Assembly (NCBI RefSeq): GCF_035084215.1
Contig: NC_090333.1
Span: forward strand, 26,722,001 to 26,786,000
Origin: Heptranchias perlo
Taxonomy: Eukaryota
Length of the DNA stretch: 64,000 bases
Reading direction: 5' to 3'
Shown: positions 1-64,000 of the stretch, one piece after another
Layout: each line of letters starts with the position of its first letter
Numbering within the stretch: the first letter of the stretch is position 1
The notes under the pieces: model-generated
Databases searched by the model: none
What the model saw: only the letters and a program-made list of their open reading frames with translations
What the model was told of the DNA's origin: nothing
Position numbers and translations under genes: made by a program

Positions 1-210
1 ATCACACACCATCCTGACTTGAACATACATCACCATTCGTTCATTCTTTCTGGGTCAATAACATGGAACTCCCTACCTATCACCATTGTGGGATCACCAT
101 CACAAGGACTGCAGCAGTTCAAGAAGACGACCCACCACTTCCTTCTCAGGGCAAGTAGGGATGAGCAATAAATGCAGCTTGGCCAACATCACCCCCAAGT
201 CCCGAAAACA
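1..210 (+). mobile_element. LINE 3' tail (same family as 23905-24530)
   Basis: tggaactccctacc...ctgcagcagttcaagaag...gcaataaatgc. Confidence 0.7.
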
Positions 211-1494
211 AATTTTTAAAAAGTTAATATACTGTGCATGAAATTCTAATGCAGTTTTCTTTAGGGTATTTTAGTCAGTACTTAGAATACCTGTAAGACA
301 ATAATCATTTGGCAGAGATGAAGGCAGTAAGAGAATTGAAAGTTTCCAATGTCATAAACCAGAAGCAAAAATTAAGCAGTTTTCAACCCTACCAATAACT
401 CTTAGCTGAGTTTGTCCTTCAGTCTCAATTTCTGCTAGCCACATTTTATTTCTTTAGGATAAATGACAGTCTAAATGACAGTTAAACTTTTTTTGTAGTA
501 GGGAGCTTAATAAAATAAAGGTAATAGTATGCTACACATACTAGTTGATCTCTCGCGGCATTGCCCATGGAGAGTCGTAAGAAACAGTCAGATTTTTTGT
601 GTGCCTGACCTTCTGTCAGAGCTGTTCGAGCTGCTCCCATTCACTCTATTGTACCAGGATCACACCCACTGTTATGCCCGTACAGCCGAGGCTACGGGCA
701 AACTGCTGCCTCCCTGCCACTCTATCAACTGTACGCTGCCAACACCGTGTATTGTGCCCCTGAATACTACACCACCATGCATCATGCGCTCGAACCCCAG
801 GATCCACCTCTTCCCACTCTCCATACATTAACTTCCCCCTAATCAGTGACATTCTAAAAATCATGAAAAACATGAAGATTGACATCAATAATAAAGAAAT
901 AAAAGTGAAATATTTAATTGAGTAAAATATTAAAATCATTGATCGAATTTTAGTCAGCAAATTTTTGAAATCCTAACATTTAATTAAATTTAAATATTGA
1001 AACATTTTGGGGAAAAAAACAGGGAAAATCCATGTCTAAAGAATTAAAATTTTAAAAACAAAGGAGTGAGGCTAGGGTAAAGTAAGAACAGGCCTGGAGC
1101 CCCAACGTTGTCGATAACTGGGAGGAGAGAAAAGTGAGTCTGGCACACAGCCAGATGGGCCCAGAGACCCATTATTACATTTTGAATAATTCTTAATTTG
1201 GAAAAGTGGTGAAAAATGGTTCATATGTGGGAATAAAAAAGAAAAAGAACATTTATGTTGCGTGGAAATTTTAATGCCAGCCAGATACCAATCCAGGAAT
1301 CCATAATCCAGACTACCAGGGTTTTCAGTTGATCACACAGGAAGTGCCCTTTTATACTAAGTACTGTAGCTATCCAAAGTCCATTCTTGCTACACAGCAT
1401 ATGCCACATAAATTCTGCTTCAAGAAATCAATACTATTCTTATGAAAAACAGTGCATTTCCACACAAAATCCCTTTTCCTTACAGTGCAACTTT

Positions 1495-1650
1495 TTTTAA
1501 AATTCGTTCATGGGATGTGGGCATCGCTGGTGAGGCCGGCATTTATTGCCCAACCCTAATTGCCCTCGAGAAGGTGGTGGTGAGCCGCCTTCTTGAACCG
1601 CTGCAGTCCGTGTGCTGACGGTTCTCCCACAGTGCTGTTAGGAAGGGAGT
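1495..1650 (-). mobile_element. LINE 3' tail (same family)
   Basis: Reverse complement of the same tail. Confidence 0.7.
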
Positions 1651-2410
1651 TAACTGCCTAATCAGGAGTACTTTAAACCAGAAAGCTTTTTAAAACTGCA
1701 ATTTTTCCAGGTCACAAGGTACACACTTGGACCTGCCTACATTGCGCAATACAGCATACCATTACCTGCTACTGCTCAAAGTGACAAACACCATTCCTGT
1801 GCAATGAATCCTTTGCCCATCTTGTATCATTAGCGCCCTCATATCCATTCCAAACTAAAGCTCCCTCCTCTTGGTTCCAACATGCCTTCACCCCGACTGT
1901 ATTAAAGCACCCCTTACTGCACCAATGTCACATTTCCAATTTCGACACAGACATTTTTATGGCCCCAAAGAACAAAATTATTAATTCAGTACCAAATTGT
2001 GGCCTATTCTGTATTGAGCCCACAATAAATGGAATTGAGACTGCCCTAAGCTCATCTCATTTAGAACCCTATGATTCAAATTATATCACTAAGTTTATGT
2101 TGTAATTTGGAACCTCAAGTTACAATATATATCTCACTCCTAGATAACCATGATCATCAATGTAAAACAGCACACACACAATTAGAAGGTATAACAATCA
2201 GGGTCCAACTTTCAGACTTTAAAACATTAAAGTTTTGTTTTATGGTTTATGTCTTCAATTTCAACTGACTTACAGCTGGCACCAAGTCACTTACAATTTT
2301 TCCATTTTTTCCATTGATTTTAATCTTTATGTTTCTAGTGTATAAGTTAGATTTCCAGAAGGTAAATAAAGCCAGTTACTGGTATGTTAAGTGAAAAAAT
2401 ACATTTTTTT

Positions 2411-11655
<9,245 letters not shown>

Positions 11656-11918
11656 CCCAAATCCCCACACACCACCACTCACTTCATCCGTCCGACCAGA
11701 AACACAGACCGCGCCACAAGCGTTCCGTCCCTCCCGAGGGTCGCCAACTTTGGGATTCAACTAACTCAAATCACACAAGGGCTCTAAATTTTGAAGTCTG
11801 AAGAAGGGTCTGTTTCTCTCCCTCTCTCTCTACAGATACTGCCTGACCTGCTGAGCGTTTCCAACATTTTCTGTTTTTGTTTCAGGATCTGCAGTTTTAT
11901 TTTTGCTTTTTATGTAGC

Positions 11919-14900
11919 AACATAGGAACAGGAGTAGGCCATTCAGCCCCTCGTGCCTGCTCCGCCATTTGATAAGATCATGGCTGATCTGTGATCTAAC
12001 TCCATATACCTGCCTTTGGCCCATATCCCTTAATACCTTTGGTTGCCAAAAAGCTATCTATCTCAGATTTACATTTAGCAATTGAGCTAGCATCAATTGC
12101 CGTTTGCGGAAGAGAGTTCCAAACTTCTACCACCCTTTGTGTGTAGAAATGTTTTCTAATCTCACTCCTGAAAGGTCTGGCTCTAATTTTTAGACTGTGC
12201 CCCCAACTCCTAGAATCCCCAACCAGCGGAAATAGTTTCTCTCTATCCACCATATCTGTTCCCCTTAATATCTTATAAACTTCGATCAGATCACCCCTTA
12301 ACCTTCTAAACTCCAGAGAATACAACCCCAATTTGTGTAATCTCTCCTCATAACTTAACCCTTGAAGTCCGGGTATCATTCTAGTAAACCCACGCTGCAC
12401 TCCCTCCAAGGCCAATATGTCCTTCCGAAGGTGCGGTGCCCAGAACCGCTCAAAGTACTCCAGGTGCAGTTTAATCAGGGTTTTGTATAGCTGCAGCATA
12501 ACTTCTGCCCCCTTGTACTCTAGTCCTCTAGATATAAAGGCCAGCATTCCATTAGCCTTATTGATTATTTTCTGCACCTGTTCATGACACTTCAATGATC
12601 TATGTACCTGAACCCCTAAGTCCCTTTGGACATCCACAGTTTTTAACTTTTTACCATTTAGAAAGTACCCTATTCTATCCTTTTTTGATCCAAAGTGGAT
12701 GACATCACATTTGTCTACATTGAGTTCCATTTGCCACAGTTTTTCCCATTCACCTAACTCAAATCACACAAGGGCTCTAAATTTTGAAGTCTGAAGAAGG
12801 GTCTGTTTCTCTCCCTCTCTCTCTACAGATCCCTTCGTAATTTTATGTTTTCATCTACACTGCTTACAATGCCACCAATCTCTGTGTCATCGACAAACTT
12901 AGATATGAGATTTTCTATGCCTTCATCTAAGTCGTTAATAAATATTGTAAATAATTGAGGCCCCAAGACAGATCCCTGCGGGACTCCACTAGTCACATCC
13001 TGCCAACGTGAGTACCTACCCATTATCCCTACTCTCTCTCGCCTTTCGCTCAGCCAACTTCCTAACCAAGTCCGTACTTTTCCCTTGATTCCATGGGCTT
13101 CTATCTTAGCTAACAGTCTCTTATGTGGGACTTTATCAAATGCCTTCTGGAAGTCCATATAAATAACATCCATTGACATTCCCCTGTCCACTACTTTCGT
13201 CACCTCTTCAAAAAATTCAATCAGGTTTGTCAGGCACAACCTACCTTTCACAAATCCATGCTGGCTCTCTTGGATTAACTGAAAATTCTCGAGGTGTTCA
13301 GTCACCCTATCCTTAATTATAGACTCCAGCATTTTCCCCACAATAGATGTTAGGCTAACTGGTCTATAGTTCCCTGGTTTCCCTCTCCTTTCTTAAAAAG
13401 CGTAGTGACGTGCAATTTTCCAATCTCGAGGGACAGTTCCTGAATCTAGAGAATTTTGAAAGATTATAGTTAGGGCATCTGCAATCTGCTCACCTACTTC
13501 CTTTAAAATCCTGGGGTGGAAACCATCTGGTCCTGGGGATTTGTCACTCTTTAGTGCTCTTATTTTCTTCACTACAGCTGTTTTACTTATGTTAATTTTA
13601 TCGAGTCCTTGTCCCCGATTCAATATTAGTTTTCTTGGGATTTCTGGCATGCTATCTTTTTCTACTGTAAATACTGACGCAACGTAATTATTCAATATGT
13701 CCGTCATTTCCCCATTGTCAATGACAATATCCCCACTTTCAGTTTTTAAGGGGCCAACACTGCTCCTGACCACCCTCTTTTTCCTAATATAACTGTAAAA
13801 GTTCTTTGTATTGGTTTTGATATCCCTTGCAAGTTTCTTTTCATACTCCTTTTATGTAGCTCTTACTATCTGTTTTGTGACCCTTTGTTGATCTTTGTAT
13901 CTTTCCCATTCGCCAGGATCTGTGCCATTTTTTGCCTTTTTGTATGCCCTTTCCTTTTGTCTTATACTGTCCCTTACCTCTTTAGTTGTCCATGGCTGTT
14001 TTTTTTGGCAAGTAGAGTTTTGCCCCTCAGGGGTATAAACCGATTCTGAATCATGTTAAATGTTTTTTTAAACATTTCCCACTGATCGTCAGTCGTTTTA
14101 CCCATTAACAGATTTGCCCAGTTTACTGTGGACAGTCTCTGTCTCATCCCATTGAAGTCGGCCTTACCAAAGTCTAGAATCTTAGCAGCTGATTCACTTT
14201 TTTCCCTTTTAAACGCTACCTTGAATTCGATCATGTCATGATCGCTGTTGGATAGATGTTCACGCACAGTTAAGCTGTTAACTAAATCTGGTTCATTACT
14301 CATTACTAAATCTAGTATGGCTTGGCCCCTTGTTGCCTCTAGGACATACTGCTGTAGAAAACTATCCCGGACGCACTCAAGAAATTCACTACCTTTCTGA
14401 CAGTTGCTAGTCTGCTTTTCCCAATCTACGTGAAGGTTAAAGTCCCCCATTAAGACCACTATGCCTTTCTTATACGCTTGTCTAATCTCTGCATTTATAC
14501 AATCTAGCACTTCAGAGCTGCTGCCAGGGGTCCTATACACAACTCCCACTATAGTCTTAGATCCTTTCCTATTTCTCAATTCAACCCATAAGGTCTCTTT
14601 TGGCTGCTTGCCCCTCGTTATATCCTCCTTTTTCATTGATGTGATTTCATCTCTAATCACTAAGGCTACTCCTCCCCCTCTTCCATTTTCCCTGTCTCTC
14701 CTGTAGACCTTATAACCCGGTATATTTAGTTCCCAATCCTGACCATCCTGCAGCTATGTCTCAGTAATAGCTATCATGTCATACCCTCCAATTTGAATTT
14801 GTACTTGCAGTTCATTTAATTCATTCCTTATACTCCGTGCATTTGTATATAGAACTCTTAGTTGGGCCACACACTCTAGCCTGACCTTCAGCTTTGATGC

Positions 14901-15800
14901 TGGGTTAATCGCTTTACACCTTCTAGTTTTCACTTTATCTGTAGTGCCTAAAGTACACTTTCTTTCTGCTGCTCTACGCTTTTCCCTTTCACTTGTTCTT
15001 GAACAACAATTTGTACTATTTATATTGTAAATTTCCCCTGGGTCCTCCCCTCTTTTGCTGCTCTCAACTTTACTCTCTTCTGACTCCCCGCTCAGGTTCC
15101 CATCCCCCTGCCACTCTAGTTTAAACCCTCCCCAACAGCAGTAGCAAACCCCCCTGCAAGGATATTAGTCCCGGATCTGTTGAGGTGCAACCCGTCCGGC
15201 TTGTACAGGTCCCAGCTTCCCCAGAATCGGTCCCAATTCCTCAGGAATCTAAATCCCTCCCTCCTGCACCAACCCTCCAGCCACGCATTCATCTGGCCTA
15301 TTCTCCTATTCCTATACTCACTAGCACGTGGCACTGGGAGTAATCCTGAGATTACTACCCTTGAGGTCCTGCTTTTTAAACTTATTTCCTAACTCTTTAT
15401 ATTCTGCTTACAGGACCTCATCCCTCTTTTTACCTATGTTGTCGGTACCAATATGGAACACGACCTCTGGCTGTTCACCCTCCCTCTACAGAATGTCCTG
15501 CAGCCGTTCAGTGACATCCCTGGTGCTCTGGCACCAGGGAGGCAACATACCATCCTGGAATCATGTTTGCGGCCGCAGAAACGCCTGTCTTCTCCCTTAA
15601 CTATCACTATCGCTCTCTCAAGCTTTCCTCTCTTCCGCTCCCCCCCCCCGTACAGCTGAGCCACCCATGGTGCTTTGGACTTGGCTCTGGCTGCACTCCC
15701 CAGAGGAACCCTCTCCCCCACTAGTACCCAGAACTGAATACTGGTTGGAGAGTGAGATGCCCTCAGGGGACTCCTGCACTACCTGCCTGGACCTCCTTGT
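11919..15800 (-). mobile_element. Near-full-length CR1 LINE (ORF1 esterase-like region plus ORF2 APE endonuclease/RT), frameshifted
   Basis: ORF1-like pieces at 15116-15721 (DRRFCG, CCLPGAR, DGLHLN); endonuclease VLMGDFN, ILDLV, SDH at 13974-14660; RT at 11996-13773. Confidence 0.93.
12754..12830 (+). repeat. Exact 77-bp direct copy of 11761-11837 inserted in CR1 ORF2
   Basis: Base-for-base identity by eye. Confidence 0.9.
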
Positions 15801-15979
15801 CTATACGCCAGTAGCTGGTTTTAATTCGAAATCTTAAGAATTATTACAATAAAGAAACAAGTAGTTAGAAATATAAAAAGGGGGAGAAGGCTTGACATGC
15901 ACAGCAAGTCAATCAGCATTTGTGAAGAGAAAAGACAGATTAAGGTTTCAGATATAATCTGTATATATGTATTTATTAT

Positions 15980-16890
15980 ATATGACATCAGGTTCCACAT
16001 GTATGCTGACCACACCCAGCTCTGCCTCACCAACACCTCTCCACTGCCTGTGTTGTTAGACTGCTTGTCCCACACCCAGTCCTGGATGAGCCAAAATTTC
16101 CTCCAATCAAACACTGAGAAGACTGAAGCCATTGTCTTCGACTTCCATGACCTCCGTTCCCTTGCCATCAATTCCATCCCTCCTGCAAACCACTGTCTAA
16201 GGTTGAATCAGACTGTTCGCAACTTCAGCATCCTATTTGACCCCATATCTTTTCCATCACAAAAACCACCTACTTTCACCTCTGTAACATTGCCCATTTC
16301 TGCCCTGCCTCAGGCCATCTTTTGCTGAAACTATGCTTTTGTTACCTCCAGACTCGACTATTCCAATGGTCTCCTGACTGGCCTCCTATCTTCCACCCTT
16401 CGTAAACTTGAGCTCATCCAAATCTCTGCTGCCTGTATCCTAACTTGCACCAAGTCCTGTTCACCCATTGTCCCTGTGCTCGCTGACCTACATTGGCTCC
16501 CGATCCAGCAATGCCTTGATTTTAAAATTCTTATCCTTGTTTTCAAATCCTTCCATCGTCTTGCCCCTCCCTATCTCTGTAACATCCTCCAGTCCTTTAA
16601 CCCTCTAAGATCGCTGCTCTCCACCAATTCTGGCCTCTTGTGCATCCTCCACTTCCTTTGTCCCATCATTGGCGGCTATGCCTTCAGCCGTCTAGGCCTT
16701 AAGTTCTGGAATTCACTCCCTAAACCTCTCTGTCCTCCTTCAAGACACTCCTTGAAACCTCTCTTTCTTTGACCAAGCTTCTAGTCACCTATCCTAATAT
16801 CCCCTTCTTTGGCTCGGTGTCAATTTTTGTCTCTGTTTCCTTGGGACATTTTACTATGTTAAAGGCACTATATAAATGCAAGCTGTTGTC
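15980..16890 (+). mobile_element. L2 LINE 3' fragment
   Basis: HMYADHTQL, WMSQNFLQ.N.EKTE, LHWLPI...FKIL; tail aaaggcactatataaatgcaag. Confidence 0.85.
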
Positions 16891-16999
16891 GGGCAGAACT
16901 GTAGTTGGATTCTTTTTAAAATACCTTCACTTTTGCTTTACCCTCTACATTTCAATGCCAGTTAACAATAAAAGTGTTAATGCAAAATTTTCTAGGTCT

Positions 17000-17286
17000 T
17001 ACAAACAGCAATGAGATAAATGACCAGATAATCTTTAGTTATGTTGGTTGATGGATAAATATTGGCCAGGCCACCAGGAGAACTCCTTCTGCTCTTTGAA
17101 AGTGTCATGGGATCATTTACATCCACTTGACAGGGCAGCGAGGGCCACAGTTTGACATCTCCCTCAAAACATGGCACAGCTGATGAGCACATGACCCTTC
17201 AGTGCTCTGAAAGCCTCTGAAAGGGGCTCAAACCCACGACCTTTTGACTCAGAAGCAAGAGTACTACCAATGAGCCAAGGCCGACT
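17000..17286 (-). mobile_element. tRNA-derived SINE, same family, partial
   Basis: tRNA-like head and core colinear with the other copies; a tail-only piece is at about 8490-8572. Confidence 0.75.
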
Positions 17287-18728
17287 CTAATGCAAAGTAC
17301 AGTATGATACTACTTAATACTGGAACCAGAATGTCTCCTGCTTTTTAAATTGGCCTTCCCACAAAGCCCAGGGCTAGATGTCAAGGGCTGAGCCTTGTTA
17401 CAATAAAGCCAGCAGCAGGAGGCTATGGGAGGAAAACAAGCAGCCAGGGGCAACCTGCCGGCTCTGGGTCATCGCAATATCAGGCAACCTGGCCAGCCTC
17501 TGGGCCAGTTTGTGGAGAGGTCTGTTCTTGGAAGGAGGGCACCCTGTTTGGTAGCAGCCCAGGATGTTCTGGTGAGTGACATAGCATTCAATTTACTATG
17601 AACAATGCCATGGGAGAACTGCTAGTTTTAATAAACCCAGAACATTTTACTTCACTATCACTTGGTAGTAAGGATTTAAGGATATATTAATTCACAGATG
17701 TATTAATGCAAAGGCTGTAGCACAATGTAGGGCAGCCTCAATTAATTACTCATGTCTGAAGTTTCAATTTCATAATATTGTTGGTTCCTACACACTTATT
17801 TATCCAGCCTGCTCTACTGTTCAGTCAGATGCATTCTTTGTATGTTGTGTAGAAATGACCCAACAACTTAAATGTCTCAAGACAATGTTAGAGAGATTGG
17901 CCTGTACGGGATACGTACAGCTCATGAAATGCAATTTAAAAAAAAATACATGCCCTTCCCCCCAATACTCCAGATTTGGAGGTGATTGCCACCCAGACTC
18001 TACAACTGGGTAAAAGGTGGTGTGTAAAAACATCAAAAGTATGAGTTTTGCCCCAGCCTAGTGGAGAGGTGGATCTGAATTTGCAATGATTGCAGCAAGG
18101 CCAAGATCAAGAATCCCTTATCTCACTACAACTGATGTTGCAGCTATTAAAACTTTGATAATCCTTTATGTTGAAGGCCTAAAAACATTTTTGGAAAGTT
18201 CAACAGCAAAGGAGTACAGTGAATTGCAGTTCTCAATTGCTTCCACTAGATGTCTTTGGTCACATGTAAATCACATTTAGGGCAGTGTATCAAATAATGT
18301 AGCAACTCAATGTAGAAGTATTTCCCACAGAATGTAAAAATAGATCTTTAAGAAGGAAAACTGAATGACAACCATCGTTGCAGTGCCAGCAATAGTAGAG
18401 CATAATGCAGCCTCTCACTGTTAGGAACATAGGAACAGGTGTAGGCCATTCAGTCCTCAAGCCTGTTCCATCATTCAATTAGATCACAGCTGATCTGTAT
18501 CTCATCTCCATTTACCTGCCACATAGATACATATATTTATTTTAAAAAGCTTGGTTTGACTAAGTAGCAGTTTAAGTGAGGCAGGATTGAATCCATTTGT
18601 ATAGATGAAAAAGACCCAGCCATCACTTCAGAACAGCACTAGCCTATTTCAACTCTAAACCATCGGTCTACACAAATGCAAAGAGAATGAAATGAGAAGC
18701 AAGATTATTCAAGTTTGGGTTCAATAAA

Positions 18729-18734
18729 TTTATT
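18729..18734 (-). terminator. Probable UQCRH polyadenylation signal
   Basis: AATAAA on the minus strand about 120 nt after the stop codon. Confidence 0.6.
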
Positions 18735-18852
18735 TATAATGGCAAATACAACAAACAATTGCTGGCTCCAAACTCAATTACACACAATAAACCTTTTGAC
18801 ATTAGCACTGCCTGCATCATTGTACAGTGCTGAGTTCCTCGGGTTCTGGACT

Positions 18853-18885
18853 TCACTTCAACTTACTGAAGATATTATCAGCCAC
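18853..18885 (-). CDS. UQCRH: UQCRH exon 4 (terminal)
   Basis: ttccag|[13 protein letters not shown]. Confidence 0.9.
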   Translation of the reverse strand: MADNIFSKLK

Positions 18886-21800
18886 CTGGAACAAAAATAA
18901 AAGTATTTTAATCTCTGTGACAGCACAGTGGATGGGCAGAGAGCAGACTGGGAACAGCCTAACATGAATATCCTGTAAGTGAATTGGGAGTCAATTTATA
19001 ACGCAAGTGCATCTAAAACAGAACCTTTCAGCAAGATGGATTTATTGCTTTTCAGTTGATAGAGGGGCCATCCTGAACACACAAATGTGTGTACTTCACA
19101 CTTATTTTGGTCTTAAAAAATAAACCATCAACAGAAAAATTTGTAGGACTATGGGGAAAGAGCAGGGGAATGGGACTAATTGGATAGCTCTTTCAGAGAG
19201 TTGGCACAGCCATGATGGGCCAAATGGCCTCCTTCTGTGCTGTATCATCCTATGATACTAGAACTAAAAATGGTTCAAATTCAATCAGAATTCTTTAGAA
19301 TTTATACTGACCATGTTACTTCCCAATGTTCAATTCTGATCACTCAAATTAATAGCATTTTCATTACTATTTAATCCTCCTTCAGTGTGAACATCATCGC
19401 TCAATGAGCAATAGCAATCAGGCACCTACAGTAACAGTTCCAATAAAAGAGGGCCAAACGTCCTTGATGGATTCTATAAAAATACTCAACAGATATTCGA
19501 GAAAAATTCCTGTATGAGGGACTACAGTCAGATATTATTAAGTGGTACTGAGTAGGAACATCACAACTGTGTGCCGCCATAGCATTTTTCCAGAATTACT
19601 TTTCCAAAACAAAACACAAGACGGACAATGCCCGTAAGGAAAAATGGAACTCTTCCCTAAAGACCAAAATGAGAACATAGGTACGTATTTAGTATACAAG
19701 CAAAGAACAAAGTGCTCACGCATTGGTCCCGGGCATGCAGGAAGTCAAATAGCTCCTCAGTACAGGTCTCTGCTGTTTGCGATCGAGAGTTCACTCGCTC
19801 CTCACAGGTGCCTAGTCGTGATCGCAGTGCCACACACTTTTCATTCTGCTCGCACTGATCCCTGATAGTTGTTATGGGATCCTGCACAAGCACAAAAGTG
19901 TTTTAAACAAATCAAATAAATTGAAATAGTATCTTAATCTAAGTAATGTATTTAAACTTTTAAGCATTTGTCCAATATTTAAACACTTGCTTTCAAGCAA
20001 AAGTGGATTTTTATGGCCACCTTCAAACATAAACCTTCAAACATGAGAAATAGCAGGAGTAGGCCATACGGTCCCTCGAGCCTGCTCCGCCACTCAATCA
20101 GATCACGGCTGATCTTCAACCTCAAATCCACTTTCCTGCCCGACCCCCATATCCCTTGGTTACCTTAGGGTCCAAAAATCTATCTCTCTCAGCCTTGAAC
20201 ATATTCGACGACTCAGCATCCACTGCCTTCTGGCGTAGAGAATTCCAAAGATTCACAATCCTCTCCGAGTGAAGAAATTCCTCCTCATCTCAGTCTTAAA
20301 TGGCCGACCCCTTATCCTGAGAGTGTGCCCCCTAGTTCTAGAGTCTCCAGCCAGGGAAACGAATCTCAGCATCTACCCTGTCAAGCCCCCTCAGAATCTC
20401 GAATGTTTCAATGAGATCACCTCATTCTTCTAAACTCCAGAAAATATAGGCCCATTCTAGTCAATCTCTCCTCATAGGACAACCCTCTCATCCCAAGAAT
20501 TAATCCAGTGAACCTTTGTTGCCTCTAAGGCAAGTATATCCGTCCTTAGATAAGGAGACCAAAACTGTGCACAGCACTCCAGGTGAGGTCTCACCAAAGT
20601 CCTGTACAATTGTAGTAAGACTTCCTTACTCTTGTATTCCAACCCCCTTGCAATAAAGGCCAACATGCCACTTGCCTTCCTAATTGCTTGCTGTACCTTG
20701 TGTTTGTTGTACAAGGACACCCAAATCTCTCTGAACACCAATAGTTTCTCACTATTTAAAAAAATTCTGTTTTTCTATTCTTCCTACCAAAGTGAATAAC
20801 CTCACATTTTCCCTCATTATACTCCATCTGCCACCTTCTTGCCCTCTACCTAACCTATCTATATCCCTTTGCAGACTCCATGTCCTCCTCACAGCTTACT
20901 TTCTCACCTAGCTTTGAATCATCAGCAAACTTGGATACACTACACTTGGTCCCTTCATCCAAGACATTAATATAGATTGTAAATAGCTGAGGTTCAAGTA
21001 CTGATCCTTGCGGCACTCCACTAGTTAACCAACCAGAAAATGACCCGTTTATCCCTCTCTATTTTCTGTTCCTTAACCAATCCTCTAACCATGCTAATAT
21101 ATTACCTCCAATCCCATGAGCCCTTATCTTGCAGAACAACCTTTTATGTGGCATCTTATCGAATGCCTTTTGAAAATCCAAATATTCTACATCCACTGGT
21201 ACCCTGCTAGTTACATCCTCAAAAAACAAAATTGTCAAACACAATTTCGCTTTCATAAAACCATGTTGACTCTGCCTAATCATATTATGTTCTAAGTGCC
21301 CTGTTACCATTTCCTTAATAATGGATTCTAGCATTTTCCTGATGACTGAAGTCAGGCTAACTCCTCCTTTCTTGAATAGCGATGTTTCATTTGCTACCTT
21401 CCAATCCACTGGGACCGTTCTAGAATTTAGGGAATTTTGGAAGATCACAACCAATGCATCCACTATATCTGCAGCCACCTCTTTTAGAATCCTAGAATGT
21501 AGGCCATTAGGTCTAGGGGATTTATCGGCTTTTAGTCCCATCAGTTTCTCTAGTATTTTTCTCAACTGATATTAATTACTTTAAGTTCCTCACTCATTGG
21601 CCCCTTGGTTCCCCACTATTTCTGGTATGCTTTTTGTGTCTTCTACTGTGAAGACAGATAAACAAATATTTGTTTAACGTCTTCCATTTCCTGATTTCCA
21701 CATTATAATTTCTCCTGTCTCTGCCTCTTAGGGACCAACGTTTACATTTGCTACTCTCTTCCTTTTTACATACTTGTAGAAGCTCTTACAAACCATTTTT

Positions 21801-24800
21801 ATATTTCTTGCTAGTTTACTTTCATATTCTATTTTCTCCCTTATCAATTTTTTTGGTCATCCTTTGCTGGTTTCTAAAACTCTCCCAATCCTCAGGCTTA
21901 CTACACTTCTTCATAACATTATAAGCCTCTTCTTTTAACCTAATACTATCCTTAACTTCTTTAGTTAGCCACAGAAGAATCACTTTTCCCGCAGTGTTTT
22001 TATTTCTAAATGGAATGTGTATTTGTTGAGAATATTGAAATATTTCTTTAAATGTTTGCCATTGCTTATCTACCATCATACCTTTTAATCTAATTTCCCA
22101 ATCTACCTTAGCCAACTCGCCCCTCATACCTACGTAATTGGCTTTAATTTTAAGACTCTAGTTTCGGACTTAAGTACGTCATTCTCAATTCAATGTGAAA
22201 TTGTATCATATTATCCTTTACTGTGAGATTACTAATTAACCCTGTCTCATTACATAATACAAGATCTAAAATAGCCTGTTCCCTGGTTGGTTCCATAACG
22301 TATTGTTCTAGGAAACGGTCATGAATACATTCCATGAACTTGTCTTCTGGTCTGTCTTTGCCAATTTGATCTGTCCAGTCTATATGAAGATTAAAGTCCC
22401 CCACGATTATTGTATTATCTTTGTTCCAAGCTCCATTATTTCTTGATTAATACTCTGTCCAACAGTATAGCTACTGTTAGGGGGCCTATAAACTACTCCC
22501 ACCTATATTTTCTACCCCTTGTTATTTGTTATTTCCACCCATACTGATTCTACTTCCTGTTCTTCTGAGCCAAGATCCTTTCTCACCACTGCCCTTATGT
22601 GATCCTTTATCAGGGCTACCCGCACCCCGCCCCCCACCCTCCTTTTCCATTCTGCCTGTCTTTTTGAAACGTCAAGTACCCTGGAATATTTAGATTCTAA
22701 CCTTGGTCACCTTGCAACTACGGCTCAGTAATGGCTACTAGATCAAACCATTTATCTCTGTCTCATTAATTCGTCTATCTTGTTACGAATGCTTCGTACA
22801 TTCAGATAAAGAGCCTTTAATTTTAAACTTTTTACCATTTTTCCCTGCTTTGACCTGATTCGTTGATGCGCTAATACAGTTAAACTATCTTCAAATTAGA
22901 TTAAATTCTCAATTTTATTTGTTCTGGGTTTGCGACTGGTAACATTTTGTATTACTAGGTTCTCAGAAACGAGAGGCTCCAAAGTGGAGCTCCAAGGAGT
23001 GATAGGGAGGTGGTTCAGGCCTGCTCACCCCACATTGCTGTGTTTTCAATTACAGCCTCGTCTCCGTTGGGAAAATTAAGTGGATTAAAGAGGGAGGGAC
23101 AGCAGCAGGCTTACCTGTACTTTTGAAAAGTAACTTGCATTGATTATGGATTCCCTTTCTTCACTCCCTCAACTTTTGGTGGAAAGCTTAAAGTCTCCTT
23201 ATGCAGGGTTCAATGCAAAAGCCGTAACAGATCAGAATGTAGCTTCATGTTCACGATCACCTTAACAGATGATATTTTCAAATTTAACCAAGTATTCCAA
23301 ATAGCAGAGGGAGGCAAATGAACAGGAAATCAGTCAGTCGGCTCATGCGAGTTTGACAAATTAGTTTGTCACCAGCAAACGCAGAGGCCTGAGGCTACAA
23401 TGACTGTCTCTTGTTTCTTGAGTGCAATACATGACATGATATTTATGGGGGTTGAGAGGGAGAGGGCGGTGAGAAGAGAATAGTGTTTAATATAAAACCT
23501 TCTTGTTAAATCATAGAATCAGATTGCAATGTCAGGCCAAATCTACGTTCTCCTCTTCCCCAAATTTAATTAACATTAATGGCAAATATTTAACCCTCTA
23601 AGTCTGGTTGCAGCTTCGGTTAGTCCTAGATTACTACCGGGCCTGCCTGCTGCTACATAACATTTCTAAATTTGTTTTTGCAGAGGTCAAGAAGCAGAAT
23701 GAATAATAGAAAAAAGGCAAGGAATAAAAATAAAAGACAAAAATTTGCAGACAAATTTGCTTCTCAATTTTTAACACTCCCACATCATAGCCACAGCATA
23801 CTGGCTAATTTCAACTGTATTACATAATGAACACAAAAGAGTTGGTAACCAGAGATTAAAGAATTGCTTGCTGTTTCCTTACTGATGAGAGATTACTATT
23901 TTAACTTGCCCCTTTAATCTTCAGTGGCACAATCATCGCTGAGTCCCCTACCATGAAAATCTTGTGGGGGGTGGGGGGGGAAGGGGTCACCACTGACCAG
24001 AAGTGAATTGGACCAGCCATATCAACACTGCGGCTACAAGATCTGGGCAGAGGCTGGGTGCTCAGCAACCAGTGGCTCACCTCCCAACTCCTCAATGCTT
24101 ATCCACCATCTACAAGGCTCAGATCAGGAGCACGATGGACCATACGCGCCTGGATTGGTGCAGCTGCAACAACACTAGAGAAGCTCAACACCATCCAAGG
24201 CAGAGCAGTTTGCTTAATTGGCACACATCACCAGGCTCAATATCTACCCATCACTGAAGTACTGAGTCTGTGGCAGGTACGATCTACAGATTGGAGTGCA
24301 GCAACTCACCGAGGTTACTTTGAGAGCACCTTCAAGTCACACAACATCCTGACTTGGACAAATATTGCCGCTCCTTCTCAGTCGCCAAATCAATATCCTG
24401 GAATTCCCTAACGCTATTGTGGGAACACCATCACATGGACTACAGTGGTTGAAGGAAGACGCCCATCACCACCTTCTCAGAGCAACTAGGGATGGGCAAT
24501 AAATGCGACCCTGCCTATATCCCGAAAACAAGTAATTAAAAAATCAAATGAGAACTTCCAGGTATCTAGGATTTCACAGAAGATCATTGTGTACTTACCA
24601 CCAAATCTTCCTCCTCTTCATCCTAAGGAGAAACAACTTGATTAGTAAAAGTGAACAGGAAGCGAGATAAATGACCAGTTGATCCGGTATAACTATTTGC
24701 ATTTAGGTAGCATCTTTCAGAGGCACATGGAAAAAAATGGATGCCAAACGAAAGGAGATATTAAGAGGGGTGACCAAAAGCTTGGTCAAAGAAGTGCATT

Positions 24801-27800
24801 TTAAGGAGAGTCTTAAAGGAGGGAGGTGGAGGGGTTTAGGGAGGGAACTCCAAAATGAGAGGCCTAGGCAGTTGAAGGCAGGGTCACCAATGGTGGTGGT
24901 GGTGGTGGTGGTGGGGTGGGGGGAGAGGAGGAGGTGGATAACAGGCCAGATTCAGAGCAAGAGTTTGGGGAAGAGGGATGCAGCACTGGAGGAACCTACA
25001 AATATAGGGAGGTCAAGGATTTAAACACAAGGATGAGAATTTTAAATGAAGTACTATGGGACAAGGCTGTTGATGCTGGATTAATTGAAATGTTCATGGC
25101 TAAGAGCGATAGATTTTTGTTAAGCAAGGGTATCAAGGGATATGGAGCAAAGGCAGGTAAATGGAGATGAGGTACAGATCAGCCATGATCAAACAGAATG
25201 GTAGAACAGGCTCAAGGGGCTTATTGGCCTACTCCTGTTCCTATTATGCAGGTTGAAAGTGCAGTCTGGATTTAAACAGAGTTGTGGACGAGATGGCCAC
25301 AAATGTGGGAGGTAACAACAATTTCAAAGACCTTGTGGAGGAAGAGGTTGGAGATGGGGCAGTAGTTTGCAGGGGGAGAAGAGTCAAAAAGGTGTTAGCT
25401 AATCTAGTACTATTTACTGGGCATCTAACATTTTAATTATAATTACCACTGATTTACATTAGGCAGAGATTAGAAACTCTGTCCTCCCACTGAAGGGACC
25501 ACTCAAAAGTCAGGTTCAAAAAGGTACAAGCTGTACCTTGTCAAAAAAACTCTCCGTTGACCTCGTGCCTTGCAAACTAGTGCCCCATCTCCACCCTCCC
25601 TTTCCGCTCAAGTCCTTGAACACGTTGCTGCCTCACAAATCTGTGTCTATCTTTCCCACAACTCCATGCTTGAATCTCTCCAATCAGGGTTCTGCCCCTG
25701 CCACAGCACTGAAAAAACATAACCAAAGTCACTGACAAATTCTCTGACTGTGACCATGGTGGATTATCACTCATCATCCTCTGTGCAGCCTGACAGTCAG
25801 CCACACCATCCTCCTCCAACACCTCTCCTCTTCTCTTCTGTCCAGTTCAGTGGGAATCCTCTCACTTGGTACCACTCTTGCTCTGACTAGAATCAGATAG
25901 GCATCTCCAGCAGTGGTTCGCTTAGCCCCCACCTCACACTATTACCTCTGGGCCCCCCTAGATCTATTCTAAGCCTCTGCTTCTTCCTCATCTACATGAG
26001 GCCACTTACTGACATCATCTGCAGTCATGGGGTCAGCTTCCACCTCTATGCTGATGACAGCCATCTCTATCATTCCATCACCCCTCCACTGTTTGTGTTG
26101 TCAGACAACTTGTCCAGTCTTGAATGAGCCACAATTTCATCCAGCCATCATCTTCAGCCCCTGCCACAAACTCCATTCCCTTGCCACCTATTCCATTTCC
26201 CTCCCCAGCCACCATCTCAGACTGAAACAGACTGTTCACAACTTTGGTGTCCTATTTGATCCAGAGCTGAGCTTCTGACCCCACATCCTCTCAATCACAA
26301 AGACTACCAATTTCCATCTCTGCCTCTACTTCAGCCCATCTGCTGCAGAAACTCTCAGCCATGCCTTGTCACCTCCAGACTCAACTATTCCAATAGTCTC
26401 CTGGCTGGCTTCTTATCCTCTCCCCACAACATACCTCAGCTCATCTAGCACTCTACTGCCGTATCCTGACCACACCAAGTCCTGTTCACCCACCACCACT
26501 GAGCTCGCTGACCTACATTGGTTCCCAGTCCAGCAACACTTCAATTTTAAAATTCTCATCCTGGTGTTCAAATCCTTCCATGGCATCGCCCCTCCATACC
26601 TCTGTAACCTCCTACAGCCCTACAACTCTTAAGATTACTCCTTTCCTCCAATTGTGGTCTCTTGCGCATTCCTGATTTCCTTCGTCCCATCTCTGGTGGC
26701 TGTGCCTTCAGCTGCTTAGGACCTAAGCTCTGGAATTCCCTTCCTAAACCTCGCTTTCCTAATTTAAGACACTTAAAACCTACCTCTTTGACCAAGCTTT
26801 TGGTTACTTGTCCCAATAACTCCTTATGTGGCTTGGTGTCAAATATTGTCTGATAACACTCCTATGAAGTGCCTTAGGAGGGGGGGAAAGGTTACTACAT
26901 TAAAGGCGCTATATAAATGCAAGTTGTCATTGCTGTCCATATCCTATCCCACTCACCCATCCTTGCTGACGTACATTGGTGCCCGTTCCCCTATCCTTGT
27001 GTTTAACTCCCTTCATGGCCATGCCCCCTCCCCAAGAATTCTCAATTATTCAGGCACTGGCTTTCTGTTCACCCCTTCACCCCACTATTAGCAACCATGC
27101 CTTCAGAAACTAGGCCGCACACTCAAATTCCCTCCCTAAACCACTCCGCCTCTTCACCTCCCACTCGTCCTTTTTGACACTCCTTAACACCCACCTCACT
27201 AACCAAGTTTTTGGTCACCCCTAATATCATCTTTGGTTCAGTGTCCATTTTTGTCTGGTTACAGAATTTAACATTAAAGGCACTATATAAATGCATGTTG
27301 TTGTTCTTCTAGCAGGAAGCTAGATTAGAATTTTTAAAAAGGCAAAAAAAAAGTATCAATATTATTCAAGACACCTTTTTTGCATCTATCAAACACTCCA
27401 TAAAAATTCTATCATGAGATGCATTTTAAAAGGAACAGAAAGGAGGGAAAAAAATACATTTGAAAGAAATATAATGACCTGTAAAGTGCTTAAGTGGAAA
27501 ACAGGAGATGGTTAAGTATGTATGCATCTTCCCCTTTTGCTCTGTTTTTAAAAAAAAATTTATCCGTCACATTTTCCAGTTCTGTTGATATGTCCACACC
27601 TGAAATGTTAACTTGGCTGTTCTCCCCACAAATGCTGCCTGACCTGTTGGGTCTTTCAAGCATTTTATGTTTTTGTTTCAGATTTCAAACATCTGGCATT
27701 TTTTACTTTAATGTTGCATAAGAATAGCGCCACATACTGGACCAGTAGGGTATTTAATTTCCCACAACAGCTATCTTTGTAGCCAGAATGATGCTGGAGC

Positions 27801-30800
27801 ACTGAACTGGTGTGAGACAAAAGGGGCTGGGTAATACTGTAGGTTTCCAGTACTATAGATTCTGCCTTGCTTACATTAATGGGCAGATTCCACAACAAAC
27901 AACTGCAACTGAAAGAAAGTAATGATTTGAAAATTATTTTTTGGCACTGGGACCTTCCCCAATAGAATGTACAGGCAAGCAATGGAAAAAAACTGCAGTG
28001 GCCTTAAAAAGAGGCAGCTGGTATTACAACAAAAAACATACAGTGATAAGGAATGTAAATAAGTGCTATAATGGGTCAGTGGACTTCATCTACCTTCCAG
28101 CATTCCAAGGTAAATACAGCACAAGATTGCCAATTTAGTACCAAATTATAGGTAGTTTTTGCTGTGAATTCAGACCACTGGCAACTGCAGTGAGACAGCT
28201 CAAACTAATTTCAGTTAGAATTCTCATGATCAGAAACAATTTTCATCCCATCAGACTGATCTGGATTCAAACTCAAGACGTAACAGCAGAGAGAAAGAAA
28301 GAATCTAGGGGAAGGACGTACCATCCGTGGCTAACGAAGGAAGTTAAAGGTAGTATCAAATTGAAAGAATAAGCATTCAATTCAGTGAAGATTAGCAGCA
28401 GGTCAGAAGGTTAAACAGAATATAAAAAACAGCAAAGAATGACAAAGAATAATGAGGGAGAAATTAGAGTACGAGAGAAAGGTAGCTAGAAATATAAAAA
28501 CAGATAGTAAGAGTTTCTACAGGTATTTAAAAAAGGAAAAGAGTAAGTGATCGTTGATCCTCTAGAGTGAGAGTCTGGGGAATTAATAATGGAGAATAGG
28601 AAATGGTAGATGAATTGAACAGATATTTTGCATCCGTCTTCACCATAGAGGATACAAATAACATGCCAGAAATAACTGTGAATTAAGAGGTGAAAGGGAG
28701 GGAGGAACTTAAAACATTTACAATCACCAGGGAAAGGATTCTGACAAGTCCCCAGGTCCTGACGGATTTCATCCTAAGGTCTTAAAAGAAGTGACTGCAG
28801 AGATAGTAGATGCATTGGTATTAATTTTCCAAAATTCCCAAGATTCTGGAAGGGTCCCATCAGATTGGAAAATAGCAAATGTAACTCCTCTATTCAAGCA
28901 AGGAGGGAGACAGAAAGCAGGAAACTACAGACCAGTTAGCTTAACATCTTGTCATAGGGAAAATGCTAGAATCTATTATTGAGGTTATAGCAGGGCACTT
29001 AGAAAATCTCAATACAATCAGGCAGAGTCAACAAGGCTTTGTGAAAGGGAAATCGTGTTTGACTAACTTATTAGAGTTCTTTGAGGAAATAACAAGCAAC
29101 ATGGATAAAGGGGATCCTGTGGATGTGGTGTACTTGGATTTCTAGAAGGCTTTTGACAAGGTGCCACATCAAAGATTACTACACAAAATAAGAGCACATG
29201 GTGTAGGAGGTAACATATTAGCATGGATAAAGGATTAGTTAGCTAACAGGAAACAGAGTAGGCATAAATGGGTCATTTTCAGATTGGTAGAGATGTAATG
29301 AGTTGAGTGCCACAGTGATCAGTGCTTGGGCCTCAACTGTTTACAATCTATGTCAATGACTTGGATGAAGTTGCTAAATTTGCTGATGACACAAAAAGTA
29401 GGTATGAAAGTCAGTGTGAAGAGGACATAAGGAGGGATATAGATAGGTTAAGTAAGTGGGCAAAAATTTAGCATATGGAGTATAATGTGGGAAAATGTAA
29501 CTTTGTCCACTTTGGCAGGAGGAATAGAAATGCAGTATATTATTTAAATGGAGATTGCAGAACTCTGAGGTACTCTGGGTGTCCTAGTACACAAATCACA
29601 AAAAGTTAGTATGCAGATGCAGCAAGTGATTAGGAAGGCAAATGGAATGTTGTCATTTATTGCAAGGGGAATGGATTATAAAAGTAGAGAAGTTTTGCTA
29701 GTTGTACAGGGCATTGGTGAGACCACATCTAGAATACTGTGTGCAGTTTTGGTCTCATTTAAGAAACGACATAATTACTTTGGAGGCAGGTCAGAGAATG
29801 TTCACTAACTGATTCCTGGGATGAGGGGGTTATCTTAAGAGGAAAGACTGGACAAGTTGGGCCTGTATACACTGGAGTTTAGAAGAATGAGAGGTGATCT
29901 TATTGAAACATATAAGATGCTGAGGGGGCTTGAAGGGGTAGATGCTGAGAGGATGTTTCCCCTTGTGGGAGAGACTAGAACTAGGGACCACAGTTTAAAA
30001 ATAAGGGGTCTCCCATTTAAGATGGAGATGAGGAGAAATTTTTTCTCTCAGAGGGTCATGAGTCAGTGGAACTCCCTTCCCCAGAGAGCAGTGGAGACAG
30101 GGTCATCGAATATTTTTACAGCTGAGTTAGATAGATTCCTGATTAACAAGGGAGTCAAAGATTATAGTAGGTAGATGAGAAAATAGGGTTGAGGTCACAA
30201 TCAGATCAGCCACGATCTTATCAAATGGCAGAGCAGGCTCAAGGGGCCAAATGGCCTACTCCTGCTCTTAATTTGTATGTAATTGTTTGTATCTTGAGCA
30301 ATACAAACTCACACAGAGCATCCCAGTCAATCCTTTCCATTTGTCCTTGGTCTTAAACACAGAGCAGGGATGTAATTAAACTGAGCCTTGTTTATAGTTA
30401 TTTTGCCGCTTGGTTCATCCTCCCTCAGTTGCTTGACGCCATTAAGTACCACACCAAGGGCTGAGAAATCCCACAGTTCAAGAGAAAATATTAAATCAGG
30501 AACTATTAGAGATTCAAAACACACCAGAAAATACAGATCAAGCACCAAGGTTTCTCCCATCTGAGAGGGAATATTGGGAAAGGGCTCAGTTAAATAAAAA
30601 CCCACTGGGAATCACAAAACATAATTAGTAAATAAGTAAAACAAATAAAATAAAACACTGCAAGAGCTGGAAACAAAAACACAAAATGCTGCAAGCACAA
30701 CAGGTCAGTCAGCATCGGTATGGAGGACAAACAGCCGACGTGCACATTAGTGACCCCTGATCTAGAAAGGAGGACAAATCCAGGTCAGACTGACCCTGAC

Positions 30801-31149
30801 CCCCTCCTCCTCCCACTGTCCCGTAATCCATTTGCCCAGGTCTCCTCGTACATTATAGCTCGACGACCCCTCCCCACCGTCCTTGGACTCAGCCCCAACG
30901 ACCCCCAGTCCCCGCTGCTCTCACTCCTGGATAAACCCGGCCCAGGTTTGTCCTTGGCTTTCCGCCGGGCCTAGCCTCAAGTTACAGCGACTTTCACACC
31001 TCGGCTTCAATTGCTTCGCCACCCCACCCCCGGGGGGTCCTTTAATTCCTGCTTAAGCTCCCCCCTTCCTGAGTCTGAGCTGTCCTCCTCTCACTGGGCC
31101 TCACCTCAGGCTCTCCGTTACTCAACATCACCTCATCCCCCAGACCCAT
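18853..31149 (-). CDS. UQCRH: UQCRH, cytochrome b-c1 complex subunit 6 (hinge protein); whole gene span, 4 exons, 87 aa
   Basis: Join(-) 31149-31105, 24622-24599, 19881-19720, 18885-18853 = 264 nt; all introns phase 0 GT-AG. Acidic N-terminus and DP...C...C...CEERV...[17 protein letters not shown] hinge signature. Confidence 0.95.
19720..19881 (-). CDS. UQCRH: UQCRH exon 3
   Basis: gtgcag|[16 protein letters not shown]...LHARDQC|gtgagc. Confidence 0.95.
20040..22860 (-). mobile_element. Decayed CR1 LINE ORF2 in UQCRH intron 2
   Basis: [26 protein letters not shown] fragments and CR1 tail. Confidence 0.9.
23905..24530 (+). mobile_element. 3' fragment of the 62845-64000 LINE family
   Basis: NWTSHINT...[11 protein letters not shown]; tail caccaccttctc...gggcaataaatgc. 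Confidence 0.8.
24599..24622 (-). CDS. UQCRH: UQCRH exon 2 (24-nt microexon)
   Basis: ctccttag|GAT GAA GAG GAG GAA GAT TTG GTG|gtaagt = DEEEEDLV. Confidence 0.88.
24690..25245. mobile_element. L2 3' fragment (minus) followed by a CR1 tail (plus)
   Basis: Reverse complement of the L2 tail at 24690-25050; CR1 tail at 25060-25245. Confidence 0.7.
25540..27305 (+). mobile_element. L2 LINE fragments (two tandem 3' ends)
   Basis: [19 protein letters not shown]; L2 tails near 26900 and 27275. Confidence 0.8.
28290..30280 (+). mobile_element. Decayed CR1 LINE in UQCRH intron 1
   Basis: [32 protein letters not shown] fragments and tail. Confidence 0.9.
31105..31149 (-). CDS. UQCRH: UQCRH exon 1
   Basis: Kozak gccATGG; [15 protein letters not shown]; donor GTGAGG; CpG-rich region. 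Confidence 0.88.
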
Positions 31150-31490
31150 GGCGCCGACTTTTCCGCTCGGACCCGGCAAAAGTGCTGCGCATGCTCACCT
31201 GGCCTGTAATGACGTCCACATCCAAACACCCGGATGTTGTGACCGTTATGGACCGGCGGGAAGTGGCGCGAGAGGTGCAGTTCGGGGCTCCAACACTACG
31301 ATGATGTCTCAGAGGCGGTATGACGGCGGTTACCTTTCTTTACTAAGAAACTGTTTGTATTTTATGTTTTACTCCAAAGTGAAAAACGAGCGCCAAATCA
31401 CGTCCGACGCTGCCGGAGTAAATTGTACGTCTTTTTTTTTGTGAATGGTGCATGTGATCAACATGGGCAGCACGAGGCGGGGCCACCTTT
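31150..31490 (-). promoter_or_regulatory. UQCRH CpG-rich promoter/5'UTR
   Basis: CpG-dense; NRF1-like TGCGCATGC near 31187 and ETS/GABP-like GGAAGTG near 31259, typical of nuclear OXPHOS genes. Confidence 0.6.
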
Positions 31491-31708
31491 TGCATACAAT
31501 ATTCAATAATAGGACACAAATAGCAATCAGTCCCCCTCCACCTCCACCTGGCTGAACTTGTTCTTATGTTGACTCCACTCACTTCCTCCAAATAAAAGGT
31601 GTCCCTATGGGTCCCAGCTATGCCTGTCTTTTTGTGGGCGAGGTGGAACATTCTTTGTCCCAGTCCTACTCAGGTCCCCTCCCTCACTTCTTTTCCCCTC
31701 CCTCACTT

Positions 31709-31796
31709 ATTTAAAATAAAATTGCTGGACTATAACTTGGTGTTGTAAAATTGTTTACAATTGTCAACCCCAGTCCATCACCGGCATCTCCACATC
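31709..31796 (+). mobile_element. 5'-truncated copy of the young Penelope-like terminal repeat
   Basis: Matches 39117-39204 base for base by eye. Confidence 0.8.
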
Positions 31797-31875
31797 TTTT
31801 TCCAGTACATTGATGGCTGTATCAGTGCCGTTTCCTGCTCTCGCCCCGAACTGGAAAATGTCATCAACTTTCCTT

Positions 31876-32058
31876 AGGTTGAGTCATTGAATACATTCAA
31901 GGCTGAGTTAGACAAATTTTTGATCAGCAAGGGAGTCAAAGGATATGGGGAAAGGGCAGGAAAGTGGAGTTGAAGTAAAAATCACATTAGCCATGATCTC
32001 ATTAAATAGCAGAGCAGGCTTGAGGGGGCGAATGGTCTACTTCTGCTCCTATCTCTTA
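31876..32058 (+). mobile_element. CR1 LINE 3' end nested in the Penelope-like element
   Basis: Shares the CR1 tail (agccatgatctcatt...gcagagcaggcttgagggg...ctcctat) with the 7700-7840 region. Confidence 0.75.
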
Positions 32059-33798
32059 TGGTTGCTTCCAATTTCCATCCTTCACATGTTCTACCTCTGA
32101 CTCTTCCCTTCCTTGACTTATCTATCTCCATTCCTGGGGATAGGCTGTCAACTAATATCTACTATAAACCCACCGACTCCACAGCTACCTTGATTACACT
32201 TCCTCCCACCCCACTTCCTGTAAGGACTTTATTCCATTCTCCCCATTTCTCCATCTCCGTCGCATGTGTTCTGACGATGCCACCTTCCACACCAGTATTT
32301 CCATTGTGTCCTTTTTCCTCAACCGAGGATTCACCTTCACTATAGTTGACAGGGCCCTCAACCGTGCCTGTCCCATTTCCCGCATTTCTGCCCTCACTCC
32401 TTCCCCTCCCTCTCAGAACCCTTGTCCTCACCTTCCACCCCACCAGCCTCCACATTCAACGGATCATCCTCCGCCATTTCCACTACCTCCAGCGCGATGC
32501 CGCCACTAAACATATCTTCCCGTCCCCTCCCCTTTCCGCATTCCGAAGGGACCATTCCCTCCCCAACATCCTGGTCCACTCTTCCATCATCCCCAATACC
32601 CGCTTCTCTTCCCACAGCACCTTCCCGTGCAAGCGCAGCAGATACAACACCTGCCCTTTCACCTCCTCCCTGCCCACTATCCAGGGCCCCAAACATTCCT
32701 TCCAGAAGAAACAGCAATTTACTTGTACTACTTTCAATTTAGTATACTGTATTCACTGCTCATAATGCGGTATCCTCCATACTGGGAAGACGAAACACAG
32801 ATTGGGTGACCACTTTGCTGAACCCCTCCATTCAGTCCGCAAGCGTGACCCTAATGTTCCGGTCACTTGCCATTTTAATTCTCCGTCCCACTCCCAATCT
32901 GACCACGGCCTCCTACATAGTTCCACTGAAGCTCAGCAAAATCTCGAGGAACAGCACCCCGTCTTTCCATTAGGCACTTTACAACTTTCTGGACTCAACA
33001 CTGATTTCAGTAACTTCAGATCATAACCACTGCTCTTATTTACAGCTCCTCCAGACCCATCTTTTGTTTCTTTACTTGACTCATAACCACCCTCCTTGCC
33101 TTGCACCATCACCCCTTTTGTCATTTAATCACTCCTCCCTCCACCCTATCACAGACCTTCCCTTCCCCTCCCCCAACCTCCTTAACAATTTCCAGTACTT
33201 TCAAGTATCTTTTTTTTTCCTTCAACAGTGCCAAAGCAGATCCTATAATCAGACCCTATCCAGGGGTTGTGTGACAATTACAATAAAGCAAAAGTAAACT
33301 TCTTAATGCTACCAGGGAGCAGGCTCCAATTTGGATTTAAAGTGATACCTTAATTATTTTCAACATTCATCACATTTATGAATGTTTACCTTGTAATGTT
33401 CGACTCGAGTTCTATCAAAAGGACAATACTGGATTAAAAAAATCTGGTCTTTGGCTCCGAGAATTATGGAAATGCTTTGCTCAATTCAGTGATTTACAGC
33501 CTCACCTTTCCCTATAAGAGGCAAACATGCCACATAGGGAACTGCGAACCCACAGTCCACCTTTTCTGATGTGAACAGACACTACAAAGAGATAGAGAAC
33601 ACAGACAAGACACTGTAAGGGAAGTGAAAACTGATCAACTGGTCAATTCATATTGTAAGAACTCTGGGTTTGGTATCCCGACAAATATGTCAATGAACCA
33701 GACGAATCATTAAGCCCCATTCGCCTTAACTCCTCACCAAGGAACCTTCTGGGGTTTACTGCCCAGCTTAGGTCTAGGAGTGAATGATGCCTAAATTT

Positions 33799-34800
33799 GG
33801 GTCGCCAAATTGTCTCATCACCCAGTTCGGATTGAATGTGAGTTTATCTTACCAGCCACCAATTAGGATGCCCACAAGACACAGTGATTTCTTACCAAAT
33901 CAAAAAAATCAGACAATGAGTCGTGCACTAACAACTATTTATTGAGTACAAGATCCTAATTATCACTACTTAAATTTAAACAGAGTATGCAAATTAATAG
34001 ATATAAATAGTTATAAACAGGGTTACCTAGCAATTGGAAGAACATAATTAATACAGTTACTTTATGAATTATAAAACTAAGAGGTTGTAAAGACAGCTTA
34101 AGTTATCACTGATTCAGCATTAACTGGATTGCTGAATTTTAAATTATAGTTGAGACCAACGTCAGAGACTACTACAAGTTGGTGAGATTAATTTACGATT
34201 AACTCCTTGGATAGCTGACTATTTAAGATCATTGCAAAGCCAGGCTATTGAATAGATTAGAGTCCAAGTGTTGGTGGTTAGCAGTGTTTCCAGAGCTTAT
34301 TCAATCACGTTCTTATGAGCAGTATGGTCGAGTTGGGATATCCCTGGGATGGCGGTATTGACGATCCGGATTCTTTCCCCTCAGTCTGGTTCAGTAATAA
34401 CTGAAGTCGAATACATTTTAAAGTCCAACACATCTTTAATAGCAGGGTTCTTAGTCTGCAGCATTGATTTGGACTCCTGATAGAGTCCCTCTATGCTGGC
34501 AGAGCAAGAACAAAAACATACAGAAATCCACACGTTTTTATACAGATGAATAGGGTTGGAACATACTTAACGAGGGTCAACACCAATCATAAGCCGGGCA
34601 TAGGTTGCCATGCGAGGTTACATTATTTCCGGCCAATCATAAATCGTCCATGTGCTGATCATGCTGCTGTTAGACATCAAAGGGGATAACTTCCTCATCT
34701 TCCAACTTGGAATGTTCTTCCCTGTTCCTTCTGTTCCTTATCTCCCAACCTGGAATGTCTTTCAACTTTGGCTAAGCTCGTTCCCTATATTGATCTGCCA
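33799..34800 (-). mobile_element. Possible LTR of an ERV/LTR retrotransposon with primer-binding site (right boundary not determined)
   Basis: On the minus strand in order: two CCAAT boxes, TATAAAAA at 34542, AATAAA at 33943, CA end at 33811, TGGCGACCC at 33807-33799. Confidence 0.4.
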
Positions 34801-36030
34801 TAAACATGGAGACATTCAGACCAGTCCTTGACTCACATCAAAGACCTATCATTGATAAGACAATGCAGGCCTGCTGACTAAGCAAACATATGGCCCAGCA
34901 GGAGGGCCAGGCCACTTGTATCAATCTCAGTTACTAACTAATTAACCCTTTCTAACCATTTTGCATTCTGCTTCTTTGCCACGTAGGCATTTTAATATTT
35001 TACCGAAAACTGACCACGTAGGGATTCTCAGTATTAGCTACTGGAATATCAAGTTGATGTTAGCAGGGTTATCTGTTCCACTCGGATCCTCTGTTCCAAT
35101 TGAATCCACCTTAGAAACGAGTAACTGTATCTGAGCAAGCTGGCTTAACTCCCCTTCCTTGATTTCAGACAACTTGTACAATTAAGAATCATACTTATCG
35201 CTGCCTATAATTGGCTGGTGTAGCCATACAATCTGACTTTTATAACCTCTTACTCTCTGTCCTGAATATACTTTGTACCTGTAAAGGTACCATTCTACAT
35301 CTGCTAGGTAAAGATTGTTACAGAAGACGACAGAGAATCTTCTTCTAACTAGCAAAGAGAATCTGCGAGAGGTGTTCCAAGCACCTGCTTATATATCTTA
35401 AATTCAAAGAGAAACCTCTTTCTATTCAATTGGCCAATCTGGATGACACATGTAGCAGAAGGGTTCACCTCTTATGGTGTCAATCATTTCTAAGAGACAC
35501 CTAAGTTCCTGGAAGATGACAAAGTTAATAAAGCATGGAAAGGTAGACATACCAGGTCCCATTTTCACTCCTCTAATTTCTCAATCATTTCTTTAACAAA
35601 TGGTCCTATACAGGACCAGATAATGCATGACATTTTTATGTCCCACTAACGAGCTATTCCTGAGCTCAGTCCTAATATTGGCCGTCTCATCACTGGCAAG
35701 GAATGTTCTGTTCCAATAAACATTTTCATGGCTTTAATAAGTTAATTTTCCCAGCGTTCAGTTTAACTACTGACTCCATAGTGTGTGCTGAAACTTTGAG
35801 CTGAAACTTCATTTTGAGAACACATTTTAGGCAATTTAAAGGGCATTTTCCCTGCAATACCTCTCATTTAACAGTTACACAGACACTATAGGGCATCAAC
35901 TCGATTGTCCAGAAACACATAAATAAAGACATCAGATTTAGAGGGGAGGGAACATATTTATAAAGCAGTTGGAATAGTAGATACATTTACATACAAGTTT
36001 AAAGTGTAAAAAAAAATAATCGATCATCCA

Positions 36031-36147
36031 TCATTTTTTTCTTTCATATACGTGAATGTGGCTTCCTACTTGGCCTTCTGGCACATGAGTGTGAAAAAAT
36101 ATTGCAGTTTTCACATAGTTTCTGGTCATCAGGAATGGTTCTATTTT
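36031..36147 (-). CDS. PIGB: PIGB exon 12 (terminal)
   Basis: tcaaag|[41 protein letters not shown]. Confidence 0.88.
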   Translation of the reverse strand, partial: KIEPFLMTRNYVKTAIFFHTHVPEGQVGSHIHVYERKK

Positions 36148-39100
36148 CTTTGATGAGAAAGATACAAAATCTCCAGGTTAAAAGAATGCATAAAACTGCA
36201 GCAGGTTTAACTCTATTTGTTCAAATTTACTGTCAACAGTCAACATCAACAACTACTTTCAAATTGTTACTCTTTAATGCTGGTTGGTTTGACTTGAGAA
36301 GATTTACTAGCAAAGAAATATATAAAAAGTTTGCTTTCTTTTAAAATATTTCCTCTTAACTTCCCCACTTCCATGCTCCCCTATTTTAGGTGACAGGACA
36401 GGACCGGCCATGCTGCAAATTTTTCCCCTCAGTCACATTTACTGCCACTCAGTCAATGTGACCTATTTCACCCTGATTGAGAACAGTCACATTTTAATCA
36501 GTCAAGGCTGCAATTTAAATAGCAAAGGAGGGAGAGAAAAAGCAATTCTCAAATTTAAAAAAAATTATAACTGAAATATTCTGTGTTTGGGGCTGTGATT
36601 TTCCACATCAGTCTCAGTTATCCCATGAAAAGAGGCACTTCACACCATCAAGACTCAGTTGTTTCTAACCATTCTCCGCTGCTCAACTCAAAGCACCAAA
36701 AATAAAGAATCGTGCAAAAAGGATCCTGCTGGCACGATTCTATAATGGCCTAGCATGCATGCCTTTCAATTTGTAATATTATAACCCAACACCAACATTA
36801 TTAGGAAGTGCTGCCTGCAAGCAAGAGAAAAACAAATAATGTAGTCAAGCCAACCTACGCCATTCCATAGCTAGATCAGCAGGGGCACAGGCAGCAACCT
36901 TGGAGCAAATTGCCATCAGTCAGATGGCCAATAATGTATGGGAACAAAAATAAAACAGTAAAATATATACATACATACCTGTTCCATTACATTATAAAAT
37001 ACTAGGTGAGTAGGAAAGGAGGTTTGACCAGAAAATCTTATGTTCAGCCACTTAAGTGGCTCCTCAAAAAATAAGTCAGCTTCATCAATATAGCTATTAT
37101 TTCCAGTCAGGTCTGGAGGACATTCCAGAAAGTGCATTTTCACTGGGCAATGAACATGGCTGTGGAGAAATGACAAAGAATTAAGCGAGACAGGCAAGCT
37201 TCATGCACCACACAATTACTGAGAATAAGTATTTTTTGTTAATTATTTCCTCCTTGCCTGCCTTCTTTTGTCTCCCCACATCAAGTGACTTTTCCAGCTG
37301 TGAGAATGGATCGGAGGCCTACTCCCAGATCCCTGCCAATACCCTTATAAGCAGCCCTCCAATTTTCTCTCCATTTCCATGAAGAAGTGGATAATAAAGT
37401 ATTTCACATTAGGGATTTGTTTTTCAAAATTACAAAGCATCAAGCAGGACCAGACATTATGAAAGGGAGGTCTGCGTTTTCTCTTTGAAATGTGATAGTT
37501 CTCCTGTATTTTTTGGATAACGTTGCTTTGGGGGATGCAGTTGCGTTGGAAGGTTATGCAATTTGGACTTGTCACCACTTCCTTGACTGTTACCCCCCAA
37601 TTTGCAGTCAACTGCCTGGAGATGCATTTGTAGGAGAGTTAATGTCCTTTTCATTCCCTTTCCTCTGGTCAAATGCATCAATATTGCTAACAGTCTAGGT
37701 GAGTCACTCCAGGCATGCTTTGAGCACCTTCTATTACTGGATTAGGTCCACTAGTTTGCTTACTTTCTTCACTGGGAATGACATTGTGGTGGATAAAGAG
37801 AGAATAACGTCCTTACTATACACAAATACTGGTACTGAGTACCTTTCCATTAAAAAAAAATCACTGGCTACTTAAAAATGTCATTTAGATTAATGGCCAG
37901 AGAACTACAGATCATACATAATTTCCAATACATCCATTCAATTTTCCAATATAGCATTGAAAGAACTACATACCTTGCATTCATTCATGGCCTTAGGACG
38001 TTCCAAAGCATTTCAAAGCTAATGAAGTACATTTTTTGAAATGTAGTCACTGTTGTAATGCAAGGAAATGCAGCAGCTAACTTGCAACTAGCAAGGTCCC
38101 ACAAATAGCATGAGATGTTGGTTGAGGGATAAACATTGGCCAGAACATAAGAACGCCCCTGCTCTTGGAATAGTAAGTCCACCTGAGAGGGCAGACAGGG
38201 TCTCAGTTCAATGTCTCATCCGAAAGACGGTATTCTCAGGCAGTGCAGTACTCCCTCAGCACTGCACTGATGTGTCAGCCTAGATTATGTGTTCAAATTT
38301 ATGGAGTGGGGCTTGAACTCACAACATTCTGACACAGAGGTAAGAGTGCTACCACTGAGCCAAGGCTAACACTGACTCTGCAACAATATTTGCATTTAAA
38401 ATTTTAAAAACATACAAACTACACAACTGTATTTGCTGAAGATCAGCATTCATTTCATAGATTCTATCATACAATAGTGCAAGATATAGGCTTTGGGGGA
38501 GGGGAAAAGGGGAAAAATAATGTCTATTTCATTGTAGGCAAGACGATCAGCTGCTCCTGAGCTGTAACACAATTCTCGCAATTATCAGAGGGCATTATTG
38601 ATGAATTTACCAATATTCTAAAATTAGAACGAGAACTCGATCACATGTACTATGATAGAGAACTTACTAAAGACATGAGGAAAAATATCAAACTTATGAC
38701 CCATTCTACCATCAGTCTTTACTAAATAAATAGTGACTATGAGAAAAGCCATTCCCCCATCTCAGTTCATCCATACAGAAAGAACATACAGTGCCTTCAT
38801 AACAAATCAGAAGCTTTGCTGCCAGGTTACCTTTTTACTTGTATTTAGATGTCACGGACATTGCTGGAAAATGAGTCACTTCCTCCAACGCTGAACTCAC
38901 TGGCACCCAATATTGCAAAGCTTTGGTTTTAAACCCCATACAGCTGTAGTCTCACCCCATTTCTACATTTGTAAACAATTTTACAACACCAAGTTATAGT
39001 CCAGCAATTTTATTTTAAATTCACAAGCTTTCGGAGATTTTCTCCTTCCTCAGGCAAATGTTTCAAGATCTTGAAACATTTGCCTGAGGAAGGAGAAAAT

Positions 39101-42100
39101 CTCCGAAAGCTTGTGAATTTAAAATAAAATTGCTGGACTATAACTTGGTGTTGTAAAATTGTTTACAATTGTCAACCCCAGTCCATCACCGGCATCTCCA
39201 CATCATTTCTACATTAGCTGTTTTTGCTCTATACTTAACGTGCCTATAGAATGGTGTTGAATGGCAAGGCATCAGGAAGAACAAGGAGGGCTCTTCTCTC
39301 CCCGGCAGAGTGTCCTTACAGAGTTGCTGAACATGCTGCATCACATCCAGTGTTCCGCGCTGGTGAATTAAGCCAGTATACAGAGCTAGACAAAGATTAG
39401 AAAAAAGCAGAACACAGACTGCCGGCTTCTTCCACGCTTTCAAATTAGCCAATGAGTAGCCTATACAAAAAAGGGAATAAAACCAAATATTTATTACATG
39501 ATTCCACTTAAGTGAATACAAATGTAAAAAAAATCTAAAGCCTATAACATTTTCTGTACTTAAACAGGAGTAAATAATATAATGGACCAGTAAATAATTT
39601 GAACTATATATTCCAGTGAAGTGCATACTTTTGTAAAAATTATGCATTTTACCAGATTTACATTCATATTTCAGTCAAAGATTGCATAGTTTAAGATTGT
39701 AACTCAGGAGCTTGTTGAAACAAAGTTAAAATATAAAAACATATATACCACTACCCCATTCATAATGTCACAACAGGAGAGAGCTACAAAAATACCTGGC
39801 AACAATCTGCCTCTGGAAATAAACAGGCTGAAGTCAATGAGATGTTATATCTTTTAAATAATCAATTTGAATGCATTTCTCCTTTTAAGAATCTTAAAAT
39901 GCTCATCCATTCTCCATTTTTCAAAGCCAAGCATTTCATGTGGAAAACCTTTTAACTTATGATTTTTTCTTTTAAAATCTAAACAGTAACAGTTACACAA
40001 GTCAAGTGGGTTTCTTACATGAGGTAGAATTATCAAGAGGATACTTACCACAAAACACCATGCAGAAAGGCATTACTGGATAAATAAACCTGAATTCTTT
40101 GTGACTTAAGAAACTGTAATAAAGAAAATATCTATATAAGTTTTAAAGCGGGTATTCCACAGATGACATTTGAAAGTGTACTGTGTACATGTGCCTAAAC
40201 CTCGTAGTGCTGCATGTCAATGCATCAGCATGCTGTGCACACATTTCCTCAAATGTTAATCTCTCTACACCATCCAGATGGAGCAAGGCAGTGAGCAAAG
40301 GGGAAGAGGTAATCAACTCAACCACTCATGCGCCTCCTAGTCTCTGCTTCAAAACAGAACAGCTTGTGTGTCTGCTCTCAGGGAATGAGATGGGGGTGCA
40401 GAGATCAAAATAAGCTACCTCATAACTACCACCTTTATGTAGCAAGTATTTAGTCACCCCATAATTTGTACTTCTATTTCTCCCAATTCTAAATTTCTGC
40501 ATTACTTCCCAAAACAACAAATTCTTCTACATTATGAACAGTGCATATTTTATGGGAAAAGTAGATAACCATTTGAAATAGGAGGATACAGGGCTACTGG
40601 AAGACAGCAGGGCAGCAAGATTAGTTCTGGGTTGCTCCAGCAAAGAGCTGGCACAGACATTTTGGGCTCAATTTTAAAACTGAGCCGGGAAGGGGGCGGG
40701 CAGGGAGGGGGGTCAAATTGAGGACGGGAAACCCATTAGTACGGGTTTCCCGGATGTCCTTACAATTTTGACGTAAGGACATCTTTTATTTTTTTTGTCG
40801 GTTTCCCGCCCAACTGACCGGCCTGATTGACAGGCTGGTCACAGTTGGACGGGAGACCAGCCAGGGAGAGGACAAGTTCAGGTAATTCTGCAGGTAAGTC
40901 TGTTTGTATGGATGGAGGGGAGCACGGGGGTCATGAGTCATGGGGGGAGGGATTGGGGGTCAGTCACGGGGTGGGGGGGGGGGTAAATCAGGATCGGGGG
41001 TCATCACAGGGGTCCGCGATCGTTGAGAGGGAGGATCGGGAGTGGGAAGGATCGGAGTCGGGGGTCTGCGATCGGTTGGGAGGGTTGGGGGGGGGGTCGA
41101 TGCAGGTAGGCTTGTTGGGCCTGGGGGGAGCACTCCTGCTCCTCCGGGCCCACAAGCTGTGCCTTTCTAGGCACCTACCTGTTAGTCTCGGGCCGTCTCA
41201 CCTCCTTTCACAAAACAGAAGGCCGGGGAATCCCGGCCCCCGGGGTTGAAATCGGAAAGTTCAGAAAAATGGAGGCCCAAAGCCTCCTTGAAAAGTTTTA
41301 AGGCCTGACCCGCCTCCTGGGAGCGGGTCGGTTGCCCGCACTTCTTCCTGCCCTGGTGAAAACTGGAAATGGGCGGGTTGGAGGCGGGTCTGAAATGGTG
41401 GCAATTTTCAATACCCTCCACCCCCAACCCACCCATTTTTCACTTAAAATTGAGCCCTTTGGGTCAAATAGTTTGTAAATTCCATGATTAGGATTCTGCT
41501 CATCTTCAATCCTTCTGTGCTATAAGCTTCCATGGTTCTGTGTTGCCAAACCTTGCTTCCACTTTGTACGTTCGCAGGTCAGGAAACAACCATTTGAGAG
41601 AGTATAGAGGGTGGAGAAAAAGAGAGGAGAACTCAAAATCAGAAGGGAGAGATTTACACCTTATTGGTTTGCAGCACTACATTAAAACAGGAATAAAACA
41701 GGATTAGAATAAATTTTTGCATAGGACAATAACTTATAAAATGTAATAAATATTAAAGTGCATATTTGTGAGGTTATGCAGCTTCACCAATATAAATTAT
41801 TAAACTGGATAAAGATTTCACTAATCAACTAAAAATGAATTCTATGAACTTGCATCAACGACAGGCACCTTTAATATCTTCTTGTAAAGATCATATTGTT
41901 CTGCTCTTAGCTGTCAAGAGTATCTTACAAAAGCAGCAACTCCATTGAACATGGTTGCCAAAAAAAAAGAATCAGAGAGCATGGAGTGAGTTACAAGGCT
42001 GAATCTAATTTCAGGACTTCAATATGTGTAAAACCACAAAATTGAAATAGTTTCAAATCCATGTTTAGGATTTTGATCCTGTCTTCAATCCCAGCTAGCC

Positions 42101-45100
42101 ATTAGGATTACAGAGAGCCCCAAACTGAGTGGTACACACCTATACACCACGAGGGTCCATATCACCGCTGTTAGTAAAACTCTGTACTTCTTGGACATCA
42201 ACAAACATCCGTGAATGAAGAAAGGTAAATGTGTTCCCATGATAACAGGAAATCCCTGAGTGAAATACCAGTGCCATGAATGTGAGCCGTAGAATGATCC
42301 CATGTTCTGAATCACGTTAAATCTGAGGAAATTCCATTGAACCATGACCCACTGTGGAAAAAAAAGCAAAAACAGACAGGAACAAAATGTAAATTGGTGA
42401 TTAATTACAATTACATTACAGGGTTATAAATGGAACAAGACAAGAACATAGGTATTACCAACAGGGGAGAATGAACAGCAAATATCTTGGGTAGCCCTGC
42501 CCCAGAATTTTCTTCTTTATTATGTAAGTTTCTGAATCCAAAACAGCTTTATGTTTATTTTGTTTAATAAAACTTTTTTTTTTAAAAAGGACACAAACTG
42601 TAGGAAAATAAATGAGTGGTACAGAATCACCATTTTACATAGATACACAACTTAACATAGTTAGCATTTATAAATTAATCAATGAAACTAATGGACAATA
42701 ATCGCTTCCCCAATTATCCTTATCCAACAGCAGCCATAGTAAATGCACTATTGGGAGAGGTACAGAGCAGGTAAACTGTTTGCTCTGTTGACGCACAAGA
42801 CTTAACCATTCGAGATTTTTTTTAAAAATAAAGCAAAAAGAATTTAATCTATAAAGCTGAAAATAACAGGCACCAGATTTATTAAAAATAACCTGCCTCG
42901 ATGCATTACAATTTGCTCCAAAGTAGGCCAGACCAGTGGCTTCAGCACAGTAGCTTTTGAAAGATCAATCAGTCAAAAATAAGAAAAAATACCCTACCTC
43001 ACCATAAAATATTCGGTCAATGATCAGAGAAATCCCAAGTGTTAAGCATCTGTAAAACAAACAGCATATTCACAGAGATTCCAGTGGAAAAGAAATTCCA
43101 TCGTTTAGAAAAAAACACATTTATTAGGTTTATCTTGAAAACGACTGGCACACCAACACATAGCATCAGAGTTGTAGGACACACATTTCCTCCATGCAAG
43201 TTCAGGATCTTAGCTGTGCCACCAGGAAGGAATGAGTCACCTTTAGCCACTTTAACCAACTGCTGAGAATTGTGCAAAAGAACAATATTGGTAAAAGACT
43301 AGTAGTAGTTGCTCACCAACAAAGAATGGCACACAACATACGATGTAAACAGCTTCTCTTCTGCATCTTTCCCCTTCTCAAAACAACCAATAGTGGGATA
43401 TTTCCACTGAAAAATGAGACATGATTCTATATCCTACGATTTCTGCCAACATGTGCTTTTCGGACTCCTTTACAGGAGGATCTGGGACATGGTCCTACAT
43501 TAAGGTTTTTCTCTACTTCGTGCATGGAAAATTACTGAGGAGTTGGCCACAAGTTCTGTAAACAATGATTCCTCAGGGATCAAGGGAGCTTCTTGGAGTG
43601 AGACTAATGCACAGCTGGCCCAGATTCTCTGAAAAAGTACTGGAGACAATCCAGAGAGCTAGTAATAGATTAAGTGAATGTGCAAAACTGTGGCAAATGG
43701 ATTTTAATGTAGGCAAGGATAGATCAGAGTACTTTCTAAATGGTGAAAAGCTCAAAACAGTGGAGGTCCAAAGAGACTTAGGGGTCTATGTATACAGATC
43801 ATTAAAATGTCACGGACAGGTACAGAAAATAATCAAAAAGGCTAATGGAATGCTGGACTTTATATCTAGAGGTCTAAAATACAAGGGGGCAAAGATTATG
43901 CTACAGCTATACAAAGCCCTGGTTAGACCACACTTGGAGTACTGTGTTCAGTTCTGGGCACCACACCTTAGGATGGATATATTGGCATTGGAGGGAGTAC
44001 AGTGTAGAATGATACCTGGACTCCAAGGGTTAAATTATGAGGAGAGATTACACAAACTAGGGCTGTATTCCCTGGAATTTAGAAGATTAAGCGGTGATTT
44101 GATCAAAGTTTTCAAGATATTAAGGAGAACTGATAGGGTAGATAGACAGAAACTATTTCCGCTGGTTGTGGAGTCTAGGACTAGGGCGCATAGCCTAAAA
44201 ATTAGAGCCAGGACTTTAAGGAGTGAAGTTAGGAAACACTTCTACACGCAAAAGATGGTAGAAATTTGGAACTCTCTTCCGCAAACGGCAGTTGATGCTA
44301 GCTCAATTGTTAATTTTAAATCTGAGACTGATAATACCTTTTGGTTAACAAAAGGTATTAAGGGATATGGGGCTACGAGGCGGGTATATGGAGTTAGGTC
44401 ACAGATCGGACATGATCTCACTGAATGGCGGAACAGGCTTGAGGGGCTAAATGGCCCACTCCTGTTCCTTTAATAAAGTTTCAATACTCTACAGGGAGTG
44501 GGCTGGCTAGCTGACAGGCAACAGCAAGGGTACTGGCAGAGTGAGACCGGAATGAGGTCATCCTGAGAGAGGACAGCAGGTTCATGTTCCATGGAGCCAC
44601 TGCCACTTGATGCCTCCTGTTATGCGCCACCTTCTCCTGCAAGATGTTTGGGTGATGTGGCTGTCATGATTGAATAGCTGCCATTGTGTGTGACCTGTGA
44701 GTTGTGGGTGTGTGGCTTGCAACAGTGATAATGTGCGAGGGTGAAGTGAAGCATCTGACTGGAAGAGTTGAGTACTGATTGAAAGAGTTTGTTGGTATGT
44801 GGTGCATTTGGTAAGTGGTGCCACTGACAGTTGACCTCACTCACTTTGACCACTCGTGTCAAATCATTGCATTTCTTCCTGCACTACATCCATGTTTATG
44901 GTGCTATGCTCCTGGCATTGACCTTGTCCCCTACTGCCTTGGGAGCATATGTCAGGAGGGCCTCTTGCCCCACTGTGGATATAGGATGCCCCTCCTTCTG
45001 TCCACCTTTTGCACCAAGGCCTCTAGTGCATCATCAGAGAACCTTGGTGTTTGCTCGCTCACAGGCCCGGTACAAACTCAGATTGGCAGGCTCGAGGGGC

Positions 45101-48100
45101 TAAATGGCCTACTTATGTTCCTATGTTCCACATAGGTGATAGGAGCTGGAATCCTAAGCATACCCGTGCAATGGATACAATCATAGAATGGTTACAGCAC
45201 AGAAGCAGGCCAATCGGCCCGTCGAGTCCGTGCCAGCTCTCTGCAAGAGCAATCCAGCTATTCCCACTCCCCCGCCCTATCCTCGTAGCCCTTCAAATTT
45301 TTTCCCTTCAAGTATTTATTCCATCAAGTCCAAAATGAAATCCCTGCTCATGCCAGGGTTATCTGGGAGTCAAGTCCCAACTGGGTGTTCAGGCAGGAGG
45401 TACAGTCCTCAATATGAACATAAGAAATAGGAGCAGGAGTAGGCCGTATGGCCCCTCGAGCCTGCTCCGCCATTCAATCAGATCACAACTGATCTTCGAC
45501 CTCAACTCCACTTTCCTGCCCAATCCCTATATCCCTTGATTCACCCTAGAGTCCAAAAATCTATCCATCTTAGCCTTGAATATATTATGAATATATACAT
45601 GACACAAACAATTTGAAATATTGGCGAGGAATTGCTTACTGTTCTTGTTAATGCCATAGTCCTGCCTTTCCCCCTCCTTTTCATGTACTTTCCAAGAGTA
45701 GACAGCAAAGTCATCTTGCGTAGTCAGCTGTTCCCAACTTGGAATTTTACAACTAATAATTTATAGTTAGAAAATCAATGTTTTAATTTTTGCTCCTTTG
45801 TGTTCCAGAACAAACTCTGATCTTGACATGAAATACAAATGCAGGACTATCTACAGTGAAGTAATTTAGTTGCAGATTGCAAATAGTATTCAACAGCCAA
45901 AATGACAGAATCTGCTCTTAAATTGGTTTGTCTGAAATTGTTGCTGTCTGGACTGATATGGAGCAAACTCCTCCCCCTCCCACCTCCCCCCTCCCCCCTC
46001 CCCACACTCTTGTACATACCCAACTGGTAGACATTTGTGCAACAGTAGATCCAGTTTCTTCAGTTCCTGCCAGAAATGAGAAAATAGCAGAGGCAGCCAA
46101 AGGATGACAGCGGTGGGGCGCACAACAACTGCAAACGCGGTCAGAGCCAGATATTTCGAACTGCAGATAGAAATAAATAACACAATCAGATCTGCTTAAA
46201 GCTGCCCTTAAGTGTTATCACAAAAGTAAACAGCGCTTCTTTTAACTTGTCCCATTTTTTGCTATCAGATATTCCTTCCCTATTAATGTGATTCAGTTTC
46301 TGTCTCTTCGAAGTGTCATGTCCTCCTAGTTGAGCTCTACTCTTCAATGACATTTCCAATTTCCCACCATTTTCCCTGTCTTTTTCCAATTTCCCACCAC
46401 CTTCCTTTCTACTTCAGAGACAACAGGCTGGCAGAAATAGCACACTGTATTAATTTCTCTCTTTCCTTTTCCTCTATCCCCCCATCCTCCCACAGATACA
46501 GAGATTTTAGCACAGAGAGATTGCATTCTAAAAACAAAAATCCACAGAATATCAAGTAATGCACTATAATCTTTTAACAGTAGGCAAATTATAAATAAAG
46601 CTCAAGCAAATGCAGAGGACATTAATTATCCCTCACTCCAAGACCTAGATGAGCAAGTTTTGTTTACTGAGAACTACAAACAACTCTGACATTGAGAAAA
46701 ATAATCACTCTGCAATAACTTATTCCATGGGCATTACCATAGACACATCCTCTCACAAAGGGTACAATACTTTGTGCAGTCTCAAAAAAAAGCATGGAAC
46801 AAAAAAAAAACAATTTTTCAAGGGGTTTTTATTTAGCCTCCTGAGGAGGGAGAATAATCACTGGTAAAACCTCAGGAGAAAAAAACTCCTTAACCTCCAA
46901 CCCAAAAAAGGCTAAATAAATTATCTCCCTAGATAGTAGAAACAACAATGCTAGGGAGTGGGACTCTTCCCTAAGAGGCCAAACTCAAATCCGTATCCAG
47001 ATTGACCTGCGCACATTCATTTAATCCACAGAGTGTAACCACCTGGTGTTGTCTGGAGAGAAAAAAAACACAGAAAAATGCTGGTGGGGTGGGGTGAAGG
47101 TCCTATCCTCAAACCAAACTCAAGTAAGCAATTCAGTAGGTTATGAGAATGTAGTGAAGAGTGTCTGTAGAGATGTCCATGCACTGCAATATCAACTAAA
47201 CAAATTTAGACCATGAAGCTGCAAGAACATGATGTGAGGGGGTGGAAAGAAAGCATTGGAGGAAAACTAAATCATTCATGGGAGTAAAATTACCACTCCC
47301 TCCACAGAGTTTGCAATGGCTTTAAACTTCATGAGTCTTCATTAAATACAAAGGCCTGAATTTCCATAGGGTCCTTTTGATCTCCTACCTGTAATTTTGA
47401 GAGAAGATTGGCAGAAACAGTGTGAATGGCCAATTTTAGCTTTTACGCCATTTCTTCAGAGTTCCATCAATCTCCCGCCGGAGAACCCCGCAGAAATTTC
47501 AGGTGAATATCACATCACGTGATGAAACATTCAAATTGTTCTTTCAAGACTTTTCAAATCACACATACCATGTTTGCCAATTAATGGTCCTCACACATTG
47601 CAAAAAAAACTGCAATATGCCTGTCTATATGGACCCACCCAAAAGAGATCAACAATGATTATACCTTTTCACCTTCATGTTCCCAATATATTTCTGATTA
47701 TCCAAAATGCTCAGAACAAATGAGTCACAGGGACATGGTCTTCCATACTGGCTAGCTTCCAAAACAGAAATAGTCAGTGTAAACAAGCTGCTTACTCAAG
47801 AATATTTGATTAACAACAAACTGTTAGTTCAGCGCAATTCCCTCTCAATGTTTGTATTTTTTTTAAATTGAAGTTTTTTTTTCTATCTTATATAAATTCT
47901 TCATTCTGTCCTGTCCACAAAATGTGCTTTTGAGGAAAGAGCACGCAGGTGATATTTTCACTAGCAGCGGACAATGTCACTCTTTTAAAAAAAAGTTAGG
48001 AAGTGAATCTGCCTCCTACTTTCTCTATGGAAAAGCACTCTGTTCAATGGCTTGCCATGAAAGTAGATCGGAGATCAGGCTATACTGCTAATCAGGCTAA

Positions 48101-51100
48101 TCTTACATCCTATGCTAAATTATATAATAGCATTTAGAAACAGGTGTAGAATTAGCAAACATTTTCCTGACCTACTTCCAGTCTTTGTACCCTGAAAAGG
48201 ATAGTAATAAAGTATAAAGCTGGTTAGAACAGCTTCCATACTATTCGTAATAGTCCGGGTACTGCAATACCACGTGAACCAGGAACACAGTTGGGAGAAA
48301 TACTGGAAGAAAATAAAGAGAACATTTTTTAAAAAAAACAGTCTCATCAAATGAATTGGTATGGATACTCATTAAGTTCACATAAAATAATTTTCTAAAC
48401 ACAAAATAGTTTTTGTTGTACAGTTAAGGGCAACAAATCCCTATTTTAGAAGTTGAAGCTTTGAATGCACAGTGTTGCAACTTCATTCTCCATTACCGTC
48501 CTTAGATGGTGCAGTCCATGCATCTGACACACAAAACTAAATTAGACCTGCACAGTTGTGAAATAGACAAAATGATACTACAATAGGATTCTTACCACAG
48601 CACAGAGTGTGGTAACCAAGATCTGTGGTGTCAATGTCTTTTTTCTCCTTTTTGATTTCTTAGACCATTGCAACAAATACAATTCATGACAGTAATTATC
48701 CTGTTAAATAGAGAACTTTCCACTATATCTAGATTGTAATCACCTTATAAAAAAAATAGGTTCGATGTCTCTAAAATGGAGCCTTTGAGGTCTTGGAGGC
48801 TAGTGCTTGGAGGAATAGACAAATTGGGGTGGACCAACTGCTGTGGAGCTGGACTTAAAGATCAGACTTTGAAGGACAATAAACTTGGGGTGGAAAGAAA
48901 GAAAGAAAGAGACTTGCATTCATATAGCGCCTTTCATGACCTCAGGGCGTCTCAAAGCACTTTACAGCCAATTAAGTACTTCTGAAGTGTAGTCACTGTT
49001 GTAATGGAGGAAATGCAGCAGCCAATATGCACACAGCAAGGTGATAATGACCAGATAATCTATTTTTTTTAATGTTTGTTGGTTGAGGAATAAATATTGG
49101 CCAGGACACTGGGGAGAACACTTCAAAATAACGCCATGGCAATTGGGGCCCCCTCAAGAGGACATTTAACGTCTCACCTGAAAGACGGCACCTCTGACAG
49201 TGCAGCACTCCCCCGATGCTGCACTGAAGTGTCAGCCTAGATTTTGTGCTCAAATCTCTGGAGTGGGACTTGAACCCACAACCTTTTGACTTAGAGGCAA
49301 GATTGCTACCACTGAGCCATGGCTGACTGAGAGTCGTGCTTAACGAAACAAATATTTTCTTTATGGAGTGCAGTTATTTTTATATTAAAAAATGTGTCCC
49401 CCTTACCTAATTCCTTTAACTTGTATTCACACTTCTAAAGATCACATAACATTTTTGTCTAAGATTTAGTTTGGCTTCTTTAATGTTCATAGTACTTAAG
49501 GAGTTAAAACTAGCTTCACTCACAGAAGAATGTTCCAGTTCACTCTTGTTATAAGTTGTTGCAATAATTTGTCAATTTGTCAGAAAAACAAGTGTCCAAG
49601 TAGACAATGATTCCAACTTATCTTATATGTGCGCACATTATAAAGTCTATTGGTGTGCTGAATACTACAGATACTAACTGTATCATGCCTTCGGTGCTTA
49701 TTGCATGATAATTCTTCCATGTGCTTCACTCACTTTTGAGTCTCTCCCTTAAATTGAGAAAGACTTGAAGCAGAGTCAAAAACCTTGGAAAATTTCCATA
49801 TCGCACCAATAAAAAAAAAGAAAAAAGCAATCTGCTTACCACCCATTTTGCAATCTCTGCGTTCTCCTGTTTTTTTATGATAGAGTATAGTTTTACATCT
49901 GCCAGTGCTGCCAGAAAAGACTGGACTAGTCGAGGAACCCAGATCTGCAAAAACAATTATGGCAGGTTCATTGACAGCAAGTTTAAGTTGTTGGGCAGAT
50001 TGCAAATGTAAATCGTTGCTCAGTGACGCCAACCCGGCCACAGCGAAAGAACTACCCCCTCTTGCACCATTACTGCTAACAAAAGTACAGACAGGGATGT
50101 GAAGCTCACATTTTTTATATGAATATGTATCTGTACAATCAGAACATTTTCTATATAATCTGAATTGATTCAATTCTTCAGCATCCTACATAACACAATG
50201 CAAGTTGTGGCTCTGAGACTATAAATTCATCACATCGAGTTCTAATTCTTCATGTGTCAAAGCATGGTGCCAACCAGAGGATAAGAAGTTAGTCTAAAGG
50301 AAGAACTGAAATCAAACGGCACCCTGCAGCAGCCAGATTAGGCCTGGGAGCAGGTCATTTCACTTGCCTAGGCAGCAATGCACACAGCACAAAGACAGGA
50401 GGGTAAAAACAGAACAGAAAGAAGCATTGGACAGAATGCAAAAATCTTAACTCTTGTGCAGACATGACTAATATTTTTTCTTCTCTGTACTTATTATTTC
50501 TTTTCTCTTCCCCAGCTTAGACTAAGGTAAAACCAATTATACACATTCTGCAGAAAAGCTGAGAGCTATTTCCAGCACACAAAGATTCCCAGGATCCATA
50601 AGACACCAATTTTTAAAACTGCTTGTGTATATGGAAAATGGTTTAAATTGGGATAGACGATATTACCCCATATCTGATCTCACCAAATCCAAAAAATTCT
50701 GTGCCCAGGCCTGTTTTCAGGGTCCAATCTCTGATTCTCTTGGGCCAGTTGTGGTAAAAATCCAAATGTTGTTTGGTGGCAGCGCTTCTAACAAATTATC
50801 CTGAGGGAAACAGCTGTCCTCAAGTCAGCACCTCCCCACAACAACACACTGCGGCTGTGAATTTCAGCAGATTGAGGTAAAAACAAAATCATACAAGGAA
50901 TAAATCAAATATTTAATACAACTTAAAGGCCTTTATTTTCAGCATCTTCTGGCTAGTTAGAAGGATCAACCAATTGCCAGAATTACAGTATTTTATTTCA
51001 GACATTGTTGCAAGATACATTTACTACACATCATACCAATGAACAGACAAGCAGAGGTTTCCAGCAAAAGTCAAAAATGTAGCCACTAACTTTCCTAGCA

Positions 51101-54100
51101 TTTCAATTAACAAACATCAACCTCATTTTCTGTGCAATTTTTGAAGAGACAAGGCTGATTAGTTAAAAAACAGTTGGTACCTTACCAGCAGTTGAACTGT
51201 ATCCTTCTTGAATATTTGCAACAATTTATAAAAGCTTGCAAAGAACAATGGGTAAGTGTAGCCTCGCAGCCTCTCTTTCCATTCCCAGGTTAAATAACCA
51301 TATTTGAGAATGTTAAGGTTATAATATTAACTATTTGTTTTAAAAATAAATAAAATCATCCATCTGTCTGCTGTTAGCACCATGATTGATCCTGGAGTAC
51401 CATGTGACCACCAAAATGTGAGCTGATTGGGTGTGAGCTGTTTTCTGATTAATCCCTGCTAGGCAAGAGTTTAACAACAATCTACTAGAAGATATAATAT
51501 ATATTGCCCACCATCTTTTCCCATGGTTGGCCCCTCCACTCCACAGCTGCTCGATCCCTCATTCCCAGAAGCAACTTCAGACCTTCCGAGAGACATTTGG
51601 TCCTCTACGCGCTCAACTTGCTAAGGCCCTGCTCTTCCTTCATAGTAGATTGTACTATCAAACTTTTGGCAATGTTTTTAGAAGAAAAAACAAGGAAGAT
51701 TGACAATGTAACAATGCAAATAGCTTTGGTCAAAAAAATGCAACTGGGGTTCTTTTGTTTATCTGGATGTGCCAGGCGGCAAGGGATAAATGTATTAGAG
51801 TGCACAGACATAATTCAGTTCACATTTTATAGTCATGTATTCTATCCTTATTTTTATACAATACTTTGAGTTTATATTATTATTCATAGTTAAATAGGAA
51901 CACATATAGCAATTTGGGAAGCAGAGATAATTGGAGTTTGGGGGTTTCTTTGCAGTGCAGACTGAGGAGCTGGGAGACTCAAAACTGAGGTGCTACAGCA
52001 CTACTATTGGCAGGAAGGTGTAATAATAGTGTTAAAAGTTTACCAAGATGGTATCCATTATAAATGTGCACATTGGAGCTTATAATGGAAGTGCACACTG
52101 ATGTGAGATTTTTAATATTATTACAGATTTTTGGGCCAGGTTCTTCCTTCACAATTTTAACTGAGCAGGAACCTGGCACTTCCTTACAAAGAGTGCCACA
52201 TTTCTCTCTCTCTGGGTACAGTGCATTGTGGTCAGTGGCAAATGGGTGAGAATTTTTATGTGTCAATTAATTTAGACACAGATGATTAAAATTGTATTTT
52301 ACAATGCCAATCTATCAGAGACAGTGTTTAAGTTTACAAGTGACTAAGTGACACTAACTTTTCCTTTACAGTACTGAAATACATTCTGGTTGACATATCT
52401 AGCTATCCCAAAATCTTTCCTCATTTCGTACAATTTGTATTTAATTTTGGCAATCCCAGTCAACAAATTATATATATAGTGTCAGGCCATATTTGAGGTG
52501 TAGTTGTAGCACGCACAAAGGTTTTCATGTCTTGCTTTCTGTAATTAAAAGGAAACCTTCATTCATATTTGCCTTGTACTACCTACTAATTTTTAGTATT
52601 TTTCCCTCTTCCCTCATTAGATTTTGTGGACCATTTTCTGACCAAGCTGCATGGGGATGGGCATAAGACTTGCTATCAGACGTCTTGTAGACATCAAACA
52701 CTAAGAGCGAGCACAAACGCACGTGCCAGGTCGGCTTCCCCTTAATTCCCCAGATTGGTCTGAAATATGCAATTCACTGCATGCAGAATCACAGCTGCAA
52801 ATGTGTAAACCATCACTCCATAAGCTTTTTTGTGTGTGATAGAGAAGAATATAAAACCACATTTAAAAAAAAAGTAATTTCAGGAACTCAGCAGCCTTTT
52901 TAAGTCAAGGTTACTGTAAAACAAATATTGTAACATTAGGTCTCATTGGTCAGGAGCATGTAATGACCCCATATATCCCAATTCCATTCCACTCTACTGT
53001 CATAAATAATCAAAAATGCAACCTGACCAGGATTAAAAGTTATACGAGATCTGTGATGTCCAAAAGATTGGCACATCTGTGAATTCCAATAGACTGATCT
53101 TAAAGTTACAATTCTTACAATGCGCATGTATAATTTACATGTAAAATTTACACAGAATTACATTAAATGCACAGCACAGAAACAGGCCATTTGGCCCAAC
53201 AGGTCCATGCTGATGTTTATGCTCCACACGAGCCTCCGCCCTCCCTACTTCATCTAACCCCATCAGCGTATCCTTCTATTTCTTTCTCCCTCATGTGTTT
53301 ATATAGCTTCCCCTTAAATCCATCTATGCCTGTCACCTCAACGACTCCTTGTAGTAGCAAGTTCCACATTTTAACCACTCACTGGGTAAAGACGTTTCTC
53401 CTGAATTCCCCATTGGATTTATTAGTGACTACCTTATATTTATGGCCCCTAGTTCTAGTCTACCCCAAAAGTGGAAACAGCTTCTCTACCCTATTAAAGC
53501 CTTTCATAATCTTAAAGACCTTTATCAGGTCACCCCTCAGTCTTCTCTTTTCTAGAGAAACAAGTCTCAGCCTGCTTAGCCTTTCCTGATAAGTATAACC
53601 TCTCATTTCTAGTATCATCCTAGTAAATCTTTTTTGCACCTTCTCCAGTGCCTCTATATCCTTTTTATAATATGGAGACCAGAACTGTTCACAGTGCTCC
53701 AAGTGTGGTCTAACCAAGATTCTATACGAAATATATGAAATTTACGGATGACACAAAGATAGACCGTGTGGTTGATAGTGAGGAGGAAAGCTATAGACTG
53801 CAGGAAGATATCAATGGACTGGTCAAATGGGCAGAAAAATGGCAAATTGAGTTCAATCCGGAGAAGTGTGAGGTGATGCATTTGGGGAGAGCAAACAAGG
53901 CAAGGGAATACACAATAAATGGGAGGATACTGAGAGGTGTAGAGGAAGTGAGGGACCTTGGAGTGCACGTCCACAAATCCCTGAAGGTAGCAGGACAGCT
54001 AGATAAGGTAGTTAAGAAGGCAAATGGAATGCTTTCCATTTTTAGCTGAGGCATAGTATATAAAAGCAGGGATGTTACCCTGGAACTGTATAAAACACTC

Positions 54101-57100
54101 GTTAGGCCACAGCTTGAGTACTAAGCACAGTTCTGGTCACATTACAGGAAGGATGTAATTGCACTAGAGAGGCTGCAGAGGAGATTTACGAGCATGTTGC
54201 CAGGACTGGAGAATTTTAGCTATGACAACAGATTGGATAGGCTGGGGTTTTTTTCCTTGGAATAGAGGAGGCTGAGGGGTGATTTGATTGAGGTATACAA
54301 AATTATGAGGGGCCTAGATACAATGGGTAGGAAGAACCTCTTCCCTTAGCGGAGGGGTCAATAACCAGGGGGCATAGATTTAAAATTGGTAGAAGGATTA
54401 GAGTGGAAATGAGGAAAAGATTTTTCACCCAGAGGATGGTGGGGGTCTGGAACTCACTGCCTAAGAGGGTGGTGGAGGCAGAAGCCCTCAACTCATTTAA
54501 AAAATACCTGGATGTGTACCTGAAGAGCCATGACCTGTAGGGCTACGGACCAAATGCGGGAAAGTGGAATTAGGCTGGGTGGCTTGTTTCTCAGCTGGCG
54601 CAGACACGATGGGCCGAATGGCCTCCTTCTGTGCCGTAAATTTTCAATGATTCTATACAAGTTTAAAATAACTTCTCTGCTTTTCAATTCTATCCCTATA
54701 GAAATGAACCCTAGTTATTTGTTTGCTTTTTTTAATGGTCTTATTAATCTGCAACGCTACTTTTAGTGATTTGCGTATCTGTACCTCCAGATCCCCCTGC
54801 TCCTTTACCCCATTTAGACTCTTATTTTCCAAGGAGTATGTGGCCTCCTTATTTTTCCAACCAAAATGTAATACCTTAAACTTATTTGAAAGCCCAAAGG
54901 ATATTTGAAGACCATGTTGTGTGCAACTTCGAGTGACTGCCAATACTCATCAGGAACAAAGCTCGTCTGGACCAGAATGCAGTTCACCGTCCTCAAAGCT
55001 ACAGTGAACATAATTAAATAGGTGTTTGAACCTAATAATCCTGGATTAAAAAAACAGAAAAATTACAGCATTATTGAAGCAGTAAAATATTTTGATGGAT
55101 CCAAATACCAGTTGTATTTTTCTGAGGCGGGGGGGGGGGGGGGGGGGGGTCACCTTAGAAATTTTTCATAGAATAAATGTTACACCTTGGGGAAAAAAAA
55201 CTTATAATCTCACATGAGTACTTGTATAGAGAAATGTTATCCAATGAAGCACTTTCCACAAAAATATGCGCGATTCAATTTTTATTCTTAAAGAAAATCA
55301 TGTTCCATAAGTAAATAGTATGCATGCTAAATATTCACTAGATAATGAACATCGTCTTGCTCTCCAAAACACCCTATTCTATAAAGTCCTGTATACAATC
55401 TCCGCACCTAAATCAGTGGAGAGAACACACTGGGGTGATTAGAGAATTTACTTGGTATATCTGATTCCTGTTATGAGCAACAGCATGTTTTGGTCAAATT
55501 CTGGAGCCATTGTAAACCATTTTTTAAAACAAGTGTCTGCCAACTTTTTACTTGGATTTATTTCAAGCGAACTAACACCCTTGCCTATCTTGCCAAACTC
55601 ATAGAACCATAGACACATACAGCACAGAAGGAGGCCATTCAGCCCATCGTGCCTCTTTGAAAGAGCTATCCAATTAGTCACACTTCCCTGTTCTCAGAAC
55701 ATAAGAAATAGGAGCAGGAGTTGGCCATAAGGCGCCTCCAGCCAGCTCCGCCATTCAATAAGATCATGGCTGATCTTCTACCTCAACTCCACTTTCCCGC
55801 CCTATCCCCATATTCCTTGATTCCCTTTGTGTCCAAAAATCCATCGATCTCAGTCTTGCATATACTCAACGACTGAGCATCCAGCGCCATCTGGGGTACA
55901 GAATTCCAAATATTCACCACACTGAGTGAAGAAATTTCTCCTCATCTCAGTCCTAAATGGCTGACCCCTTATCTTGAGACTATGCCTCCTAGTTCTGAAC
56001 TCTCCAGCCAGGGGAAACAGCTTCTCAGCATCTATCCAGTCAAGCCCTCTAAGAATTTTATACATTTCAACCTCGCATTCTTCTAAACTCCAGACAGTAT
56101 AGACCCATTATACTCAATCTCTTCTCATAGGACAACTCTCTCATCCTAGGAAGCAATCTAGGGAACCTTTATTGCACCCCCTCTAAGGCAACTATATCCT
56201 TCCTTAGATAAGGAGACCAAAACTGTACACAGTACTCCAGATGTCATCTCACCAGAGCCCTATACAATTGCAGCAAGACGTCCTTACTCTTATACTCCAA
56301 CCCCCTTGAAATAAAGGCTAACACACCATTTGCCTTCCTAATTGCTTGCTGTACCTGCATTTTAACTTTGTGATTCGTGTACAAGGACACCCAAATCCCT
56401 CTGAATATCAACATTTCTCAGTCTCTCACTTCTAAAAAAAATATTCTGTTTTTATATTCTTCCTATCAAAGTGGATAATTTCACATTTCCCCACATTATA
56501 CTCCATCTGCCACCTTCTTGCCCACTCACTTAACTTGTCCATATCCCTTTGCAGCCTCCTCAGTTTATTTTCCCTCCTAGCTTTGTATCATCAGCAAACT
56601 TGTATACATCACACTCGGTCCCCTCATCTAAGTCATCAATATATATTGTAAACAGCTGAGGCCTCAGCACTGATCCTTGCAGCACCCCACTAGTTACAAC
56701 CTGCCAACCCAAAAATGACCAATTTATTCCTACTCTGTTTTCTGTCCGTTAACCAATCCTCAATCCATGCTAATATATTACCCCCAGTCCCAGGAGCCCT
56801 AATCCTGTGCAACAACCTCTTGTGTGGCACCTTATCAAATGCATTTTGAAAATCCAAATACGCTACAAACACTGGTTCCCCCTTATTTACCCTACTAGTT
56901 GCACCCTCAAAAAACTCTAATAGATTTGTCAAAAACAATTTCCCCTTCATTACCACTTCCTTAATAATAGATTCTAGCATTTTCCCAACAACTGATGTCA
57001 GGCTAACTGGCTTATAGTGCCCTGTTTTCTCTCCCTCCTTTCTTGAATAGCGGGGTTACATTTACTACCTTCCCATCTAAGGAATTCTGGAAGATCAAAA

Positions 57101-58503
57101 CCAATGCATTCACTATCTTTGCAGCCACCTTTTTAAAGCCCTCATTATGTAGGCCATCAGGTCCAGGGGATTTGTCAGCTTGTCCCCATAGCCATGCAAA
57201 TTTTTCCTTTTCAATTATATATCCAGTTCCCTCTAGAAAGTTACTATTGAATCTGCTTCCACCACCCTTTCAGGCAGTGCATTCCAGATTATAACAATTC
57301 GCTGCGTAAAAACATTTCTCCTCATCTCCCTCTGGCTCTTTTGCCAATTATCTTAAATCTGTGTCCTCTGGTTGGCAACCGTCCTGCCAGTGGAAACAGT
57401 TTTTCCCTATCTACTCTATCAAAACCCTTCACAACTCCTTATTTCTCCTAGAAATGTATAGTGGACAGCCGTGGTTGGCAAACATTTTTGTGTAGGCGAT
57501 CCCTTCATCTAACTTCTGAAATGTCAGCTATCCAAAGAAAAGCAATGCTATCACTGCAGAAAACATTTACTCGTACACAGTAACAGAAATAATGTACTGT
57601 TACATTCGGCCCATTGCATTTGTGTTGGCTCTTACCCAAAACTAATCCGATCTGGCCCGATGAAAGGTCATTGACCTGAAACGTTAACTCTGCCTCGCCA
57701 CAGATGTTGCCTGACCTGCTGAGTGTTTCCAGCATTCTCTGTTTTTATTCCATTCACACTGCCCTGCTCTCATCCCATTGCTCTGTATCTTCCTGTGCCT
57801 CAAATATTCTTCCAATTTCCCCTTAAACTCTACCACTTTCTGTGGCAAAGCAGTCCATTCTCCAACAACCCTCTGCATAAAGGGATTTCTCCTAAACTCT
57901 CTCCTCGCTCCCTTTGACAATTTTAAATTGATGATTCCCCGCCACTGACTCCCACCAGGCTACTATCCAGGCGCAATGGGCCGAATGGTGACCTTTGGGA
58001 TCCTGCGACCCATTGGAAAAACTTCACTCCAGCTGATCGGAAGAGGTAGGTAGGATCGACTGACTTATGAGTATGCTACGGAACTATTAGCTAACAAAAA
58101 CATTCCCCGTCCAGAGGGTGCATCAAGCTCTTTCAATTCGAATTAAAGCCTGCCACTTTTTCAAATGATACGGCTGTACTTGAACTGTACGCAACGTTGT
58201 TCATAGACACTTTAGACTAACGCACGGGATATTGTTCAATGAGTCGGCAGCTGGGAAATATTTCAAGAGAACGGGGCTCTTCCAAGGGCTTTTATAAACA
58301 GAATGCAGCGAGATGAATTGCAAATACATTTGCACAGAGCAGTGGCGAGAAGACACTAAGCTGGCTGCCCATCCTGTACCTGCACCCTGCTCCGTGCTGG
58401 AGCGCTCTTTGCTGTACAGCGTCGATTTTCTCTTTCTCAGCCTGACAGTTTGTGAAGCCGCGGAATGTCTGTCCCTAAAGAGACTGTTCCTGAGTTTCTC
58501 CAT
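36031..58503 (-). CDS. PIGB: PIGB, GPI mannosyltransferase 3; whole gene span, 12 exons, 532 aa
   Basis: Join(-) 58503-58380, 55040-54905, 51303-51186, 49944-49840, 48302-48172, 46160-46020, 43049-42998, 42351-42140, 40113-40049, 39460-39244, 37159-36979, 36147-36031 = 1599 nt, open. Motifs [28 protein letters not shown] (Alg9/GT22 family), [13 protein letters not shown]. Confidence 0.95.
36979..37159 (-). CDS. PIGB: PIGB exon 11
   Basis: ccacag|[17 protein letters not shown]...DEADLF...VMEQ|gtatgt. Confidence 0.93.
37972..38372 (-). mobile_element. tRNA-derived SINE, same family
   Basis: Colinear with 48899-49328. Confidence 0.8.
38970..39203. mobile_element. Young Penelope-like terminal-repeat insertion with an inverted copy (200-bp perfect palindrome) and 12-bp TSD
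   Basis: 38969-39168 is self-complementary about 39068/39069; CATTTCTACATT flanks both sides (38958-38969, 39204-39215); the 3' part recurs at 31709-31796. Confidence 0.85.
39078..39118 (+). ncRNA. Minimal type I hammerhead ribozyme motif (mirror copy on the minus strand at 39019-39059)
   Basis: Stem I AUUUGC/GUGAAU; core CUGAGGA; stem II GGAGA-AAA-UCUCC; GAAA; palindromic AGCU stem III; putative CUU cleavage triplet. Confidence 0.75.
39244..39460 (-). CDS. PIGB: PIGB exon 10
   Basis: gtatag|YSLANLK...[14 protein letters not shown]...MPCHSTPFY; GC donor AG|GCACGT. Confidence 0.9.
40049..40113 (-). CDS. PIGB: PIGB exon 9
   Basis: ttacag|[21 protein letters not shown]|gtaagt. Confidence 0.92.
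40664..41457. mobile_element. Non-autonomous DNA transposon (MITE), PIF/Harbinger-like
   Basis: Perfect 14-bp TIR GGGCTCAATTTTAA (40664-40677 / 41444-41457); 3-bp TTT duplication; GC-rich non-coding interior; interrupts a CR1 tail. Confidence 0.8.
42140..42351 (-). CDS. PIGB: PIGB exon 8
   Basis: ccacag|[13 protein letters not shown]...[14 protein letters not shown]...LVVY|gtgtgt. Confidence 0.93.
42998..43049 (-). CDS. PIGB: PIGB exon 7
   Basis: ttacag|[17 protein letters not shown]|gtaggg. Confidence 0.9.
43660..44470 (+). mobile_element. CR1 LINE 3' fragment
   Basis: WQMDFN...[11 protein letters not shown]...; same subfamily as the 11996-12730 segment. Confidence 0.9.
44590..45050 (-). 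mobile_element. Decayed Harbinger-type Myb/SANT-like gene fragment
   Basis: [25 protein letters not shown]...[24 protein letters not shown]|gtgagt...cag|EKVAHNRR, with stops and a frameshift. Confidence 0.7.
46020..46160 (-). CDS. PIGB: PIGB exon 6
   Basis: ctgcag|[24 protein letters not shown]...CLPV|gtatgt. Confidence 0.92.
48172..48302 (-). CDS. PIGB: PIGB exon 5
   Basis: ttccag|[23 protein letters not shown]...GTKTGS|gtcagg. Confidence 0.92.
48899..49328 (-). mobile_element. tRNA-derived SINE, DeuSINE/SacSINE1-like
   Basis: A box TGGCTCAGTGG, B box GGTTCAAGTCC, central tgcactgtc...gccgtctttc...tcctggccaatatttat core, L2-like tail. Confidence 0.8.
49840..49944 (-). CDS. PIGB: PIGB exon 4
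   Basis: ttgcag|[20 protein letters not shown]...AKWV|gtaagc. Confidence 0.92.
51186..51303 (-). CDS. PIGB: PIGB exon 3
   Basis: [39 protein letters not shown]; preceded by CCTTAAC branch site; donor GTAAGG. Confidence 0.9.
53160..54885 (-). mobile_element. CR1 3' fragment split by a nested opposite-strand CR1
   Basis: Minus-strand ORF2 pieces at 53460-53717 and 54653-54885 are colinear across the insert. Confidence 0.8.
53728..54650 (+). mobile_element. Nested CR1 3' fragment with 10-bp duplication GATTCTATAC
   Basis: KFTDDTK...[10 protein letters not shown]; duplication at 53718-53727 and 54649-54658. Confidence 0.85.
54905..55040 (-). CDS. PIGB: PIGB exon 2
   Basis: aatccag|GA; [11 protein letters not shown]...[16 protein letters not shown]; followed by U12 donor ATATCCTT. 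Confidence 0.92.
55600..57430 (-). mobile_element. Cluster of decayed CR1 LINE fragments in PIGB intron 1
   Basis: [22 protein letters not shown] fragments and several CR1 tails. Confidence 0.85.
57655..57750 (+). repeat. Older Penelope-like terminal repeat with a degenerate hammerhead core
   Basis: ccgatga-aggtca-t-tgacct-gaaacgtt followed by cagatg.tgcctgacctgctgag. Related copies at about 11797-11885, 27580-27690, 15895-15950 (-) and 30660-30770 (-). Confidence 0.6.
58380..58503 (-). CDS. PIGB: PIGB exon 1
   Basis: MEKLRNSL...[11 protein letters not shown]...QGA; donor CAG|GTACAG; phase 1 matches exon 2. Confidence 0.8.
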
Positions 58504-58509
58504 CCTGCC

Positions 58510-59260
58510 GCCTGCCCTCCACTCGGGCTCAGCGCTCCATCCACTCCCTCTTCAGCCAGCTTCCTCTCCCGCCACGTCATCCCCCTGCGCGCAGAGTTCC
58601 TGCAAACTAGGCCCGGTGGGTGGGCGGCACCAGTCAGTCAGCCAGCCCGCCTGCCCGCCCGCTCCTCACATTTTAAAAATAACATTCGGGAAATCAGCGG
58701 CACGGTGCCGGTCGGGCTCCCCGACTGGGCCACGGGTATCTCAGGTCCCACTGGATGAGGCTCCTTCCAACCCGAGAGGGGGCCGGTTACCAGGGCGACA
58801 GCTCTCCCATCCTATGCCCCGTCCCCCCCCCACCGCAGGCTGATTATATCTCAGGGCTGGACATTAGTCGCCTGCTTTCCCACTGGGCTGCACGGTTAAA
58901 CATAAGCGTAAGAATTCTTTCTTTGGTTTGGTTTTTTTTTAAAACCGCCGACGCTCTTTTCTGACGTATCTGGCCTGAAAGACTACAAATCCCATGATGC
59001 CCGCTTTCCGCAACGCATGCGCAAACGCGCAGGGGGCGTGGCCACCCCCGGGGCTCAGCAGGCGTCGGCTCGCGAATCCATTCACCTCCCAGAGTAGAAC
59101 GTGGCCAATCAGAACGGCGGGAAGGGGGGCGGGAGCGAGAGCGAGCGCGAGCATAAGTTTGGCATCAAAGTTAGAATGAGTTGAACTCCAGCGCTGCGCT
59201 AAGGCTGTGGGCTGCCCAGGTCAGGAGAGGCGAGCAGGATCATTCACAGGGGGGTAAGCA
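58510..59260. promoter_or_regulatory. CpG-island promoter of PIGB, possibly bidirectional
   Basis: CpG-dense; ZNF143/SBS-type ACTACAAATCCCA at 58982-58994; NRF1-like CGCATGCGCA near 59014; Sp/KLF GGGGCGTGGC near 59033; CCAAT near 59105. Confidence 0.75.
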
Positions 59261-59991
59261 TTCTGCATTTTACCCAAGTCATTGATAACTTTGTTATCCA
59301 TTGGAAGTTTAAACAGCAAATTTAACTTGAAAAACTACCCCCCCCCCCCACCCCCCCCCCGGATCGTTCAACTTATGAGCAAGTTTTAGGAAAATGCAAA
59401 AAAGAGACGCACGGATTCAAAGTTTAACATTTCTTTTCTTAAGTGAAAACGATTTTATCAGTGAATGCTTAGTCTGAATTTTAATCTAGGTCTTTTTATC
59501 CTAAATAGGGAGGGTGGGGGGAAAGCTGCATTTGAGACCCTGGGGTAGGATCTGAGTGTTTTGTTTAACGGGATTTCAAAATCTGCTCTGTTGTAGTGGA
59601 CAGTGTAGAAATGTGTTCTTCAACAACAAAATCGTTCTAGTTTTGTTGAACTCTCTGTAACTTTGGTTAATGACCCCTGCACCAGACTCAGATCATGGAT
59701 TATCCTCACAGTTGCCATTGACCATCGGACTTTACCTCCCCCCCCCCCATGCGCAAAAACGCAGGGGGCGTGGCCACATTTCCCCCTGGGGCTCAGCAGG
59801 CGTCGGGTTGCGAATCCATTCAACTCCCAGAGTAGAATGTGACCATTAGCACAGCAGGAAGGGAGGAATGCAAGTCCCCCCCCCCCCCCCATTTAGGATA
59901 CAAAGACCTAGATTAAAATTCAGACTAAACATCCATTGATAAAATCGTTTTCACTTAAAACATGTTAAACTTTGAATCTGTGCGTCTCTTT
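59016..59991. repeat. Local direct repeat (59016-59126 / 59748-59863) plus inverted repeat (59401-59510 / 59888-59991)
   Basis: Aligned by eye; similar but diverged copies. Confidence 0.85.
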
Positions 59992-60945
59992 GTGTACGAC
60001 TTGAATGTGGGGGGCTTGATCAAGAAGTTTTCAGTTTTTTTAAAAAATGGCATGTGGTTGAAAGCTGTAGACTGCAGGAACATATCAATGGACAGGACAG
60101 GTGGGCAGAAAAGTGGCAAATGGAATTTAATCCGGAGACGTGTGTGGTAATGCATTTGGGGAGAGCAAACAAGGCAAGGGAGTACACAATAAATGGGAGG
60201 ATACTGAGAGATGTAGAGGAACAAAGGGACCTTGGAGTGCATGGCCACAGATCCCTGAAGGTAGCAGGACAGGCAGATAAGGTGGATAAAAAGGCATATG
60301 GGATACTTTCTTTTTATTAGCTGAGGCATAGAATATAAAAGCAGGGAGGTTATGCTAGAATTGTATAAAAACATTGGTTAGGCCACAGCTTGAGTACTGC
60401 ATACAGTTCTGGTCGTCACATCACAAGAAAGATGTGATTGCACTAGAGAGAGTACAGAGGAGGGTTACGAGGATGTTGCCAGGACTGGAGAATTTTAGCT
60501 CTGAGAAAAGATTGGATGGGCTGGGGTTGTTTTCTTTGGAACAAACTAGACTGAGGGGAGATTTAATTGAAGTGTATATAAAATTATGACCGGACCATAT
60601 AGTGGATAGGGAGGACCTATTTCCCATAGCAGAGGGATCACCAACTAGGGGGCATAGATTTAAAGTAATTGGTAGAAGGATTAAACAGGAGCTGAGGAGA
60701 ATTTGTTTTTCACCCAGAGATGGGGGGTGGTGGTGGTCTGGAACTCACTGCCTGAAAGGGTGGTAGAGGCAGAAACCCTCAACACATTTAGAAAGTACTT
60801 GGATGTGCACTTGAAGTGCCGTAACCTACAGGGCTACGGACCAAGTGCTGGGAAGTGTGATTAAGTTGAATAGCTTTTTTTTTTGGCCGGCACGGACGTG
60901 ATGGGCTGAATGGCCGCCTTCTGTGTTGTAACTTTCTATGATTCT
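59992..60945 (+). mobile_element. CR1 LINE 3' fragment
   Basis: [21 protein letters not shown]; tail ends ctatgattcta. Confidence 0.88.
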
Positions 60946-61349
60946 ACGTATACACATTTTTTCCCCAAGGTCATTTTTGAGATCCATTTAATGTTGACTG
61001 TTCTCCAAGATTTGAGATTGCTGTCCAAAGCCTAGCTGAGCAACTCAGGTCTGCCTTTTAATACAAGTTGAAAGTGTAGAAAATACACAGCAGGTCTGGC
61101 AAAATCTGAAAAAATCATTTGTCGGATTTCAAAACTGGACTGAACAAAATGGGAGGGGGTAGAGTAGGGTTGCCAACTCTGGTTGGAGGCATTCCTGGAG
61201 GTTTGATCAGGTGATGCCTGATTATCTGACATTCAATCACGTGACATCTACAACTGTTATTGGATTGGGTCCCCTGTAGTTTACTATTTTTGCTGGTGGT
61301 TTTGTGCCAGTAGCTGTTGTGCGACAAGTTCCAACAATTATCTTTTAAG

Positions 61350-61473
61350 CTGTATTCCAACATCAAACCACTGTGGACAGGTTATTTTGAAAGCAATGGA
61401 TACTGGATCTCCACCCCCAGCATAAAGTGTGCCATCGTGGAAACCAAACAATTCCTGGAAGAAGCTGGATACG
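61350..61473 (+). pseudogene. Isolated FAAH/amidase-family (FAAH or VDHAP-like) exon, probably degenerate
   Basis: ttttaag|LYSNIKPLWTGYFESNGYWISTPSIKCAIVETKQFLEEAG...|gtgtgt is colinear with vertebrate FAAH as recalled (VYTSSQPLRVGYYETDNYTMPSPAMRRAVLETKQSLEAAGHT). No neighbouring FAAH exons recognised in the window. Confidence 0.7.
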
Positions 61474-61869
61474 GTGTGTATACTAAACCTCAAAGGGAAT
61501 GGAGAGATTCCTGGAGGTAGGGGGAGGGTGAGAAGGGATGATGGAAAAAGATTAAGTGGACTAAGAAATGATTTATTTTTAGCTCATCTTCCTGCCCAAC
61601 AAGGAGATTTGAAACACGTTTGAAACCTTGGGGGGAGAAATATTTTTTTTTAAATTAATGTACTGATATATTACTGCATGCAGTGAAAAGATGCTGCAGA
61701 ATTCACCATTCAGTAAGTTCCTAATTTTGACTGACATGTTGGGTAAGATACGAACATTAAAAAATGATGGGCAGAGAAAGATCATTTGGCAGAGTTTGGC
61801 CCATTTTCCCAGGCTTCTAAATCTGTTGAAAAAAAGTTATTCTCCTCCACAGTTCTAAGACTTGGACAA

Positions 61870-62790
61870 ATCTTTGTATCATCTGCGAACTTCCTGACCA
61901 TTCCCCCAACACCTATATCTAGGTAATTTATGAAAATTGTTAAAAAGCAATGGCCCTAACACCGATCCCTGTGGGACTCCACTGGTAACTGACCTCCAAG
62001 TCACAGCCATTAATAACAATTTTCTGCCTATAGGAATGCAGCCAATTCATAATCCATTGTTGCAACTTCCTGCTGATTCCACAGCATTCTGTCTTGCAGT
62101 GTAATCTATTGTGAGGTAGCTTATCAAAGACTTTCTAAAAATCCAAGTAGACAATGTCCACGAGGATACTCCATTGTCATAGTAACTTTTTTTTTCAAAA
62201 AATTCTAGCAAATTAGTAAGACACAAACTTATTTTCCGTAAGCCACATTGAGTGTCGCTGATGACTCCTTCTCTATCCAGGTGATCACAAAAAGTATCTC
62301 TTTAAGATCCCTTCAAACATCTTACCTATAACTGACATCTGACTAATGAGCCTATAGTTCCCTGGGTTTGACTTGTTACCCTTTTTGAAAATTGGAACTA
62401 CATAAGAATCCTTCTAATCCAAGGAAACAATCCCAGACTCTAGTGAGCTGTTAAAGATATGGGCAAGGGGCTTGCAAAGCCCATGCCCCATCTCTTTAAT
62501 CATTCCTAGTGGATGTAATCTGGACCATAAGCCCGATTTATTTTAAGGTTCCTTATTTTGTCTAAAATTATATCCTGGGCTATTTTAATATTTACAAGTT
62601 TTTTATCTACAGTACATCCTATAGCTGGTAGTTGAACATCATCCACAGGAATTAAGATTGATGCAACATAATCATTTAACACCACTGCAGTATCTTGGGA
62701 GTCCATTTGAACCTGTCCGAAGGCTTCTTTCAATGGCTGTATACAGTCTTTAACGGTCCTCTGACATCTAACATAGCTTAGAAAAAACTT
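61870..62790 (-). mobile_element. Old CR1-type LINE RT fragment
   Basis: [22 protein letters not shown] and FADD-like remnants on the minus strand. Confidence 0.75.
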
Positions 62791-62844
62791 GCTACCATAA
62801 ATGTCGACTATCTTCTCCATTAACTTCCAAACTGTTCCAGTACA

Positions 62845-64000
62845 GCTACAACGCTGGTATCTACCTGACAATGTGGAAAATTGCCCAAGTATGTCCTGTC
62901 CACAAAAAGCAGGACAAATCCAATCCAGCCAATTACCACCCCATCAGTCTACTCTCAATCATCAGCAAAGTGATGGAAGATGTCGTCGACAATGCTATCA
63001 AGCAGCACTTACTCGCCATTAACCTGCTCAGCGATGCTCAGTTTGGGTTCCGCCAGGACCACTCGGCTCCAGACCTCATTTCAGCCTTGGTCCAAACATA
63101 GACAAAAAAGCTGAATTCCAGAGGTGAGATGAGAGTGACTGCCCTTGACATCAAGGCAGCATTTGACCACATGTGGCACCAAGGAGCCCTAGTAAAATTG
63201 AATGGGAATCGGGGAAAACTCTCCAGTGGCTGGTGTCATACCTAGCACAAAGGAAGATGGTAGTGGTTGTTGCAGGCCAATCATGTCAGCCCCAGGGCAT
63301 TGCTGCAGGAGTTCCTCAGGGCAGTGTCCTAGGCTCAACCATCTTCAGCTGCTTCATCAATGACCTTCCCTCCATCATAAGGTCAGAAATGGGGATGTTC
63401 GCCGATGATTGCACAGTGTTCAGTTCCATTCGCAACCCCTCAGATAATGAAGCTGTCAATGCTCGCGTGCAGCAAGACCTGGACAACATCCAGGCTTGGG
63501 CTCATAAGTGGCAAGTAACATTTGCGCCAGGCAATGACCATTTCCAACAAGATAAAGTCTAACCACCTCCCCTTGACATTCAACAGCATTACCATTGCCG
63601 AATCCTCCACCATCAACGTCCAGGGGGTCACCATTGACCAGAAACATAACTGGACCAACCACATAAATACTGTGGCTACAAGAGAAGATCAGAGGCTGGG
63701 TATTCTGCGGCAAGTGACTCACCTCCTGACTCCCCAAAGCCTTGCCACCATCTACAAGCCACAAGTCAGGAGTGTGATGGAATACTCTCCACTTGCCTGG
63801 ATGAGTGCAGCTCCAACAACACTCAAGAAGCTCAACAGCACGTCCGGGACAAAGCAGCCTGCTTGATCGGCACTCCCTTCACCACCAGCGCACAGTGGCT
63901 GCAGTGTGTACCATCTACAGGATGCACTGCAGCAACTCGCCAATGCTTCTTCGACAGCATTTCCCAAACCCGTGACCTCTACCACCTAGAAGGACAAGGA
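62845..64000 (+). mobile_element. Non-LTR retrotransposon RT fragment (CR1-group, a second family)
   Basis: WKIAQVCPVHKK...[22 protein letters not shown]. The same family occurs at 23905-24530 (+), 1-210 (+) and 1495-1650 (-). Confidence 0.88.

Follow-up and report, generated by a model that had tools for sequence, protein, structure and literature searches.

A probable Penelope-like insertion of 246 nt, likely recent and polymorphic, in a shark PIGB intron, with hammerhead motifs predicted to be silenced by a hairpin

Penelope-like insertions carry an inverted, 5'-truncated copy and a one-sided tail of 30-40 bp (PMC8557442), and rotifer examples show head-to-head repeats with palindromes at the junction and duplications of 8-10 bp (PMC3846280). 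According to PMC4209133, the minimal hammerheads of these elements have an extra nucleotide after A9, a G10.1-C11.1 pair and palindromic 15.2-16.2 positions, and hammerhead pairs on opposite strands 100-700 bp apart are mentioned there. For Poseidon of Anolis carolinensis (PAc) both strands are cut and extended and two start sites bound the tail, while the final steps of Penelope integration remain open (PMC11167929). Non-LTR retrozymes are non-coding, hammerhead-bearing units for which an origin in the terminal repeats of Penelope elements has been proposed, with one cartilaginous fish among the cases (bioRxiv 10.64898/2026.07.22.740005).

Here we describe a 246-nt non-coding insertion in a shark PIGB gene, which we consider, with a probability of about 85%, to be the end of a Penelope-like element, likely recent and polymorphic, with hammerheads predicted to be silenced by a hairpin. 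Because the layout is the published Penelope-like signature and the hairpin is predicted to keep the motifs locked, we regard it as an ordinary insertion and not as a new system. In the window (the whole 64-kb stretch of DNA that was analysed) the relevant features are:

38958-38969, no strand: left copy of the target-site duplication, CATTTCTACATT, its final base common to the palindrome
38969-39068, minus strand: inverted, tail-less arm of the palindrome, sense strand in PIGB pre-mRNA, with one-mismatch pairing on to 38965
39069-39168, plus strand: direct arm, the 5'-truncated terminal repeat of the element
39169-39206, plus strand: one-sided tail of 34-38 nt between the two clusters of family 3' ends, its last CAT overlapping the target duplication
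39204-39215, no strand: right copy of the target-site duplication, CATTTCTACATT, an exact match to the left copy
31709-31800, plus strand: second family copy, identical at 91 of 92 nt, without hammerhead core or inverted arm
37160-39243, minus strand: PIGB intron 10, GC-AG, 2084 nt, host of the insertion
39244-39460, minus strand: PIGB exon 10, its 3' end at the GC donor AG/GCACGT

The two arms match at 100 of 100 pairs without any spacer, exactly as the preliminary description had it for a 200-bp palindrome at 38969-39168. Beyond them follow one mismatch and three further pairs (out to 38965/39172), and the runner-up spacer-less palindrome in the window has an arm of only 9 nt. The left copy of the 12-nt direct repeat CATTTCTACATT, which has a chance per given site of 1.6e-7 from base composition, shares 1 nt with the element and the right copy 3 nt (CAT). 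The duplication was correctly recognized, but it does not adjoin the palindrome on the right: a one-sided element tail of 35-38 nt, missing from the preliminary description, puts 35 nt (39169-39203) in between. An ORF is absent from the insert. A search for a local source of the central 14 nt (39069-39082) gave, apart from the palindrome itself, only two-mismatch matches (4, vs an expectation of 1.55 for all), and 46 and 45 DNA contigs part from the element just before 39083; these 14 nt are only putative element sequence.

The family is dispersed and 5'-truncated, as seen from the second copy and from more than 14,000 contigs per DNA run. In the best-matching sample 14,345 and 14,839 contigs of the two DNA runs match the element, and the summed contig depth, which is not a copy number, is 3.0-3.9 million on the element vs about 10 on the flank. 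The second copy is a plain 5' truncation whose first base lies 4 nt past the predicted cut site. Family 3' ends form two clusters, at 39172-74 and 39205-07, which are the places where the two arms end, the inverted arm agreeing with the cluster at 39172-74. The loose contig ends behind 39205-07 number 47, 87 and 40 (X2) and 52, 90 and 49 (X4), and those behind 39174/39172 number 17 and 38; one family RNA contig joins 39206 to 39083. A run from a second organism (X9) gave no matching contigs, which is uninformative. A literature search by title returned no shark-specific description of the family, and a named shark family may sit in Repbase, Dfam or supplements.

Both arms contain a hammerhead motif, for which position numbers follow the established hammerhead nomenclature:

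39078-39118, plus strand: minimal type I hammerhead motif, predicted cut after U39112
39078-83/39113-18, plus strand: stem I of this motif
39084-90, plus strand: core CUGAGGA, followed by an extra unpaired A (39091) that precedes stem II
39092-96/39100-04, plus strand: stem II
39105-08 and 39108-11, plus strand: GAAA and the AGCU palindrome
39019-39059, minus strand: mirror copy of the minimal hammerhead motif, predicted cut 39025/39024
39123-39128, plus strand: AATAAA; the PIGB strand has the mirror copy (39014-39009), which is predicted to be paired

The features of the minimal type I class are all present, namely CUGANGA, the extra base, stem II with G10.1-C11.1, GAAA, the palindromic 15.2-16.2, UH and stem I. 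The coordinates first given for the plus and minus motifs are right, A39091 being our addition, and the sequence layout agrees with the proposed minimal hammerhead in which a palindromic AGCU replaces stem III. The minimum-energy fold of a single arm contains stems I and II, the centroid is without stem I, and the fold of the 138-nt arm as a whole is no more stable than those of shuffled sequences (z -1.22, with 27 of 200 as good). The Rfam check suggested earlier went against the motif, with zero hammerhead models at E<=10; the matches obtained (41 in one search, 2 in another) were all below gathering scores and of a hairpin-driven microRNA type. Among family DNA contigs there is no variant of at least 5% in 39084-39112, but since the family is too young, with only three such places in the whole element, this conservation of the core is uninformative on selection.

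A hammerhead pattern scan covering viral contigs, prokaryote genomes and metagenomes gave 0 loci in the viral contigs, 0 in the prokaryote genomes and 5 in the metagenomes (L001-L005), of which L002 and L003 were counted once because they are identical across their overlap. L001, L004 and L005, which have one flank in common, were rejected as relatives and attributed to chance, L001, the one tested, being without similarity beyond the pattern. For L003, on a marine-metagenome contig, the similarity is not confined to the pattern used in the scan (0 of 2000 shuffles, against 713 of 2000 for L001 as the control), and both stems I and II are kept, with one compensatory pair; covariation with L003, calculated from two distinct sequences only, fails to beat shuffles (147 of 500). 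Upstream of this motif, at a distance of 750 nt, is an ORF similar to GIY-YIG clusters (score 0.97), in which 23-34% of the members carry the Pfam family. Pfam gave no match on the ORF itself, and the searches on L003 and on an old element at 32168-32762 gave 0 of 3 matches.

The palindrome has a predicted energy of -163.3 kcal/mol, the monomer one of -7.3 and the double hammerhead one of -13.7, and in the palindrome the hammerhead core has a predicted unpaired probability of 0.0007. In predicted folding of the growing transcript, the emerging sense arm is 78-98% paired at 8 of 8 lengths tested, so that masking of the ribozyme by a 100-bp hairpin, as originally suggested, is borne out as a prediction. 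Because the antisense arm is transcribed first, ribozyme and AAUAAA would be masked in either transcription direction: the sense copies of both would zip into 100-bp double-stranded RNA while emerging from a read-through transcript. On these models the hammerhead motifs would be silenced by the hairpin.

Is the insertion present on every chromosome? Each of the two DNA runs yields one contig that reads across the target site and lacks the element. These contigs (2099 and 2098 nt) match 39204-40200 with zero differences, preceded by 614 unaligned letters; if the latter are left flank, the contig would span 38344-40688, and 38344 lies 27 nt within a repeat that runs to 38370, the kind of place where a contig is expected to stop. 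From the element-less contig in both runs we infer an empty allele, the insertion being likely absent from some chromosomes, and together with the identical arms this speaks for the young insertion that had been proposed. The same contigs, and the fact that none of those listed displays the centre of the palindrome or, on either side, a junction of the filled allele, would also fit a fold-back or assembly artefact. Such a chimera, however, would mirror the flank and never rejoin the right flank, and it would give neither a 12-nt duplication nor ends at the two clusters of the family; moreover, contig simplification should remove weakly covered connections to a repeat of such high depth, and we therefore consider an artefact highly improbable. 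A miniature inverted-repeat DNA transposon with a chance hammerhead-like motif would be short, non-coding and abundant, with an inverted repeat and a target duplication, all of which are seen here. But on the right the 35-nt tail separates the inverted repeat from the terminus, the second copy is 5'-truncated without an inverted arm, the family 3' ends lie in two clusters 34 nt apart, and the related L003 motif sits behind a GIY-YIG-like ORF, which leaves this origin a very small chance.

A further possibility is that the same Penelope-like insertion changes how transcripts of the filled PIGB allele are processed, with the hairpin or an acceptor-like site lowering or redirecting intron-10 splicing. 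According to tblastn, PIGB has 12 exons on the minus strand, and the GC donor at 39244/39243 joins the acceptor at 37159 in frame; a GT donor 4 nt downstream was rejected, being out of frame with this acceptor. The location in a GC-AG intron is thus as first described, but the distance of about 40 nt holds only for the tail, which begins 38-41 nt in, and the hairpin follows at 72-76 nt. The GC donor has 6 of 9 consensus letters, the acceptor-like TTTTCTCCTTCCTCAG/G in the antisense arm, ending at 39084, has 13 of 15 pyrimidines, and predicted pairing near the donor is unlike between filled and empty versions. On the other hand, the donor is predicted to be largely paired with and without the insertion, the shift having no clear direction, and the acceptor-like site is enclosed within the hairpin. 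The sole RNA contig across 39240-39278 (depth 105.8) is consistent with GC splicing to exon 11, and no 39243-39084 joint occurs among those listed; RNA contigs lose rare forms, and alleles are pooled in this comparison. The run concerned, X5, is presumed RNA, a guess, and contains the spliced joint; its missing intron cover carries no information on intron retention. No effect on the weak GC donor, as had been envisaged, was seen. PIGB intron 10 is likely spliced normally, and altered processing appears improbable.

The suggestion of an ADAR substrate fared somewhat better, as a hint: an A>G difference at 39143, present in RNA only (8% of depth, with <0.01% in the DNA), may reflect editing of RNA from the family, a signal that is family-wide and not assignable to the PIGB locus. 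Could head-to-head stumps be tolerated in introns because the antisense arm hides ribozyme and poly(A) signal both ways? Such self-muzzling copies of a still-active family would spread many perfect 100-bp hairpins through shark pre-mRNAs as the main ADAR substrates, a part like that of Alus, which this lineage lacks, and polymorphic copies would lead to allele-specific editing; we regard this as doubtful. With a GC donor only 40 nt away, a heterozygous copy would be a natural test of hairpin editing and splicing disturbance, the locus alone establishing neither.

For the Penelope-like insertion itself, the element endonuclease would introduce a nick in each strand, with about 12 nt between them; reverse transcription would be primed by one target end from the distal start site (39206) and by the other from the proximal one (39168-72), and both new strands would halt just upstream of the ribozyme and be joined there. 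Joining would probably, at about even odds, use a short self-complementary end; a single cDNA folding back is a somewhat less likely origin of the inverted arm, and self-priming on an antisense template an unlikely one. The system is already known and the locus is useful as a clean specimen: in a family that is young and abundant, has unmutated junctions and includes empty alleles, the origin of the inverted arm could come to light, although this locus alone does not establish it.

The two initiation sites bounding the tail are common to PAc and this locus, as is an AT-rich target, here with ATT at each end of the duplication (PMC11167929). In PAc the ORF starts inside the ribozyme, whereas here stem II has no start codon and the tail lies 55-95 nt downstream (PMC11167929). 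Short overlaps are present at both junctions here, whereas PMC11167929 has initiation without homology to the cut DNA. With the metazoan Penelope-like minimal hammerheads in the available part of PMC4209133, where no shark family is described, our motif has in common the type I order, the post-A9 nucleotide, the palindromic 15.2-16.2 and the lack of a stable stem III; compared with the examples in that part, stem II is 5 bp long here vs 7-8 in Schistosoma, stem I has two G-U pairs and the site is CUU. Non-LTR retrozymes are likewise non-coding and hammerhead-bearing, but they are head-to-tail tandems permitting dimer folding (bioRxiv 10.64898/2026.07.22.740005); tandem units are missing here, which led us to reject this assignment, and no cis dimer is possible because the arms are head-to-head. 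Endonuclease-bearing Penelope-like insertions (PMC8557442; PMC3846280) share with this locus the head-to-head inverted truncated copy adjoining the 5' end, the junction palindrome, the tail and the short duplication, which is 12 nt here (8-9 discounting overlaps) vs 8-10 in the rotifer examples (PMC3846280). Unlike in those insertions, only 138 nt of element end without an ORF are left, so that the two hammerhead motifs are just 18 nt apart. The inverted truncated arm, one-sided tail, target duplication and minimal hammerhead agree with the published signature, supporting the Penelope-like origin originally put forward; the layout has been documented as common among Penelope insertions (PMC8557442, PMC3846280) and is less unusual than first thought.

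The palindrome at 38969-39168 has no spacer, with arms of 100 nt each meeting at 39068/39069, and the runner-up among the spacer-less palindromes of the 64 kb has arms of 9 nt. The perfect 200-nt inverted repeat and the 12-nt duplication (CATTTCTACATT) of the preliminary description were confirmed, although its layout left unnamed the 35 nt that separate the palindrome from the right-hand repeat copy. The parts are as follows:

38958-38969 and 39204-39215, direct repeat, left and right copies
38969-39068, minus strand, inverted arm
39069-39168, plus strand, direct arm
from 39169, one-sided tail

Both arms carry a hammerhead motif as claimed, composed of CUGAGGA with one additional A, stem II of 5 bp, GAAA and GCUU, together with a 6-bp stem I that includes two G-U pairs. 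The Rfam check proposed for it gave no hammerhead model at E ≤ 10. Just before 39083 (region 39069-39082), 46 and 45 DNA contigs diverge, and their consensus ends in TCA where the window reads TTG, by which two stem I pairs become G-U. This difference may represent either a subfamily or filler.

X2 and X4 (DNA) and X5 (presumed RNA) are runs from one sample, and yielded 14,345, 14,839 and 3,203 contigs over 39045-40200, respectively; the zero from X9, another organism, is uninformative. Summed DNA depth is 3.0-3.9 million over the element vs. about 10 on the flank, which is not a copy number and marks an abundant family. Only three positions vary by at least 5%: 39133, 39168 and, in X5 alone, 39143. 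The best-supported loose ends (best 18 of 365 rows) lie behind 39205-07 and behind 39172/39174, where the direct arm and the inverted arm, respectively, have their outer ends.

The data demonstrate the anatomy and the match of the arm ends to the end clusters of the family. As to mechanism, we propose that both target ends would have primed synthesis, one per start site, which would leave the inverted arm without exactly the tail, and that the new strands would then have been joined just upstream of the ribozyme. The zero spacer would require a short self-complementary end or fold-back.

A second family member in the window (31709-31800, plus strand) is identical at 91 of 92 nt and lacks the core and an inverted arm. 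It begins 4 nt past the predicted cut site, and an additional 12-nt target repeat, CCTCCCTCACTT, precedes it in an untidy duplication (31677-31810). The decayed ORF surrounding it (~31500-33050) had no Pfam match; by eye, it resembles an older Penelope-type RT plus endonuclease (YIDD-like and CxxC motifs). One X5 contig (depth 40.6) jumps back 124 nt, from 39206 (tail end) to 39083 (ribozyme start), and this joint points to a head-to-tail arrangement or a circle in some member of the family.

Contigs across the target site, one per DNA run (records 8 and 16), have zero differences over 39204-40200, preceded by 614 other letters. A contig from a filled allele would run on into the tail, and therefore we read both as lacking the element. 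If these 614 letters represent the left flank, 38344-40688 is the extent of record 8. Its start then lies 27 nt within a repeat reaching to 38370, and its end lies near another repeat reaching to 40658; contig ends are expected at or near repeats, which is consistent with this assumption. We infer an empty allele in the sample, and the insertion is therefore likely polymorphic. Neither the palindrome centre nor a filled-allele junction appears in any row among the 24 of 33,042 pieces listed.

The exon beside the insertion matches GPI mannosyltransferase 3 (PIGB), with sharks and rays as best matches (92% to Pristiophorus, 78% to Chiloscyllium and Narcine), which makes a shark the likely host. 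By tblastn the gene lies on the minus strand and has 12 exons. The donor AG/GCACGT closes exon 10 at 39244 and is in frame with exon 11 at 37159; a nearby GT was rejected as donor since its junction with exon 11 is out of frame. In a 541-nt X5 contig of depth 105.8, exon 9 is joined to exon 10, and the match extends to 39237 with exactly two mismatched letters. These same two letters distinguish GCACGTT, with which the intron begins, from CCATGTT at the beginning of exon 11, and the contig therefore fits GC-donor splicing. Within the limits of contig data there is no sign of disturbed PIGB splicing, and the suggested effect on the GC donor is not supported. PIGB intron 2 (minus strand) has the donor ATATCCTTT at ~54905, a branch-like CCTTAAC at ~51320-51300 and, judged by the frame, a terminal AA instead of AC; set against the consensus, it looks like a minor-spliceosome intron with unusual ends.

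Masking of the ribozyme by a hairpin is borne out by prediction. The palindrome has a predicted energy of -163.3 kcal/mol, compared with -7.3 for the motif as a monomer and -13.7 for the double-hammerhead fold. Within the predicted palindrome fold, both AAUAAA and the core are >99% paired, and in a co-transcriptional prediction pairing keeps up with the emerging RNA at 8/8 lengths tried. Given the symmetry, masking would be expected likewise on the other strand, and because the two motifs lie on opposite strands no cis dimer is possible. An acceptor-like site at 39084 in the antisense arm (minus strand 39099-39083, 13/15 pyrimidines, CAG/G) sits buried inside the hairpin. Judged by sequence, the antisense ribozyme looks like a strong splice acceptor, and solo antisense copies lying in introns might be exonised.

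The proposal of an ADAR substrate gains an RNA-only A>G at 39143, where G makes up 8% of X5 depth (44,586/559,225 depth units, 52 contigs) and 56/3.05 million and 13/3.37 million in same-sample DNA (2 contigs each). The pattern is compatible with A-to-I editing of RNA from the family, and equally with a few highly expressed G-bearing copies; it concerns a single, family-wide site, not assignable to PIGB. The context, CTATAAC, resembles a branch point; no splice joint using it is among those listed.

A degenerate motif pattern recovered five metagenome loci, of which L002 and L003 are similar to the shark arm beyond the searched pattern (0/2000 shuffles) and retain both stems, stem II with a single compensatory change. 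Stem pairing holds in 31/33 cells, against 17-49% in slid controls, and is not significant by shuffling (147/500). In L003 the motif is located 750 nt downstream of an ORF; the Atlas clusters closest to this ORF are GIY-YIG (0.97), and Pfam was blank for it.

48-581 and 1319-1470, L003 (marine-metagenome contig), GIY-YIG-like ORF and terminal repeat akin to that of the shark family

This relatedness includes the tail region, and the link to an endonuclease ORF that L003 provides holds for the type of motif rather than for the shark family itself.

Our literature search found no shark-specific account of such elements. In the portions of published work compared, which included PMC6765202 and bioRxiv 10.64898/2026.07.22.740005, typical Penelope-like insertions carry at their 5' end a 5'-truncated copy in inverted orientation, and one of the two ends bears a tail of 30-40 bp (PMC8557442), and head-to-head repeats, palindromes at junctions and 8-10-bp duplications are described, with self-priming put forward as explanation (PMC3846280). 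Excerpts of PMC11167929 have both strands cut and extended, the tail bounded by two start sites, and ribozyme cleavage requiring protein and being dispensable for insertion in vitro; the minimal hammerhead is defined in part of PMC4209133 as inactive as a monomer and of low activity as a dimer. The insertion is real and well explained, and belongs to an already known kind.
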